Program-made: the position numbers and the translations under genes | Shown: positions 1 to 64,000 of the stretch, one piece after another | How positions within the stretch are numbered: the first letter of the stretch is position 1 | Layout of the letters: each line of letters begins with the position of its first letter | The notes under the pieces: model-generated | The model's input: only the letters and a program-made list of their open reading frames with translations | What the model was told of the DNA's origin: nothing | The model's database searches: none | NCBI GenBank assembly: GCA_963782465.1 | Contig: CAWAJR010000005.1 | Location: 321,671-385,670 of the forward strand | Length of the DNA: 64,000 bases | Direction of reading: 5' to 3' | Source: an uncultured Actinomycetes bacterium | GTDB lineage: Bacteria > Actinomycetota > Acidimicrobiia > IMCC26256 > PALSA-610

Positions 1-439
1 CGACTTCCCGATCGACTCGCTGCGCTGCAACGGGCCGATCGGCGACTCGTCTCGGTCAACGTCGCCGGTCACGGCGCACTGCTCGTCGCGAAGCTCCACA
101 AGCTCGGCGATCGATTCGCGACACCCGATCGCCTCGATGCCAGGGATACCGGCGACGTCTACCGGCTGTTCGATGCGGTCGGCGCCGGCGACGTGACTTC
201 CACGCTCGGCGTGCTCCTCGATGACACTCGGTCAGCAGCAACGACGGCCGAGGCGCTCGCCTACCTCACGGAGCTGTTCCGTGCGGCGGTGAGTCCAGGT
301 GTCACGCTTGCCGTAAACGTCATTGGGCTCGGTGCCCCGGCACCGACCGTGACCACGGTGCTCACCGCCTACGCGACGACTCGCCGAGCTGCTCGAGCAC
401 TTGACGGCCGCGCAGGTCGCCGCGCAGCGGCCCTATTGA
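1..439 (+). CDS. Nucleotidyltransferase-fold protein, C-terminal part (AbiEii/MNT-like); 5' end outside window, apparent frameshift near 375
   Basis: Frame 1 from base 1 reads VAGHGALLVAKLHKLGDRFATPDRLDARDTGDVYRLFDAV, resembling the helical C-terminal half of AbiEii-type NTases. The tail continues in another frame (LAELLEHLTAAQVAAQRPY) to TGA 437-439. Motif-level recognition only. Confidence 0.35.
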
Positions 440-1250
440 TCGCCGCCTCCGGGGGTCGGGGCCAGACCTCCGCAATCGTCTTCCCCATCGCGAGGTTCCG
501 TTCGCCGATGTTCGCCTCGTTCCGCGCGGCGACGTGTGGGTCGACGATGTGCTTGTTCAACGTCGGCGCGTCTGAACGGTAGGACTGCGTTTGCAGCAGC
601 GTCCTTCCGGTTGGTGCGATCGTCGAGGCTTCCTCGTCGTCCACGGCCGGTTGGAGAGGCGACGTTGAGCTTGTGTTGTTACGAGGGTGAGATTGCCGAG
701 CGTGTTTGATGTAGTGGTCCCTGGCAGCAGGCCTCGTCGTTCCCGCCGTGCCGTCATCCCAGAAGCTGCGCCACCCCTGCGGCATGACGTGCTCAATGTC
801 GAGCTTCGTTGGCAGGGTTACCGATGGTGACGATCGGTCCGCAACTCTAGTTCGACTTGCGGCGAGAATGGCTCGAAGTCGCTGCTGTTTAATGTTCCCG
901 TAGGCCTTCACGTTCAGGAGTAGGGACATGAGCGCCTCGATTCAGTCGGCCGGATGCGGCGTCGACCATCTGACTTGCAGGTAGGCGACCGTAGATCATC
1001 GCCAACGTTGGCGCCAGCGTGCTGGTCCAGCTCCTTCAGCATTGCGACGACGAGCTTGTTGACGTCCTTGATCGTATCGCACAGCAAGATTCAGCAAACG
1101 ACCCAGCTCTCCATCGCCGACAGTGCCGCGTCGCGCTGCGGGACGGGATGAGGTACTCCGCTGATCAGCAGGAGAAGCAGGGGCGTGAAGGCGCCGAGCT
1201 CTAACGCCTGGACAACCGCGTGTCCGAACTTGCCGCGCTGACCGGGAGAT
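369..1250 (-). pseudogene. GmrSD-like (DUF262/DUF1524) endonuclease remnant; N-terminal DUF262 half missing, several frame breaks
   Basis: DUF1524 His-Me finger motifs are split over two frames: LDIEHVMPQGW (ORF 369-929) and GNLTLVTTQAQRRLSNRPW (ORF 557-796). Upstream minus-strand remnants (AMESWVV-stop-ILLCDTIKDVNKLVVAMLKEL) resemble the middle region. Similarity stops about 30 bp from the divergent hsdR start. Confidence 0.6.
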
Positions 1251-1280
1251 CGAACTGTGCGAAGTCGTGAAAGGTGTCAC

Positions 1281-3676
1281 GTGGCGGTGACCAACAAGAA
1301 GGCGTTGAGCGAGTCCGATATCTGCGATCGCTACATCACGCCTGCGCTCACCAAGGCAGGCTGGGAGACGAACCGGTGGCGCCGCGAGTACGGCTTCACC
1401 GACGGCAAGATCATCGTCCGCGGGAAGCTCGTCGCACGAGCCAAGCGCAAGCGCGTCGACTACCTGCTGTTCCACAAGCCGAACCTGCCGATCGCGCTGA
1501 TCGAGGCGAAGGACAACAACCACTCGGTCGGCTCGGGGATGCAGCAGGCTCTCGCCTACGCCGACACGCTCGACATCCCGTTCGTGTTCAGCTCAACGGG
1601 GACGGGTTCCTGTTCCACGACCGAACCGGCACCTTCGACGCGATCGAGCGCACCCTGAAGCTGGACGAGTTCCCGTCACCCGACCATTCTGGACGCACTA
1701 CCAGGCTTGGAAGGGCCTCGACAGACGCCGACGAAGGTTGGTCACCAGCCCGAACCACGCCGAACCAGGCGGCAAGGAACCGCGCTACTACCAGCAGCTC
1801 GCGATCAACCGCACGGTCGAGGCCGTCGCGAGGGGCCAGAAGCGGCTGCTCCTTGTCATGGCGACCGGTACCGGCAAGACGTACACGGCATTCAACATCA
1901 TCTGGCGACTCTGGAAGAACAAGACCGTCAAGCGAGTGCTGTTCCTCGCCGATCGCAACGTGCTTGTCGACCAGACGATCCAGAACGACTTCCGACCCTT
2001 CGGCGGGGTCATGAAGAAGCTCAACCGCGGCCTGGTCGACGAGCGCGGACGTATCGATACCTCCTACGAGGTCTACCTCGGTCTCTACCAGGCGATCATG
2101 GGCACGGAGGAGAAGGAACCGATCTACGACAAGTTCCCGCCCGACTTCTTCGACCTCATCGTGATCGACGAGTGCCATCGCGGCAGCGCAGCAGACGACT
2201 CCGCATGGCGGGAGGTGCTCGACTACTTCGACTCGGCGATCCAGCTCGGCATGACCGCCACGCCGAAGGAGACCAAGTACGTCTCGAACATCCACTACTT
2301 CGGCCAGCCCGTGTACACGTACTCACTCAAGCAGGGCATCGAGGACGGCTTCCTCGCCCCATACAAGGTGGTCCGGGTCGACCTCGACCACGATCTGCTC
2401 GGGTGGCGGCCGGAGCACGGCCAGATCGACGACGCCGGCGAGCTCATCGAGGACCGCATCTACAACCAGAGGGACTTCGATCGCGACATCGTCTTCCCCG
2501 AGCGCGACAAGGTCGTCGCAGAGCGGATCAGCTCGTTCCTGCACGGCACCGACCCGATGAACAAGACCATCGTGTTCTGCCAGAGCATCGACCACGCCGA
2601 ACGGATGCGGCAGGCCCTCGTCAACGTCCCGGAGAACGCGCCGCTGGTCCAGGCCGACCACCGCTACGTCATGCGCATCACCGGCGACAACGACGAGGGC
2701 AAGGCGCAGCTCGACAACTTCATCGACCCCAAGCGCCCCTATCCGGTCATCGCCACGACTTCGAAGCTGATGACCACCGGGGTCGACGCCCAGACCTGCC
2801 ACGTGATCGTCCTCGACCAGCGAATCCAGTCCCTCACCGAGTTCAAGCAGATCATCGGCCGGGGCACGCGGCTGCGGCCCGACTACGGCAAGTACTTCTT
2901 CACGATCATCGACTTCCGAAAGGCGACCGAACTGTTCGCCGACCCCGACTGGGACGGCCCGCCGATCCAGATCTATGAGGTGCCCGAGGACGACGACGAC
3001 GTCACCCCACCCGATCCGACGCTCGACGACGAGCCGATCGATGACGAAATCGACGAGGTACTCGATGACCCCGATCACGTCGTCGACGCCGCCGAGCGAC
3101 GAGGACGACGACCGGCACGTATACGTCGTGAGCGGTGTGAGGTTCACCGTCCTGGCTGAGCGGGTCCAGTACTACGACCGCGACGGCAGGCTCATCACCG
3201 AGTCGCTGACGGACTACACCCGCCGCACCGTCAGGAAGAGTTCGCCACCCTCGACGAGTTCCTCAAGCGGTGGAAGACCGCCGACCGCAAGGAGGCAATC
3301 ATCGACGAACTGCAGGAGCGGGCGTGCTCCTCGAAGCGCTCGAGGACGCGGCCGGCCGGAGACCTCGACCCGTTCGACCTGATCTGCCACGTCGCCTTCG
3401 ACCGGCCCGCGCTCACGCGCCAGGAGCGAGCCGACAACGTCCGCAAGCGTGACGTCTTCACCAAGTACGGCGATCAGGCCCGCGAGGTCCTCGCCGCGCT
3501 TACTCGACAAGTACGCGGACCAGGGCCTCGACTCGATCGGCGAGATCGAGGTGCTCAAGCTCGATCCGTTCCCCGCACTTGGCACACCAGTCGAGCTGGT
3601 CCGGAGGTTCGGCGGACGCGACCAGTACCTCGCCGCACTCCGCGAGATCGACGCCGCCCTCTACGAACCCGCCTGA
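1281..3676 (+). pseudogene. hsdR: Type I restriction enzyme R subunit (HsdR), multiply frameshifted as assembled
   Basis: N-terminal KKALSESDICDRYITPALTKAGW. Helicase motifs [35 protein letters not shown]-terminal LKLDPFPALGTPVELVRRFGG ends at 3676. Pieces: ORFs 1257-1658, 1274-2014, 1738-3159, 2975-3382, 3449-3676. Two inspected shifts are homopolymer contractions (AA at 1595-1596, TT at 1687-1688). Confidence 0.85.
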
Positions 3677-3688
3677 CCCGGAGCACCC

Positions 3689-5152
3689 GTGTCCCTCTCC
3701 ACCACGATCAAGTCCATCCAAGACATCATGCGCAAGGACGCCGGCGTCGACGGCGACGCGCAGCGCATCGGCCAGCTCGGTTGGATGCTGTTCTTCAAGA
3801 TCTCAGTGACCTTGAGATCGAGACCGAGCTCGAGGACGACAACTACGAATCGCCCGTCCCGCCCGAACTGCGTTGGGATGCATGGGCGAACGAGGATCTC
3901 GGTGCGGCACGCGCCCACCGGCGACGACCTCCTCGAGCTTGATCGACAACTCGCTGTTCCCGGCGCTGAAGGACCTCGACGTCGCCGAGTTCACCGGCAA
4001 GTCCCGCCACGAGCCGACCTGCTGCGAAGCGTGTTCGAGGACGCCTACAACTACATGAAGTCCGGCACGTTGATGCGCCAGGTGATCAACAAGATCAACC
4101 ACGACATCGACTTCAACGAGTCGACCACCCGCCACACCTTCGGCGACATCTACGAGCAGATCCTCAAGGACCTGCAGGGCGCCGGCAACGCAGGCGAGTA
4201 CTACACACCGCGCGCCGCCACCCAGTTCGCCGTCGACATGGTCGACCCGCAGTTCGGCGAAACCGTGCTCGACCCGGCATGCGGCACCGGCGGTTTCCTC
4301 ACCTGCGCCTACGAGAACATGCGCCAGCACAGGCCAGACACCGCCGCCAAGCTCGCAAGCTGAAGACACAGCATCCGCGGCGTCGAGAAGAAAGCCGCTC
4401 CCCCACCTGCTGTGCGTCACGAACCTGATGGTCCACGGCATCGAGGTGCCCAGCGGATCCGCCACGGCAACACCCTGGCCCGACCGCTGCGCGACTACGG
4501 ACCCGAGGACGAGGTCGACGTCATCGTCACCAACCCGCCGTTCGGCGGGATGGAGGAAGACGGAATCGAGAACAACTTCCCCACCGAGTTCCGTACCCGC
4601 GAGACCGCCGACCTGTTCCTCGTGCTGGTCATGGAGCTGCTCAAGGACGGCGGGCGCGCGGCGATCGTCCTGCCGGACGGCACCCTGTTCGGCGAAGGCA
4701 TCAAGACCCGCATCAAGCAGCAGCTGCTGGAGGAGTGCAACCTGCACACCATCGTCCGGCTGCCCAAGGGCGTGTTCGCGCCGTACACGACGATCAAGAC
4801 CAACATCTTGTTCTTCACCAAGGGCGAGCCGACCGAGGACGTCTGGTTCTACGAGCACCCATACCCCGACGGCTACAAGAACTACTCCAAGACCAAGCCC
4901 ATGCGGATCGAGGAGTTCGAGCCCGAGAAGGCATGGTGGACAGCGCGAGGAGACCGAGCGGGCCTGGAAGGTCACTGCCGAGGAGATCGCCGCGGGCGGC
5001 TACAACCTCGACATCGCCAATCCAAACGTGGTCGACGACGACCACGAGGACCCAGACGTGCTGCTCGCCCGGTACACCGAAGCGACGCCGAAGTCGAAGC
5101 AGCCCGCGAAGCGCTGCGCGCAAGTCTCGCCGAAGCGCTGACCCGCGACTGA
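3689..5152 (+). pseudogene. hsdM: Type I R-M methyltransferase subunit (HsdM), multiply frameshifted as assembled
   Basis: N-terminal IKSIQDIMRKDAGVDGDAQRIGQLGWMLFFKI, SAM loop VLDPACGTGGFL, catalytic VIVTNPPFGG. Pieces: ORFs 3689-4363, 3873-4058, 4412-5152, 4428-5141. Starts 12 bp after the hsdR stop. Confidence 0.85.
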
Positions 5153-5281
5153 TGGACGCGGATACTTCCTCGACAACTTCGGATGGAACAGAGCCGCGGC
5201 TCAACTTGCGGGCGTGACGCACGTGCTCGTCAGCGTCTAACTCCGTCTGCACCTCCATCTCGGCTCCGATCGAGCTGCTGT

Positions 5282-8262
5282 TCACAGTTCGATGCCGAGG
5301 TCATGCTCCAGCTCACGGTCGAGTCCTCGCTCGGCGACACGCCCGAGGCGAGAGGCGATGTCGATCTGTCGGTCAAGCGTCGCGAGTAGGACGAGTTCAG
5401 CATGGTTCTCGTGCTCCCACGACAGCGCGGGTGAGGACCTCGGGCGTGACGTTCGCCGAGCGCGCGGTCGAGTTGGCGGAGCTTTTCTCGTGGCTGTTGA
5501 TCTCGACTTCGAAGCGCTCGATGCGGTCCTCGATCTCGTGGCGTTTCACGCGGTGCGTGCGCCGACCGATCGGACCGAGCTCGTCGAGTTCCTTTTGCGC
5601 GACGTCGCGCCGCCAATGCGCCTCGCTGAGGTACCGCTCCTCTTGTTGGTGCCGGTGCTCAACCCGCGGAACTCCCGGCCGCGGTCCGGTGGTCCGTCGC
5701 CAATTCGTCGACGCAGGACGTCGCACTCGTGACGCATCGAGTTGAGCGCTGTCGATCTCGGATCGACTTGGTCGAGCGCAAGACGCTGCCCTGCGGAACG
5801 GGCCACGACTGAACGCAGCGAATCGAGCGCATCGAGTCCCACTTCGGTGGCGTGGCGCTCGTCGATGCGGTGATCGTTCTCGGCGATGAAGACATCGTTG
5901 CCTCTACGCCCACGACAGGGCGGTGTACGCGTGCTCGCGCGCACCGGTCTCGTCGAGGAGCACGAGGCAGCGATCCACGGTCGCGCCTTGCGCCTTGTGG
6001 ATCGTGGTGGCGTAGCCGTGCGTCAGATGCCCAGCCTCGACGTACTCGAACGGAACCACGAACCGTTCTCCGTCGTCACAGTGGACAGTGAGGGTCCTCG
6101 CGCCACGTCGATCTGGTCGATCAATGCCGCGCGTGCCGTTGAGCAGTCCGACTCGGTAGTCGTTGCGCAAGGCGAGAACGTCGTCGCCCTCCGCGAAGCC
6201 TCGGCCCGCGAGCAGCACCCTGTCATCGCCGAGGTATCCCTCGAGTCGCAGGATGACCCGGGCGCGCCGGTTGAGATCGTCGACGTCTGCGAGACGCGGG
6301 GCAACCATGAGGACGTTCTCGCCTTCGACCCGCGCGTTCATCCATTCCTCGATCAACTGCTCACGCACTTCGCTTTCGCTCGACGCGACGTGAACGCGGT
6401 CGTGCGCGACATAGGAGTCAATCGCTTGATCGGAGTCGCCACGTCGGAGTTCGGCGAGCGCATTGCGTTCCCACGCGTCGACTTGGCGTCGGTTGTCGGT
6501 CAGGACGCTCGCACCGAGTCCGCGCGGAGTCCGCGGAACGCGCCCCCGGCGTCGATCTCGGGAAGTTGGCATGGGTCGCCGACGAGCACGACCTTCGCTC
6601 CAACGGCGTCAGCGCGTTCGACGAGACGGGAGAGTTTGCGGGTGCCAACCATCGCAGCCTCATCGACTACCAGCACGGTGGTGCCCGGCGCCGTCGTCGG
6701 TGCATTCGAGGCGGCCGAGCAAACGGTCGATAGTCCACGACGGGATGCCGGCGTCGTTCTGTAGTTGCTTGGCGGCGCGGGCCGCGAGCGAGCAGCCGAT
6801 CACCCGGTAGCCAGACGCCTCCCACGCTTCGCGCGCCGCGGCGAGGGCGAAGGTCTTGCCGGCGCCGGCGACTCCCTCGACGATCTCGATCCCGTCGCCG
6901 GATGAGCAGATTGCTCGGACCATGCGCGTTGCTCGTCCGACATAGGGGCGCGCGGCAATCGCGTTCTCGATCGCGTCCGGGGCGGCGATGCCGCACGATG
7001 TGGCCGGCGGCAGAGCGCCGTGTCGACCAGCCCCATCTCCAGCTCGAGCATCTCCGGTGTCGTCCACGGTTCTCGTCGGTCCGAGCCGCCACAACTGTCC
7101 CGTCCTGGAGGCGGATCGTTGCGGCGGCAGGATCGGCTCGCACGACGAGGACGTGTTGGGACGTGACGAACCCGTCGACGACGTCGAGGACCTGATCAAC
7201 CGGGCCACCGCCGGGCAGGGCGTTGCACACGGCCTTGATGACATCGCGTTCGCCGAACGTGCTGGCTCTCGCCGTGAGTCCGTTCGCGCTTGCCAGCCAT
7301 CGGTACAGATTCTCCGCCTCTGGACTTCCCGGCCTCGGCGGGTCCACCACCGGGAGCCGGCCGAGCGTGGCGGCCAGAGCTTTCGAGTCGAGGCCGTTTG
7401 CGTCCGCGCGCGTTCGCCACCCCGGTAGCAGTCCTTCGACGTCGACGCCGTCGTCCTTTGCTCGGCGGGTGGCGTACGCGGCGAACTGCGCGGCGCGCGC
7501 GCTGTGCTGACCGTGCTCCTCGAGGTGGGCCTCGATCTCTTTGCGGCGAGTGGAGAATTCCCCGATCGCGGCGCGCGGGATGCCGGCGATGTCGGCAATC
7601 CCGTTGCGCACCGGTCCCCAGTCCACGCCGAGGCGGCGGGTGAGCTCCCATCGCAGCTGTGCCTCGTAGAGATGCCCGACGGGCGAGAGCCATGAATACA
7701 GCGGTCGCGCGTCGAGCGCGGTCCACCGATCGTCGTGCGCGCGTGGGCGAGGTTCGCGAGCACGACGTGGGTGTGCAGGTGAGGGTCCGCGGCCCGCGAC
7801 GTGCGATGCCGAAACGCCGCGGCCACGAACCCGTCAGCGTCAAGAACCGTGTGCCCGCCTTTGCCCTCGCCGTACACGGCACGCGGCGCGCTCCAACACC
7901 GCCAACGACGCGGTCACCGCCGCGTCGGCCGCGTTGCGGACCTCGTTCGACACCTCGGGCTCGCTGAGCGCGAAGAGCAGCGACACGGACTTCGGAGCAG
8001 AAAACGTGACATCGAAGCCCGCGACGACGGGCACCGACCGCGACGCAGTCAGTCGATCGCTGCCGTCGGGATGGACGTGGTCGAGCACGCGACCCAACGC
8101 ATCGGCGTCGACATCGCCATCGAGCCCGAGCAGCGCCGAGGCGCGGCCCACCCACTGGCCGGGCGCCTCCTTCGCGCCCGTGTAGTACTCCTCCGCGCCC
8201 TTCGCGACTGTGTCGAGGTAGTACTGCTGCTGGCCGGGCGCGAGCTTCCCGAGGCTCAACAC
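5282..8262 (-). pseudogene. MobF-family relaxase / RecD-like helicase (TrwC/TraA-type), multiply frameshifted
   Basis: N-terminal VLSLGKLAPGQQQYYLDTVAKGAEEYYTG and FDVTFSAPKSVS. Histidine triad AAFRHRTSRAADPHLHTHVVLAN. Walker A VEGVAGAGKTFAL. C-terminal ATTIHKAQGATVD. Pieces: ORFs 7840-8370, 6660-7877, 6667-7626, 5904-6572, 5397-5726. Tail ...LGIEL ends at TGA 5282-5284. Confidence 0.8.
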
Positions 8263-8338
8263 TGGCCGACCGCCCACGTAGTTCGGCGGCGGACGGCCCG
8301 GCACGCACCGGCAGGTGCAAGTGCGTCGACGTTCTTGG

Positions 8339-8710
8339 TCAGGTCGCGGTGAGGGAGTGGGCTGGCGCATGGACCGCGTTCAGAAGGGGAGCGTCGTCTG
8401 GTCGGACGTGACGCGGCGGATGCGACGCGTTGAGCGGAGGCGAGGAGGTTGCGACGGTCGGGTGCTCGTGGAACGCCGTTGGCGCCGGGACGCTCGTCGT
8501 CAGCGGCGGCCAGAGGATCGGAAAGCCCAACCACCGCTCGAGCTCGGCCCGGTAGATGAGGATCAGTCGGCCGATCCGGTGGCAGGGGATGCCCTCGTTG
8601 CCGTCGGTCGCAAGGAAGAGCCGGCATTGGGCGTAGGCGGTCTGCCGGCCGACGCCAACGACCGTTGCCATCTGTTCCACCGACAGCACGTCCTTCGACC
8701 GTCGAGGCAT
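8339..8710 (-). CDS. Excisionase/MerR-type HTH (HTH_17-like) DNA-binding protein
   Basis: VLSVEQMATVVGVGRQTAYAQCRLFLATDGNEGIPCHRIGRLILIYRAELERWLG is a typical excisionase-family HTH. It lies directly upstream of the relaxase on the same strand. Alternative start at 8767. The Pro-rich tail may be a frame artefact. Confidence 0.55.
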   Translation of the reverse strand: MPRRSKDVLSVEQMATVVGVGRQTAYAQCRLFLATDGNEGIPCHRIGRLILIYRAELERWLGFPILWPPLTTSVPAPTAFHEHPTVATSSPPLNASHPPRHVRPDDAPLLNAVHAPAHSLTAT

Positions 8711-8821
8711 ACTCCCCCATATCGCAGATAATTCAACGATCTTGCAGAGTACGCCCGGCCGCGGCATGATGCAACACGATTCGTTGATTACTCTACGAAC
8801 TCGCTCACTGCGGAGGAGCGC
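8711..8821. promoter_or_regulatory. Relatively AT-rich divergent intergenic region between the two HTH genes (probable promoters)
   Basis: Locally lower GC. Plus strand has TTGCAG-17nt-CATGAT, and a strong GGAGGAG RBS at 8812-8818 before ATG 8822. Confidence 0.25.
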
Positions 8822-9498
8822 ATGCCGAGGCTCAAGAACCTGTTCCGCCGGACCTACTCCCCGAACCAGATCGTGGCGCTGAACGTCGCCCGAGCCAGAG
8901 CGATCCGCGGGATGGACTCAGGAACAAGCGTCCGAACGCGCTCGCCCCCTACCTCGGAACCCGCTGGTCGAACGCGAGCTTCTCCGCGGTCGAGCGCTCG
9001 ATCGGTGGCACGAGGGTGAAGCAGTTCAGCGCCGATGAGCTCGTCGCGCTCGCCCGCGGGTTCGACCTGCCGCTCGGCTGGTTCTTCCTGCCCCCGCCTC
9101 CCGAGGAGGACGCCGGGCTGCATTCGAAGGAGGCGAGCGGTCGTGGCGTCGACATGGGCGTGCTGCTCGACATCGTGCTCGGCACGCCCGTGAGCACGCC
9201 TCCGTGGCGCGACGCGCTGCTCGCGTACGCGGCGGCAACCGCGAAGGAGGAAGCCGAAGGGAGCGGCACCGGCGCCGCGGGCTATGGCACCGTGGAGCAG
9301 CGCCTCGACGCCCTCGCCGAGCTGCGAGCGGCCAGTGAGCTGCGCCAGGCCTTCGGGGACGTGGCGGAAGCACGAGACGTCCTCCTCCGGCTCGCCGCGA
9401 AGCTCGACCGCCTCGACGGTCCCGCGACCGCCACCCCGTCACACGAGCCGGCACGAACTGGCACCAAGTCCAAGGGCGTCCGCCGCTCGAAGCGCTGA
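8822..9498 (+). pseudogene. XRE-family HTH regulator upstream of integrase, two apparent frameshifts (about 8910 and 8940)
   Basis: Joined reading: YSPNQIVALNVARARAIRGWTQEQASER / LAPYLGTRWSNASFSAVERSIGGTRVKQFSADELVALARGFDLPLGWFFLPP. Pieces: ORFs 8822-9019 and 9016-9498. Confidence 0.45.
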
Positions 9499-9530
9499 AC
9501 CGGTCGGCACGAACCGACACGAAGGAGCCC

Positions 9531-10699
9531 GTGATGCGAGGTCACGTTGCCAAGAAGGGCAACCGCTACTACGCCGTCATCTACGAAGGCATCGATCCGG
9601 CCACGGGACGGCAACGGCACCGCTGGTACGCCGGCGGCGCCACCCGCAAGGAAGCCGAGAAGCTCCTCGCCGAGATGGTGAAGCGCAACCACGACGGCGA
9701 CTACCGCGCGCCCGAACGCATCACCCTCGGCGACCTACCTCGAGGAGCGATGGCTGCCCACGAAGCGCTCGCAGCTGCGGCACTCGACGTGGGACTCGTA
9801 CCGGCGCAACGTCGAGATCCACGTCAAGCCGCGCATCGGCAACATCCCGCTGCAGCGGCTCACACCCGAGGACCTCGACGCGTTCTACGCCGCGCTGCTC
9901 GTCGACGGTCGCCGCAACGGCGCCGGCGGCGGGTTGTCACCGCGCTCGGTGCGGATCATCCACGGGATGCTGCGCAAGGCACTCGCCGACGCGTGCCGCA
10001 AAGGCACGGTGCTCCGCAACGTGGCCGACCTCGCCGACCCACCCAAGCCGAGCGCGCTACGGCAAGAAGGAGATGCGGATCTGGACCGCTGCGCAGCTCC
10101 GACAGTTCCTCGAAGAGATCGATGACCATCGACTCGCGCCGGCGTTCTTCGTCGCGGCGAACACCGGAATGCGCCGCGGCGAAGTGCTCGGGCTCCGGTG
10201 GGACGACGTCGACCTCGAAGCCGCGCGCATCTCCGTGCGCCACGCGGTGCTCAACGTCGCGTACGAGCTCGTGCTCGCCGACGTGAAGACCAAGACGAGC
10301 CGGCGCACGATCGACCTCGACCCGCGCACCGTTGCCGTGCTGCGCGCGTGGCGGAAGACGCAGCTCGAGGAACGACTCGCCCTCGGCCATCGGCCCGACG
10401 ACATCGACATCGTGTTCAGCGCGCTCGAAGGCGGCCCGACGCATCCCGACCTGTTCAGCCAGACCTTCGACCGCGCCGTCGCCAAGTCAACGCTGCCGCG
10501 CATCCGGCTGCACGACCTGCGGCACACGCACGCGTCGATCCTGTTGAAGGCCGGCGTGCCGGTGAAGGTCGTCAGCGAACGCCTCGGCCACAGCAGCCCC
10601 GCGTTCACGATGACGGTGTACCAGCACGTCCTGCCCGGCATGCAGGCCGACGCCGCGGCTGATGTTCAGCGACGCAGTGTTCGGCGGCGCGCGCCCGTA
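9531..10699 (+). pseudogene. int: Tyrosine recombinase / phage-type integrase, at least 3 apparent frameshifts
   Basis: Arm-binding N-terminus GHVAKKGNRYYAVIYEGIDPATGRQRHRWYAG. Catalytic region NTGMRRGEVLGLRW, RLHDLRHTHASILL, LGHSSPAFTMTVYQHV (Tyr nucleophile). Pieces: ORFs 9531-10286, 9934-10125, 9284-10783. Likely C-terminus FSDAVFGGARP ends at TAA about 10697-10699. Confidence 0.85.
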
Positions 10700-10729
10700 A
10701 CGTGTCATGCGAAGTGGGCTGTGGCGGCA

Positions 10730-11713
10730 TCACAGCCGATGCGAGTAAGCGTTGTTGACCGTCCATTGTCCTGTACGCCGTGAGCCCAAGAACTCGATCG
10801 CGACCACCTCAGCGGAAGCTCGTACAGAAAGGTCCTTCAAGGCGAGTCCCGCTCGCGGCCCTGCTTGCCACACTCCGGCACAGAGATCCTTGAGTTCGTT
10901 CACGACGGTCGCTGTTGGCAATCGGCTGCTGCGGTTTGGCGTGAGCACCGCGAGGCTGCCGTCGGTCCAGGTCGCGTAGACCGCTGGCTCGTGCGCATGC
11001 CCACTCCCGTGATGCGGCACCTTGACCAGCCGCTGCGGGCTCAGCAAGCCGAGCCGTTCTCTCATGCTGCGCGAGGAGGGCACTCCAGCCAAGGGCTTCA
11101 TGGCGATCCATGTCAGCGCCAAAGAGAGCCGTCGCGGCGCCCGCCCTGAGCCAAAGCACAATCGACGTGTAGTTCTCGCGGAGAATGCCCGTGCCGCAGC
11201 CGCCGCCGCCGGTGCCGTCGCTTTGTGAGCAGCAAGCTGGGCAGCCGCGAGCGGAGCGAGCGCCGACAGCTCAGGGGGCTCGGTGTTGACGAAACTGTCG
11301 ACAGCCATCGGTCGGAAACGCCCGGTGTCCATGGCCAGTCGGAATGCGTTGGCGATCTCCTGCAGCTTGTCTGAACGCGGCGGCTCTTCCGACAAGAGAC
11401 GCTCAAGGACGCGGTTCCAGTGCTCCTCTGGAACCGCTGCAGGCATGGAGAACGTCGCTCGCGGGCAACGCACGAGGAGGTCGTCGATTCCGTCGCTGTG
11501 ATCCGCGTGCAGATGCGACAGGATCACCGCGGCGACGTCGGTCTCGGGACGAACGCCGCGCCCGTTCAAGTAATCAATGGCGGCGGGATTGCCGGAACCG
11601 GGCGTCCGGAACGAGTCCACGATGACCCAGTCGCCTGGACGTAGGCACACAAGAATGCTCTCGCCGATGCCCTTGCCCAGCACGACAACCTCGACGACGT
11701 CATCAGTCGACAC
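10730..11713 (-). CDS. ComEC-type metallo-beta-lactamase-fold hydrolase (soluble, no TM domain); ORF is open but a central segment reads better in another frame
   Basis: HLHADHSDG (HxHxDH, 11515-11498) and LVKVPHHGSGH (ComEC-like C-terminal His motif). Alternate-frame ORF 10809-11159 gives ENYTSIVLWLRAGAATALFGADMD..GWSALL, the expected middle strands, so two compensating shifts are likely. The GTG start overlaps the upstream gene's stop by 11 nt. Confidence 0.7.
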   Translation of the reverse strand: MSTDDVVEVVVLGKGIGESILVCLRPGDWVIVDSFRTPGSGNPAAIDYLNGRGVRPETDVAAVILSHLHADHSDGIDDLLVRCPRATFSMPAAVPEEHWNRVLERLLSEEPPRSDKLQEIANAFRLAMDTGRFRPMAVDSFVNTEPPELSALAPLAAAQLAAHKATAPAAAAAARAFSARTTRRLCFGSGRAPRRLSLALTWIAMKPLAGVPSSRSMRERLGLLSPQRLVKVPHHGSGHAHEPAVYATWTDGSLAVLTPNRSSRLPTATVVNELKDLCAGVWQAGPRAGLALKDLSVRASAEVVAIEFLGSRRTGQWTVNNAYSHRL

Positions 11714-13899
11714 AGCCCGTAGTGCCCGAGAAGCGCGTGGCTAGTCGAGCGTTGGGGCTGTCGAGGGCGCGATGACGCACCCGGGCGATCAACTCGGGCT
11801 TGCCAATCGTGTTGAAGAGCGCGCCAGACGATCCAGTCAAATCGTGCGCCCGCGTGTAACAGCTCGGCTTCTTCAGCATCGAGCAGCGCTGCCGAGAGCT
11901 CGGCGACGTCGGTCTCACCATCGAAGAGACGGCTCTCGACGGTGGCCCGGAAGCCTTCGTCAAGTCGATCGGTGACAACGCCCTGCCACGCTTGCGCGAG
12001 CTCCCCCGGGAGAGCTTGCGAGACGATCGCATCGAGGTCCTCGAAGAACTCTCGGAGCGCCTGCGGCCTCTCCGAACTGATGTCATCGAGAACAGCCCAA
12101 CAGAACAGGTTGCCCGCCCTCAGATCGTCGCGGTAGCGGCGAACAAACGCTTCGGCATCGGCATCGGCTGTGACCGTGCCGGCTCGCAGATCATCGCGGT
12201 ACCGGCGAACGAGGCTCTCGGGCGCCCCGCTCGCGAGGTATGCAGTCTCGCCGGACCTGTACTGACGCGAGATGACACCGTGGTCACTCTCGAGAGTCGT
12301 AGGCACGACGATGCCGAGATCGTTCCCAAGATCCACGGCAAGAGATGTCGACGCTGCCGACCAAGCGTCCGTCATGTCGACGTCAGGAAGAATCATCGAC
12401 GTCAGCTCGTGCATCGTGATGCCTTGCTTCAACACCCGCGGCCCCGCGATGGCGTCGCCGTCGTTCTCCCGATACGTGACGTACTGAGGGTAGTCATATG
12501 TTCGGAGAATCTCCTCCTGCTTGCGCTCCAGCTCGCGGTCGACGAATCCGAACACGAGCAACAAGTGGAGAGCCCAGAACGGATCCACGCGGTCGTGGCG
12601 CCCTTCGCTGGCTGCGGAGGCTCAACCGCAGTGCCTAACAGCGAGAGTTGGTTAGCAGCGGCCAACTCTTCGGTCGCGTCAATCGTCAGCCGACTCAGGA
12701 TCATTCGTTTGCGAACAACGTCTCGACGACCGAGGCCCGAACGGAGCCGTAGCGGCACCAGCGATTCAGACGCGTATGCGTCGTCTCGACCGTTGTACGC
12801 CTCGACCGCGGCGTCAAACGCAGCGAGGACAACGGCAGCGTCCGCCTTCCCGAAGTAGGTCTCGAGAGGACGGGTGTCGAGGACGGAGTGATCGAGCCGC
12901 TCCTGTACTCCGAGACCCGCGAGCTCCGGCCACAGCTCAGCGAGGACGCACCCTGACAGGTACATCTGGACCAGTCGGTGCTTGGCGCGCGCTCGCCATG
13001 CATCACAACCAACGTCGAAGCCCGTCTCCTTGCGCAGGTTCGCTAGGAGTTCGGTGAGACGCGGCTCTACGACTGCTCCCGGGACGCCGATGGGAACGAT
13101 CCGAACGCCGTTCGCATGCGAACCTTCGATGGACGCGTAGATCCTTGCCTTCAGGACGTCGGCAATTGAGGTTGCGCCCGCTGCGCCTCGGGCTCGAATT
13201 CGCGCGGCGGTGTTCCGGCGCGGCACCAGCGTCCAGGCTCGTCGCGTGGGCCGGCGAACATCTTGGGGGCGGACACGTCGGCGGCAAGCCAGCGATCGGT
13301 TCGAAGCAGGTCGAACAACGCTTCCGTCGTCGTCGACAGCGGGGCGCACGCCGGAAAGTCCGTGAAGTACGGCACACCGGCCCGGTAGAGGCAACTCGCA
13401 ACATCGAAAGCGAAGCCCTCGAGCTCCTTCGTGCTTCGAGCGACAACCTCACTACCTTCTCCCACGGCCAACTTCAATCGGTCAGCAAATGCAAGGTTGT
13501 ATCGCTCGCGGTCAACAGCAGCAACGAGCGTTGTGACTAGCTCAGCGCTGCCGACTCGGGTCACGACGTCGTCATAGAGATCGACGAGAGTTGTACCGAG
13601 CACGATCGAGTCGTCCAGGAGAATCACGCGCCGACCGCGAACTCCGCAACGCCGCCATCGAGCGCGCGATCCGTAATGACTTCACACTGATCCAGGACGT
13701 CCAACCCGCTTGCTACGAGCATGTCGTACACGCACGAGAGGCGGCGCGATACGAGGATGACGACAGTCGGTTGGTTGCCGGTCGATCCGTTCGCGATTTC
13801 GGCGGCACTCGTGAAGAGGCTGGCCAAGGCTTCGCGCAGCTCCGCGTCACGAACATGGGCCAGGGGTGCGGCCCAGTCAGCAGTGCTAACGGGCGGCAC
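11703..13899 (-). pseudogene. Large (~730 aa) protein with N-terminal phosphoribosyltransferase (PRTase)-like domain and unrecognised C-terminal two-thirds; at least 4 frame changes as assembled
   Basis: ORF pieces 13624-13899, 13151-13627, 12429-13394, 11566-12588 and 11703-12086 join into one reading. PRTase signature: TVVILVSRRLSCVYDML, then (G)RRVILLDDSIVLGTTL (13627-13586; acidic pair plus G-T-T PRPP loop). The rest has no motif I recognise. Contains a 22-codon internal duplication (VRRYRDDLRAG twice). Confidence 0.6.
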
Positions 13900-14123
13900 C
13901 GACGCGGCCTTGAGCAGGGGTGAAGAACAACATCAAGCGGTGGAGACTACCGATCGGAGCGCCAGGCCCCATCTGGAGTTCAGACTGCCGGCTCACTTCG
14001 CGGCCGACGCAAGGCGTGACCATTGACGGACCAGGCTAGTGATGGCGGAACTCGAGGCTGAGGATGCAGGACTCAGCTTTAGGGCGAAGCGGTCGGCCCG
14101 AAATGCCGCAGACAGGTCCGCCA

Positions 14124-14477
14124 TCATCCGCTCGAGGTTCCGGCTCCAATCACGACCTGCCAGCAGAGAAGGGCAGCGAGGAGAAGGTAGGCCAAGACGA
14201 ATACACCGAGCACGGGCTCCCACTCTTTCGTACCGATGGCCTTGACCACGTCGAGCGCGAGTGGCCCTAGCAGGGTGAGCGACGCAATCGTCACTGCGCA
14301 CAGACCCGCGCACGCGTAGCGGATTGACTTGAGTCGCTCGGGGTGGGCACCGCCCTCTCTCGTGCGCTCGTCTCCGAGCCGCCTCGCCTGCTCACTCGTA
14401 AACAACGTCACCAGAGCAAGGAGGAGGCCGAGAAGGTTCGCCGCTTGTGCGACCTGATCCGCGAGCGTCTGGCGCAT
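14124..14477 (-). CDS. Small (117 aa) predicted 3-TM membrane protein
   Basis: MRQTLADQVAQAANLLGLLLALVTLFT..YACAGLCAVTIASLTLLGPLAL..VLGVFVLAYLLLAALLCWQVVIG gives three hydrophobic helices. ATG 14477 follows an alternate-frame TAG (14483-14485) and a GGAG. Confidence 0.45.
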   Translation of the reverse strand: MRQTLADQVAQAANLLGLLLALVTLFTSEQARRLGDERTREGGAHPERLKSIRYACAGLCAVTIASLTLLGPLALDVVKAIGTKEWEPVLGVFVLAYLLLAALLCWQVVIGAGTSSG

Positions 14478-14482
14478 GACAC

Positions 14483-15059
14483 CTACTCCGGAGCGTCCAG
14501 GCCGAGCTCCTCCAGAGTCTTCACCTTCTTCGAATCCCGGGTGACCGTACGCGGAACCGTGACGGTTCGTCGCGGACGCGTGCACCTCAGCGTCACCCGC
14601 GAGGCCGAGTCGCATCACCTCGGCCCAGGCAGCGTCCAGCGTGCTCGACTCGCTGAAGCGGAGCGTCCACGTCAGACCCGCCTCCTCGGTGCCGCTCGCG
14701 ATCACCTTTGCGTCATCTCGCATCCTGGCCAGGAACTTCTCTCGGAGCGCTTCCTCGTAGGTCGCGAGCATCGTGGTGAGGATGGACCGAGCCGACGTTG
14801 CGGTCACGCGGAACAGAATCTCGACCTCGCGCTGCGAGAGCAGACGACCGGCTCGATCACATATGAAACGCAGCTGATCGGCCTTCGACGTGGTCATGCT
14901 CGTCGGCACCGCGCTCGATCCGTTAATCAGCTCGAAGGCCTGGTCCATGGCACCGGCGAGCGCGGCGTCGGTCAACGTTGCCGCGTTCGCCTGTGTCAGG
15001 CCACCGAGATTCGCGAGACGCTCGATCGCACGATCTCGCTGATCCTTGTCGACGTTCAT
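14483..15059 (-). CDS. Hypothetical soluble protein (~190 aa), possible wHTH; C-terminus probably frameshifted near 14570
   Basis: ATG at 15059 (MNVDKDQRDRAIERLANLGG...). LSQREVEILFRVTATSARSILTTMLATY looks HTH-like. As assembled it runs into the 3-TM ORF, but a neighbouring frame ends ...KVKTLEELGLDAPE-TAG just before ATG 14477. Confidence 0.4.
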
Positions 15060-15141
15060 CGCAACATGGTCCCTGATGCGGCGCCGGCGCTGACGGATCT
15101 CGACCTTGTAGCGCCGTGTTGCGCAGCCTTGCGCGCACTCG

Positions 15142-15163
15142 ACGTTAGAAGAAACGTTAGAAG
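15142..15163. repeat. Direct repeat ACGTTAGAAG x2 (11-bp period), about 60 bp from the att-like core; possible arm-type recombinase site
   Basis: The sequence reads gACGTTAGAAgaaACGTTAGAAg. The function is inference only. Confidence 0.3.
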
Positions 15164-15180
15164 TCGGCCTCCAAATGCAG

Positions 15181-15206
15181 AGGCCCGGCGCTTCCGCACC
15201 GGGCCT
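15181..15206 (-). terminator. Hairpin immediately 3' of the tRNA fragment
   Basis: AGGCCCGG / CCGGGCCT 8-bp stem with a 10-nt loop. On the minus strand it is followed by CUGCAUUUGG. Confidence 0.35.
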
Positions 15207-15221
15207 GACCTGCTTCTTCGA

Positions 15222-15270
15222 TGGTGGCGGGGGCGGGATTTGAACCTGCGACCTTCGGGTTATGAGCCCG
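15222..15270 (-). tRNA. Orphan 3' fragment (~49 nt) of tRNA-fMet(CAT), from anticodon arm to CCA; att-like island boundary, not a functional tRNA
   Basis: Minus strand reads TCGGG-CTCATAA-CCCGA AGGTC GCAGG-TTCAAAT-CCCGC CCCCGCC-A-CCA. The three G:C pairs next to the CAT loop are initiator-type. The 5' side has no D-arm or acceptor strand complementary to CCCCGCC. Confidence 0.75.
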
Positions 15271-16619
15271 ATGGGAAGGCTTCGGGTGGCTCGTCGCCCA
15301 CCGAAGGTGTGGTGAGCGGCGCTTGGGCTGGCGGCGCCGGTGCGTCGTCGCTCGGGCGCACCGCCGGACGGCGCGACGCGCTCACGCGGGCACGACCCTT
15401 CTTCACGAGGCGGTTCAGCCCGCCGCGCCAGTCGCGCTCGGGTGGCGCGACCACGCCACCGGGCCGGCGGATCGCACCGAAATAGGTCAAGCCGCTGAAC
15501 AGCAGGACCATCGACGCGAGGAACACGCCGGCGCGACCGCCACCGGGGAAGAGCACTGCGAGCAGCCCTCCTCCGACCCACGCGAGTTGGAAACGCGTTT
15601 CGAAGCGGGCGAAGGCCCTTCCCCGTGCCGCGTCGGCACCGTCGCGCTGCACGAGGCTGTCGAACGCCAGACGTCCGATCGCGGCGCCGGCGGCGACGAG
15701 GAACCCGACGCCGATGAGCTGCATCCGACCGTAGGACCGGGCGAGGAACACCGAGCGCGACGCCGGGCAGGAGCAACGAGCCGATGAGGATCCACTCCTC
15801 GCGGAAGTGCTTCCTGAAGAACGGGGCCGACAGCGTGCCGGCGCCGTTGCCCAACACGCTCCCACCCAGCAGCGCGCCGTACAACCAGGTCGGTGCATGC
15901 GCGCTCTTCAGCACGAACGCGGCGAAGAACGTGACAAAACCAACGACGCCGCGCAGCAGTGCCATCGCGCTCCCCGCGACGAGAATGCTCGGAAGGTGCA
16001 GGGCGCGCCGGTCGGCTTCGCTCTCCGCCGACGCGACGTGCTCGGCTCGAGGGATGCGCAACGCGGCGAGGGCGCCCGCGAAGAGCACCAGCGACGCGAC
16101 GCGCAAGACCCACTCGCCGCCGGCCAGCTTGAGGATCGCGGCCGCCGGCAGTCCGCCGACCAGGCCCGCGAGTACCGCGATCAGTGCGAGGCGCGAGTTC
16201 GCGAGCACGAGTTCGGCTTCGTCTTCGACGACGGAGGGCACGAGTGAGCTCTTCGCGATCGTCTGAGCCTTCGACAGCACGAGGAGCCCGAACGCGAACG
16301 GGTACAGCAGAAGGGTGTGGATGTTGTCGGCCATGAAGAGGCACAGCACCGAACGCCCCGCGCACGCGATCGCGATGACGAGGCGCCGCCCGCCCCGGCT
16401 GCGGTCGAGCAGCGGCCCGAGCAACGGCGCGATGACCGCAAAGGGCGCCATTGTGAGCATGAGGTAGAGGAGCACCTTGGGCCGGGCCGCGCTCGTCGGC
16501 GCCGAGAAGAACAGCGAGTCGGCGAGCGCGACGGTGACGAACACGTCGCCGCACACACCGATCGCGTACGCGATTGCGAGCCGGCTGAACGGTGAAGAGC
16601 TCGTCGGGATGCGGGTCAA
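15260..16619 (-). CDS. MFS-type transporter, one apparent frameshift near 15750
   Basis: Multi-TM sequence in ORF 14124-16619 (N-terminal part) continues in ORF 15260-15898 (LIGVGFLVAAGAAIGRLAF...). The stop TAA (15260-15262) falls inside the anticodon loop of the tRNA fragment. Confidence 0.65.
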
Positions 16620-16766
16620 GGTGATCGGGCGGAGGATATCCCCCGACCCGCCCGGCTACCCCGCGTGTTCGCGTGCTCGTAACCCGGCCCGGCGCCGCTC
16701 GCCGGCCGGTGCGGGGGCGGCGGTGGCGTCCTTCCGTCCGGGGTTGTCCGGCGTGCCGCGGCGCCC

Positions 16767-16803
16767 TTGAGTGGCCCCCTTCCCACGCACGTACGATTGC
16801 GCC
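16767..16803 (+). promoter_or_regulatory. Putative leaderless promoter of ppk (TTGAGT-19nt-TACGAT-6nt-ATG)
   Basis: -10 TACGAT at 16792-16797 (TANNNT) lies 6 nt before ATG 16804. No Shine-Dalgarno is present. Confidence 0.3.
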
Positions 16804-18888
16804 ATGAGCCTCCCCGACATCGTCGGCGTTCCCGACGACAACGACGCGCGGTACTTGAACCGCGAACTGTCGTGGCTCGACTTCAACGCGCGGGTCCTGG
16901 CCTTGGCCGAAGACCCCGGGCTGCCACTGCTCGAGCGGGCGAAGTTCCTCGCGATCTTCAGCGACAACCTCGACGAGTTCTTCCAGGTACGCGTCTCGGG
17001 ATTGAAGGAACAGGTCCTCGCCGGCGTCCGCACCACTTCACCCGACGGCCTCGACCAGGTCGAACAGCTCCGCGCGATTCGTGAGCGGGTGGAGGAGTTG
17101 GTCACCCGCCAAGCGGCGACGTTCACCAAGGACGTCGCACCCGCGCTCGAAGAAGCCGGCGCGACGTTCGCCGACTGGGACTCGCTCGGCGACGACGACC
17201 GCAACCGGCTCACCCACATCTTCGAGGAACGCATCTTCCCGGTCCTCACGCCGCTCGCGGTCGACCCCGCCCACCCGTTCCCGTACATCTCGAACCTTTC
17301 GCTCAACCTTGCGGTCGTCGTGCGCGACTCGTCGTCGGGTGAAGAGCGTTTCGCGCGCGTCAAGGTCCCGTCGCTGCTCCCGCGCTTCGTCGAACTTCCC
17401 GATCAGACCTTGTTCGTACCGCTCGAACAGGTCATCGCGGCGCACGTCGACGCGCTGTTCCCGGGCATGGAAATCCTGGCTCACCATCCGTTCCGCGTGA
17501 CCCGCGACGCCGACATCGAACTCACCGACGAAGCCGAAGACCTGCTCGCGGCGATGGAACTCGTGTTGCGGCAGCGCACGAAATCCGGCGCCGCGGTGCG
17601 CCTCGAAGTCGACACCAAGATGACGCCCGAGATGCTCGACCTGCTGTGCCGGGAACTCGACTTGGGCCCGAACGACGTGTACGTGATCGACGGTCCACTC
17701 GACCTTGCCGGTCTCTGGACGTTGTACGGCGTGCGCCGCCCCGACCTGAAGTACCCGCCGTTCAAACCGCAGACGCCGCCGAGCCTCGCGGGCGGGAGCG
17801 AAGCCGACGTGATGTGGGCGATGCGTTCGGGCGACGTGCTCGTGCACCACCCTTACGATTCGTTCGCGTCGTCGTTGGAAACCTTCGTTGCCCAGGCCGC
17901 GTCCGATCCTGCGGTCCTCGCGATCAAACAGACGCTCTACCGCACCGGTGGTGAAGAAGCGGGCATCGTCGCGTCGCTCGTGAAAGCGGCCGAAGCGAGC
18001 AAGCAAGTCGTCGCACTGGTCGAGTTGAAGGCCCGCTTCGACGAGCAGTCGAACATCGAACGTGCCCGCATGCTGGAAGAAGCGGGCGCGCACGTCGTCT
18101 ACGGGCTCGTCGGCCTGAAGACCCACGCGAAGATCCTGCTCGTCGTCCGGCGCGAAGCCGACGGCATCCGGCGCTACTGCCATGTCGGCACCGGCAACTA
18201 CAACCCGAAGACCGCGACGCTCTACGAAGACATCGGCATCCTGTCGGCCGATCCCGAATTGGGCGCCGACCTCTCCGAGTTGTTCAACCATCTCACCGGC
18301 TACAGCCACCCGGGCCGCTACCGCCGGCTCCTCGTCGCGCCCGCGCAGCTGCGGCCCGCGCTCATCGAACTGATCCGCGGCCAGGCCCGGCCCGGCGGCG
18401 CCATCACGATGAAGATGAACAGCGTCGTCGACTCGGAGATGATCGACGAGTTGTACGCGGCGGCGACGGCCGGTGCCCGAATCGACATGAGCGTCCGCGG
18501 GATCTGCTGCCTGCGCCCGGGTGTTCCGGGCCAGTCGGAGAACGTCACCGTCCGGTCGATCGTCGGTCGCTATCTCGAACATTCACGGATCATCCGGTTC
18601 GGCGCACCCGATGATCCCGACGTCGAATACGTCATCGGTTCGGCCGACCTGATGCCACGCAACCTCGATCGCCGGGTCGAAGCAATGCTGCGGGTCACCG
18701 ACCCGCGCTCGCGCGCCCGCCTCGACGAGATCCTCGACCTCGTGTTCGCCGACGACGTGCTCGCGTGGACGTTGCGCCCCGACGGCACCTGGCACCGGGT
18801 CCCGACCGTGCAGGGGATCGAATCGCACGTGGCATTCCAGGAGTTGGCCATCACCCGGGCGAAGAGCCGGGTGGCCGACATCACCTGA
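16804..18888 (+). CDS. ppk: Polyphosphate kinase 1
   Basis: ORF 16771-18888 with RYLNRELSWLDFNARVLALAED and two PLD-like regions (HAKILLV, GSADLMPRNL). Start 16804 is preferred over 16771 because of the leaderless promoter. Confidence 0.95.
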   Translation: MSLPDIVGVPDDNDARYLNRELSWLDFNARVLALAEDPGLPLLERAKFLAIFSDNLDEFFQVRVSGLKEQVLAGVRTTSPDGLDQVEQLRAIRERVEELVTRQAATFTKDVAPALEEAGATFADWDSLGDDDRNRLTHIFEERIFPVLTPLAVDPAHPFPYISNLSLNLAVVVRDSSSGEERFARVKVPSLLPRFVELPDQTLFVPLEQVIAAHVDALFPGMEILAHHPFRVTRDADIELTDEAEDLLAAMELVLRQRTKSGAAVRLEVDTKMTPEMLDLLCRELDLGPNDVYVIDGPLDLAGLWTLYGVRRPDLKYPPFKPQTPPSLAGGSEADVMWAMRSGDVLVHHPYDSFASSLETFVAQAASDPAVLAIKQTLYRTGGEEAGIVASLVKAAEASKQVVALVELKARFDEQSNIERARMLEEAGAHVVYGLVGLKTHAKILLVVRREADGIRRYCHVGTGNYNPKTATLYEDIGILSADPELGADLSELFNHLTGYSHPGRYRRLLVAPAQLRPALIELIRGQARPGGAITMKMNSVVDSEMIDELYAAATAGARIDMSVRGICCLRPGVPGQSENVTVRSIVGRYLEHSRIIRFGAPDDPDVEYVIGSADLMPRNLDRRVEAMLRVTDPRSRARLDEILDLVFADDVLAWTLRPDGTWHRVPTVQGIESHVAFQELAITRAKSRVADIT

Positions 18889-18943
18889 TTGAGGGCAGGC
18901 CTTCCGGGGCACCAGATTGCGGGCGGAAGCGGGCGAGAGGGAG

Positions 18944-20442
18944 ATGATCGAGAACGAAGTGAAGCTGGGAGCGCCGCCGGGATTCCGTGTCCCGGCGCTC
19001 GACGGCATCGTCGAAGGGGTGAACGCGCTCACCTGCCCTGACGTCGTGCTCCAAGCGACCTACTTCGACACGCCGAGCCTCGCGCTGACGCGCGCCGGCG
19101 CGAGCCTCCGGCACCGCAGCAGCGACGGTTGGACCGTGAAATTGCCCACCGAGGACCGGCACGACGATGCGCTGCGCCGGACCGAGCTCGTGTTCCCGGG
19201 CCCGGCGGGCACACCGCCGGGCGAGACGCTCGATCTCGTGCGCGCGTTCGCGCGGACGGCACCGATCGGCGTCGTGGCCCGTCTCCGCACCTTGCGGCGT
19301 CGGATCGATCTGCTCCTCGACGGAGCGAAGGTCGCGGAGATCGACGACGACGAAGTGTCGGTGCTCGACGGCCGCCGGGTCGGTGCTCGTTTCCGCGAGA
19401 TCGAAGTCGAGGTGTACGAAGGCGTCCCCTCGGAGCTGCAGGCGACCGTCGTCGCCGCGTTGCGCGAAGCGGGCGCCGGGGCCCCGACCCGGTCCCCAAG
19501 ATCGTCAGGGCGCTCGGGCCGCGCGCGGTCGAACCACCCGATCTCGTCGCCCCCGAACTCGGCGACGGCGCGACCGTCGCCGACGTCGTCATGACCGCGA
19601 TCGCCGCTTCCGCACAGCGCCTGATCGCGCACGACGCGCCGGTGCGGCTGGGAGACGACGCCGAGGGCCTTCACCAGGCGAGAGTCGCCGCCCGGCGCCT
19701 CCGTTCCGACCTGCGCACCTTCCGCGCCTTCCTCGACCCGGAATGGAGCACGAGCCTTCGCGACGAATTGCAGTGGCTCGGCAGCGAACTCGGACATGTG
19801 CGCGATGCCGACGTGCTCCTCGAGCGGCTCGAAGCCCATGCCCGGCGCATGCCCGACGACGAGCACCTGCTCGTCGAACGCGTCATCGCCCGGCGAGCCG
19901 CCGAACGCGACGACGCGCGCGCCGACCTGCTCGCCGCGTACCGCAGCCCGCGCTACGCCGAGCTGCTCGACCGCCTCGTCGCCGCCGCCCACGAACCGCA
20001 TTTCGCGTCGGGGCCAGACGCGACACCGCCCGGCACGATGGCCGAAGAAGCGTTGCCCGAGGTCGTACGCCGCCCCTGGGGTCACCTTCGCCGGGCAGTC
20101 GCGGCGCTCGGCGACGCACCCGCCGACGAAGCGCTGCACGAGGTCCGCAAGCGGGCGAAGCGTTGCCGTTACGCGGCGGAAGCCGCGGCGCCGGTCGTCG
20201 GGAAACGGGCCCGCAACTTCGCGAAGGCCGTCGCATCGGTCCAAGACATCCTCGGCGAACATCAAGACGCCGTTGTCGCGCGCCAGTGGCTCGCGAAGAC
20301 CGCCGCCGACCTGGCCGGCCGCGAGGCCTACGCCGCCGGAATGCTGAGCGGCATCGAACTCGAAGCGGCCCATCGCGCCGAGCGGGAATTCCCCGCCGTA
20401 TGGAAGGCCGCCGCCGCCAAGCGACTGCGCAGCTGGTTGTGA
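18944..20442 (+). CDS. CYTH-CHAD domain protein (polyphosphate-associated), one frameshift near 19490 (C-run contraction)
   Basis: MIENEVKLG (CYTH ExExK) in ORF 18917-19594. CHAD helices [18 protein letters not shown] and [16 protein letters not shown] in ORF 19129-20442. Confidence 0.8.
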
Positions 20443-20843
20443 CCAAAGCGCTCGTGCGCGCCGCGGGCGGCCTGATCACACGCGGCACCCCCGACGGGCA
20501 CCTCGAGGTGCTCGTCGTGCACCGGCCCCGCTACGACGATTGGAGTTTCCCGAAGGGCAAGCTCGAAGCGGGCGAAACCGAGGAGGCCGCCGCGCTCCGC
20601 GAGGTGGAGGAAGAAACCGGTTTCCAGTGCCGGCTGCAGGAGGAACTCGGCGTACGCACCTACCGCGACCGCCGCGACCGACCCAAGACGGTCCATTACT
20701 GGCAGATGGAAGTGGTGAGCGGCGAGTTCGTGCCCAACGCCGAAGTCGACGCCCTGCGCTGGCTGCCGCCCGACCAGGCCGCCGCGCTCCTGTCGTACGA
20801 TGGTGACCGCCGCCTGCTCGATGCACTGGGAGCGCCGGGTTGA
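20439..20843 (+). CDS. NUDIX hydrolase (MutT1 N-terminal-domain-like)
   Basis: Nudix box [22 protein letters not shown] in the tail of ORF 19167-20843. The GTG start overlaps the CHAD stop. Confidence 0.85.
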
Positions 20844-21307
20844 CGATCTACCTCGTGCGTCACGCGAAGGCCGGTGAGCGCCGGACCTGGTCCGACAACG
20901 ACCGGCTCCGACCGATCTCTCGCAGCGGCCAACGCCAGGCACGAGGGCTCGTCGGCCTGCTCGAGACCGCCCACTTCGAACGGATCCTTTCGAGCCCCTA
21001 CGTCCGCTGCATCGAGAGCATGGCGCCCCTCGCCTGCGCGCGTGGGCTCGCCATCGAACCAACCGAAGCGCTCGCCGAAGAAGCCGCGCTCGGTCCGGCG
21101 CTCGCGCTCGTCACCAAGCACGCCCAGTCCGGCGCGGTGCTGTGCAGCCACGGCGACGTCATCCCGATGCTGCTCGAACACTTCGCCGGCCGCGGTCTCG
21201 ACCTCGGGCCTGACCCGACCTGCCCGAAGGGTTGCACCTGGGTGCTCGACGTGAACGACGCGGGCGACGTAACGTCGGTGCGCTACATCGCTCCTGCCGG
21301 CGAATAG
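20840..21307 (+). CDS. Histidine phosphatase (SixA-like; MutT1 C-terminal-domain-like)
   Basis: [10 protein letters not shown] (RHG-type motif) and LCSHGDVIP. The TTG start overlaps the NUDIX stop (TTGA). Confidence 0.8.
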
Positions 21308-21995
21308 GCCGCGGCCGCAATCACCGCCGGAAGCTCGTCGATCGCCGCAAGGATGTGCGTGTGCGGCGCAGCAGCGAGCGTGGCCTCGTCGTGCGCGCCG
21401 CCCAGTACCCCCGCGACGATCGACGCGCCCGCCGGGCCCCGGCGATGAGATCGTTCGTCGTGTCGCCCGCCACCGCGACCTCGCGCACGTCGTCGACCCG
21501 TAACCGCAACCCGGCCGCGAGGACGAGGTCGGGGTAAGGCCGGCCCCGCAAGCCATCGTCGAGCTCGGCCGTCAAGGTGAGGTCGACGAGATCGCGCCAA
21601 CCGAGGACGTCGATGATGTGCTCCTGCGTCGCGCGGGACAGCCCCGTGGTGAGGCAGATCCGTACGCCGGCGGCCCGCAACGCGGCGAACGTCGTCTCCG
21701 CGCCCGGAAGCGCCTCGACCTCACCCCGACCCATCGCCCCCGCGTAGGAATCCTCGAAACGTGCATTGGCGACATGCGCAATCGCGTCGTCGCCGAGGAT
21801 GCGCCGGAACACCTCGAGCTTCGGCCAGCCCATCGTCGCCTCCAGGACGTCGAGGTGGGGGGCCGGGTTGACACCGACCGCCGACAGCGCCTCCCAATTC
21901 GCGTGCTCGACCGTTCCCGCGTCGCTCACGGTCGTCCCCGCCATGTCGAGCACTGCCAAACGGATGCGCACCGCGCGAGGGTGCCAACTCCACAC
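21283..21995 (-). CDS. HAD-superfamily hydrolase, one frameshift near 21440
   Basis: LAVLDMAGTTV (DxD-type motif I variant) and AGDTTNDLIAG. The C-terminus continues in ORF 21283-21600. The true start may be the internal VRIRLAVLDM. Confidence 0.65.
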
Positions 21996-22063
21996 CGCTA
22001 CGCGACGACTTCGGAGCGAGTCTTCGCGTGCAGTTCAGTCGTCGGCCACCAACGAGGGCACGA

Positions 22064-22107
22064 ACCCGGTCCGGTTGCGGCCCCTGAATCCCTGGACCGG
22101 ACCGGGT
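22064..22107. other. 12-bp-stem hairpin in the HAD/peroxiredoxin divergent intergenic region
   Basis: ACCCGGTCCGGT (22064-22075) pairs with ACCGGACCGGGT (22096-22107). TGCGGCCC occurs in the loop and again just after the stem. Confidence 0.5.
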
Positions 22108-22200
22108 GCGGCCCAGGGAACACACTAAAGAACGCAGTTGAAGACCGCGCGAAGGCGCGATGAACGCGCGCCGAACATCGCGTCACGACTCCGGGTCGCG

Positions 22201-22280
22201 CTCGCCGCTCGTTCCCCTGGTCGCGCTCGCTGCGCTCGCCGCTCGTTCCCCTGGTCGCGCTCGCTACGCTCGCCGCTCCT
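22201..22280. repeat. 34-bp tandem repeat, about 2.3 copies, abutting the peroxiredoxin promoter
   Basis: Unit CTCGCCGCTCGTTCCCCTGGTCGCGCTCGCTGCG at 22201-22234. Second copy at 22235-22268 has one mismatch. A partial third copy starts at 22269 and runs into TACACT. Confidence 0.9.
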
Positions 22281-22291
22281 ACACTGGAGCC

Positions 22292-22756
22292 ATGACGGTC
22301 GAGGTGGGCCAGGAAGCGCCCGACTTCACGCTCAAAGACCAACACGGCGACGACGTCACACTCTCCAAGTTCCGCGGGAACGACAACGTCGTCATCGTGT
22401 TCTACCCGTTCACGTTCACCGGCGTTTGCGAAGGCGAACTCTGCTCCCTTCGCGATGAACGGGCGGATTTCGACACGCACAACGCGCAACTGCTGGCCAT
22501 CTCGTGCGATTCGCGGCACGCGCAATCCATGTGGGCGAAGCAACAAGGCTTCACGTTCCCGGTTTTGTCCGATTTCTGGCCGCACGGGGAAGTCGCCCGT
22601 GCCTACGGCGTCTTCAACGAGGCGCTCGGATGCGCGAACCGTGCCACCTTCGTGATCGACAAAGCCGGCAAGGTCGTCGCGACGTTCGCGTCACCCGACC
22701 TCGGCACCCCACGCGACCCGGCCGCGTACGAAGCTGCGCTCGCCCGCCTGTCCTGA
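22292..22756 (+). CDS. Peroxiredoxin (AhpE/Bcp-type 1-Cys/atypical 2-Cys)
   Basis: VVIVFYPFTFTGVCEGELC is the peroxidatic Cys motif. -10 TACACT (22280-22285) lies 6 nt before ATG 22292, so it is probably leaderless. The upstream extension to 22160 was rejected. Confidence 0.9.
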   Translation: MTVEVGQEAPDFTLKDQHGDDVTLSKFRGNDNVVIVFYPFTFTGVCEGELCSLRDERADFDTHNAQLLAISCDSRHAQSMWAKQQGFTFPVLSDFWPHGEVARAYGVFNEALGCANRATFVIDKAGKVVATFASPDLGTPRDPAAYEAALARLS

Positions 22757-23232
22757 TGGTGCGATTCTCCGATCTGCTCGGTCGCGGCGACGACGACGAC
22801 GACCAGTCGAAGCGGGAGGCGTCGGCATCACAACCGCGCGACCAGCAGACCCCGAACGAACCGGTCCCGCCGGCACCGAACGAGCCCCCACCGCCGCCTC
22901 CACCCGGATCGAACGATCTCCTCGACCGTCTCACCAGTTACGCCGGTACGGCGGCACAGCCGCGCGAACCCAAATGGTCACCGGAGACGCCCTCCGTCCC
23001 CGCGCCTGCACCCGAACCCGTCGCCCCGCCGGCCGCGGCACCACCACCCCCGCCGCCCCCCGTGGCGGCCGCGCCACCTCCGCCTCCCGCTCCGACCGAA
23101 CCGGCGCCCGTGCTCGCGCCCGCTCCCGAGTACGGAGGGTTCAGCACTCCCTCGGATGCGCAAGAGCGCGCGTTCGTCGACGAGCTCGCTCCCGTCGACG
23201 ACGACCTCTTGCCCACCCGCAAGAAGCGCTAA
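22756..23232 (+). CDS. Proline-rich hypothetical protein
   Basis: The ATG overlaps the peroxiredoxin stop (TGATG). Sequence has acidic ends with PPPPPPP tracts. Coding status rests on ORF length and operon position only. Confidence 0.45.
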   Translation: MVRFSDLLGRGDDDDDQSKREASASQPRDQQTPNEPVPPAPNEPPPPPPPGSNDLLDRLTSYAGTAAQPREPKWSPETPSVPAPAPEPVAPPAAAPPPPPPPVAAAPPPPPAPTEPAPVLAPAPEYGGFSTPSDAQERAFVDELAPVDDDLLPTRKKR

Positions 23233-23945
23233 CTCGCGGCGGCGGCCGGTTTCTCGTAGCGGTAACCGACGCCTCTCACCGTCACGATGCGGCTCGGTGC
23301 GCCCGGATCGGTCTCGACCTTCGCCCGCAGCCGCTTGATGTGGACGTCGAGCGTCTTCGTGTCGCCGAAATAGTTCGGGCCCCAGATGCGGTCGATGAGC
23401 GTGTCGCGGGTGAGGACGCGGCCGGCGTTGGCCACGAGCAACTCGAGCAACTCGAATTCTTTCAACGGGAGCGCGACCGCCTCGCCTCGCACGTACACCT
23501 CGTGCCGCGCGGCGTCGATCGTCACGTCGCCGATCTCCAACAGGTCGGCGTGCGGTCCCTCGTCGTCGACGACGCTCGGGATCCTTCGCAGCGCGGCGCG
23601 CACGCGCGCGATCAACTCGCGCAGGCGGAACGGTTTCGACACGTAGTCGTCGGCACCGACCTCGAGGCCCACGACCGCGTCGATCTCCGCGTTACGGGCC
23701 GTGACCATGATGATCGGGACCCGCGAGCGCGAACGGATCTCCCGGCACACGTCGATACCGGAAACCTTCGGGAGCATGACGTCGAGCAACACCAGCGCCG
23801 GTTTCGACGCCTCGAACCGCTGTATCGCTTCGACGCCGTCGGCCGCAGTGTCGACACCGAAGCCTTCGCGCTGCAACGCGACGGACAACGCGTCGCGATA
23901 CGACTGTTCGTCGTCGACGACGAGGATGAGGGGGGGATCGGCCAT
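23229..23945 (-). CDS. regX3: OmpR-family response regulator (RegX3/PhoP-like)
   Basis: VPIIMVTARNAEIDAVVGLEVGADDYVSKPFRLRELIARVRAALRR closely resembles mycobacterial RegX3. It has a winged-helix C-terminus. Confidence 0.9.
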   Translation of the reverse strand: MADPPLILVVDDEQSYRDALSVALQREGFGVDTAADGVEAIQRFEASKPALVLLDVMLPKVSGIDVCREIRSRSRVPIIMVTARNAEIDAVVGLEVGADDYVSKPFRLRELIARVRAALRRIPSVVDDEGPHADLLEIGDVTIDAARHEVYVRGEAVALPLKEFELLELLVANAGRVLTRDTLIDRIWGPNYFGDTKTLDVHIKRLRAKVETDPGAPSRIVTVRGVGYRYEKPAAAAS

Positions 23946-25195
23946 TACGACGCCTCCGAATACCGGGTGGCCGAGGCTCGGGCGAACGGCATGTGCAGGG
24001 TGAAGGAGGAACCTTCACCTTCGACGGACTCGACGGTCACCTCACCGCCATGCACCTGCACGACGTGGCGCACGATCGAAAGACCGAGCCCCGTACCGCC
24101 GGTTTGGCGGCTGCGGGCACGATCGACGCGATAGAAGCGTTCGAAAATGCGTTCCAGATCGCGCTTGGGGATACCGATGCCGTGATCGCTGACGGTCACG
24201 CAAACCCGGCCGGTTTCGAGCCGCGCCGCGACCTCGACACCCGCACCTTCGTCGGAGTACTTCACCGCGTTCTCGAGCAGGTTCACGAGCGCGCTCAACA
24301 CCTGGCGGCGGTCACACACGATCTCGACATCGGGGATTGGCAACACGATGGTGAGGGGAACATCGGCCAGATCGGCGGCCGCTCGGATCTGGTCGACGGC
24401 ATCACCGATGAGAAGCGGCACGGGGAAGGGCTCACGTGTGGGGTTCTCCTGCGCTTCGATCAGGCTGAGGTCGAGCAGGTCGTCGACGATCCGGCCGAGA
24501 CGGTCCGCTTCGCGCACGACGCGCTCGGCCAGTTGTTGCATCACCGCCGCGTTCGGTGAACTGGAGATCGTTTCGGCCAGCAAGGTGAGCGCGCCGATCG
24601 GCGTCTTCAACTCGTGGCTCACGTTGGCCACGAAGTCGCGGCGAACGCTCTCGACCCGGCGGGTCTCCGACACGTCGCGCACGAAGGCGACGGCGCCAAC
24701 GATCTCGTGGTCCGATACGAGCGGTTGGGCGCGCACATGGAGCGTCTGGCGGGGTGGCCCGAACAGCTGCAACTCGCGCTGGCCCGCCTCGCCTCTCCGG
24801 GCCGCGTCGAGCAACTGTTGCATCGCCTCCGCGGCCAGGGCGTCGGCATGACGGGCGTCGTGGAATCGCTCCGCCGTGCTGCTCCGCAGCACGGTTTCGC
24901 CGTTCGCGTCGACAATGACGACACCGTCGATCGCCGCGTCGACCGCGAGGGCCAAGCGGTCGCGTTCGAGTTCGACATCGTGCGCACGGGTCCGTTCATG
25001 GTCGGCCGACTGTTCGAGATGGGAAAGCACCGTCTCGACCCGCTCGGCGGTACGACCGTCGACGGCGTCGTCGAGCCGGCTGGCGAAGTCGAACAGCTGC
25101 CGTTGCAACGCACGTCGCGAGCGCGCGAACGCAAGGGTCACGAGGCACAGCGCCGCCAGTGCGACGACGAGGCCGGCCCAACCGAGAAGGTTCAT
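23945..25195 (-). CDS. senX3: Sensor histidine kinase (SenX3/PhoR-like)
   Basis: N-terminal TM segment and a PAS-like region. H-box FVANVSHELKTPIGAL. G-boxes GTGLGLSIV. Its stop overlaps the regulator start. Confidence 0.9.
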   Translation of the reverse strand: MNLLGWAGLVVALAALCLVTLAFARSRRALQRQLFDFASRLDDAVDGRTAERVETVLSHLEQSADHERTRAHDVELERDRLALAVDAAIDGVVIVDANGETVLRSSTAERFHDARHADALAAEAMQQLLDAARRGEAGQRELQLFGPPRQTLHVRAQPLVSDHEIVGAVAFVRDVSETRRVESVRRDFVANVSHELKTPIGALTLLAETISSSPNAAVMQQLAERVVREADRLGRIVDDLLDLSLIEAQENPTREPFPVPLLIGDAVDQIRAAADLADVPLTIVLPIPDVEIVCDRRQVLSALVNLLENAVKYSDEGAGVEVAARLETGRVCVTVSDHGIGIPKRDLERIFERFYRVDRARSRQTGGTGLGLSIVRHVVQVHGGEVTVESVEGEGSSFTLHMPFARASATRYSEAS

Positions 25196-25223
25196 GTCTG
25201 TCGAACGCCCGGCACCGATCGGT

Positions 25224-26099
25224 TCAACCGAAGCGACCTGTGATGTAACCCTCGGTGCGCGGATCGGACGGGTTCGTGAACAGCCGTTCCGTCACCTCGA
25301 ACTCCACGAGTCGGCCCACCCTCGACTCGTCGTCGCTCGCGTCCGTCGTCATGAACGCGGTCATGTCGCACACGCGTGCAGCCTGCTGCATGTTGTGCGT
25401 GACGATGACGATCGTGTAATCAGCCTTGAGTTCGGCCATGAGGTCTTCGATGCGCGACGTCGCGATCGGGTCGAGCGCCGAGCACGGCTCGTCCATGAGG
25501 ATGACCTCGGGCTGCACCGCGACACACCGGGCGATACAGAGCCGCTGTTGCTGGCCACCCGACAGCGCGTACGCGTTCTCCTTGAGCTTGCCCTTCACCT
25601 CGTCCCACAACGCCGCGCGGGTGAGCGACTGTTCGACGACCTCGTCGAGCCCCTTGCGCCGGCCCATGATGCGCGGGCCGTAGGCCACGTTGTCGTAGAT
25701 CGACTTCGGGAACGGGTTCGGCTTCTGGAACACCATGCCGATCCGGCGGCGAACCTCGACCGGGTCGACGTTGGTCGCGTAGAGGTCTTGGCCGTGGTAG
25801 GTGAGCCGCCCCTTGACCGACGCGCCGGGGACCAGATCGTTCATCCGGTTGAAGCACCGGAGGAGCGTGCTCTTGCCGCAACCCGATGGCCCGATCAGGC
25901 CGGTGATGCGCCGCGCCGGGATGTCCATCGACACACCCTCGACGGCGACGCGGCCGCTGTAGAGGACGCCAACGTCTTCGAGCTCGAAGACGTTGGCGAT
26001 CACCTCCGGTTCGGCCTCGGGCTCCCGGGCTACGGCGCCCGACAGATTCACCGTCACGCTCGACATCGTCTCACCACTCTCCGCGGCAGACACCACCAA
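25224..26099 (-). CDS. pstB: Phosphate ABC transporter ATP-binding protein PstB
   Basis: [49 protein letters not shown]. The start may be internal (about 26066). Confidence 0.95.
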
Positions 26100-26250
26100 T
26101 TCGACCTACGCACCTCGATGTGCAGCCGGCACGGTTCGACCGGCCTGGGCGACCAACAAATCGCTGCCCCTCCCGAAAAGGCTACCGGCGAATGGGCCGT
26201 ACGGCGACCTTAGAAAGCCCGCCTGTCCCGAGCCTGCACTGGTGGTGGAC

Positions 26251-26277
26251 CAAGGGTGAACAGGCAGTGAACAGGAA
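26251..26277 (-). promoter_or_regulatory. PHO-box-like direct repeats (2 x 11 nt) in the pstB/phoU divergent region
   Basis: Plus strand has GTGAACAGG at 26256 and 26267 (11-bp period). The minus strand reads GTTCACTGCCT GTTCACCCTTG, matching the actinomycete PhoP/RegX3-type GTTCACC repeat unit. Confidence 0.5.
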
Positions 26278-26380
26278 GACCGACTCGGACAGGCCCTCGA
26301 CCCAAGGCTTGCCGGGATCGGCACAATGGCGAGGACGAAACAACCCCGCAACGATCCGGCGCCGCGCCGGAGGAGTGGTC

Positions 26381-27064
26381 GTGGCCGAAAACCGCAAGCA
26401 GTACGCAGAGCACCTCGACGAGATCCGCGCCGATCTGATCAAACTCGCCGCCCGTAGCTGCGAGCAGATCGGTGCGGCGACCCAGGCGCTGCTCGACGGC
26501 GACCTCGGCGTCGTCGACCAGATCTACGCGACGCACGAGGAGATCAAGGCCCTCGACGTCGAGATCGAGCACCGCGCCTACCAGCTGTTTGCGTTGCAGC
26601 ACCCGCTCGCGTCCGACCTGCGGACGCTCCTCGCGGTGTTGCGCATCCTGCACGAGATCGAGCTCACGGCCGGCCTCATGAAGAACGTCGCCCGCCAGAC
26701 TCGCCGCATCTACCCGCGCGAGTTACCGCCGCGAGTTCGCGGGATCATCGAGCGGATGGGCGCGCAGGCGAGCGTGCAGATGCACCTGGCCGTCGATGCG
26801 TTCGCCGACGGCGACGCCGCCGTCGCGTCGGCGTTGCCCGACATGGACGACGTCATGGACGATCTGCAGAAGGAACTCTTCCGTGCAATCTTCTCGTCGG
26901 GAGCACCCGATGAGAACGCGCTGCAGATGGCGGTGCAGATCGCGTTCGTCGGTCGCGACTACGAGCGGGCCGCCGACCACGCCGTCACGATCGGCCGCTG
27001 GGTCGACTTCATGGTGACCGGCCGCCTCCCCGGGGAAACGACGAACGAGTCGGGCTTCGACTGA
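26381..27064 (+). CDS. phoU: Phosphate signalling protein PhoU
   Basis: Two PhoU repeats (DxxxD-type EIDxxA.., FVGRDYERAADHA). GTG 26381 follows AGGAG at 26371-26375. The longer ORF starts at 26120. Confidence 0.9.
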   Translation: MAENRKQYAEHLDEIRADLIKLAARSCEQIGAATQALLDGDLGVVDQIYATHEEIKALDVEIEHRAYQLFALQHPLASDLRTLLAVLRILHEIELTAGLMKNVARQTRRIYPRELPPRVRGIIERMGAQASVQMHLAVDAFADGDAAVASALPDMDDVMDDLQKELFRAIFSSGAPDENALQMAVQIAFVGRDYERAADHAVTIGRWVDFMVTGRLPGETTNESGFD

Positions 27065-27083
27065 CTGAAGCCCGCTGGGGACT

Positions 27084-27116
27084 GTTCCGGCGACGTTCAC
27101 CTCTCGTTCACGCCGT
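27084..27116 (+). promoter_or_regulatory. PHO box: three 11-nt direct repeat units upstream of pstS
   Basis: GTTCCGGCGAC GTTCACCTCTC GTTCACGCCGT, starting at 27084, 27095 and 27106. Confidence 0.55.
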
Positions 27117-27186
27117 GGCAGCGGCCAATCCATCCCGTTTCCTTAGGGTCGCTGGCGTCCAATCAGGCAGAAACAGGGGGACATCC

Positions 27187-28311
27187 TTGACTGCATCCCG
27201 GCCCACCCGGCGGGTCTTGCTCGTGTCCACGGTTGCGCTCGCGCTGGTCCTCAGCGCGTGCGGCAGCAGCAAGAGCACCTCGTCCGACACCAGCACGTCC
27301 AGCGGCAGTGCAACAACCGCTGGCGGGTCGACCGACCTTTCCAGCCTCCACGCGACGCTCAACGGCTCGGGCTCCAGCTTCCAGCTGACGTTCGACGAGG
27401 CCGCGATCCAAGGCTTCACCGACAAGGCATCGGGCGTCACCATCAACTACCCGGGCGGTGGCTCCGGGAAGGGCAAGACCGACCTCGCCGCCGGCCCCAA
27501 CAAGGTCGTCGACTTCGCGGGCACCGACAGCCTCGTGAAGCCCGAAGACGTGTCGAAGTACGACAGTGGCGGCGGGATCCTCTACTTCCCGACCGTCGGG
27601 GCACCGATCACCGTGTCGTACAACCTGAGCGGGGTCACCGACCTCAAACTCGACGCCGACACGCTCGCGAAGATCTTCCAGGGCGACATCAAGACCTGGA
27701 ACGACCCCGCCATCGCGGCGCTGAACTCGGGGACGACCCTTCCGAGCACCAGCATCGTGGTCGCGCACCGGTCCGACGCATCGGGGACGACGAGCAACTT
27801 CTCGAAGTACCTCGACACCGCGGCGAGCGGAGTCTGGACGCTCGGATCGGGTGACACGATCAACTGGCCCGCGGGCACGCAGGCCGGGAACGGCAACCCC
27901 GGCGTCGCCCAGATCGTGAAGAGCACGGCCGGGGCGATCGGCTACGTCGACCTGGCCGACGCGAAGGCCTCCAACCTCGTGTACGCGCAGATCAAGAACA
28001 AGTCGGGGAACTTCGAGCAGCCCACGCTCGACGGCGCTTCGGCGGCGATCGGCGGCGCGACCATCGCGGCCGACCTCACCTACAGCCCGCTCGACGCGGC
28101 CGGTGCCGACGCCTACCCCATCACGTCGCCCACCTGGATCATCGTGTACAAGAATTGGACGAACGCCGACAAGCTCGCCGCGATGAAGGCATTCCTCAAC
28201 TACATCCTCACCGACGGCCAGCAGCTCGCCAGCCAGGCGGGGTACGCGGCGCTCCCGGCGGAACTCGCCCAGAAGGCGATCGCGCAAATCGACCAGATGA
28301 AGATGGGATAG
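27187..28311 (+). CDS. pstS: Phosphate-binding lipoprotein PstS
   Basis: Lipobox LVLSAC and the PBP fold (GSGSSFQ, GGGSGKG). TTG 27187 follows AGGGGGA. The ORF track starts at 27115 but overlaps the PHO box. Confidence 0.9.
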   Translation: MTASRPTRRVLLVSTVALALVLSACGSSKSTSSDTSTSSGSATTAGGSTDLSSLHATLNGSGSSFQLTFDEAAIQGFTDKASGVTINYPGGGSGKGKTDLAAGPNKVVDFAGTDSLVKPEDVSKYDSGGGILYFPTVGAPITVSYNLSGVTDLKLDADTLAKIFQGDIKTWNDPAIAALNSGTTLPSTSIVVAHRSDASGTTSNFSKYLDTAASGVWTLGSGDTINWPAGTQAGNGNPGVAQIVKSTAGAIGYVDLADAKASNLVYAQIKNKSGNFEQPTLDGASAAIGGATIAADLTYSPLDAAGADAYPITSPTWIIVYKNWTNADKLAAMKAFLNYILTDGQQLASQAGYAALPAELAQKAIAQIDQMKMG

Positions 28312-28321
28312 ACGGAAACCG

Positions 28322-29311
28322 ATGACGTCCCTCACCGCGAACGACAAAAACGCGGGTGGGGGGCTGCAACGCAACGGGAACGCCGGCGACGTCTGGGCCG
28401 ACCGCATCTTTCGCGGTTCGACCCTCGTCGCCGGCCTCACCGTTCTCGCGGCCCTTGCGCTGATCGCGTACTCGACGACGAAGCAGGCCTGGCCCGCGTT
28501 CCACCACGCGGGCCTCTCCTACATCACGTCGAAGACGTGGGACCCGGCGCACGAGAAGTTCGGCTCGCTGGCGTTCGTGTACGGCACGGTCGTCACGTCG
28601 CTGATCGCGATCGTCATCGCGGTGCCCGTCAGCCTGGGGATCGCCCTGTTCACGACGGAGGTCGCGCCACCCAGATTGCGGCGACCGATCGTGTACGTCG
28701 TCGACCTTCTCGCGGCGATCCCGTCGGTGGTGTACGGCTTGTGGGGCGTGCTCGTGTTCGGGCCGTGGATCGCCAAGCGCTACCTCACGATCTCGCATTG
28801 GGTGAACGGCATCCCGGTGCTCGACGCCCTCTTCGGCGGGGCCGTCACCGGACGAAGCCTCATGACCGCGGGGATCATCCTGTCGTTCATGGTGACGCCG
28901 ATCATCACCGCGTTGACGCGCGAAACCTTCGCGACCGTGGCGCAGGACGACAAGAACGCCGCGCTGGCCATGGGCGCGACCCGGTGGGAGATGATCCGGG
29001 TCACGGTGTTGCCGAGGGTTCGGAGCGGCGTGGTCGCGTCGGTGATGCTCGGCCTCGGGCGCGCGATGGGCGAGACGATCGCGGCCGCGCTGGTGATCGG
29101 GGCCAATCACCAGGTCACGACGCACCTGTTCTCGTCGGGCGACTCGATGGCGGCGGTCATCGCCAACGAGTTCGGTGAGGCCCAAGGCGACTTCCGCGCC
29201 GCGCTCATCGGCCTCGGCGTGCTGCTGTTCGTGATCACGATCATCGTGAACGGGCTCGCCCGGCTGATCGTTCGGGCCACGAGCGGGAACTCGGCCGGGG
29301 TGGCGCTGTGA
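28322..29311 (+). CDS. pstC: Phosphate ABC transporter permease PstC
   Basis: Multi-TM protein with the EAA-type loop ALAMGATRWEMIRVTVLP. Operon position is after pstS. Confidence 0.9.
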   Translation: MTSLTANDKNAGGGLQRNGNAGDVWADRIFRGSTLVAGLTVLAALALIAYSTTKQAWPAFHHAGLSYITSKTWDPAHEKFGSLAFVYGTVVTSLIAIVIAVPVSLGIALFTTEVAPPRLRRPIVYVVDLLAAIPSVVYGLWGVLVFGPWIAKRYLTISHWVNGIPVLDALFGGAVTGRSLMTAGIILSFMVTPIITALTRETFATVAQDDKNAALAMGATRWEMIRVTVLPRVRSGVVASVMLGLGRAMGETIAAALVIGANHQVTTHLFSSGDSMAAVIANEFGEAQGDFRAALIGLGVLLFVITIIVNGLARLIVRATSGNSAGVAL

Positions 29312-30222
29312 CCGCGACGCTCGAACAGTCACCGGCGCTGCCGCCGGAACCGGCCGATTGGATGTTGCAGCGCACGGTGGCGCGCGGCCGGCGCGTACGC
29401 GACCGGATCGCGACCGCGTGGATGTTCGCATCGGTGCTGGCGGCGCTGATCCCGCTCGTGTTCGTCTTCGGCTACGTCCTGCAAAAGGGCGCCAAGGTCA
29501 TCGACAAGGCGTGGTTCACCAAAGACATCGCGATCATCGACCAGTTCCCCGGCGGCGGGATGAAGGCTGCGATCATCGGAACGCTGATCATCACGTTCTG
29601 GGCGACCGCCATTGCCGTGCCCCTCGGTGTGGGAGCCGCGATCTACCTCAACGAGTACGGGCGCAATCGTCGCCTCGCGCGGCTCATCCGCTTCCTCGCC
29701 GACGTCATGACCGGCGTCCCCTCCATCGTGATGGGTTTGTTCGTCTTCTCGATCTTCACGTTGCGCTACGGCTTGCTCGGCTTCGGCGGCGCGCTCGCGC
29801 TCGCCGCGCTCATGCTGCCGATCGTGATCCGTTCGTCGGAGGAGATGCTGCGACTCGTCCCCGACGAACTCCGTCAGGCGAGCGACGGGCTCGGCGCCCG
29901 GCGCTGGCACACCGTGTTGCGGGTGATCCTGCCGGCCGCCCTCCCGGGCATCGTCAGCGGTTCGATGCTCGCGGTCGCGCGCGCCGCCGGAGAAACGGCG
30001 CCACTGCTGTTCACGATCGGAGCGTCACGAAAGACGAACACCGATGCCTTCCACGGCGCGAACACGGCGCTCCCGTCGCAGGTCTTCGGCAATGCCCAAC
30101 GGCCATTTCAGGCTGCGATCGACCGGGGTTGGGGCGCGGCACTCACGCTCGTCGTGATCGTGTTCGTCTTCACGGTGATCGCGCGTGTGGTGAGCGCGCG
30201 GTTCGCGACCTACAAGCGCTGA
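29308..30222 (+). CDS. pstA: Phosphate ABC transporter permease PstA
   Basis: EAA loop ASDGLGARRWHTVLRVILP. 4-nt overlap with pstC. Confidence 0.9.
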   Translation: MTATLEQSPALPPEPADWMLQRTVARGRRVRDRIATAWMFASVLAALIPLVFVFGYVLQKGAKVIDKAWFTKDIAIIDQFPGGGMKAAIIGTLIITFWATAIAVPLGVGAAIYLNEYGRNRRLARLIRFLADVMTGVPSIVMGLFVFSIFTLRYGLLGFGGALALAALMLPIVIRSSEEMLRLVPDELRQASDGLGARRWHTVLRVILPAALPGIVSGSMLAVARAAGETAPLLFTIGASRKTNTDAFHGANTALPSQVFGNAQRPFQAAIDRGWGAALTLVVIVFVFTVIARVVSARFATYKR

Positions 30223-30234
30223 GCCGGTTCGCGA

Positions 30235-30507
30235 TCAGCTCTCGGGCTCGTCGCCCAGGTCCCATTCGAGGATGAGGTGTTCACGCTCGGCGTCGCGCGC
30301 GACGCGCTCGCGGTTGCGGCGGAACTGCGGGTCGTAAACCGGCAACAGTTGCAACCGGGCCATCGCACGCTGGCGGAACTCGTCGATCGCGTGCTGGTCG
30401 CCGAAGACCCGCCGGATGTCCCAGTGAGGCGCGACCGGGCCGGTGTAGATGATCTGCACGTGCCCTCGTGGCGGGATCTCTTCGAGTTCTTCGGCTTCGG
30501 TCGACAT
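30235..30507 (-). CDS. Hypothetical acidic 90-aa protein
   Basis: Clean ORF with non-shadow composition. No motif recognised. Confidence 0.45.
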   Translation of the reverse strand: MSTEAEELEEIPPRGHVQIIYTGPVAPHWDIRRVFGDQHAIDEFRQRAMARLQLLPVYDPQFRRNRERVARDAEREHLILEWDLGDEPES

Positions 30508-30571
30508 GGCTGCAGGCTACCGGAGGGGGTCGGAGCGGCTGCTTGCGCCCCGACCCCGCCCGGGCGCTCGA

Positions 30572-32122
30572 TCAGGCGTTGGGCTTCGAACCGAGGACGA
30601 CGCTGAACGTCTGCTCCTGACCCTTGCGATTGACCGTGATCGTGACCTTGTCGCCGGGAACGTGGGCGCGAACGGCGTTGATCACGTCGTCGGTGGTGGT
30701 CACCGCAGTGCCGTCGATCTTCACGATCACGTCACCGACCTTGATGCCGGCCCGGCTGGCTGCCGACCCGCTCGTCACGTCGGCGACGTACGCACCTTGG
30801 TTCACGGACAGGTTTTCCCGGCTCACCAGGCTCGACGTGATCGGTTCGGTGCCGACGCCGAGGAAGGCAAGCTGTGGTTGCTTCCCGTTGCTCAGCGCCG
30901 CGATCGCAGGCTTCGCCTCATTGATTGCGATCGCGAAGCCGATGTTGTTCGACTGGCTCGGATCGGCGATTGCGGTGTTGATGCCGACAACTTGGCCGTT
31001 CGCGTCGACGAGCGGACCGCCGGAGTTACCGGGGTTGATCGCGGCGTCCGTTTGGATCGTGTTGGGGATGTCGACGCCGTTCGGGTTGCTGTTGCTCCCC
31101 GGCTCCTGGAGGATGCGGTTCACACCTGAAACGATGCCGCTCGTTACCGTCGGCGCGCCCTCGATACCGAGCGCGTTACCGATCGCAACGACTTGGTCGC
31201 CGACTTCGAGCGCGTCGGAGTTCCCGAATTGCACGGTCGGCAGGTTGCTCGCATCGACTTTGATGACCGCAAGGTCCGACTGGGTCGAGACGCCCAACAC
31301 CTTGGCCTTGAGTTGCTGACCATCGGCCAGCTTCACGGTGACGCTGCTCGCGTCGGAGACCACGTGCGCGTTGGTCGCGATACGACCGTCGGGCGAGATG
31401 ATGAAACCGGTACCGACGCCCTGCTCCGAGCCACCGAAGCCGCCGCTGTTGATCACGACGTCGATGCGCACGACCGCCGGGCCGACTTTCTGCAGGATCG
31501 CCTGGATGTCGCCCGGCGATTGGATGATCGACGCGGGCCGGGACGGGGCGGTGCTGGCCGACTGTTCGATGATGGTCTTGGTGCCGCCGTTGTGGTCGGT
31601 CGCGGCGACGACGCCACCGCCGATGAGCGCGCCGACCAGCGCGGCCGCGGCGGCAACGGCGGCGATCTTCGAACCGGCACGGCTCCGGGACGCCCCGCTG
31701 CCGGTTCCGCCGTTCGCAGGAGGCGTCGGGGCCCACGCGGCCGACGGGATGGTCGGCTCACCGGGACCTCCCTCGCCGGGCGCCGTGGGCGGGAGCGGGG
31801 GTTCGGGTGCACTGCCGGCCGCCGACCAGGTGGCACCGGGCGCCCACGCCGCGCTGGGCGGGAACGACGGTTCCATGCCCGGGGGGGTTTCGCCCGCCGC
31901 GGCCGAAGTCTCGGAACCGGCGCTCACGTCGATCCAGGGCGAGAAGGCGGGGGGCGGTGGGACCGTTTCAGCCGGAGCAGCAGGTGGCAGGTCCTGGGAG
32001 TCGGTTTGGGCAGTCGGAGGTGCCGGCTCCAACGCTTCAAGGGGCTCGGCCCCGGTTTCTCCGGGGCCGTTCTCGGGCCCGCGCTCGGGGTCGGGAGCGC
32101 TTGTCGGCGTGTTCTCGTCCAT
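30572..32122 (-). CDS. htrA: HtrA/PepD-type serine protease with PDZ domain and Pro-rich N-terminus
   Basis: TNAHVV, DLAVIKV, GNSGGPLV (catalytic triad contexts), and a C-terminal PDZ (GAYVADVTSGSAASRAGIKVGDVI). TM segment IAAVAAAAALVGALIGGGVV. Confidence 0.9.
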   Translation of the reverse strand: MDENTPTSAPDPERGPENGPGETGAEPLEALEPAPPTAQTDSQDLPPAAPAETVPPPPAFSPWIDVSAGSETSAAAGETPPGMEPSFPPSAAWAPGATWSAAGSAPEPPLPPTAPGEGGPGEPTIPSAAWAPTPPANGGTGSGASRSRAGSKIAAVAAAAALVGALIGGGVVAATDHNGGTKTIIEQSASTAPSRPASIIQSPGDIQAILQKVGPAVVRIDVVINSGGFGGSEQGVGTGFIISPDGRIATNAHVVSDASSVTVKLADGQQLKAKVLGVSTQSDLAVIKVDASNLPTVQFGNSDALEVGDQVVAIGNALGIEGAPTVTSGIVSGVNRILQEPGSNSNPNGVDIPNTIQTDAAINPGNSGGPLVDANGQVVGINTAIADPSQSNNIGFAIAINEAKPAIAALSNGKQPQLAFLGVGTEPITSSLVSRENLSVNQGAYVADVTSGSAASRAGIKVGDVIVKIDGTAVTTTDDVINAVRAHVPGDKVTITVNRKGQEQTFSVVLGSKPNA

Positions 32123-32155
32123 CGATCCTCCGTGTGGAGCTTTCGTCGAGATGTG

Positions 32156-32181
32156 AACGCCGGGGCAACGAATGACGTTCC
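32156..32181 (-). promoter_or_regulatory. ECF (SigE-type) promoter upstream of htrA: GGAAC-N17-CGTT
   Basis: Minus strand has GGAAC (32181-32177), a 17-nt spacer, then CGTT (32159-32156). This is about 35 nt before ATG 32122, which has a GGAGGA RBS. It has the same architecture as the sigE promoter. Confidence 0.4.
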
Positions 32182-32320
32182 GGAAGGGTCACACTCTTGT
32201 CAAGATCTAACCCTAGGTACGGATAGTGGTCCCGGAACGGGTAGGTACAGGAGCGGCTCGCCCGGGCCGGTTCCACTGAACTCCGGGAACTCCAGACTCG
32301 TACGGATCGTTGGAAAGGAG

Positions 32321-32584
32321 ATGACGGTGCAAGAAACCCCCGACGAATACGCCTGGATGCTGCACGCCAAGTGCAGAGGCGTCCGCCCAGCCGACTTCTT
32401 TCCCTCCGACGGCCTCGGCGTCGAATCGGCGCAGCATGTGTGCCACAACTGCCCCGTTCGCGCCGAATGCCTCGAGTACGCGCTCGAGAACCGGATCGAG
32501 CACGGCGTGTGGGGCGGTGCGTCCGAACGTGAACGGCGCCGCATCCTGCGCCGCCGGCGCCAGCTGAGCGCGACGCAGAACTGA
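32321..32584 (+). CDS. whiB: WhiB-family transcription factor
   Basis: CRGVRPADFFP...CHNCPVRAECLEYAL...GVWGG gives four Cys and the G(V/I)WGG turn. AAAGGAG RBS precedes ATG 32321. Confidence 0.9.
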   Translation: MTVQETPDEYAWMLHAKCRGVRPADFFPSDGLGVESAQHVCHNCPVRAECLEYALENRIEHGVWGGASERERRRILRRRRQLSATQN

Positions 32585-32631
32585 CCCGCCGCCCTGGGCC
32601 CCGACGGCACAGCCGTCGGCCGGTCCGGCGG

Positions 32632-33657
32632 TTACCAGTGGAACGGTGCGAGCACGACTCGCGCGAGCCGCGTGTAGGCCGCATCCTGCGCCGGCCGCGA
32701 CACGTCGGCCGCGATGCCGAGGAGTTCCGCTCTCGGCGCGTCGCCGACGCACGTGTACACCACGCCGCCGCGTTCCCACACGAGTGCGACGCCGCCGGGG
32801 AGCGAGTACGTCACGGCAGGCTTGCCGCGCACCTCGGCTTGGTCCCCACCGGCCGGCAACGCGGCCCAGTTGAGATCGCCCGGCTGCTCGAAGACGGATG
32901 CCGAGAGCAAGCCGTCGCTGTAGGTCAGCTGCACGGTCGAACCCGAGTGCTTCCACCGCCCGACGAGACGGAACCCGTTCCCGACACGCGAAGGTGCGCG
33001 GTACGGCGCTTCGAGATGCGTGACGAGCCGCACCGCGGCGGCGGGTGCCGAAGCGGTATCGGGTAACGGCGCGACGCCCGCTTGGTCCGCGTTCGACCAG
33101 ACGCTGGTGAAGGCGAGCGACCGTTGGCGCACGCCACCGTCGTACGACTCGCGCCGCAGCACGAGGCCCGTCGCGTCGTCGATGTAGAAGCGCTCGACGA
33201 GCACGTTGTCGCTCGCGCGCCGGGCGTCGACGACGGTCGTCGGTTGACCGGCAACCTTGGGGCCGGAAGCGCGCGTGAGCTGGTATTTGTCGGTCGGGCT
33301 CGGCGCGCCCTGCAAACCGGCGCCCGGTGCCGTGCTCCACGCCGAACCGTCGAGGAGCAGCCGGTCGGGGGTCGACGCGACGACGCGACCGTGGTCGCTG
33401 ATCTCCATGACGCCGGCGTGGTAGCTGACGAGCGCCTGCTCCCCGTGCGTCACCCCTTCGGTATCTGACCACTGCACGATGACCACACCCGAGAAGTCGT
33501 GATCGGCGAGGCGTTCGCGCGCCTGGGTGAGCAGGTCGGAGTTCGGGTCGTTCGACGAACCGGGACTCTGCGCGTGCGCCGCGATCACCGTGGCGCTCCC
33601 GGCCGCGACCGCTCCCGCTACCGCGACGAGCGCAATGGCGAGCGAACGAGCCTTCAT
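32632..33657 (-). CDS. MucB/RseB-like periplasmic sigma-E regulatory protein
   Basis: Signal peptide MKARSLAIALVAVAGAVAAG. DKYQLTRASGPKVAGQPTTVVDARRASDNVLVERFYIDDATGLVLRRESYD resembles RseB. Third gene of the sigma/anti-sigma operon. Confidence 0.55.
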   Translation of the reverse strand: MKARSLAIALVAVAGAVAAGSATVIAAHAQSPGSSNDPNSDLLTQARERLADHDFSGVVIVQWSDTEGVTHGEQALVSYHAGVMEISDHGRVVASTPDRLLLDGSAWSTAPGAGLQGAPSPTDKYQLTRASGPKVAGQPTTVVDARRASDNVLVERFYIDDATGLVLRRESYDGGVRQRSLAFTSVWSNADQAGVAPLPDTASAPAAAVRLVTHLEAPYRAPSRVGNGFRLVGRWKHSGSTVQLTYSDGLLSASVFEQPGDLNWAALPAGGDQAEVRGKPAVTYSLPGGVALVWERGGVVYTCVGDAPRAELLGIAADVSRPAQDAAYTRLARVVLAPFHW

Positions 33658-34171
33658 GGTTGCGGGAACCCGACCGGTACGGCCGCGGGGGCGAGGTTGC
33701 TCAACGGGTCGGACGACTGCAGCGACGAGGCCGCGGCGTGCGAATCGACGAGCGCGGGAAGGCTCGGCGAGACGCGCTGGTGATGCTCGGGCGCGGCGAC
33801 GGCGACACCGACCGCCACCGCAACCGCGGCGGCCGCCATCGCGGCCCAGCGCGGCGAGCGGCGGGGGCTCGCTCGCGTGATCGGTACGACCGCGGCGGGG
33901 CCGAGGCGGCGCGCGCGAGGTCGGCATCGTTTCGATCCGACTCGGCGACCTCCGCGACGGAGGTGAGGACGCGCAGCCAGAACCCCGACGGCGGTTCGCG
34001 CTCGGGCAGGTCGCGAACCGCGGCGCGGGCAACCGTGACGTCGTCGAGGATGTGGCGCCACGCCGCGTCGTTTTCGAGGCGCGCCTGCACCGCCGCCCGC
34101 TGCGCGTCGTCGAGCTCGCCGTCGACGAACGCCGAGAGCAGGTCTTCGCCGAGGCGCGGTGCGTCACTCAT
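33654..34171 (-). CDS. Anti-sigma factor (RseA/zf-HC2-like N-terminus, single TM), one frameshift near 33900
   Basis: LLSAFVDGELDDAQRAAVQARLENDAAW in ORF 33701-34171. The TM helix WAAMAAAAVAVAVGVAVAA is in ORF 33654-34061. Confidence 0.6.
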
Positions 34172-34180
34172 CGCGCCCGC

Positions 34181-34672
34181 TCATGTCAGCGCCGCGCGGA
34201 GAAGGCGCCGGCCCCGGTGGATGCGCGAGCGCACGGTGCCGACCGGCACGCCTTGCATCGCGGCGATCTCGTCGTAGCTCAGACCGACGACGTCGCAAAG
34301 AACGACCGCGGTGCGAAATTCGTCGGACAGCGACGACAACGCGCCCTGCACTTCGTCGCTCAGGTCGGCGGAGATCTCGTCGGCCGCTGCGCTCGGGGGG
34401 AGCACCCGCTCGGCGTCGTCGCCGAACGGATCGGTCGGGCGGCGCCGGCGCCGGCGCACTTCGTCGAGGAAGACGTTGGTGACGATGCGCGAGAGCCACG
34501 CAGGTAGCGAACCCGGCTCGTAGCTCTCCAACCCGCGTCGCACTCGCAACAACGTCTCCTGCACCAGGTCTTGGGCATCGGCATCGTTCCCGGCGAGGCG
34601 GTAGGCCACGTTGTAGAGGAAGCGCCCGTGGTCACGGGCGACCTCTTCCCACGTGGGCACACCGTCAGCCAT
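34181..34672 (-). CDS. sigE: ECF sigma-70 factor (SigE-like)
   Basis: Region 2 DLVQETLLRV and region 4 YDEIAAMQGVPVGTVRSRIHRGRRLL. Synteny with anti-sigma, htrA and tat genes as in mycobacterial sigE. Confidence 0.85.
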   Translation of the reverse strand: MADGVPTWEEVARDHGRFLYNVAYRLAGNDADAQDLVQETLLRVRRGLESYEPGSLPAWLSRIVTNVFLDEVRRRRRRPTDPFGDDAERVLPPSAAADEISADLSDEVQGALSSLSDEFRTAVVLCDVVGLSYDEIAAMQGVPVGTVRSRIHRGRRLLRAALT

Positions 34673-34678
34673 GAGAGG

Positions 34679-34704
34679 AACGACGGCTCGGAGGCGTGAG
34701 TTCC
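34679..34704 (-). promoter_or_regulatory. ECF autoregulatory promoter GGAAC-N17-CGTT, 6 nt from the sigE ATG (leaderless)
   Basis: Minus strand has GGAAC (34704-34700), a 17-nt spacer, CGTT (34682-34679), then CCTCTC and ATG 34672. Confidence 0.45.
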
Positions 34705-34744
34705 CGGTTGGGTGCCCGAAGACGAGATTTGAACGCGAGGAGCG

Positions 34745-34915
34745 TTACTTGGAGCGGTGCTGCTCGTCTTCGCCGTCGTGCTTGTCGTCCATGCCCTTCT
34801 TGAACTCGCGCTGGGCCTGGCCCAATGAACGCGCCAAGGAAGGCAGCTTTGCGCCGCCGAAGAGCAAGAGCACGATGAGGAGGATGATCAACAACTCGGG
34901 AGCGCCGAGGCTCAT
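34745..34915 (-). CDS. tatA: Twin-arginine translocase subunit TatA/E (56 aa; below the ORF-track cutoff)
   Basis: Hand translation: MSLGAPELLIILLIVLLLFGGAKLPSLARSLGQAQREFKKGMDDKHDGEDEQHRSK. This is the canonical TatA TM helix plus amphipathic helix. Confidence 0.85.
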   Translation of the reverse strand: MSLGAPELLIILLIVLLLFGGAKLPSLARSLGQAQREFKKGMDDKHDGEDEQHRSK

Positions 34916-34969
34916 AGGGGCACCTTTCCGACGGTGGCCGCTTCTCAGGGTACCAACGCCGCGCCGGCT

Positions 34970-35959
34970 TCAACGCAGCAGGGCCGACGCGAGCAGTTCG
35001 ACGTCGTCGATCGCCCCGACCTGGAACGGCACCGCTCCCACTCCGGCGACGAGCGTCTCGACGCCCAACTCCGACCATGCATTCGCCTGGTCGCGTACGT
35101 CGTCGACCGTACCGACGAGGCGACCGCGGCGGAACTCGTCGAGCCCGACCCGGTCGAGCACGCCCGGGGTATTGGCCCGCAGCCGTTCGTAGCGCCGGCG
35201 CAGGTCGACCTCGTTCTCGCCGACGAGCGCGTAGAGCCCGAGCGTCCGCCACACCGTCGACGGGTCGCGACCGATCGCTTCGCAGGCCCGCTCGAGCACT
35301 GTGCAGCGTTCCCGGTAGGCGTCGATCGTCCACGTCCAGCACGTGTTCCAACCGTCGGCATGACGGGCGACGAGACCCAAGAGGCGATCACCCTTGCCGC
35401 CCACGAACACCCGCGGTCGCGGCGCCTGCACCGGCGCCGGCCATGGGGCCGCGCCACGGGTCGAATGCGCGGCGCCGTTGTAGTTGACGGGGCCGCCCTC
35501 GAGCACGGCGGTCACAACCTCCACCGCCTCCCGGAGCCGCGAGAGCCGCGCCCCCGGGCCGGGCATGGCGTCGAACCCGAGCGCGGCGTACTCGGGCTCG
35601 TACCAGCCGGCCCCAAGGCCGACATCGATCCGGCCGCCCGACACACGGTCGGCGGTGGCCAACGCCTTCGCGAGCAGCGCCGCGGGCCGCAACGCTTCGA
35701 GCAGCACCAGCGTGCCGAGCCGAACCCGTGGCACGAGACGCGCGAGCGCGCTCAGCGTCACGATCGGCTCGTAACACGCGTCCCGTCGGTCGCTGCCGCC
35801 GTACTTGCCGAGATCGAGGAACAGGTGATCGGAGCACCACAACGAATCGAAGCCGGCGGCTTCGGCGACCCGAGCGTGCTCGACGATCGTCGCGAACGAC
35901 AACGGGCGCTCACCGGGAACCGAGTAGTCGTACTGGGGCAGCGCGAGCCCGAGGCGCAT
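34970..35959 (-). CDS. LLM-class (luciferase-like) F420-dependent oxidoreductase
   Basis: GFDSLWCSDHLF, GRIDVGLGAGW and GKGDRLLGLVARHADGWN are typical of the LLM family. Confidence 0.8.
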   Translation of the reverse strand: MRLGLALPQYDYSVPGERPLSFATIVEHARVAEAAGFDSLWCSDHLFLDLGKYGGSDRRDACYEPIVTLSALARLVPRVRLGTLVLLEALRPAALLAKALATADRVSGGRIDVGLGAGWYEPEYAALGFDAMPGPGARLSRLREAVEVVTAVLEGGPVNYNGAAHSTRGAAPWPAPVQAPRPRVFVGGKGDRLLGLVARHADGWNTCWTWTIDAYRERCTVLERACEAIGRDPSTVWRTLGLYALVGENEVDLRRRYERLRANTPGVLDRVGLDEFRRGRLVGTVDDVRDQANAWSELGVETLVAGVGAVPFQVGAIDDVELLASALLR

Positions 35960-35997
35960 GGAACAGGGAGGCTATCCACCACATCTAGCCTGGGCTC

Positions 35998-36885
35998 GTG
36001 CTCGAGTGCGTCGTGAACGTGTCGGAAGGTCGCGACATGGACGTGTTGCGCACGCTGTCACTGGCCTGCGGCGAGGCGCTGATCGACGTGCACAGCGATC
36101 CCGACCACAACCGTTCCGTGTTCACCCTGGCCGGCGCGAAGGCGACCGACACCCAGGCCGCGTCGCGGGCGCTCGCGCGTGCCGTCGGCGAGCATCTCTC
36201 CGTGTCGGAGCACGACGGTGTCCACCCGCTGCTGGGCGCGCTCGACGTCGTTCCGTTCGTCCCGCTCGGTGGCACCCCGGCCGAGGAAAACATCGCGGCC
36301 GACGCTGCGACCTCGTTCGCCCGATGGTGGTCGGCTCGCTACGAGGTCCCCGTCTTCTTGTTCGGGGATGCCGATCCGAAACGCCGCACGCTGCCGCAGG
36401 CTCGCCGCACGGCCTTTTCCAGCCGCGTGCCCGACTACGGGCCACCGCAACCGCACGAACGGCTCGGCGCGACCGCAGTGGGCGTCCGCTCACCACTGAT
36501 TGCGATCAACTGCCTCCTGCTGAGCGACGAGGTCGAGATCGCGCGGCGCATCGCGCGCGGCGTTCGGGAAGAGACGGGCGGGCTCCCTGGCGTTCGCGCC
36601 CTCGGGTTCATGCTCGAATCCCAAGGCCGCGCCCAAGTCTCGATGAACCTCGTCGACCTCCCGAGCACGGGCATCGAGATCGCGTGCCGGAAGGTCCGGG
36701 TCCTCGCCCGGCAGGAACGCACCGATGTCGCGGCGATCGAGCTCGTCGGTCTGGTGCCACGCCGCGAACTGGACCGCTGCAGCGAGGAGTTCCTCGCGTG
36801 GAGCAAGCTCGACGCGACTTCGACCATCGAGGCTCGCGTGGGGGTCGGGCCGCGCTGGTTGCCGGGCGAGGCGCTCCCCCGCTAG
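35998..36885 (+). CDS. Glutamate formimidoyltransferase (FTCD N-terminal-type)
   Basis: LECVVNVSEGRD, HSDPDHNRSVFTL, LGALDVVPFVP. Confidence 0.8.
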   Translation: MLECVVNVSEGRDMDVLRTLSLACGEALIDVHSDPDHNRSVFTLAGAKATDTQAASRALARAVGEHLSVSEHDGVHPLLGALDVVPFVPLGGTPAEENIAADAATSFARWWSARYEVPVFLFGDADPKRRTLPQARRTAFSSRVPDYGPPQPHERLGATAVGVRSPLIAINCLLLSDEVEIARRIARGVREETGGLPGVRALGFMLESQGRAQVSMNLVDLPSTGIEIACRKVRVLARQERTDVAAIELVGLVPRRELDRCSEEFLAWSKLDATSTIEARVGVGPRWLPGEALPR

Positions 36886-36921
36886 CCGGTTCAGGCGGTT
36901 CAGGGGGTTCAGCCGGGTCAG
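36886..36921. repeat. 9-bp tandem repeat (NNGGTTCAG x4) at the whiB 3' end
   Basis: CCGGTTCAG GCGGTTCAG GGGGTTCAG CCGGGTCAG. On the minus strand each unit carries an in-frame TGA (36920, 36911, 36902, 36893). The first of these is the whiB stop. Confidence 0.85.
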
Positions 36922-37202
36922 GCGGTCGCGAGCCCTCGGCGCACCAGCGCGCGCTGGCGGCGGAGCCGCCGCCGTTCCCGCTCGGACATCCCACCCCAGA
37001 TGCCGAACTTCTCCCCGTGGCGCAACGCGTACTCCAGGCACTCGAGGCGGACCTCGCACCCCCCGCACACGCCCTTGGCTTCCTTGGTGGACGCGCCACG
37101 CTCCGGAAAGAAGAGATCGGGGTCGACGCCGAGGCAGTTGGCCCGTTCCTGCCACCGCCGGTCTGAAACGTCGACCTCGAGCTGCATGAGCATTTCTCGC
37201 AT
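36918..37202 (-). CDS. whiB: WhiB-family transcription factor (WhiB1-like)
   Basis: ANCLGVDPDLFFP...CGGCEVRLECLEYAL...GIWGG. GAGGAGG RBS. Confidence 0.9.
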   Translation of the reverse strand: MREMLMQLEVDVSDRRWQERANCLGVDPDLFFPERGASTKEAKGVCGGCEVRLECLEYALRHGEKFGIWGGMSERERRRLRRQRALVRRGLATA

Positions 37203-37281
37203 CGGCTGCCTCCTCGCTATGACTCAGCCACCACATAGCCGCCGAATGCCGGCATCCAATGACCCACCGGATTTGCGTGCA

Positions 37282-37335
37282 CAAGAACGGCATCCGGGCT
37301 GACCCCGTCGGGGTGCACCGCGAATGCCGTTCTTG
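37282..37335. promoter_or_regulatory. Nested palindromes upstream of whiB (12-bp arms, 30-bp spacer)
   Basis: CAAGAACGGCAT (37282-37293) pairs with ATGCCGTTCTTG (37324-37335). Inside are ACCCCG-T-CGGGGT, and GTGCAC on both sides. Confidence 0.35.
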
Positions 37336-37444
37336 AAATTACACTGGTGTCATCTTGACGCGCCCATCCGAGGGCCCGCAAGGGGAAGCCTGATATTCGT
37401 GTCCCGTTCAGCGCGGAATATTGCCGCGAATGGGCGATAACGGC

Positions 37445-38245
37445 TCAGTGCAGGGGCGCGAACGACCGGGAGGCAACGTTGCGTGCCGGCGACGAGACCA
37501 GCGCGTGCAACCGTTCGACCTCGGCCTCGAGGAACGAGATCCCGAGGGTGGGGCCGAAACCGAAGTTCGGAAGCGACCTGCCCCACAGCTGAGGGATGTG
37601 ACCGATGAGCCGGTCACCGAGCAGTTCGGCCACATCCACGGGATCGAGCAGGGTCGAACCCTCGTCGCCGCTCATGACGACGAACGCGTCGACGTGGCGG
37701 GCGACCGCCGCCCGCTGCTTCGCCTCGTCGAAGAGCTCGAGATGGCGCAACGTCGCCGAAACGGCGGCCCGGTCCGGTGTCGCCGCTACCAGGAGCACGT
37801 CGACCCGGTCGACCATCCGCGCGTCGAGTGTCGGCCCGGGGCGGCCCGCCCCGACCGGCAGGTCGAGGACGACGATGTCGAACGCGTCGCGAACTCCATC
37901 GAGCGTCGCGTCGTACGCGAGGCGGAACGGCGCGTCGAGGAACGACGGCTCCACCGGCACCACGGTGAGCGGCGGGTACACCATCCGGCTGAGCACACGA
38001 GGCGACAGCGCGGCGCCGCCGCTCGCGAGGCGAGGTGCGGCGAACCGCTGGACGGTCGTACCCCTGACCCCGAGACGAGTGCCGACGTCGCAACTGCGAC
38101 CGTCGGCATCGATCACGCACACCGACCGGTCGTCGCGGCGGGCGAGGATCGCCGCGTAGTTCGCCGCGATGCCGCGCTTGCAGGCCTCGAAGCGGGCTGC
38201 AGTGACGCCGATGGTGAACGCAGGCACGAATGGTCTCCTTGACAC
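37445..38245 (-). CDS. ParA/MinD-fold protein with degenerate P-loop
   Basis: CVIDADGRS, IVVLDLP, and LLVATPDRAAVSATLRHL match the ParA/MinD layout. The position of KGGxGKT reads GVTAARFEACKRG. Confidence 0.45.
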   Translation of the reverse strand: MSRRPFVPAFTIGVTAARFEACKRGIAANYAAILARRDDRSVCVIDADGRSCDVGTRLGVRGTTVQRFAAPRLASGGAALSPRVLSRMVYPPLTVVPVEPSFLDAPFRLAYDATLDGVRDAFDIVVLDLPVGAGRPGPTLDARMVDRVDVLLVAATPDRAAVSATLRHLELFDEAKQRAAVARHVDAFVVMSGDEGSTLLDPVDVAELLGDRLIGHIPQLWGRSLPNFGFGPTLGISFLEAEVERLHALVSSPARNVASRSFAPLH

Positions 38246-38318
38246 GCAGCGAGCGGAGCAATGCGTTGACAGAGCACGTCGGCAATCCCCAGTTCCTGGT
38301 GGAGAAACCCGGCGTTCC

Positions 38319-38334
38319 TGTGCCCCGTTTCACA
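38319..38334. promoter_or_regulatory. CRP-like palindrome TGTGC-N6-TCACA
   Basis: TGTGCCCCGTTTCACA lies 17 bp upstream of the macro-domain ATG. One mismatch to TGTGA-N6-TCACA. Confidence 0.3.
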
Positions 38335-38350
38335 GGTACACACTGAAACA

Positions 38351-38875
38351 ATGGAAATCGTTGCCGTACGGGGAGACATCACCGCCGAGCCGGTCGACGC
38401 GATCGTGAACGCCGCGAACTCGGCCCTCGCCCGGGGCGCGGGCGTGTGCGGCGCGATCTTCGCCGCCGCCGGGCCCGAACTCGACGCCGCCTGCGCCCGG
38501 CTCGGAGGGTGCGCGACCGGCGACGCGAAAGCCACGCCGGGCTTCGGCCTGCCGGCCCGCTTCGTGATCCACGCCGTCGGGCCGGTGTGGCACGGCGGCG
38601 GGCAGGGCGAGGCCGATGCGCTGGCGTCCTGCTACCGGCGCTGCATCGAGGTCGCCGGCGATGTCGGTGCCCGCTCCATCGCGTTCCCCGCCATCTCGAC
38701 GGGGATCTACGGCTTCCCCAAAGGTGAGGCGGCCGCGATCGCGGTGCGAACGCTGCGGTCGGCCCGCAGTCCTGTCGAGGTCGCCCGCCTCGTCGCGTTC
38801 GACGCCGAGACGTACGACCTCTACCGGGAACTGCTCAGGCCTGGTCCTCTTCGAGGCGCAGCGACGCAGAATTGA
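38351..38875 (+). CDS. Macro-domain protein (YmdB-like O-acetyl-ADP-ribose deacetylase)
   Basis: [42 protein letters not shown]. Confidence 0.9.
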
Positions 38876-39251
38876 TGCAGTAACGCAGACCGGTCGGCTT
38901 CGGGCCGTCGGGGAACACGTGCCCGAGGTGCGCACCGCAGTTGTCGCAGCGGACCTCCGTACGGACCATGCCGTAGCTGCGGTCGGTTTCCTCGTCGACC
39001 GGGGCACCCTCGATCGGTTCGTAGAAGCTCGGCCAGCCACTCCCCGACTCGAACTTCGTCTTCGACGAGAACAGGGGGGCGCCACAGCACACGCACGTGT
39101 ACGTGCCGTCCTCGTGGCAGTCCCAGTACTCGCCGGTGAAGGCGCGCTCGGTGCCGGCCTTGCGGGCCACCTCGAACTGCTGCGGCGTGAGCCGCTGCCG
39201 CCACTCGTCGTCGGTGGTGGGGAGCTGGTCCTTGGAAATCGGGTTGTTCAT
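38835..39251 (-). CDS. msrB: Peptide-methionine (R)-S-oxide reductase
   Basis: [33 protein letters not shown]. 41-bp convergent overlap with the macro-domain gene. Confidence 0.95.
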
Positions 39252-39324
39252 CTACTTCGTCTCCTCTTCTTCGGGGCGTGCAACACGAAACAGTGCCGAG
39301 TTGGTCCCGAATCCGAGAATGTTT

Positions 39325-41325
39325 TCAGCCGGCGCGGCGCTGCTGGCGCTTCTGCTCGAGGAAATCGACCAGCACGTAGTCGCCGAGGGTCTCCGGGGTG
39401 GTGAAGAACGCCCGGCCCCGGTTCATCCGCATCATGCGCTCGACGAACTCCCGGAGATAGAAGTTGTCCTCGAGCATGAACGTATTGATACGGATGTCGT
39501 CCTTCGTGCAGCGCTGCACTTCCCGCAGGGTCATCTCGATGGTGCGGGGCGACGGCGGGTAGTCGAACCAGGCCTCGCCGTTCTCGATGTGGGCGGTCGG
39601 TTCACCGTCGGTGATCATGATGATCTGCTTGCGGCCGCCGTGCTGCCCGAGCATCCGGCGGGCCAGCAGCAACGCGTGCTGCATGTTGGTGCCCCACTCG
39701 AAATCCCATGTCGCTTCGGGCAACCGTTCCGGTTTCACCTCACGGGCGACGCGGCCGAAGCTCACCATCCCGAGGTAATCGCGCGGGAACTGGGTGGAGA
39801 TGAGCGCGTGCAGCGCCATCGCGACCTTCTTGGCGGCCAGGAACCGCCCCCGCATCTCCATCGAGAGCGACACGTCGAGCATCAAGACCGTCGATGAGCG
39901 GGTCAGCTGCTCGGTCCGTTCGATCTCGAAGTCGTCGGGGAGCAACTGCACCGGCGTGCCGGAGCCCTGGCGCCAGATCGCGTTGCGGATCGTGGCGTTG
40001 ACGTCGAGATGGAACGGGTCGCCGAATTCGTAGGGCTTGTGGTCGTGGGCACGCTCGTTGCCGGCACCGGAGTGCTCGACCTCGTGGCGGCCGGCGCGGT
40101 CCTGCAGGAGTTTGCGGAACAGGTCGCCCAGCGCCCGCTGGCCGATACGGCGGATGCCCTTCGGGGTCAGCTCGAGGCGACCTTCGCGCTGCTCGATCAG
40201 CCCGGCGTCTTCGAGCATCTTGGCCAGGCGGGCCAGCTCCGCGAGTGAGCGGGCGGCGTCGTCGCCGAGGAGGTCGCGGGCCTGGTCGAGGTCGACTTCG
40301 GCGAGCTGGCCCGGCTGGGTCGCGTTGCGGAGCATGTGCTCGAGCGCGTCGATGTCGCCGAGCTGGTCGAGCAACCCGCCCATCTGGTCGAGCGGCAACG
40401 GCTCGTCGCCGCGGAACGGCATGCGTTGCCCCCAACCCATCTGCGGGAACGCCTGGCGCAGGTTGTTGCCCAGCTGCTCGACCTGCCAGCGCAGGTCCAT
40501 GTCTTCGAGCAACGAATCGGAGAGTTGCTGGAGCTGCGCGCGCTGCTCGGGTGTCATCGAGTTGAGCATCTGCTGCATCTGCGCCATCGAGCGCGCCATC
40601 TGTTCGAGCAACTCGTCGAGCGACTGGGGGTTGCCCGGGAAGAAGTCGCCGTAGCGTTCCATGAACCCCGCGAAGTCGGGTTCCTCGCCGGCCTCGCGCT
40701 GCTCGAGCATCTGGTTGAGCTCGCTCATCATGTCTTTCATGCGCGACATCTGCTCGGGCGACATCTGCGACATGCCCTGCGACAGCTGGTTGAACATGCT
40801 GTCGAGCAACTGCTGGCGCAACTGGTCCATCAGCTCTTCGAACCGCTGGCGGGCGGCATCGTCCATCCAGTCGTATTCCTGGAGGTCGGAGACGCGCCCG
40901 GCGAGGTCGGGCGGGAGTTGGTCGAGTTCCTCGCGGCGCTGGCGGGCGAGCTCGTCGAGCAACTCCTCACGTCGCTTGTCGCCGGTGGCGCGAGCTTCGT
41001 CGACCCGGCGGTCGATGCCCTCGCGTTCTTGTTCGACGATCTCGTCGAGCTGGTTCGCGATGTCTTCGTAGACCCCGCCGAGGTCGTAGCGGTCGAGGTA
41101 CTCGCGACGGCGCTCGCGAAGCTGTTCGAGCATCTCGCGCATGCCTTGCAGGCGGTTCCCGTCGCGGTCCTGGAAACCCTGCTGCAACATTCGGCGCAGC
41201 GCCGCGTTGAGGTCGCCGTGGTACAGGAGATCGTCGGTCATCTCCTCCAGCAGCGCGTCGGCATCGAGGTCGAACCCGACCTGTGTACCGTCCCATCGCG
41301 AGTACTGGAAGCGAGAACCGGCCAT
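39325..41325 (-). CDS. VWA-domain protein with long coiled-coil N-terminal region (partner of ChlI-like ATPase)
   Basis: C-terminal VWA with MIDAS-like VLMLDVSLSM and IIMITDGEPTAH. Long Glu/Arg/Leu/Gln-rich helical region. Confidence 0.8.
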   Translation of the reverse strand: MAGSRFQYSRWDGTQVGFDLDADALLEEMTDDLLYHGDLNAALRRMLQQGFQDRDGNRLQGMREMLEQLRERRREYLDRYDLGGVYEDIANQLDEIVEQEREGIDRRVDEARATGDKRREELLDELARQRREELDQLPPDLAGRVSDLQEYDWMDDAARQRFEELMDQLRQQLLDSMFNQLSQGMSQMSPEQMSRMKDMMSELNQMLEQREAGEEPDFAGFMERYGDFFPGNPQSLDELLEQMARSMAQMQQMLNSMTPEQRAQLQQLSDSLLEDMDLRWQVEQLGNNLRQAFPQMGWGQRMPFRGDEPLPLDQMGGLLDQLGDIDALEHMLRNATQPGQLAEVDLDQARDLLGDDAARSLAELARLAKMLEDAGLIEQREGRLELTPKGIRRIGQRALGDLFRKLLQDRAGRHEVEHSGAGNERAHDHKPYEFGDPFHLDVNATIRNAIWRQGSGTPVQLLPDDFEIERTEQLTRSSTVLMLDVSLSMEMRGRFLAAKKVAMALHALISTQFPRDYLGMVSFGRVAREVKPERLPEATWDFEWGTNMQHALLLARRMLGQHGGRKQIIMITDGEPTAHIENGEAWFDYPPSPRTIEMTLREVQRCTKDDIRINTFMLEDNFYLREFVERMMRMNRGRAFFTTPETLGDYVLVDFLEQKRQQRRAG

Positions 41326-41363
41326 GAGGCGAGGGTACCCCCGCAGGGCTACCGTCCGTCAGC

Positions 41364-42563
41364 GTGACAATGCCGAGCGATTTCTGGTGGGGAACGGCCG
41401 CGTCGTCGACCCAAGCGGAAGGTGCCGCTCCCCAAAGCGACTGGTACGCGCTCGAGCAACGCGGCTTCGTGCCGCCGTCGGGTGAAGGCAACGGCTTCGC
41501 GTCCCGTTACGCCGAAGACTTCGAGCTGTACGCGGCGCACGGGTTGGCGCATCACCGGATGTCGATCGAATGGGCACGGATCGAACCGCAGGAAGGCCGT
41601 CGCGACGAAGCGGCGATCGAGCACTACCGAGCCGTACTGGAAGCGGCCGGTGCCGCGGGCGTGAAACCCTGGGTGTGCCTGCACCACTTCACGTTGCCGG
41701 GATGGTTCACCGAAGTGGGCGAAGGTGGTTTCGTCGACGACCGCGCCCGCTCCTACTACTGGGCGCGCCACGTCGCGTTCTGCGCGGAAACGTTCGGCGA
41801 CCTCGTGTACGGGTGGAAGCCGATCAACGAACCCGCGGCGTACGCGTCGATCTACGCGCAAGGCGGGCGATCGTTCGCCAACCGTGATTGGCGCAAGGTG
41901 TTCGACATGCTCGGCGCGATCCTCCTCGCGGAGCGCGATGCGTGGCGCGAGTTGCGCGGCGGCGGCAAGCCGGTCGCGACCGTGCACAGCCTCTCGCCCG
42001 TGTTCACGGTCGCCGACACGGTTCCGGCGCGCAACATGTCGCAGCTGCTCGAACGGGTGCTGTGGGACGTGTGGATGCGCGCCGATCGCGACGGCGTGCT
42101 CGAACTCCCCGACCGCGCCGCACGAGAAGTGCCCGACCTGCGCGAAGCCTGCGACCTGATCGGGTTCTCGTACTACAGCGCGACCGGCGTCGGTCGAGAG
42201 GGCGAAGGCGTCCCTTACCCGGCCGGCGCGCGAGTCGGGCCGATGCGTTACGCGCCGTGGAGCGAGGGCCTGGGCATCGTGCTGCACCGCCTGCACGACG
42301 AACTCCCCGGCCGGCCGTTGCTGATCTGCGAGCACGGCGTCGGCACCGACGACGACGAATGGCGCTGCGACATCCTGCGCGCGTCGCTGCAACTCGTCGA
42401 GGAAGCCATCGCCGATGGGATCGACGTGCGCGGCTTCTTCCATTGGACGGGCGTCGACAACTACGAGTGGGACCACGGCTACGACGTCTCGTTCGGTTGC
42501 TTCACCCGCGATCGGGAACCGCGCGACAGCGCCGCGCTCCTCGCGTCGTACGCCCGCGCCTGA
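41364..42563 (+). CDS. GH1 beta-glucosidase
   Basis: FWWGTAASSTQAEG, HRMSIEWARIEP, WKPINEP (acid/base Glu), ICEHGVG (nucleophile context; canonical is ITENG). Confidence 0.85.
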   Translation: MTMPSDFWWGTAASSTQAEGAAPQSDWYALEQRGFVPPSGEGNGFASRYAEDFELYAAHGLAHHRMSIEWARIEPQEGRRDEAAIEHYRAVLEAAGAAGVKPWVCLHHFTLPGWFTEVGEGGFVDDRARSYYWARHVAFCAETFGDLVYGWKPINEPAAYASIYAQGGRSFANRDWRKVFDMLGAILLAERDAWRELRGGGKPVATVHSLSPVFTVADTVPARNMSQLLERVLWDVWMRADRDGVLELPDRAAREVPDLREACDLIGFSYYSATGVGREGEGVPYPAGARVGPMRYAPWSEGLGIVLHRLHDELPGRPLLICEHGVGTDDDEWRCDILRASLQLVEEAIADGIDVRGFFHWTGVDNYEWDHGYDVSFGCFTRDREPRDSAALLASYARA

Positions 42564-42574
42564 CCCCCACCGAT

Positions 42575-42628
42575 CCGAACATTGTCACTTCCCGCTACAC
42601 GATGTGTGGCTCAAGTGACAATGTTCGG
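42575..42628. repeat. Palindromic element copy 1 (perfect 16-bp arms, 22-nt loop)
   Basis: CCGAACATTGTCACTT (42575-42590) pairs with AAGTGACAATGTTCGG (42613-42628). The DUF559 stop codon and its last 5 codons lie in the right arm. Confidence 0.9.
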
Positions 42629-43261
42629 GGACAGCGCGAGCGTGATACGTCGCAAGGTGTCGCCGGGCCGGCGCGCGACGTCGTCCCACGTCACGTGGGT
42701 GACACGGTGGCCGAGCAGCTCGATGTCGGCGAGCCGTCGCCGGTCGCGCTTCCAGCGCAAGTGCCCGGCATGTGCCTCGAACCCGTCGCATTCCACGACG
42801 ACGCGGTGCTCGCGCCACAGGAAGTCGACGCGATAGATCGCGCCCGACGGCGGGGCCAACGTCACCTGGCGCTCGGGCATCGGAAGATGGCTGTCGCGCA
42901 ACAGGCGCCACAGCTTCACCTCGAGCGGTGACTCGAGCGGACGCGTGCCGACGTGCTGGTGCTCCAGCAGCCGTCGAACCTTGGCACTTCCCTTCTTGCC
43001 ACGACCCGCGACTTGCGTGAACCGCGCCGCGATGCCGTCGACCTCAATGCGGTCTTGGCCCTCGAGCTGCGCGACCCGATGGAGGACGAACGGCCGCGGC
43101 TTGACGGCTGACCGGCGACGATCGAGCGGCACGCTGAGATGAAGCAGCACCTTCTTCGGGAGCCCGTCGAAACTCAGGAGGCGCGCCGCCGTGGTGTGCG
43201 AGACCGCCGCGTCGTCGCCCAGCCACAGGCAAGCCGCCATCGCCCGCTGTCGAGCGCGCAA
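42611..43261 (-). CDS. DUF559 (Vsr/PD-(D/E)xK-like endonuclease domain) protein, probably 5'-truncated
   Basis: ESPLEVKLWRLLRDSHLPMPERQ, YRVDFLWREHRVVVECDGFEAH, and RDRRRLADIELLGHRVTHVTWDD are DUF559 hallmarks. The N-terminal AbiEi-like region is shortened. Confidence 0.75.
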   Translation of the reverse strand: MRARQRAMAACLWLGDDAAVSHTTAARLLSFDGLPKKVLLHLSVPLDRRRSAVKPRPFVLHRVAQLEGQDRIEVDGIAARFTQVAGRGKKGSAKVRRLLEHQHVGTRPLESPLEVKLWRLLRDSHLPMPERQVTLAPPSGAIYRVDFLWREHRVVVECDGFEAHAGHLRWKRDRRRLADIELLGHRVTHVTWDDVARRPGDTLRRITLALSPNIVT

Positions 43262-43272
43262 CGAACTCCCCT

Positions 43273-43326
43273 TCGAACATTGTCATTTCCCCTACACACG
43301 ATGTCGCTCGATTGACAAAGTTCGGG
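43273..43326. repeat. Palindromic element copy 2 (imperfect), same orientation as copy 1
   Basis: TCGAACATTGTCATTT...ATTGACAAAGTTCGG is about 80 percent identical to copy 1 by eye, including the loop core CTACAC..CGATGT. Confidence 0.85.
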
Positions 43327-43351
43327 GAAGGACGAGGGGGAGGTGGCGGGG

Positions 43352-44748
43352 TTAGCGGGCGCGGAAAACGGCGCGGCCGCCGACGGCGTCTTTGTTGAGC
43401 CGCTTGGTGAGGTGCAGGCCTTCGAGGACGAACTCGATCGCGGACGCGACCGCGGCGGGCGACTCGCTCACGCCCAAGTCGGAGAGCACGGCCGAGAGGC
43501 CGGGCAGCTGCGGCAGGACGTCGGCGTAGGCGCTCGACGGAACGTCTTCGCCCGTGTTCACGGTGAGGCCGTCTTCGAACGCGGCGACGATCGGCGCAAC
43601 CGTTCGGGCCGCACCCGGGCGCGGAACACTTCGAGCGATGCGGCCTTGACGATGCGTTCGAGCACCTGCGATTCGCGGCCGTCTTCGAGGGTTTCGATCT
43701 CGACCTTGCCGGCCGTCGACGCGGCGAGCGCGTCGAGGTCGCATACGCGCGGTACTACCTCACGTTCGCCCGCGGCAAGGGATCGACGCGCCGCGTTCGC
43801 GACGAGCGTTTCGTAGTTGGTGATCGACAACCGAGCCGAAACACCGGAGCGCTGGTTGATGTGCGGCGAACGCCGGGCCAGCTGGCTGATCTCCGCGACG
43901 ATCTCGGTCATGAACGACGGCACCGAGACGGTGAGCCCCTCCGCGGCGAGCGGCCGGACCTCCTGGTGGATCACTTCCATCTCGATGTCGGTCTCGAGCG
44001 GGTAGTGCGTACGGATCTGCGAACCGAACCGGTCCTTGAGCGGGGTGATGATGCGGCCGCGGTTCGTGTAGTCCTCGGGGTTCGCCGACGCGACGAGGAG
44101 CAGGTCGAGCGGGAGGCGGATCTTGTAACCGCGGATCTGGACGTCACGCTCTTCGAGGACGTTCAGGAGACCGACCTGGATGCGTTCGGCGAGGTCGGGG
44201 AGCTCGTTGATCGCGAAGATCCCGCGATTGGTGCGCGGCACGAGCCCGTAGTGGATGGTGAGCTCGTCGGAGAGGTAACGACCTTCGGCGACCTTGATCG
44301 GGTCGACTTCGCCGATGAGGTCGGCGATCGACGTGTCGGGGGTCGCGAGCTTCTCGCCGAAGCGCCGCTCGCGGTGGATCCATTCGATCGGCGTTTCGTC
44401 GGCACGGTCGGCGATGAGATGGCGCGCGTAGGGCGAAATCGGGTGGTAAGGGTCGTCGTTGATCTCGCTGCCGGCAACCATCGGCGACCACTCGTCGAGC
44501 AGGTTCGTGAGCGCGCGGATGATGCGCGTCTTCGCCTGCCCCCGTTCACCCAGAAAGATGATGTCGTGGCCCGCGAGCAGGGCGTTGGCCAGCTGCGGCA
44601 ACACCGTCGTCTCGTAGCCGACCACACCGTCGACGAGCGGGCGGTTCTCGGCCAGCGCACGAATGGCGTTCGCACGGATCTCTTCCTTGACCGGGCGGGA
44701 CACCCAGCCGCTGGATCGCAGTTCCCCCAGCGTTGCGGCTCGACTCAT
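43352..44748 (-). CDS. ChlI/Mg-chelatase-like AAA+ ATPase, one frameshift near 43610
   Basis: FLGERGQAKT (Walker A-like), IFAINELPDL (Walker B), ASANPEDYTNRGRIITPLKDRF. ATG 44748 follows GAGGAG. The C-terminus continues in ORF 43352-43744. Confidence 0.8.
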
Positions 44749-44830
44749 CAGCGCGCGCTCCTCGTTGCAAGTCTTACGGCGAGTGTACGTCTGGCCCCCC
44801 GGGGCCGACACTCGGCCGTAGCCTGCGGTC

Positions 44831-46984
44831 GTGGACGGCGAACCCGCGACGCTCGACCTCGGTGGATCGTGGCGCGCGCACGCGAGTGCCGGTGATCTCC
44901 CCAAACTGTTCGCGCGGCCCGACTTCGACGATCGCTCGTGGGCGCCGATCGAGGTGCCCGGCCACTGGCGTTCGACACCCGCGTTCGCCGGGTTCGACGG
45001 CCCCCTGCTGTACCGCCGGTCATTCGGCGCCACCGCACTCCCGACGGGCCAACGCCGCTTCCTCGAACTCGACGGCTGCTTCTACTACGGCGACGTCTGG
45101 CTCGACGGCGACTACATCGGCGCGACCGAGGGTTACTTCGCTCCTCACGCGTTCGACATCACGGAACAACTGGCGCGGAACGACGAACACGTGCTCGCGA
45201 TCGAGGTCGCGTGCCCACCGCAACGCGACCGAACCGCGAAGCGCACGATCACGGGCGTGTTCTCACACTCCGAATCGCTCGACTCGGCGTGGAACCCCGG
45301 TGGGCTGTGGCGCCCGCTTCGCGTTTCCACCACCGGTCCCCTCCGCATCGACCGGATGCGCGTGCTGTGCACCGAAGCGTCGGTCGAGCGGGGCCGCATC
45401 GCGGTACACCTGACCGTCGATGCCGCCGTCGACGACGAGACGCGGTCGCCGGCGCGTCTGGTCGCCAACGTCCACGACGAAGGCGGCCGCCTCCTCGCGT
45501 CGCAGACCAATGACCTCGCCCTCGCGCAGGGCGAGAACCACCTGAACATCGCGCTCGACGTCGACCACCCGCCTCGCTGGTGGCCCGCCCGGCTGGGCGA
45601 CCAGCCACGGTGCCGGGTCGACGTCGAGCTACATGCCGGCGAGACCGTCAGCGACCGCCGCTCGGTACTCACCGCGCTTCGCGAAGTGCGCTTCGACAAC
45701 TGGACGTTCAGCATCAACGGTGAACGGCTCTTCGTGAAGGGTTCGAACCAGGGCCCGGCGAGGATGGCACTCGCCGAGGCGACCGACGATGAGCTGCGCG
45801 GCGACGTCGACCGCGCGCTCGACGCGAACCTCGACTTCCTCCGCGTGCACGCGCACGTGACCCGACCCGAGTTCTACGACGCCGCCGACCGACGGGGCCT
45901 GCTGCTCTGGCAGGACTTCCCGCTGCAGTGGGGGTACGCGCGCAGCGTCCGCCGCCAGGCGGTGCGCCAGGCGCGCGCGATGGTCGACCTCCTCGGCCAT
46001 CATCCGTCGATCGCGCTGTGGTGCGCGCACAACGAACCACTCGCGCTCGGCCAGCCCGGCGAGGCGATGAGCGTGGGCAAGACCGTGAAGATCGGTGCGT
46101 CGATGTTCCTGCCGACCTGGAACAAGGACGTCCTCGACCGGTCGATCACGCGCCGGCTCGGCCGCTCCGACCCGACCCGCCCCGCCGTCCGCCATTCGGG
46201 TGTGTTGCCCGGCGCGAGCAGCCGCGGCACCGACACCCATGCGTACTTCGGTTGGTACTACGGCAATCTCGCCGGCCTCGCCCCGGCACTGCGCGCCATG
46301 CCCCGCCTCGCTCGTTTCGTGACCGAGTTCGGCGCGCAGGCCGTACCTGACACCTGCGAGTGGATGGCACCGGACCGCTGGCCCGCGCTCGGCTGGGACG
46401 ACCTGTTCGAACACCACGCGTTGCAGCGCCGCAACTTCGATCGCTTCGTCCCTCCGGCCGACTGCAAGACCTTCGACGAATGGCGCGAAGCGACGCAGGC
46501 GTACCAGGCGGCCTTGATCCAGCTCCAGGTGGAAGACCTGCGCCGGTTGAAGTACGCACCGACCGGCGGGTTCGCGCACTTCTCGTTCGCCGACGGCAAC
46601 CCCGCAGTGAGTTGGTCGGTGCTCGATCACGAGCGCGTCGCCAAGCGCGGCTACGGCGCGCTGCGCGACGCATGCCGGCCGGTGCTGCCGATGCTCGAAC
46701 CGCGCGAAGGGCTCGTGCACGTCGTGAGTGAGGAGCGGACCGCGCTGGCCGACGCGACGATCGAAGTGCACCTCGACGGTCAACGCCACCGCTTCGGTGG
46801 CACCATCGCGGCCGACGCGGTCACCTATGTGGGGCGGGTCGAGCTCAACGACGCCGTCGACGTCGAGGTCGTGCTCGAACATCCAGCGGTCGGGCGGGTC
46901 ACCAACCGGTACCCGCTGAGCATCCTCGACGCCTGCCGGCCGGGCCGCCGGTCGCCGGGTTTCCTGCGGCGCGCGTCGAGCTGA
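44831..46984 (+). CDS. GH2-family glycoside hydrolase (beta-mannosidase/galactosidase-like)
   Basis: N-terminal sugar-binding region FDDRSWAPIEVPGHW and LELDGCFYYGDVWLDGDYIG. Catalytic region WCAHNEP and FVTEFGAQA. Confidence 0.8.
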   Translation: MDGEPATLDLGGSWRAHASAGDLPKLFARPDFDDRSWAPIEVPGHWRSTPAFAGFDGPLLYRRSFGATALPTGQRRFLELDGCFYYGDVWLDGDYIGATEGYFAPHAFDITEQLARNDEHVLAIEVACPPQRDRTAKRTITGVFSHSESLDSAWNPGGLWRPLRVSTTGPLRIDRMRVLCTEASVERGRIAVHLTVDAAVDDETRSPARLVANVHDEGGRLLASQTNDLALAQGENHLNIALDVDHPPRWWPARLGDQPRCRVDVELHAGETVSDRRSVLTALREVRFDNWTFSINGERLFVKGSNQGPARMALAEATDDELRGDVDRALDANLDFLRVHAHVTRPEFYDAADRRGLLLWQDFPLQWGYARSVRRQAVRQARAMVDLLGHHPSIALWCAHNEPLALGQPGEAMSVGKTVKIGASMFLPTWNKDVLDRSITRRLGRSDPTRPAVRHSGVLPGASSRGTDTHAYFGWYYGNLAGLAPALRAMPRLARFVTEFGAQAVPDTCEWMAPDRWPALGWDDLFEHHALQRRNFDRFVPPADCKTFDEWREATQAYQAALIQLQVEDLRRLKYAPTGGFAHFSFADGNPAVSWSVLDHERVAKRGYGALRDACRPVLPMLEPREGLVHVVSEERTALADATIEVHLDGQRHRFGGTIAADAVTYVGRVELNDAVDVEVVLEHPAVGRVTNRYPLSILDACRPGRRSPGFLRRASS

Positions 46985-47128
46985 ACGAGCGCCGGGCCGG
47001 TCGCCGCGGCCCGGATACGGACGCCGCGTTGGGCACGATGTAGGGTCCGCGCACAAAGGCACGAGCAGCCCCGGCGGCCTCATTCGCAGGCGAATCCGAC
47101 GCTTCCGGGCACCCACCCGGGGGAGGCC

Positions 47129-47960
47129 ATGGCGCAGTCGACCACACAGTCCCGTCCCGTGACGGAGCCGGTCGCACCAATCAGGAAACCGCGGCGCCGA
47201 GCCCCGTGGCCGGTCGAGTTCTACCGGTCGAGCGTCGGCAAGAAGTGGGTGATGGCCGTGTCGGGCATCATCCTGTTGAGCTTCGTGCTGGTCCACATGA
47301 TCGGCAACCTGAAGCTCTACTTGTCGAAGCAGGAGATCAACCTCTACGGCGAGGCGCTGCGCACCATGCCGGGCCACCTGCTCCCGCGCACCTGGCTGCT
47401 GTGGGGCATCCGTTCGACGCTCATCGCGGCGTTCGTGTTCCACATTCACTCGGCGTACGGGCTCACGGTCATCAACCGCAAGGCCCGCCCCATGCAGTAC
47501 CAGTCGAAGCGTGACTACGTGGCCGCGAACTTCGCGTCACGCACGATGCGCTGGACCGGCGTCATCATCCTGCTCTACGTGCTGTTCCACCTCGCCGACC
47601 TCACCTGGGGAATGGCGAACCCGGAGTTCGTGCGGGGCGATCCCTACAACAACCTGGTGTACAGCCTGCAACGGCCGGCGGTGGCAGCGATCTACATCAT
47701 CGCCACGATCGCGCTCTGCATCCACCTCACCCACGGTGTGTGGAGCATGTTCCAGAGCCTCGGTATCAACAACCCCCGCATCAACGCGGCCAAGCGCCCG
47801 TTTGCGTACGGCTTCGCGCTCGGTGATCCTCCTCGGCAACCTCAGCTTCCCGATCGCGATCCAGTTGCACCTCGTCAAGACCGAATGCCCTCACGCTCCG
47901 ACGACGCTGTCCTGCTCCGTCGCGGCGCGTGAGCACAAGTTGAATGAGATCAACCGATGA
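47129..47960 (+). CDS. sdhC: Succinate dehydrogenase cytochrome b subunit (b558-type), one frameshift near 47822
   Basis: Five-TM pattern with heme His residues ([38 protein letters not shown]). The tail in ORF 47511-47960 ends in an ATGA overlap with sdhA. Confidence 0.8.
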
Positions 47961-49903
47961 CTGCTACCGCGACGACGTCGAGCGATTCGGGCCTCGATTC
48001 AAAGGTGCCCGCCGGGCCGATCGCCGAGAAGTGGGACAACCACAAGTTCGACATCAAACTCGTCAACCCGGCGAACAAGCGCCGGTTCCACATCATCGTG
48101 ATCGGCAGCGGCCTCGCGGGGGCCTCTGCATCGGCGAGCCTCGCCGAACTCGGTTACCGCGTCACGTGCATCACCTATCACGACTCGCCCCGGCGCGCGC
48201 ACAGCATCGCCGCACAGGGCGGGATCAACGCAGCGAAGAACTACAAGAACGACGGCGACAGCGTCTTCCGCCTCTTCTACGACACCGTGAAGGGCGGCGA
48301 CTACCGCTCCCGCGAAGCGAACGTGTACCGCCTCGCGCAGGTGAGTGTCGACATCATCGACCAGTGCGTCGCGCAGGGCGTGCCGTTCGCGCGCGAGTAC
48401 GGGGGGTTGCTCGACAACCGTTCGTTCGGCGGCGCGCAGGTATCGCGCACGTTCTACGCGCGCGGCCAGACCGGCCAGCAGTTGCTCCTCGGCGCGTACC
48501 AGGCGCTGATGCGGCAGGTGCACCTGGGTACCGTCGAGTTGTTGCCGCGCACGGAGATGCTCGACGTCGTGCTGAAGGACGGCGTCGCGGCGGGTGTCGT
48601 CTGCCGCGACATCGAGCACGGCGACGTGTTCGCCGTTTCGGGTCACGCGGTCGTGCTCGCGACCGGCGGCTACGGCAACGCCTTCTACTTGTCGACGAAC
48701 GCCAAGCAGTGCAACGTCACCGCGACGTGGCGGGCGGCGAAGAAGGGTGCCTTCTTCGCCAACCCGTGCTACACGCAGATCCACCCCACCTGCATCCCGG
48801 CGAGCGACGAGTTCCAGTCGAAGCTCACCCTGATGTCGGAGTCGCTACGCAACGACGGCCGGATCTGGGTTCCGAAGAACACCGAAGACACCCGGCCCGC
48901 CGGCTCGATCCCCGAGGCCGACCGCGACTACTTCCTCGAACGTCGCTACCCCGCGTTCGGCAACCTCGTGCCGCGCGACGTCGCGTCGCGCGCGATCAAG
49001 CGCGAAGTCGACGCCGGACGCGGTGTGGGGCCGCTCAAGAACGGCGCCTACCTCGACTTCGGCGAAGCGATCGACCGCCTCGGTCACGACACCATCGAAG
49101 CGCGTTACGGGAACCTCTTCGAGATGTACGACCGCATCACCGACGAGAACCCGTACAAACAACCGATGCGGATCTACCCGGCCGTCCACTACACGATGGG
49201 TGGTCTCTGGGTCGACTACAACCTGATGAGCAACATCCCGGGCGTGTACGTGATCGGCGAGGCCAACTTCTCCGATCACGGCGCCAACCGCCTCGGCGCG
49301 AGCGCACTGATGCAGGGTCTGGCCGACGGCTACTTCGTGCTCCCCTACACGATCGGCGACTACCTCGCGCCGTTGCTCGGCACGGAACCCGTGCCGGTCG
49401 ACGACCCGGTCTTCGAGGAGTCCGCGAAGGCGGTCGACGACAAGGTCAAGCGGCTGCTCTCGATCAAGGGCGAGCGAACCGTCGACGAGTTCCACCGGGA
49501 ACTCGGCAAGGTCGTGTGGGACAACTGCGGGATGGCCCGCACCGAGCAGAGCCTGCAGAAGGCGCTGTCGGAGATCCCGGCGATCCGCGACGAGTACTGG
49601 AAGAACGTGCGCGTGCTCGGCGACGACGAGACACGGAACCAGTCGCTCGAAAAGGCGCAGCGGGTGGCCGACTTCCTCGAGTTCAACGAGCTCATGTGCC
49701 TCGACGCGTTGCACCGCAAGGAATCCTGCGGCGGCCACTTCCGCGAGGAGTACCAGACGGAAGACGGCGAGGCGTTGCGCGACGACGAGAACTTCGCGTA
49801 CGTCGCGGCGTGGGAAGTGACCGGCGTCGGCCAGGCTCCCGTACTGCACAAAGAGCCGCTCGAATTCGAAACCGTCCACCTCGCGACCCGTAGCTACAAG
49901 TAG
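47957..49903 (+). CDS. sdhA: Succinate dehydrogenase/fumarate reductase flavoprotein subunit
   Basis: [27 protein letters not shown] (FAD His), [21 protein letters not shown]. Confidence 0.95.
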
Positions 49904-49930
49904 CAACCGGACCACGGAGTACTGCGACCA

Positions 49931-50698
49931 ATGCACCTCACCCTGACCGTGTGGCGCCAAGCGAGCGCGAAGGCGACCGGCACATTCGAGACCTACGACG
50001 TCCCCGACATCAGCCCCGACATGTCGTTCCTCGAGATGCTCGACATCGTGAACGAGCGGCTGATCAAGGACGGCCGCGAACCGATCGCGTTCGACCACGA
50101 CTGCCGTGAAGGCATCTGCGGCTCGTGCGGGATGATGATCAACGGGCAGGCGCACGGTCCCGAGCGCGGCACCGCCACCTGCCAGCTGCACATGCGCAAG
50201 TTCAGCGACGGCGCCCACGTCACGATCGAACCGTGGCGGGCGGCGTCGTTCCCCGTCACGAAGGACCTGTGTGTCGACCGCAGCCCGTTCGACGCGATCA
50301 TCGCGGCGGGCGGCTTCATCACCGCACCGACCGGGAGCGCGCCCGACGCCAACCTCATCCCGGTGCCGAAGGTGGTCTCGGACACGGCCATGGACGCGGC
50401 CGCGTGCATCGGGTGCGGGGCATGCGTCGCCGCCTGCCCGAACGGTGCGGCGCATCTCTTCACCGCCGCGAAGCTGCAACACCTCAACCTGATGCCCCAG
50501 GGCCAGGCGGAGCGGTGGGAACGCACGCTGGCGATGGTCGACACGATGGAGTCGTATTTCGGGTCGTGCACCATGCACGGCGAGTGCGAGGCCGCGTGCC
50601 CGAAAGAGATCAGCATCGACTTCATCGCCCTGCTCAACCGCGACTACGCGAAGGCGCAGACCAAGCAGCGCCGCCTCGTCGGCCAGACCTTCCCGTAA
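49931..50698 (+). CDS. sdhB: Succinate dehydrogenase iron-sulfur subunit
   Basis: [39 protein letters not shown]. Confidence 0.95.
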
Positions 50699-50702
50699 AA
50701 CC

Positions 50703-50749
50703 GACGGGCGTCGATAGCTATCGCTATGCGATAGCTATCGACGCCCGTC
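50703..50749. terminator. Perfect 22-bp-stem palindrome between convergent sdhB and the methyltransferase gene (bidirectional terminator candidate)
   Basis: GACGGGCGTCGATAGCTATCGC-TAT-GCGATAGCTATCGACGCCCGTC. Flanked by AAAACC (a U-run for the minus transcript). Overlaps the methyltransferase stop codon. Confidence 0.6.
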
Positions 50750-51605
50750 AGGGTTTGGTGGCGCTGACGATCCAGACGGCGGCATCGAGCCAGATCGCCT
50801 TGCCGTCGTGATGCGGCACGATCGCGAGCGCGATCGCGTCGTGGGCGCGGGCGCGCGTCGAGTCGTCGGCGGTGCGTAACGCAGCCGAGATCGACGGCAG
50901 GATCTCCGCCATCTCGTGGGCGACGGATATTGCGTCGCCGCCGCCGGGCAAGGCCAACTTCGTGGCGTACGGCTGGAACGCGACGTCGGTAAAGCCGGCG
51001 CGAGTCAACACGGCACGCGCGTAGTCGGGCTCGGCGAACATCGCACCGCCGGGCTCCCGCGGGCCTGAGGCCGGCGGGATCGGCAGCACCGTCGCCGCGG
51101 CCGACGACGGCAGCGAGTTCCAGGCGTTGTACTCCCGGCCCTGCCAGCACGCAAAGGCGAGCCGACCACCACTGCGAACGGCCGCGCCGATGTGCGCGAA
51201 GCCGGCGACAGGGTCGGGAAAGAACATCACGCCGAACCGGGAGAACACGGCATCGTGGGGCCCGCCGAGGTCGCCCGTGCCGGCGTCGTCCTCCGCGAAC
51301 CTCGTGTTCGCCAGGCCCGCGGCCGCGGCTCGATCCGCGGCGAGCTCGAGGAGGGGCGCGGAGAGGTCGACGCCGAGCACACGACCGCCGGGGCCTACGC
51401 GGCGGGCGATCTCGAGCGTGGTCGCGCCAGCCCCGCAACCGATGTCGAGCACCGACTCACCGTTGGCGAGCGCGAGCGCGTCGATCGCGTGCGCACCGAA
51501 CCCTTCGAACATCGCGTCGATCGCGTCGGCGTGCGCGACCCAGGTCGCGCCGAGAGCACCGTTCCAGTCGGGGGTGACGTGAGCTTCGGCGCCGGGTGTC
51601 GACAT
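50748..51605 (-). CDS. Class I SAM-dependent methyltransferase
   Basis: VLDIGCGAGATTLEIA (motif I) and GGRLAFACW. ATG 51605 lies within the longer ORF 50748-52094. Confidence 0.8.
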   Translation of the reverse strand: MSTPGAEAHVTPDWNGALGATWVAHADAIDAMFEGFGAHAIDALALANGESVLDIGCGAGATTLEIARRVGPGGRVLGVDLSAPLLELAADRAAAAGLANTRFAEDDAGTGDLGGPHDAVFSRFGVMFFPDPVAGFAHIGAAVRSGGRLAFACWQGREYNAWNSLPSSAAATVLPIPPASGPREPGGAMFAEPDYARAVLTRAGFTDVAFQPYATKLALPGGGDAISVAHEMAEILPSISAALRTADDSTRARAHDAIALAIVPHHDGKAIWLDAAVWIVSATKP

Positions 51606-51728
51606 CAGCGCGGAATGTAGCCGTCGAGCGGAACGGTAAGAACCGACACCAGGGATGTGAACTCGTGCAGCGATGACGGTCGCGTCGCTTCGTACGGTCT
51701 CGTCGTACCCGCGACGAAGGGAAAGACC

Positions 51729-52382
51729 ATGAAGCTCCGACGCTTGGCGATGGCGATGGTCGTGCTCTGCACGGCCGCACTCGCAGGTGAGGCGCACAGC
51801 GCATCCGCGGCAACCGGGAACATCCTCGGCAATCCGAGCTTCGAAGTCCCGAAGGCCCCGGCGGGCGGCCTCGCCCGGTTCGTGACCGGCTCGACGCTCG
51901 GCACGTGCCAGCTGGCGATGCCGGGATCGATCGGCTACCAGACGGGCTGCTGGCGCGTGTTCGGCGGCAACGTCGACGTTGTGAACGCGCCGTACTGGTC
52001 GGCGAAGGGCGGCAAGCAGTCGCTCGAGCTCAACGGTGCCGGCGCGGGAGACGTCCTCCAGGTGTATGCCGCGCAGCCCAACACGACCTACCACTTCTCG
52101 TTCTGGATGAGCGGCGATCCCGTCTACCCGGGCACGGTGTCGATGCTCGCGGTGCAGGAACAGTTCGACTCGTCCGGGTCGTACATCATCGGCGGTTCAT
52201 TGGGTTCGTTCTCCTTCGACACGACCGGCCACACGCCGTCGTCGATGGGGTACAAGCACGTCACGACGACGTTCACGACCGGCCCGAACACCCACTGGGT
52301 CGACGTCGAGTTGCAGAGCACCACCTTCAACGGCAACGCACCGTGGTGGGGGCCCGTCGTCGACAAGGCGACGCTGAACTGA
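51729..52382 (+). CDS. Secreted DUF642/CBM-like beta-sandwich protein
   Basis: Signal peptide MKLRRLAMAMVVLCTAALAGEAHSASA. NILGNPSFE, GKQSLELNG and YHFSFWMSG are typical of DUF642-type jelly rolls. Confidence 0.5.
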   Translation: MKLRRLAMAMVVLCTAALAGEAHSASAATGNILGNPSFEVPKAPAGGLARFVTGSTLGTCQLAMPGSIGYQTGCWRVFGGNVDVVNAPYWSAKGGKQSLELNGAGAGDVLQVYAAQPNTTYHFSFWMSGDPVYPGTVSMLAVQEQFDSSGSYIIGGSLGSFSFDTTGHTPSSMGYKHVTTTFTTGPNTHWVDVELQSTTFNGNAPWWGPVVDKATLN

Positions 52383-52399
52383 CCGTCGCGGTCGGCGGC

Positions 52400-53545
52400 T
52401 CAGGCGAGCGTGGTGTCGAGCGCCTGGCGAAGGTCGTCGACGAGGTCGTCGCCGGCTTCGATGCCCACCGACAAGCGGACCAAGGCGGGGTCGACCTCGA
52501 GCGGCGACCCCGCCGCCGACGCGTGGGTCATCCGGGCGGGATGTTCGATCAGCGACTCGACTGCCCCGAGTGATTCGGCCAGGGTGAACAGGCGCGTCCG
52601 GCTCACGACATCGAGGGCGGCATCTTCACCTTCGTACATCGTGAACGACACCATCCCGCCGAAGTCGCGCATCTGGCGTTTCGCAACGGCGTGACCGGGA
52701 TGTTCGGGGAGGCCCGGGTACAGAACTCGGGCCACCGCGTCGTGTTCTTGCAGCATGTGGGCGACGGCGTGCGCGTTCTCGCAATGGCGCTCCATACGGA
52801 GGGCGAGTGTCTTCACGCCGCGCAACACCATGTAGCAGTCGAACGGCGACGGCACCGCGCCCACCGCGTTCTGCAGGAACCCGATCTCGTCGGCGATGGT
52901 TTCGTCGTTCACCGCGACGAAACCGCCCACGACATCGGAGTGGCCGCCGAGGTACTTGGTCGACGAGTGCACGACCGCGTCGGCACCCAGCGCGAGCGGC
53001 TGCTGGAGGTACGGAGTCGCGAACGTGTTGTCGACGACGACGATCGCGTCGCGCGCGTGCGCCACTTGGGCGATTGCTTCGATGTCGACGACGGTGAGCA
53101 GCGGGTTCGTCGGCGTCTCGATCCAGACGACGCGCGTTTCGTCGCGCCACTGCGCGTCGAACGCGTCGAGGTCGGTGAGATCGACCGCCGACCACGAGAT
53201 CCCCGCCGGGTCGTGGACGCGCGCGATCAGCCGGAACGTGCCGCCGTAGGCATCGTTCCCCATGATCACGTCGTCGCCGGGGCGCAGCCGGCGCAGCAAT
53301 GCATCTTCGGCCGCGAGACCGCTCGCGAACGCGAAGCCGTGCCGCGCTCCCTCCAGCGACGCGACACAGGTCTCGAGCGCGGCGCGGGTCGGGTTGCCGC
53401 TACGCGAGTATTCGTAACCGGCGTGGTCGCCGACTCCGCGTTGCGCGAACGTCGTCGCGAGGCTGATCGGCGGGACGATGGCGCCCGTCGACGGATCGGG
53501 GTGCTGGCCGGCGTGGATGGCGCGGGTCTCGAAGGCGTCGGTCAT
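52400..53545 (-). CDS. metB: Cystathionine gamma-synthase/gamma-lyase (PLP-dependent)
   Basis: TRAIHAG, YSRSGNPT, HSSTKYLGGHSDVVGG (PLP Lys). Confidence 0.9.
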   Translation of the reverse strand: MTDAFETRAIHAGQHPDPSTGAIVPPISLATTFAQRGVGDHAGYEYSRSGNPTRAALETCVASLEGARHGFAFASGLAAEDALLRRLRPGDDVIMGNDAYGGTFRLIARVHDPAGISWSAVDLTDLDAFDAQWRDETRVVWIETPTNPLLTVVDIEAIAQVAHARDAIVVVDNTFATPYLQQPLALGADAVVHSSTKYLGGHSDVVGGFVAVNDETIADEIGFLQNAVGAVPSPFDCYMVLRGVKTLALRMERHCENAHAVAHMLQEHDAVARVLYPGLPEHPGHAVAKRQMRDFGGMVSFTMYEGEDAALDVVSRTRLFTLAESLGAVESLIEHPARMTHASAAGSPLEVDPALVRLSVGIEAGDDLVDDLRQALDTTLA

Positions 53546-53552
53546 CGCGGTC

Positions 53553-54959
53553 TCAGTCGGGGGTACGGGTGGCCATGAACGCGAGGACGTCGGACCGGGT
53601 GACGACACCGATCGGGTGGCCACCCTCGAGCACGAGCACCGCCGGGCCCTGGTCGAGGCAGGCGACGACCCGGTTCACGGGTTCCCCGACGCCGATCATC
53701 GGCATCGTCGGCGTCATGATGTCGCTCACCGGCCGGTCGAGGACGCCCTGGTCGCGGTACGCGCGGTCCATCAGTTCGAGTTCGTGTACGGCACCGATCA
53801 CTTCTTTCGCGGCGAGCGGTTCGTCGGTCGTGACGCTCACGATCAGCTGCGACACACCGGTTTCGTGCATCAACCCGATGGCGCGCCGTACGGGTTGGTC
53901 GGGGGTGATCAGTACGAGCGCGGGCGTCGCGCCGGCTTTCGCCGCGATGACGTCGCCGGCGGTGAGACCGTCGGAGCGCAGGAACCCCATGTCGAACATC
54001 CACTGGTCGTCGTAGATCTTCGAGAGGTAGTTGCGGCCGGAGTCGGGCAGCAGCACGACGACGACGTCGCCGGCACTGAGGTCGCGACCAATTTCGAGTG
54101 CGGCTTTCACCGCCGTTCCGCATGACCCGCCGATCAGCAGGCCTTCTTCGCGCGTGACACGACGAGCGGTGAGGAACGCGTCGGCGTCGCTCACCATCAC
54201 GACGCGGTCGACGATGCTCGGGTCGAACGTGGTGGGCCAGAAGTCTTCGCCCACCCCTTCGGTGAGGTAGGGACGCCCGCTCCCGCCCGAGAACACGGAT
54301 CCCTCCGGGTCGGCGCCGATGATCTGCACGGCGGGGTTCTCGCGCTTCAACGCGCGCCCGACGCCGGTGATCGTTCCGCCGGTCCCGATGCCGGCGACGA
54401 AGTGGGTGACCCGGCCCGCGGTCTGGCGCCAGATCTCCGGGCCCGTCGTCTGCTCGTGCGCGGCCGGGTTCGCCTGGTTGGAGTACTGGTCGGGGCGGAA
54501 CGCGCCCGGCGTTTCGCGTACCAACCGCTCGGCGGTCGAGTAGTACGAACGAGGGTCTTCCGGCGGGACCGCCGTGGGGCACACCACGACCTCCGCGCCG
54601 TAGGAGCGGAGCAACGACACCTTCTCGTCGCTCATCTTGTCGCTCATCACGAAGATGCAGTGGTACCCGCGTTGCGCCGCGACGATCGCGAGGCCCGCAC
54701 CGGTGTTGCCCGACGTCGGTTCGACGATCGTGCCGCCCGGTTGTAACAGCCCGTCTTTCTCGGCTGCGTCGATCATCGCGATGGCGACGCGGTCCTTGAC
54801 GCTGCCGCCGGGGTTGGTGAGTTCCACCTTGGCGAGCAGATCGCACCGCAACCCTTCGGCCGCCGCGAGCTTGCCCAGCCGCACGAGGGGTGTGTTGCCC
54901 ACCAGTTCGAGGACCGATCCGGCCACGTCCATCGCGGCGGGATGCAGGTCGTCGGCCAC
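53553..54959 (-). CDS. cbs: Cystathionine beta-synthase (PLP domain plus tandem CBS domains)
   Basis: GNTPLVRL, NPGGSVKDR, EPTSGNTGAGLA, and a C-terminal CBS pair. Confidence 0.9.
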   Translation of the reverse strand: MADDLHPAAMDVAGSVLELVGNTPLVRLGKLAAAEGLRCDLLAKVELTNPGGSVKDRVAIAMIDAAEKDGLLQPGGTIVEPTSGNTGAGLAIVAAQRGYHCIFVMSDKMSDEKVSLLRSYGAEVVVCPTAVPPEDPRSYYSTAERLVRETPGAFRPDQYSNQANPAAHEQTTGPEIWRQTAGRVTHFVAGIGTGGTITGVGRALKRENPAVQIIGADPEGSVFSGGSGRPYLTEGVGEDFWPTTFDPSIVDRVVMVSDADAFLTARRVTREEGLLIGGSCGTAVKAALEIGRDLSAGDVVVVLLPDSGRNYLSKIYDDQWMFDMGFLRSDGLTAGDVIAAKAGATPALVLITPDQPVRRAIGLMHETGVSQLIVSVTTDEPLAAKEVIGAVHELELMDRAYRDQGVLDRPVSDIMTPTMPMIGVGEPVNRVVACLDQGPAVLVLEGGHPIGVVTRSDVLAFMATRTPD

Positions 54960-54968
54960 GTTTCGACG

Positions 54969-56375
54969 CTAGCCCCGCGCCGCGGCGTACGCCGAGCGAA
55001 TCGCGGCCCGATCAACCGAATTCGCCGGAACGACCTCCATCTGTGTTTCGCCGAACCACTCGCGGGCCACCGCTGCGGGTGGCCGGCCGGCGAACGCGGC
55101 GGCGGCTTGCACGCACGCACCCGCCGCGACGTGCTCGTTGCCGGCCGGCACCGACACCACCCGCCCGCTCAGGTCGGCGAGCACCTGCGGGTAGGCACGA
55201 GCGCGGGCGCCGCCGCCCACGACGACCAGGCGGCCCGACGTGCTCGCGGCCACCCCGGCTCGTTCGAGCGCATCGATGGCATCGAGCAGCCCGCACACGA
55301 CACCTTCGAACGCAGCCCGGGCCACCTGCGCGCGCGAGACGTCGGAACGCAAGCCCCGGACCGAACCCGTCGCGTCCGGACGGTTCGGTGTGCGTTCACC
55401 GTCGAAGTACGGGACGAGCACCACGCCACCGGCGCCCGGCGCCTCGCCCAACGCGAGTTCGTCGAGCTCCTCGTGGCTCGCGCCGAGCACGCGGCCGATG
55501 GCGTCGGTGACCTTCGTCGCGTTGAGCGTGCACACCAGCGGTAGGAATCGCCCGGTCGCGTCGGCGAAACCGGCGACCGCGCCGGTCGGGTCGGCGGTTG
55601 GGTGCTCCGAGACGGCGAACGCGGTTCCCGAGGTGCCGATCGACACCGCGATGTCGCCGGGCGCGAGCGCGATGCCGAGCGCGGCGGCCATGTTGTCGCC
55701 GGTACCGGCGGCGACGATCGACGCGCCGTCGAGCGCGGGGCGATGGTCGGCCGGTCCGAGCACTTCGGGGAGCGCGTGTTCCCAATCGGTTTCGCCGTCG
55801 ACGACCCGTAACAGGTCGAGCCGGTACTCGTCGTCGCGAGCGGAGTAGTAGCCGGTACCGGACGCGTCGCCACGATCGGTGACGAACTCGCCGGTGAGGC
55901 GGTACGTGAGGTAGTCGTGCGGGAGCAGCACGTGGGCGATCCGGGCGAACGCGTCCGGTTCCTTGCGGTGCAACCACGACAGTTTGGTGATCGTCACCGC
56001 GGCGACCGGCACCACGCCGCACGCATCCGCCCACGCCTGCGGGCCGCCGAGTTGTTCGACCAACCACGCGGCGTCGGCGGCCGACTCGGTGTCGTTCCAC
56101 AACTTCGCGTCACGGACCGGTTCGCCGCTCGCGTCGAGCACGACCATCCCGTGCTGCTGGCCGGCGACGGCGACGGCGGCGACAACCGGGTCGCCCGCTT
56201 CGGCCCGTGCCGCCTCGAACGCGTGCCACCACGCGCGGGGGTCCTGCTCGCTGCGCGGTGGCGTCGTTGCCGGGTGCGGCGCGCGGCCCGCGGCGACGAG
56301 CGCACCCGTGGCCGCGTCGCGCACTTCGACTTTCGTCGACTGCGTCGACGAGTCGACGCCCATGACGAGCGGCAT
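54969..56375 (-). CDS. xylB: FGGY-family carbohydrate kinase (xylulokinase-like)
   Basis: MGVDSSTQSTK, GQQHGMV, LWNDTES, GTGDNMAAALG, VGGGAR. Confidence 0.85.
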   Translation of the reverse strand: MPLVMGVDSSTQSTKVEVRDAATGALVAAGRAPHPATTPPRSEQDPRAWWHAFEAARAEAGDPVVAAVAVAGQQHGMVVLDASGEPVRDAKLWNDTESAADAAWLVEQLGGPQAWADACGVVPVAAVTITKLSWLHRKEPDAFARIAHVLLPHDYLTYRLTGEFVTDRGDASGTGYYSARDDEYRLDLLRVVDGETDWEHALPEVLGPADHRPALDGASIVAAGTGDNMAAALGIALAPGDIAVSIGTSGTAFAVSEHPTADPTGAVAGFADATGRFLPLVCTLNATKVTDAIGRVLGASHEELDELALGEAPGAGGVVLVPYFDGERTPNRPDATGSVRGLRSDVSRAQVARAAFEGVVCGLLDAIDALERAGVAASTSGRLVVVGGGARARAYPQVLADLSGRVVSVPAGNEHVAAGACVQAAAAFAGRPPAAVAREWFGETQMEVVPANSVDRAAIRSAYAAARG

Positions 56376-56397
56376 GGCCGCAACGTAGCGTGCGGCG

Positions 56398-57246
56398 ATG
56401 ACGCCGGGAACGCAATGGGAGACGCTCGCGACGGGCTACGGCCTCGTCGAAGGGCCGACGGTCGACGACCGTGGCGGCCTCTACTTCAGCGACGTGCTCG
56501 GCGGCGGCGTATACCGCCTCGACCTGGAGGGCAGCGGATCGATCGAGACGGTCGTGCCCAAGCGACGCGGGATCGGTGGCCTGGCGTTGCACGCCGACAA
56601 CGGCGTGGTGTGCTCGGGGCGCGACATCGTGCACGTGCGCGACGGCGTGACGCGCGTCCTGTACGCGATCGACGACCTACCGGGCTGGAACGACATCTGC
56701 ACCGACGCGCAGGGTCGTATCTACGCGGGCGCGTTGCGCTTCGCCGTCTTCGACCGCGATGCAGAGGTGGTGCCGGGCGAGGCGTGGCGCATCGATCGAG
56801 CGGGTGAGGCGACTTGTCTGTACGGCGACGTCGTGCACGCGAACGGCATCGCGCTCGCGCCCGACGAACGGCGCATCTATCACTCCGACACCCGATCCAA
56901 CCGTGTGCTCGTACACGATCTCGTCGATGACCGTGCCGTCGCGTCACCGCCGATCGACGTCGCCCCCTACGGGAGCCCCGACGGTCTCGCCGTCGACAGT
57001 GACGGTTGCGTTTGGGTCGCGGTACTCGGTGGGTTCGGTGTCGCTCGGTTCACGCCGGAAGGCACGCTCGATCAGCGCCTCGAAGTGCCGTCGACGTTCG
57101 TCACCAGCGTGTGCTTCGGCGGCGCGGACCGTCGCGACCTCTACGTCACGACGGCCGACAATACGGACGACGCGCTGCGGCGCGGCAGCGTGTTCCGCAC
57201 CCGGGTCGGCGCGGCCGGTGGCCCCGTGCACCCGGTGCGCATCTGA
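56398..57246 (+). CDS. SMP-30/gluconolactonase/LRE-family protein
   Basis: EGPTVDDRGGLYFSD, HANGIALAPD, PDGLAVDSDGCVWVA, DLYVTTA. Confidence 0.8.
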   Translation: MTPGTQWETLATGYGLVEGPTVDDRGGLYFSDVLGGGVYRLDLEGSGSIETVVPKRRGIGGLALHADNGVVCSGRDIVHVRDGVTRVLYAIDDLPGWNDICTDAQGRIYAGALRFAVFDRDAEVVPGEAWRIDRAGEATCLYGDVVHANGIALAPDERRIYHSDTRSNRVLVHDLVDDRAVASPPIDVAPYGSPDGLAVDSDGCVWVAVLGGFGVARFTPEGTLDQRLEVPSTFVTSVCFGGADRRDLYVTTADNTDDALRRGSVFRTRVGAAGGPVHPVRI

Positions 57247-57260
57247 GTTCCGTCCCATCT

Positions 57261-58244
57261 TCAGCCGACCGCCTTCGCCACGACCTCGCCCGCGTGTGCG
57301 ACCGCTTCGAGGCTCCAACCGTCGGCCGGCATGTTGAACACGACACCGTCGAGACCGAGGTCGAGCAGGGCACGAACCTGCTCGCCCACGGTGTCGGGGT
57401 CGCCGACCACGAAACGGGCCGACAGTTGCGCCTGGAACTCGGGCGGCAGCGTGTCCCACTGGAACCCGCGCGCCGCCAGCAGCGCGTCGCGCTTGGCGAC
57501 CGCGCCTTCCATCGTGTCGGCGAGCATCAGCGAACCGAGCGGGGTCTTGTTGATCGACGCGGGGTCGCGACCGACCGCGGCGCAGTGGGCCGCGAGCGCG
57601 TCGAGCTTGCGGGGCAACTCGTCGAAGCCGGAGTTGCAGTTCCACATGTCGGCGTACTGCGCTACGAGCCGCGCGGTGCGCTTCTCGCCCTGGCCACCGA
57701 TCATGATCGGCGGCCCACCGGCGCGCACCGGCGGCGGCGAGTTCAACGCCGATTCTGTGTGGAAGTGCTGCCCGTTGAACGTCGGACGCTCGTCGCGGAA
57801 CATCGCTCGACAGATCTGCACCGCCTCTTCGAGCATGTCGAGCCGCGCCCCGGCAGGAGGGAACTCGACGCCGAGCCCACGGTGTTCCTCCTCGAACCAG
57901 GCGGCGCCGATCCCGAGGAACGCGCGTCCCTTCGACACGACGTCGAGGGTTGTGACGATCTTGGCCAGGATCGCCGGGTTCCGGTAGGTCACACCCGTGA
58001 CCAGCGTGCCGAGCAGGAGGCGCTCGGTCCGGGCGGCGAGCGCACCGAGCAGCGTGTACGACTCGAGCATCTCGAGCTCGGGTGCACCGATGAGCGGGAG
58101 TTGGTAGAAGTGGTCCATCACCATCACGGCGTCGAAACCGGCGTCTTCTGCCGTGGTGGTGATCGCGGCGACGCGTTCGAACAAGGTGGCGGGAGTGATG
58201 CCCGGGTACGTGAAGTTGGGGATCTGCAGTCCGGCTTTGATCAT
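57261..58244 (-). CDS. LLM-class F420-dependent oxidoreductase
   Basis: GFDAVMVMDHF, GRAFLGIGAAWFEEEH, GGQGEKRTARLVAQYADMWN. Confidence 0.85.
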   Translation of the reverse strand: MIKAGLQIPNFTYPGITPATLFERVAAITTTAEDAGFDAVMVMDHFYQLPLIGAPELEMLESYTLLGALAARTERLLLGTLVTGVTYRNPAILAKIVTTLDVVSKGRAFLGIGAAWFEEEHRGLGVEFPPAGARLDMLEEAVQICRAMFRDERPTFNGQHFHTESALNSPPPVRAGGPPIMIGGQGEKRTARLVAQYADMWNCNSGFDELPRKLDALAAHCAAVGRDPASINKTPLGSLMLADTMEGAVAKRDALLAARGFQWDTLPPEFQAQLSARFVVGDPDTVGEQVRALLDLGLDGVVFNMPADGWSLEAVAHAGEVVAKAVG

Positions 58245-58260
58245 CGGGTACCCCGATCGC

Positions 58261-58302
58261 TAGATCATCGGATTCACAGATCATAGGTGAATTCTATGAT
58301 CG
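58261..58302. promoter_or_regulatory. MarR-type operator candidate: GATCATAG-N7-CTATGATC plus an upstream half-site
   Basis: Inverted repeat 58279-58286 / 58294-58301 overlaps the marR start. An additional AGATCAT lies at 58262-58268. The site is in the LLM/marR divergent region. Confidence 0.45.
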
Positions 58303-58760
58303 ATGTGTGCGACAATAACCCGCGAGGGACGATGGGACAACCAAAAGAATCGCTCACCTACCTACTGCAGAAGGCGGCCAAGCGATCACTGGTCGCGCTC
58401 GAGCACGCGCTCGCCGACCTCGATCTCTCGGCGCGCCAGTTCCTGCTGCTGGCGCTGGTCGAGGACCATCAGGACCTGTCGCAACAGGACCTCGCGGCGA
58501 AGCTGGGCGTCGACCCCACCGTCGTGGTGAAGCTGGTCGACCAACTCGAAGCCCGCGACGTGCTCACGCGCACCCGCGCCGCCGACGACCGTCGCCAGCA
58601 CCGTCTCGCCCTCACCGGCAGCGGGCGCGTCCTCCTGAAGGAGGCTGCCGCCCGCCAGCACCGGGCGGAGCGCGACTTCACCCGCGCCCTCGGGACGCGC
58701 CGTGCCGATCTCGTCGCCCTGCTCGCCGAGGCCCTCGAAGGTCGCCCCGAGCCCGCCTGA
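58287..58760 (+). CDS. MarR-family transcriptional regulator
   Basis: LSARQFLLLALVEDHQDLSQQDLAAKLGVDPTVVVKLVDQLEARDVLTRTRAADDRRQHRLALT is a winged HTH. Alternative ATG at 58296. Confidence 0.85.
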   Translation: MNSMIDVCDNNPRGTMGQPKESLTYLLQKAAKRSLVALEHALADLDLSARQFLLLALVEDHQDLSQQDLAAKLGVDPTVVVKLVDQLEARDVLTRTRAADDRRQHRLALTGSGRVLLKEAAARQHRAERDFTRALGTRRADLVALLAEALEGRPEPA

Positions 58761-58770
58761 ACCCCTCCCT

Positions 58771-58818
58771 GGGTTGTGTCGTTTGTACCCCCGTACGGGA
58801 GTACAAACGACACAACCC
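58771..58818. terminator. Long hairpin after marR (18 bp + 3 bp stem, GTAC loop)
   Basis: GGGTTGTGTCGTTTGTAC-C-CCC-GTAC-GGG-A-GTACAAACGACACAACCC. No U-tract follows, so it could equally be a protein-binding palindrome. Confidence 0.4.
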
Positions 58819-58869
58819 GGCTTCGTCGGGACGCCCACCGGCCGGCCCGGGCCTCGTAGTCTCGAACCC

Positions 58870-59772
58870 GTGACCGACCTGCCGCCCCCGCCGCCCGGCC
58901 CGCCCGGCGCGCCACCGCCGCCACCACCGCCCCCTCCTCCGCCGCCCTCCCAGCCGCCGGAACCGCCGCAGGAGCCGCAAGGACCGCCCGGCCCACCGCC
59001 ACCGCCACCACCACCGTCGACACCGCCGCCCGCGCCGGTGCCACCACCCGTGCCACCACCGGTGCCGAACACCTTCCCGCCGTACGCCGTCGCGACGCCC
59101 GCCGACCGGGTACGGCTCGCGTGGCAACGCCGCCACGAAACCGACTACATCTTCAGCTTCTGGACCGCGTTCGGCTGGACGATCCTCACGTGCGGGATCT
59201 ACTCGTTCTACGTGTTCTTCCAGCTGGTGCGTCGCTCCCGCGAGCACAACCTGCGCCGCGTCGAACTGCTCGACGGGGCAAACGCGTTCGCGTGGGAACG
59301 ATGCACGGAACAAGGAATCGCCGACGAACTGCGCCCCGCGTTCGAGCGCATCGCGACCCAGATGACAACGCTGCGCCAGCTCGGCACCGAGTTTCGCGAC
59401 CCGGCGATCTGGTTGGTGATCCTCGTGCTGTCGAGCCTGTTCACGGGCGGCGGTGGGGTGATCGTGCAGATCATCGTCTACATCCTGCTCGACGGCGATC
59501 TCGTCCGGCACGACTACGCGGAAGGCGCGATCGAGGCCGAACTGTCGGCGATCTACGCGAGGCTCGGCGCCACGATCGCGCCTCCTGACCCGGCCCGCTT
59601 GAAGCAGCGTCACAACTATGTGGGCCGCGTGATCGCGACGATCTTCACCTGCGGGATCTACGGCCTCTGGTGGTTGTACGACCTGATGGTCGAAGGCAAC
59701 CGCCACTTCGAGCACAACTGGCGCTGGGAAGACGATCTCGCCCGCAGCGTGCAATCGTTGATCGGCGCCTGA
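58870..59772 (+). CDS. Membrane protein with poly-proline N-terminus and DUF4234-like TCGIY motifs
   Basis: The GTG 58870 reading gives about 60 aa of PPPPP tracts. Then come TM segments with LTCGIYSFYVFF and FTCGIYGLWWLY. Confidence 0.55.
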   Translation: MTDLPPPPPGPPGAPPPPPPPPPPPPSQPPEPPQEPQGPPGPPPPPPPPSTPPPAPVPPPVPPPVPNTFPPYAVATPADRVRLAWQRRHETDYIFSFWTAFGWTILTCGIYSFYVFFQLVRRSREHNLRRVELLDGANAFAWERCTEQGIADELRPAFERIATQMTTLRQLGTEFRDPAIWLVILVLSSLFTGGGGVIVQIIVYILLDGDLVRHDYAEGAIEAELSAIYARLGATIAPPDPARLKQRHNYVGRVIATIFTCGIYGLWWLYDLMVEGNRHFEHNWRWEDDLARSVQSLIGA

Positions 59773-59785
59773 CCGGAGGCTGCCG

Positions 59786-60292
59786 GTGCAACGTCACGAG
59801 TACTCCATCGAGCTCGACGCTTCACCGCCCGACGTGTGGGAGGTGTTCTGGTACCGCGCGCCCGACCGGCCGCAGCCGCGCGACGTGAAGACCCGCATCG
59901 AGATCCTCCACCCCGGCGACGACGCCGGGAACGGTCTCGTCCGCCACTGTTACTTCCCGGTGCCGCGCTGGCTCCTGTCGGGTGGCGTCGGGCAGTCGTG
60001 GGAGTGGCTCACGGAGGTGAAGCCGTGCGAGTCGTGGCGTTACGACGCGGTCGGCAAGCCGCTTTGGTCGCGGGCGACCGGATGGACCCGGCTGGAAGAC
60101 CTCGGTGGTAACCGGACGCGTGTGCACTTCACCGAGGAATACGAAGCGTTCAACCCGGTGATGCGCGTGCTCTTCGAAAAGCGCGTCCACGAAAGCCTGT
60201 CGCGCGACAACGACACGATCCTCGCCGCGTTGAACGGCGGGTTGCGCTGGCACCGGAAGCGCCGGCAGCGTGAAGCGGAGGCGGCCGGGTAG
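59786..60292 (+). CDS. SRPBCC-superfamily (polyketide cyclase/START-like) protein
   Basis: Size, and the N-terminal pattern HEYSIELDASPPDVWEVF typical of SRPBCC. Weak motif-level call. Confidence 0.55.
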   Translation: MQRHEYSIELDASPPDVWEVFWYRAPDRPQPRDVKTRIEILHPGDDAGNGLVRHCYFPVPRWLLSGGVGQSWEWLTEVKPCESWRYDAVGKPLWSRATGWTRLEDLGGNRTRVHFTEEYEAFNPVMRVLFEKRVHESLSRDNDTILAALNGGLRWHRKRRQREAEAAG

Positions 60293-60685
60293 GTGAGCGC
60301 CGGCGCACCGGTAGGAACGGAAGATGCGGCGCGCGAGACGCGCGCCGAGTTGTTCGTCTACGGAACGCTCGTGCCCGGCGGTCGTTATTGGGACGTCGTC
60401 GCCGCCGCGGTCGTCACCCACCGCGCGGCGCGCGTGCACGGCCGGCTGTACGACACCGGCCGTGGGTACCCGGCGGCGACGTTCGACTGTGGGCCGTTGG
60501 AGATCAGCGGCGTCGTCCTCACTGTTTGCGACGCCGCCCGCACGCTCGCGCGCCTCGACCGTTTCGAGGGCGACGAGTACGTACGCCGCGAAGTGGAAAC
60601 CATCGCCGGTGATCGCGTCTGGAGCTACGAATGGCGGTCCGATTTGTACGGGTTCTCGGAGATCGCCGGCGGCGTGTGGTTATAA
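60293..60685 (+). CDS. Gamma-glutamylcyclotransferase (AIG2/GGACT-like)
   Basis: LFVYGTLVPGG, GYPAA, LDRFEGDEYVR. Confidence 0.75.
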   Translation: MSAGAPVGTEDAARETRAELFVYGTLVPGGRYWDVVAAAVVTHRAARVHGRLYDTGRGYPAATFDCGPLEISGVVLTVCDAARTLARLDRFEGDEYVRREVETIAGDRVWSYEWRSDLYGFSEIAGGVWL

Positions 60686-60715
60686 AACGGGCCCCGACAT
60701 GCCGATCTGGTACCG

Positions 60716-61612
60716 ATGGCCTTCGACGGGATCGCGAACATCCAATCTCGCATCGCCGAGATCCAGCAGCAGTTCGACCCTTCGGCGGCATCGACCGACA
60801 CGTCGAACTCGACGACGACCAGCGCGAGCAACAACGTCGCGTTCTCCGACATGCTCGCCGCGGCCTCCGCGATCGGCAGCGACGGCAGCACGACCACGAG
60901 CAGCGCGACCGACGCGACCGGCACGGGGTCCAGTGCCCTGGCCAGTTCCCTTGCCAGTTCGCTCACCGGTTCGTCGGGGAGTTCGCTGAGCACGCTCCTG
61001 CAGGCGCTCACGGGAACGAACACCGGCTCGTCGGCGGGGGGCACGAGCACCGACCCGTTGAGCGCGCTGCTGCAACAACTCACCGGCGTTGCCTCTTCGA
61101 CCGGCTCCAGCGGCCTCGCCGGGTCGAGCAGCCTGGCCGGCTTGACCAGCGCGCCCGGCGCGACGAGCAGCATCGGGGCCGGCACGTCGGCCGCGAACCA
61201 GACGTTCCTGCAGAACGCGCTCGCGCAAGCCGGCGACGCGTACGTGTGGGGCGCGTCGGCCAACCCCGCCGACCCGCACCCCAAAGCGTTCGACTGCTCC
61301 GAGCTGGTGAAGTGGGCCGGCGCCCGCGCCGGGGTGACGATCCCCGACGTCGCGCAGAACCAGTACCTGTGGCTGAAGAACCAGGGCAAGCTGATCCCGG
61401 TGCAGCAGGCGATCAACACGCCCGGGGCGCTGCTGTTCTCGTTCTCGAGCGAACCCTCGCCCGGCAACATGTACCCGTCGCACGCGCATGTCGCGATCAG
61501 CCTCGGGAACGGCAAGACGATCGAAGCCCGCGGCAAGGACTACGGCGTCGGCATCTTCGACGCGGCCAACCGGTTCAACTACGCCGGCGTCGTGCCGGGC
61601 CTCACCGCCTGA
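60716..61612 (+). CDS. NlpC/P60 (C40) peptidoglycan peptidase with Ser/Thr/Gly-rich linker
   Basis: YVWGASANPADPHPKAFDCSELVKWA (catalytic Cys), HVAISLGNGKTIEA (His). Confidence 0.85.
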   Translation: MAFDGIANIQSRIAEIQQQFDPSAASTDTSNSTTTSASNNVAFSDMLAAASAIGSDGSTTTSSATDATGTGSSALASSLASSLTGSSGSSLSTLLQALTGTNTGSSAGGTSTDPLSALLQQLTGVASSTGSSGLAGSSSLAGLTSAPGATSSIGAGTSAANQTFLQNALAQAGDAYVWGASANPADPHPKAFDCSELVKWAGARAGVTIPDVAQNQYLWLKNQGKLIPVQQAINTPGALLFSFSSEPSPGNMYPSHAHVAISLGNGKTIEARGKDYGVGIFDAANRFNYAGVVPGLTA

Positions 61613-61715
61613 CCGCACGGCCGCTCGGCCGCTCGGCCGGCTCGCCGCGGCCACGGCAAGGCCATGGCACGGCACCATTTGCCCGGTACCGACAGGCCTC
61701 GCCTAGCCTCGCCGG

Positions 61716-63354
61716 GTGACGGATGCCGTGGATCACTCGTTCGCCCGGGCCTGGCACGATGTCGCCACGATCGCGCCCGACCGGATCGCGATCGCCTGCG
61801 GGGCCCGGCACCTCACCTACGCGGCGTTCGACGAGCGAGCCGCCCGGTTGGCCGCCTTCCTGCGCGACGGCGGGGTCGGGGAAGGCGACAAGGTCGCGAT
61901 CGAGTGCCTGAACGGGCCCGAGTACCTCGAGTCGTTCTTCGCGGCCCAGAAACTCGGCGCGGTGCCCGTGAACGTGAACTACCGCTACGTCGGGAACGAG
62001 CTTGCCTACCTGCTCGACAACTCCGACGCGGCCGCCATCGTCTTCCACGACGAGTTCGCACCCACCGTCGACGAGGCGCTCGAACTCCTGCCGGCCGAGC
62101 GACGGCCACGGCTCCGGCTGCAGGTCGCGCACGCAGGCGACGGCCGGCTGCACGCGGGCGCGGTTGCGTACGAGGACGCGATCGCGACCGGCGCGTCGAG
62201 CGCGCCCGTCGAACGTGCGCCGAGCGGCGACGACCTCGTGTTCCTCTACACGGGCGGCACGACCGGGTACCCCAAGGCCGTCATGTGGCGGAGCGACGAC
62301 CTCGCGGGTCGCGCTCTGGCAGATGGCGCGGCCCGGCTCGACGCCGCCCGACCCGGCCGCGGCGGTACGGGTGGGGAAGCAGGCGGCCACCGCACTGCCC
62401 GCTTGCCCGCTCATGCACGGCACGGGCCTGTTCATCGCGCTGTCGACGCTCGCCGGAGGGGGCAAGGTCGTGTTGCTCGACGATGCCCGCCTCGACCCGG
62501 AACGGGTGTGGGAGGCGGTCGAGCGAGAGGAGGTCGCGGTGCTCACCATCGTCGGTGATGCGTTCGCGCGGCCGCTCCTCGCCTCCCTCGACGACGAACC
62601 GAACCGCTACGACCTCCACTGCCTGCGCGCGATCACGTCGTCGGGTGTCACGTGGAGCCCCGAGACGAAGCGACGGATGCTCGCGCACCTTCCTTCCGTC
62701 ACCCTCATCGATTCGCTCGGCGCGTCCGAAGGTTTGATGACCCGCACCGAAACGCGCGGCGGTGACGAGATCAAACCGGCGCGTTTCAAGCTGTCGGAAC
62801 GAGTCGTCGTGATCACCGACGACGGTGAGCTCGCGCAACCCGGCGACGGTCGCGTCGGCATGCTCGGCGTCGGTGGTGCGATCCCGCTCGGCTACTACAA
62901 AGACCCGCAGAAGTCGGCGTCGACCTTCCGTACGGTCGGCGGCCGGCGCTATTCGGTGCCGGGCGACTACGCCCTCGTCGAGGACGACGGGTCGATCACG
63001 CTTCTCGGGCGGGGCTCGGCGTGCATCAACACCGGCGGCGAGAAGGTGTACCCCGAAGAGGTCGAGATCGTCTTGCGCGCGCACCCCGACGTGTTCGATT
63101 GCGTCGTCGTGGGCGTGCCCGACGATCGATGGGGCGAGATGGTGGTGGCGTTGATCGAGGCCACACCCGACCACCCGACCGACGGCGAAGTCCTCGCTTC
63201 GCACTGCCGCGCCGAACTGGCAGGCTACAAACGGCCCAAGGAATTCGTGTTCGTCGAGTCGTTACGACGGTCGCCGGCCGGCAAGGCCGACTACAAACTG
63301 TTGCGTGAAGTCGCAGCCCAGCGTGTGCTGGCCCAGCAGGAGGGATCGCGGTGA
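61716..63354 (+). CDS. Acyl-CoA synthetase / AMP-dependent ligase (FadD-like), one frameshift near 62300
   Basis: LFLYTGGTTGYPKAVMW (AMP motif) in ORF 61716-62558. YSVPGDYA, GRGSACINTGGEKVYPEEVE and YKRPKEF in ORF 62002-63354. Confidence 0.85.
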
Positions 63355-63686
63355 GTGTTCCGGAGGTCGGAGCCGAAGAAGCCCAGCAGCTCCTTGCGGA
63401 AGGTGCGCTCCTCCTCGACGTGCGCGAGCACGACGAATGGTCGGCGGGCCATGCAATGGCCGCCGAGTTCCTCCCGCTCGGCGATGTGCCGGCGGCGATG
63501 GACCGCTTGCCGCGCGACCGTCGCATCGTCGCGATCTGCCGTTCGGGCACGCGTTCGGGTCGCATCACCGAGTTCCTCAACCGGCAGGGGTTCGACGTCG
63601 TCAACTTGAGTGGCGGGATGCAGGCCTGGGCCGCGGCCGGCTACGACGTACGCACCGACGACGGCGCCGACGGCATCGTCGCGTAG
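63351..63686 (+). CDS. Rhodanese-domain sulfurtransferase
   Basis: LLDVREHDEWSAGH and active-site loop VAICRSGTRS. 4-nt overlap with the upstream gene. Confidence 0.85.
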   Translation: MSVPEVGAEEAQQLLAEGALLLDVREHDEWSAGHAMAAEFLPLGDVPAAMDRLPRDRRIVAICRSGTRSGRITEFLNRQGFDVVNLSGGMQAWAAAGYDVRTDDGADGIVA

Positions 63687-63704
63687 CACGCGAGGTTCGC
63701 GGGC

Positions 63705-64000
63705 ATGACCGCTCCGTTCGGCGTTCGCCGTCTCGACCTCGACGACCCGGGCGACGTCGCGCTCGGGTGCGCGCTCATCGAGGAGTACGTCACGTTCACC
63801 GCCGACGAGATGGTTCGCCGGGCGGGCATCGAACTCGATGCGGCGACGATCACCCGGCTCGTTCCCGACCTTGCCGACTTCGCGGGCCGTTACCGCGATG
63901 GCGCGTTCCTCCTCGCGACCTCGGGTGAGACCGTCGCCGGTGGTGTCGGTATCACCCGTCTCGACGAACGCGTGTGCGAGATGAACCGGCTCTGGCTGCG
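63705..64000 (+). CDS. Probable GNAT acetyltransferase, N-terminal part (runs off the window)
   Basis: ATG 63705. Hand translation MTAPFGVRRLDLDDPGDV...GETVAGGVGITRLDERVCEMNRLWL resembles the GNAT beta4-alpha3 region. No stop before the window ends. Confidence 0.45.
   Translation, partial: MTAPFGVRRLDLDDPGDVALGCALIEEYVTFTADEMVRRAGIELDAATITRLVPDLADFAGRYRDGAFLLATSGETVAGGVGITRLDERVCEMNRLWL

Follow-up and report, generated by a model that had tools for sequence, protein, structure and literature searches.

The stretch of 64,000 nucleotides analysed here (the window), from an uncultured member of the Acidimicrobiia, carries a broken copy of a rare, uncharacterised two-gene operon that moves between bacterial phyla on mobile islands. 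The first gene encodes a multidomain protein of ~700 aa headed by a predicted phosphoribosyltransferase (PRTase) fold, and the second a soluble ComEC-type hydrolase with a metallo-beta-lactamase (MBL) fold. The pair looks like an undescribed anti-phage defence system. The reading that we prefer, and to which we give about an even chance, is that the locus preserves, in inactivated form, a two-gene conflict module (anti-phage or directed against mobile elements) that spreads horizontally, and in which the MBL protein would be a DNase effector and the large protein its sensor or regulator.

Both genes of the window copy are disrupted (Table 1). The large gene runs on the minus strand from a GTG at 13899 to a TGA at 11705-11703 and is split into five frame pieces (13899-~13631, ~13630-~13250, ~13249-~12593, ~12592-~11823 and ~11822-11703), with junctions near 13630, 13249, 12592 and 11822 at which three 1-nt deletions and one 1-nt insertion were located. 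A tblastn search of the window with three relatives (P0001-3) returned five HSPs in frames -2/-1/-3/-2/-3, and the repaired product has 732 aa, being 69% identical to the intact P0001 protein of locus L001. It contains a 22-aa duplication that is specific to the window copy (absent from P0001-P0004), with copies at 12207-12178 and 12141-12112 differing only by synonymous changes, and a C-terminal extension of ~14 aa. The short overlap of the two genes is, at the level of sequence, consistent with translational coupling. When compared with the intact L001 partner, the MBL gene shows frameshifts near 11190 (-1) and 11038 (+1, an extra C); HLHADH is encoded at 11515-11498 and KVPHHGSG at 11023-11000. 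Across the pair, the motifs TVVILVSRRLSCVYDML, (R)RVILLDDSIVLGTTL, HLHADHSDG and KVPHHGSG were read, and all that the first-pass annotation had stated about the sequence is confirmed; the two MBL frameshifts, the duplication and the C-terminal extension had escaped it. The joined large protein finds 23 full-length homologues (E 0 to 5e-51) and the MBL protein shares up to 68% identity with the partners in other loci, and therefore the reading frames are not chance ORFs.

With its six frameshifts, the window pair is most likely a pseudogene copy and not a working system, because the core genes of the same window are intact (ppk, 705 aa, and ORFs of 677, 720 and 651 aa). It is unlikely that the frameshifts are sequencing or assembly errors in a copy that is really intact: this would agree with the six lesions all being single-base indels, several in short G/C runs, with the lack of in-frame stops in the pair and with an identity to P0001 that is even across the frame pieces, but at the local rate of ~1 indel per 520 nt it is very unlikely that the ~8 kb of those long genes would be error-free. 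Moreover, the integrase and relaxase genes of the same element are also broken, and other copies of the system have been inactivated too, by different means.

The integrase, whose N-terminal part lies in another frame (9531-10286), identifies the mobile element on which the pair resides. The relaxase fragments of this element are 38-48% identical to an intact 835-aa relaxase of the same family found upstream of the pair in L011. At the other side, the tRNA-Met fragment is probably an att remnant and the right-hand limit of the island; no whole tRNA was found at its position by ARAGORN or Rfam, and ppk lies intact just past it, at 16771-18888. ResIII and N6_Mtase genes are also present in the window.

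Table 1. Features of the window discussed in the text (nt; aa residues where stated).
Feature	Coordinates	Strand	Basis
TrwC-type relaxase/AAA_30 gene fragments, same element as the pair	5892..8262	-	Pfam TrwC, AAA_30
Tyrosine integrase, frameshifted, convergent with the MBL gene	9284..10783	+	Pfam Phage_integrase 1.8e-24
Soluble ComEC-type MBL hydrolase gene, most likely a pseudogene	10730..11713	-	Pfam, comparison with L001 partner
Overlap of large-gene TGA (11705-11703) and MBL GTG (11713-11711), 11 nt	11703..11713	-	Direct sequence reading
Large gene (PRTase-head multidomain protein), most likely a pseudogene	11703..13899	-	ORFs, three-frame translation, tblastn, junction sequences
C-terminal all-beta barrel, tentatively OB-like	11760..12000	-	DSSP strands 614-690
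In-frame 22-aa duplication in the large gene	12112..12207	-	RRYRDDLRAG twice plus spacer
Most conserved C-terminal motif, SLAVDLGNDLGIVVPTT...VISRQYRSGE	12232..12345	-	Helix then beta-hairpin
PRTase-like domain (predicted), residues ~1-185	13345..13899	-	AF2, Foldseek, PDB profile matches
Initiator-like tRNA-Met(CAT) 3' fragment, ~50 nt	15222..15273	-	Sequence reading; unique in window

Intact relatives show that the two genes belong together, as the first-pass annotation had supposed. In addition to the window copy, 12 fully resolved loci have the MBL gene after the large gene, the two being separated by -79 to +24 nt, and the same order is seen in L016, a locus cut by a contig end. These loci span 28-69% identity and four phyla, with hosts that include Acidimicrobiia, mycobacteria (two of them cultured, with intact copies; Mycolicibacterium vulneris DSM 45247 and Mycobacterium sp. 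E2733 are examples of hosts with an intact pair), Chloroflexota and Alphaproteobacteria, and the pairwise identities of the large protein and of the MBL protein are tightly correlated (r=0.97). The distribution is patchy and the system is rare: a set of 5.8 billion clusters yielded 23 close homologues, and 185,579 species genomes yielded 13 loci; full-length cluster representatives of the large protein number ~80. The MBL gene has been lost in L006 and deleted in L003, the large gene being intact in both, and therefore the large protein is not a toxin needing the MBL protein. L003 is one of several further broken copies, together with L015 (IS insertion), L020 and L021 (fragments), and such frequent inactivation of the pair fits a costly effector. 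The large protein is outside the coverage of PADLOC, Pfam and NCBIfam, none of these collections has a model that describes the pair, and no paper on it was found, in line with the earlier claim that the pair was undescribed.

The N-terminus of the large protein is predicted to adopt a type-I PRTase fold, as had been proposed from the window alone. When the AF2 model of P0001 (pLDDT 91.7) was compared with the PDB using Foldseek, the top 50 matches were all HGPRT/HGXPRT structures (prob 1.0, E 3e-3 to 1e-2, TM (target) 0.41-0.52). A PDB profile match to the PyrR/OPRT/APRT PRPP loop was also obtained (E 0.008), the loop aligning to that of PyrR, and Pfam PF00156 (Pribosyltran) gave sub-threshold matches in 12 of 23 members (best E 0.0013), with none in the window pieces and none reaching the gathering threshold. 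The domain has a putative PPi-loop motif, LVSRRLSC, and a PRPP-loop motif, ILLDDSIVLGTT, just upstream of which lies frameshift J1. In the family the PRPP loop reads V-L-[IL]-D-D-x4-G-[ST]-T, with D99, D100 and G105 invariant in 23/23 members and in 54/54 proteins across architectures, and the putative PPi-loop region reads LVSRRLSC or [AS]R[RK]; R55 of the latter is, like those three residues, invariant across three architectures. In our reading, LVSRRLSC may be equivalent to the SRG loop of APRT. The fold is common to type I PRTases (HGPRT, APRT, OPRT) and PRT-fold regulators (PyrR, PurR, ComFC), which likewise have an acidic pair followed by G-x-T in the PRPP loop; an S/A-R-R/K PPi loop may be a further common feature. 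Unlike the type I enzymes, the head of the large protein falls below Pfam and NCBIfam thresholds, has in the ~700-aa group a hydrophobic residue in place of the usual Thr/Ser before the loop Gly, and is fused to ~500 residues without known counterpart. Two details of the first-pass annotation fare less well: the label "giant" is generous for ~700 aa, and the parallel that it drew with the ComFC/ComEC pair finds no specific support, since the best structural matches are HGPRTs, with neither ComFC nor ShosT among them, and the head has no specific affinity to ComFC.

To our knowledge, the PRTase domains so far described in defence are all small toxins or retron effectors. ShosT, retron type III and Ophion employ PRTase domains in defence (PMC11961720; bioRxiv 10.1101/2025.09.30.679545). 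ShosTA resembles the pair in being a two-gene defence-type operon with a PRTase-fold protein whose partner is related to a protein of natural transformation (a ComEC-type MBL in the pair, DprA in ShosTA). However, the large protein is three to four times bigger than ShosT, has unrelated extra domains and, unlike a toxin, is encoded by a gene that persists without its partner. The PADLOC ShosT model did not match the window pieces, P0001, P0005, P0017, P0022 or P0023, giving only a 15-bit PRPP-loop match in a distant 1128-aa relative, and no DprA family member (ShosA-like partner) occurs among the neighbours, the partner being an MBL in 14 loci. Retrons of type III have an RT gene and an msr/msd RNA beside the PRTase; here, the Pfam lists of the neighbours contain no RT family and Rfam is empty for the window. 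No third gene is conserved beside the pair that could correspond to the radical-SAM and PHP genes of Ophion (OpnABC); a single Radical_SAM/BATS neighbour occurs at one locus and is not syntenic.

The PRTase head is followed by ~400 residues that are confidently predicted and have no fold match, and then by a small barrel. This part contains the most conserved C-terminal motif (Table 1), with D527, N530, D531, G533, V536, P537, T539, R548, Q549, R551, G553 and E554 invariant in A1 and A2; no fold match was found for this region, which is possibly a ligand or nucleic-acid site. The barrel, inside which frameshift J4 lies, has weak Foldseek matches (E 0.07-0.5) to the OB folds of eIF5A, SSB, S1 and Csl4, and its assignment as OB-like is accordingly weak. 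By profile comparison, the barrel has a homologue in the C-terminal part of small "b" proteins, whose genes precede those of related MBLs: the A1 HMM matches these proteins at profile positions 587-694, and the reciprocal b-HMM matches ~30 large proteins, its only ORF matches being the loci's own large genes, with none among unrelated background ORFs. The b proteins belong to an undescribed three-gene operon (a+b+MBL; L026-L028), one copy of which lies beside type I R-M genes. It lacks the PRTase module and encodes two small proteins (~225 and ~200 aa) without family assignment, the one just upstream of the MBL ending in the barrel domain, and its MBLs are 26-31% identical to that of the pair.

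The barrel occurs only in the architecture with an MBL neighbour. The PRTase module (796 cluster representatives at E<=1e-3) recurs, with its key residues invariant, in relatives of ~500 aa and ~1100-1370 aa. Some of these relatives carry a C-terminal PNP effector fusion and adjoin Abi_2, RelA_SpoT and WYL genes, and a weak RES match was seen among relatives.

The MBL protein of the window belongs to the metallo-beta-lactamase superfamily (PF00753/PF12706), having HxHxDH and the downstream metal ligands and scoring above the Pfam thresholds (Lactamase_B 7.5e-6, 26.5 bits, cut-off 22.7; Lactamase_B_2 1.8e-6, 28.1 bits, cut-off 27). Across 13 partners the motifs HLHADH, GADMD and KVPHHG have been retained, with Asp replacing the second His in two of them. 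Intact partners match ComEC_Rec2, LmuA, RTasMBL, PDC-M48B, Avs1a and a 6A-MBL enzyme below curated cut-offs. Their best NCBIfam match is TIGR00361 (E 2e-8 to 1e-7), that is, the nuclease domain of ComEC/Rec2, at ~23-33 bits against a cut-off of 190 and confined to the C-terminal MBL region, a result that sustains, below cut-off (E 2e-8), the earlier identification of a soluble ComEC-type partner. In contrast to ComEC/Rec2, a competence gene product with a membrane domain and an N-terminal OB domain (DUF4131), the partner is a soluble protein of ~330 aa devoid of both and encoded in a context that is not one of competence. MBL folds hydrolyse cyclic nucleotides too, and some partners have weak Apyc1-type matches; by sequence, nucleotide phosphodiesterases are more distant from the partner than nuclease-type MBLs are.

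That ComEC-like MBL nucleases are widespread defence effectors, unlocked by partner proteases, has been shown only recently, and the known defence MBLs of the HamM/Avs1a/LmuA clade need such a protease, which is of the trypsin-like or caspase type, encoded next to the MBL and in most cases fused to the sensor. Related defence MBLs were found by experiment to be DNases (PMC12799240; bioRxiv 10.1101/2025.09.03.673762). These gated pro-nucleases (HamM of Hachiman-MBL, Avs1a, MBL-type LmuA, RT-associated MBL and CanC of canu) are, as in the pair, encoded by a separate small soluble MBL gene beside a large multidomain sensor gene (a putative sensor in the pair) in defence islands; the partner keeps their HxHxDH, D and HHG motifs and gives partial, weak matches to them (in PADLOC, LmuA 1.5e-13 to 6e-6, RTasMBL to 1.4e-10, PDC-M48B and Avs1a). 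There, however, the MBL gene is upstream of its partner, whereas here it is downstream. No trypsin-like or caspase protease was detected in the 23 large proteins (families at E<=1) or among called neighbours, so the published activation by proteolytic ungating has no visible agent here; nor does the predicted secondary structure of the large protein include a double beta-barrel.

The proposed setting among defence and mobile-element genes is supported by the neighbours of the individual loci. These include type ISP R-M, patatin, ThiF, AbiEii, Mrr_N and DUF4062 genes, as well as Avs3a/b, SoFic, E1-E2, GmrSD, TrwC, TraG, transposase and integrase genes; some loci (L003, L007 upstream) have ordinary metabolic genes as neighbours.

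In the conflict-module reading, the pair would be island cargo beside the integrase and relaxase, its intact versions producing a ~700-aa cytoplasmic protein co-translated with the MBL-fold hydrolase. The PRTase head, which keeps the PRPP loop and the putative PPi loop, would have PRPP or a ribose-5-phosphate nucleotide as its ligand, possibly also as its substrate; PyrR, PurR and ComFC are precedents for PRT folds acting as ligand-sensing regulators (PMC9005727). The central ~400 residues, whose fold is unmatched, carry a second invariant polar patch, the barrel would couple the large protein to the MBL or to nucleic acid, and the MBL would act as a DNase effector by analogy with ComEC, HamM, Avs1a, LmuA-MBL and CanC. 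The modular make-up of the family favours the MBL as the effector: the barrel also belongs to a second MBL operon, PNP fusions occur in relatives, and L006 and L003 have kept the large gene in the absence of the MBL.

A catalytic PRTase effector of the ShosT kind accounts for the strictly conserved PRPP-site residues no less well than a sensor does. It is conceivable, if rather unlikely, that the head is a ShosT-like effector or co-effector that wrecks PRPP and purine pools once activated, with the C-terminal domains as sensor and the MBL as a second effector, an antitoxin or a clean-up enzyme for a toxic nucleotide product. The invariance of the loop residues in all three architectures, the ShosT, retron and Ophion precedents, the fusion or pairing of relatives with other enzymes of N-glycosidic bonds (PNP and, weakly, RES) and the Apyc1-type matches would agree with it, but the large genes left intact in L006 and L003 count against an MBL antitoxin, the ShosT model found no match, the MBL is closer to the nuclease-type MBLs and the barrel-plus-MBL module recurs without any PRTase.

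Instead of providing anti-phage immunity, the pair could serve the mobile element itself, in transfer, establishment, exclusion or inter-element competition; it might, for instance, process or degrade DNA while conjugation is under way or afterwards. Several copies do adjoin relaxases, TraG/VirD4, VirB11-like ATPases, SLT/M23 hydrolases or integrases, and roles in DNA uptake are on record for the ComEC-type nuclease as well as for the PRT fold (PMC9005727). We consider this quite improbable, given that L006, L007, L008 and L017 occupy defence islands of the chromosome without transfer genes in the vicinity, that a search of 72,556 plasmids and 50,697 phages turned up no copy and that no particular transfer gene keeps synteny with the pair. 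That these are housekeeping genes of nucleotide salvage or natural competence, adjacent by chance, is hardly credible, for although each domain is typical of such functions, the pair is rare and patchy, the large protein falls in no curated family, the MBL lacks the ComEC membrane and OB domains, no comEA, comFA or dprA lies near the examined loci and the window genome tolerates the pair's loss.

The conflict-module reading can be carried further, into a proposal that is speculative and that we hold as doubtful. The pair would represent a new class of immune module, in which a PRPP- or nucleotide-binding PRTase reads the nucleotide pool or a phage-made nucleotide and switches on a ComEC-type DNase, without a protease, a ~400-residue domain not seen before and an OB-like adaptor barrel being the link between the two. 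The PRTase sensor would be reused with PNP and possibly RES effectors, and the barrel-plus-MBL part with a different two-protein sensor, so that several hundred protein clusters would make up a modular network that has gone unrecognised. If this is true, the ComEC-like MBL effector class would gain a different, protease-free controller. The window copy itself is a fossil whose main use is as a pointer to the family, which offers ~400 residues of confidently predicted, unmatched fold and whose PRTase module stands at the front of a superfamily with exchangeable rear parts that lies outside Pfam, NCBIfam and PADLOC coverage.

The large gene, whose product of about 700 residues carries a PRTase head, is directly followed by the gene of a soluble ComEC-type metallo-beta-lactamase (MBL) in the window and in the homologous loci L001, L002, L005, L007-L014, L016 and L017, the L005 MBL not being called as a gene and L016 lying at a contig end. 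The gap between the two genes ranges from -79 to +24 nt in the 12 fully resolved loci, and the pairwise identities of the large proteins closely follow those of the MBLs (Pearson 0.97, Spearman 0.82; 13 pairs). The co-occurrence of the two genes, which the first-pass annotation had raised as a question for other genomes, thus holds beyond the window, and as judged from these comparisons the large protein and the MBL are inherited as a unit. No conserved third gene was found upstream or downstream of the pair. The MBL carries an internal deletion in L003 and L004, and L006 is the one locus having the large gene without an MBL, with an AAA_21 gene after the large gene. In L006, a 26-aa stretch of an upstream gene is repeated (92% identical) just downstream of the large gene, which suggests a rearrangement that removed the MBL. 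In the Ilumatobacter chromosome that holds L015, about 4 kb with rve-type transposase ORFs interrupt the large gene between residues ~413 and ~434, the MBL being still found downstream. Inactivated copies are frequent (window, L003, L015 and fragments in L020 and L021).

The family is rare and patchily distributed. Only 23 close homologues of the joined large protein were found among 5.8 billion clusters, all of 684-733 aa and none with an assigned Pfam domain, while in an exhaustive profile search 796 cluster representatives reached E<=1e-3; 167 of them also reached E<=1e-30, and about 80 of these are full length. Thirteen loci were recovered among 185,579 species genomes, from Acidimicrobiia (Ilumatobacter, Iamiaceae), Chloroflexota, Solirubrobacterales and Ca. 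Poriferisocius, as well as from Hyphomicrobiales, Terracidiphilus, Mycobacterium sp. E2733 and Mycolicibacterium vulneris. The two mycobacterial pairs are on NZ_LZJZ01000068.1 (E2733) and, for M. vulneris DSM 45247, on NZ_NCXM01000003.1, at about 47.2-50.4 kb of the reversed range 37230-59176. A tblastn search of plasmid and phage collections with P0001, the intact large protein of L001, gave no match.

The large protein was modelled with AlphaFold2 using the 23-sequence alignment (pLDDT 91.7, pTM 0.91), and a second model covered the fragment at profile positions 190-680 (pLDDT 93.9). The PRTase-like N-terminus proposed earlier was borne out. The 50 top PDB matches of the head in Foldseek are all HGPRT or HGXPRT (prob 1.0, E 3e-3 to 1e-2, target TM 0.41-0.52), its PRPP loop aligned with PyrR, OPRT and APRT in a profile search of PDB sequences (E 0.008 at best), and R55, D99, D100 and G105 are invariant, being the same in 54 proteins across three architectures; 12 of the 23 members give a sub-threshold match to Pfam Pribosyltran. 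Such invariance points to a site selected for binding PRPP or a ribose-5-phosphate ligand. Given the uniformly HGPRT/HGXPRT character of the matches, a specific relationship to ComFC was rejected, and the suggested parallel to the ComFC/ComEC pairing finds no specific support. As for the ~500 residues in which nothing had been recognised, they indeed have no Foldseek match in PDB or BFVD, save for the last ~80, which form a five-stranded barrel that is weakly OB-like (eIF5A, SSB, S1, Csl4; E 0.07-0.5).

The window MBL, both as it stands and repaired, scores above the Pfam thresholds for Lactamase_B and Lactamase_B_2, and the motifs H-x-[HD]-x-D-H, N-x-x-S, G-[AG]-D and K-[VI]-[PA]-H-H-G are kept in 13 partners. 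Its description as ComEC-type stands insofar as the best NCBIfam match of the partners is ComEC_Rec2, at a score far below the cut-off (E 2e-8 to 2e-5); the next matches are an anti-phage 6A-MBL enzyme and Avs1a, and partial PADLOC matches include LmuA (to 1.5e-13), an RT-associated MBL, PDC-M48B and Avs1a. In Hachiman, AVAST, Lamassu, DRT and canu loci, such MBLs have been shown to be DNases that are inactive at first and are unlocked when a partner protease, trypsin-like or caspase, cleaves their inhibitory loops (PMC12799240; bioRxiv 10.1101/2025.09.03.673762). No protease domain was detectable in the large proteins or among the called neighbours of the pair.

In the window (GC ~63-71%), reading through the large gene requires four frame changes, and intact homologues aligned by tblastn in five collinear HSPs (frames -2, -1, -3, -2, -3). 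The repaired product is of 732 aa, in agreement with the ~730 aa in five pieces of the first-pass annotation, whose quoted motifs and 11-nt overlap between the large-gene TGA and the MBL GTG were likewise recovered from the sequence. The lesions were placed by tblastn junction mapping and from a list of open frames filtered by GC3, the GC3 frame plot being too noisy. A protein-level search also revealed a 22-aa in-frame duplication, missed by the DNA-level repeat search because the copies have diverged; as they differ by synonymous changes only, the large gene was under selection for some time afterwards, and the frameshifts came later. Pfam and PADLOC searches of the raw window pieces matched the MBL alone, Rfam gave no match at gathering level in the window, and no promoter or terminator was found between 10500 and 14300. 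Coordinates are collected in the table.

Features of the window copy, of the large protein and of related loci
Feature	Location	Strand	Basis or remark
Large gene	window 13899-11703	minus	GTG at 13899, TGA at 11705-11703
Large gene, 1-nt deletions	window near 13630, 13249, 12592	minus	junction sequences
Large gene, 1-nt insertion	window near 11822	minus	junction sequences
Large gene, duplication copies	window 12207-12178 and 12141-12112		protein-level search
MBL gene	window 11713-10730	minus	GTG at 11713-11711; start 11 nt before end of large-gene TGA
MBL gene, single-base lesions	window, deletion near 11190; extra C near 11038	minus	comparison with closest intact relative
Two small ORFs, ~190-aa soluble and ~115-aa membrane protein	window 14124-15082	minus	between tRNA fragment and pair, same strand as pair
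Initiator-type tRNA-Met 3' fragment, ~50 nt	window 15222-15273	minus	CAT anticodon stem-loop, T arm, acceptor, CCA; lacks 5' half
Relaxase	window 5892-8262	minus	at least three frame fragments
Integrase	window 9284-10783		out of frame
MFS transporter gene	window ~16619-15300	minus	frame change near 15750-15900
ppk	window 16771-18888		intact, 705 aa
34-nt tandem duplication	window 22198-22265		repeat scan
tRNA-???, 95 nt	window 35556-35650	minus	ARAGORN; two-base anticodon
PRTase core	large-protein residues ~1-185		Foldseek
Alpha/beta domain	large-protein residues ~190-300		predicted structure
Helical domain	large-protein residues ~307-470		predicted structure
Helix-plus-hairpin with invariant patch D-x-G-N-D-L-G-x-x-V-P-x-T...R-Q-x-R-x-G-E	after helical domain		predicted structure
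Upstream gene with 26-aa stretch	L006:7311-7985		repeated at L006:10230-10307
Interruption of large gene	L015:11191-15222		MBL at ~16100-17100
Intact relaxase	L011:387-2891		upstream of pair
PRTase module with PNP_UDP_1	L022:1704-5822		also L023, L024
~500-aa PRTase-module protein and neighbours	L025:498-3536
a+b+MBL operon	L026:4675-7065		genes overlapping or abutting
a+b+MBL operon	L027:4850-7119		genes overlapping or abutting
a+b+MBL operon	L028:4728-7215		genes overlapping or abutting

The window pair accumulates 6 indels within 3.2 kb, and the integrase, the relaxase and the MFS gene are also out of frame. In the same window, ppk and three core ORFs (677, 720 and 651 aa) have unbroken frames, and a uniform error rate cannot explain this contrast. 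Locally poor assembly is a possible source of the frameshifts; the better reading of the pattern is that the pair would be part of a decayed, old integrated element. Its edge is probably marked by the tRNA-Met fragment, as an att remnant; ARAGORN and Rfam found no complete tRNA at this site, the fragment is unique in the window, and no full-length tRNA lies close by. The MFS gene lies just outside this fragment, next to the intact ppk. The element genes comprise a ResIII helicase, an N6_Mtase, TrwC/AAA_30 and the integrase. The two small ORFs beside the pair match no Pfam family, and in other loci the pair is not accompanied by counterparts of them. Elsewhere in the window, a 34-nt unit (GCGCTCGCCGCTCGTTCCCCTGGTCGCGCTCGCT) occurs in perfect tandem duplication, and the ARAGORN call tRNA-???, lacking Rfam support, is probably a false positive.

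The window relaxase shares 38-48% identity with an 835-aa TrwC/AAA_30 relaxase that is intact and lies upstream of the pair in a Chloroflexota MAG (L011), indicating that one element family carries the pair in two phyla and that the pair is cargo of related integrative elements. Conjugation-type genes adjoin it in L001 and L005; its other neighbours are type ISP R-M, patatin and ThiF in L008, AbiEii, Mrr_N and AAA_21 in L006, patatin and DUF4062 in L007, and an SMC/AAA_15/AAA_23 protein in L002. Neighbours in the genome loci include Avs3a/Avs3b, SoFic, E1-E2, GmrSD, two patatins, TrwC, TraG and transposases, with ordinary metabolic genes mixed in.

Two modules are reused, the PRTase module and the barrel-plus-MBL module. 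The N-terminal ~300 residues of the large protein (PRTase plus the next domain) also occur in proteins of ~500 aa and ~1100-1370 aa. The longest of these end in PNP_UDP_1, matching the PADLOC PN-superfamily effector and PDC-M60C, as in P0143 and P0157 from gut metagenomes (~1300-1370 aa), whose C-terminal PNP_UDP_1 is of defence-effector type; one such relative adjoins Abi_2, RelA_SpoT and WYL-regulator genes. In L025, a ~500-aa protein with the module is preceded by an HTH_17/MerR gene, and the gene after it encodes a 508-aa protein with weak RES (E 0.0024) and wHTH matches, which may be another effector pairing and is offered as a lead only. Distant MBL relatives (26-31% identity) sit in another operon, after the genes of two small proteins, a (~225 aa) and b (~200 aa); the L028 copy of this operon comes immediately after hsdR, hsdM and hsdS. 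The large-protein barrel has a homologue in the C-terminus of b, which matches positions 587-694 of the profile built on the ~700-aa architecture; the reciprocal b profile matches about 30 large proteins and, among ~2,600 background ORFs, no unrelated ORF but the loci's own large genes only. The barrel is restricted to the architecture with an MBL neighbour. Profile comparison ruled out a as a relative of the large protein, and PADLOC gave no match for a or b.

This gene pattern fits modular immune systems, in which the MBL together with its barrel-bearing partner would be an effector unit kept constant and joined to alternative sensors, and the PRTase-headed unit would likewise be kept constant and joined to alternative effectors. 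In the proposed mechanism, to which we give an about even chance, the large protein would act as sensor and regulator by means of a site for PRPP or a nucleotide, with the MBL as DNase effector; in PyrR, PurR and ComFC, PRT folds already serve to bind nucleic acids under ligand control (PMC9005727). In the main rival reading, drawn by analogy with ShosT (PMC11961720), the PRTase itself would be catalytic and toxic. Persistence of an intact large gene where the MBL was lost (L006, L003) argues that the large protein is not a toxin held in check by the MBL, and that the MBL is the dispensable, dangerous part. It is also possible that the pair serves the mobile element in a role other than phage defence. 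The pair was rejected as ShosTA, type III retron, Ophion, ComEC or a protease-MBL module (Lamassu/AVAST/DRT), since a defining feature of each was looked for and not found.

Under the sensor-and-DNase proposal, the sensor-plus-MBL-nuclease systems are nearest in working, but the pair has a new partner and lacks the protease. Literature on PRTase+MBL, 6A-MBL, PRTase+OB+nuclease and ComFC yielded no description of it. The large protein, the pair and the a+b+MBL operon are covered by no curated model or paper found, consistent with the initial statement that no described system pairs a PRTase protein with a ComEC-type MBL. Because its copy is most probably a pseudogene, the window locus is in itself ordinary; it is as a family that the PRTase-MBL pair is of interest.
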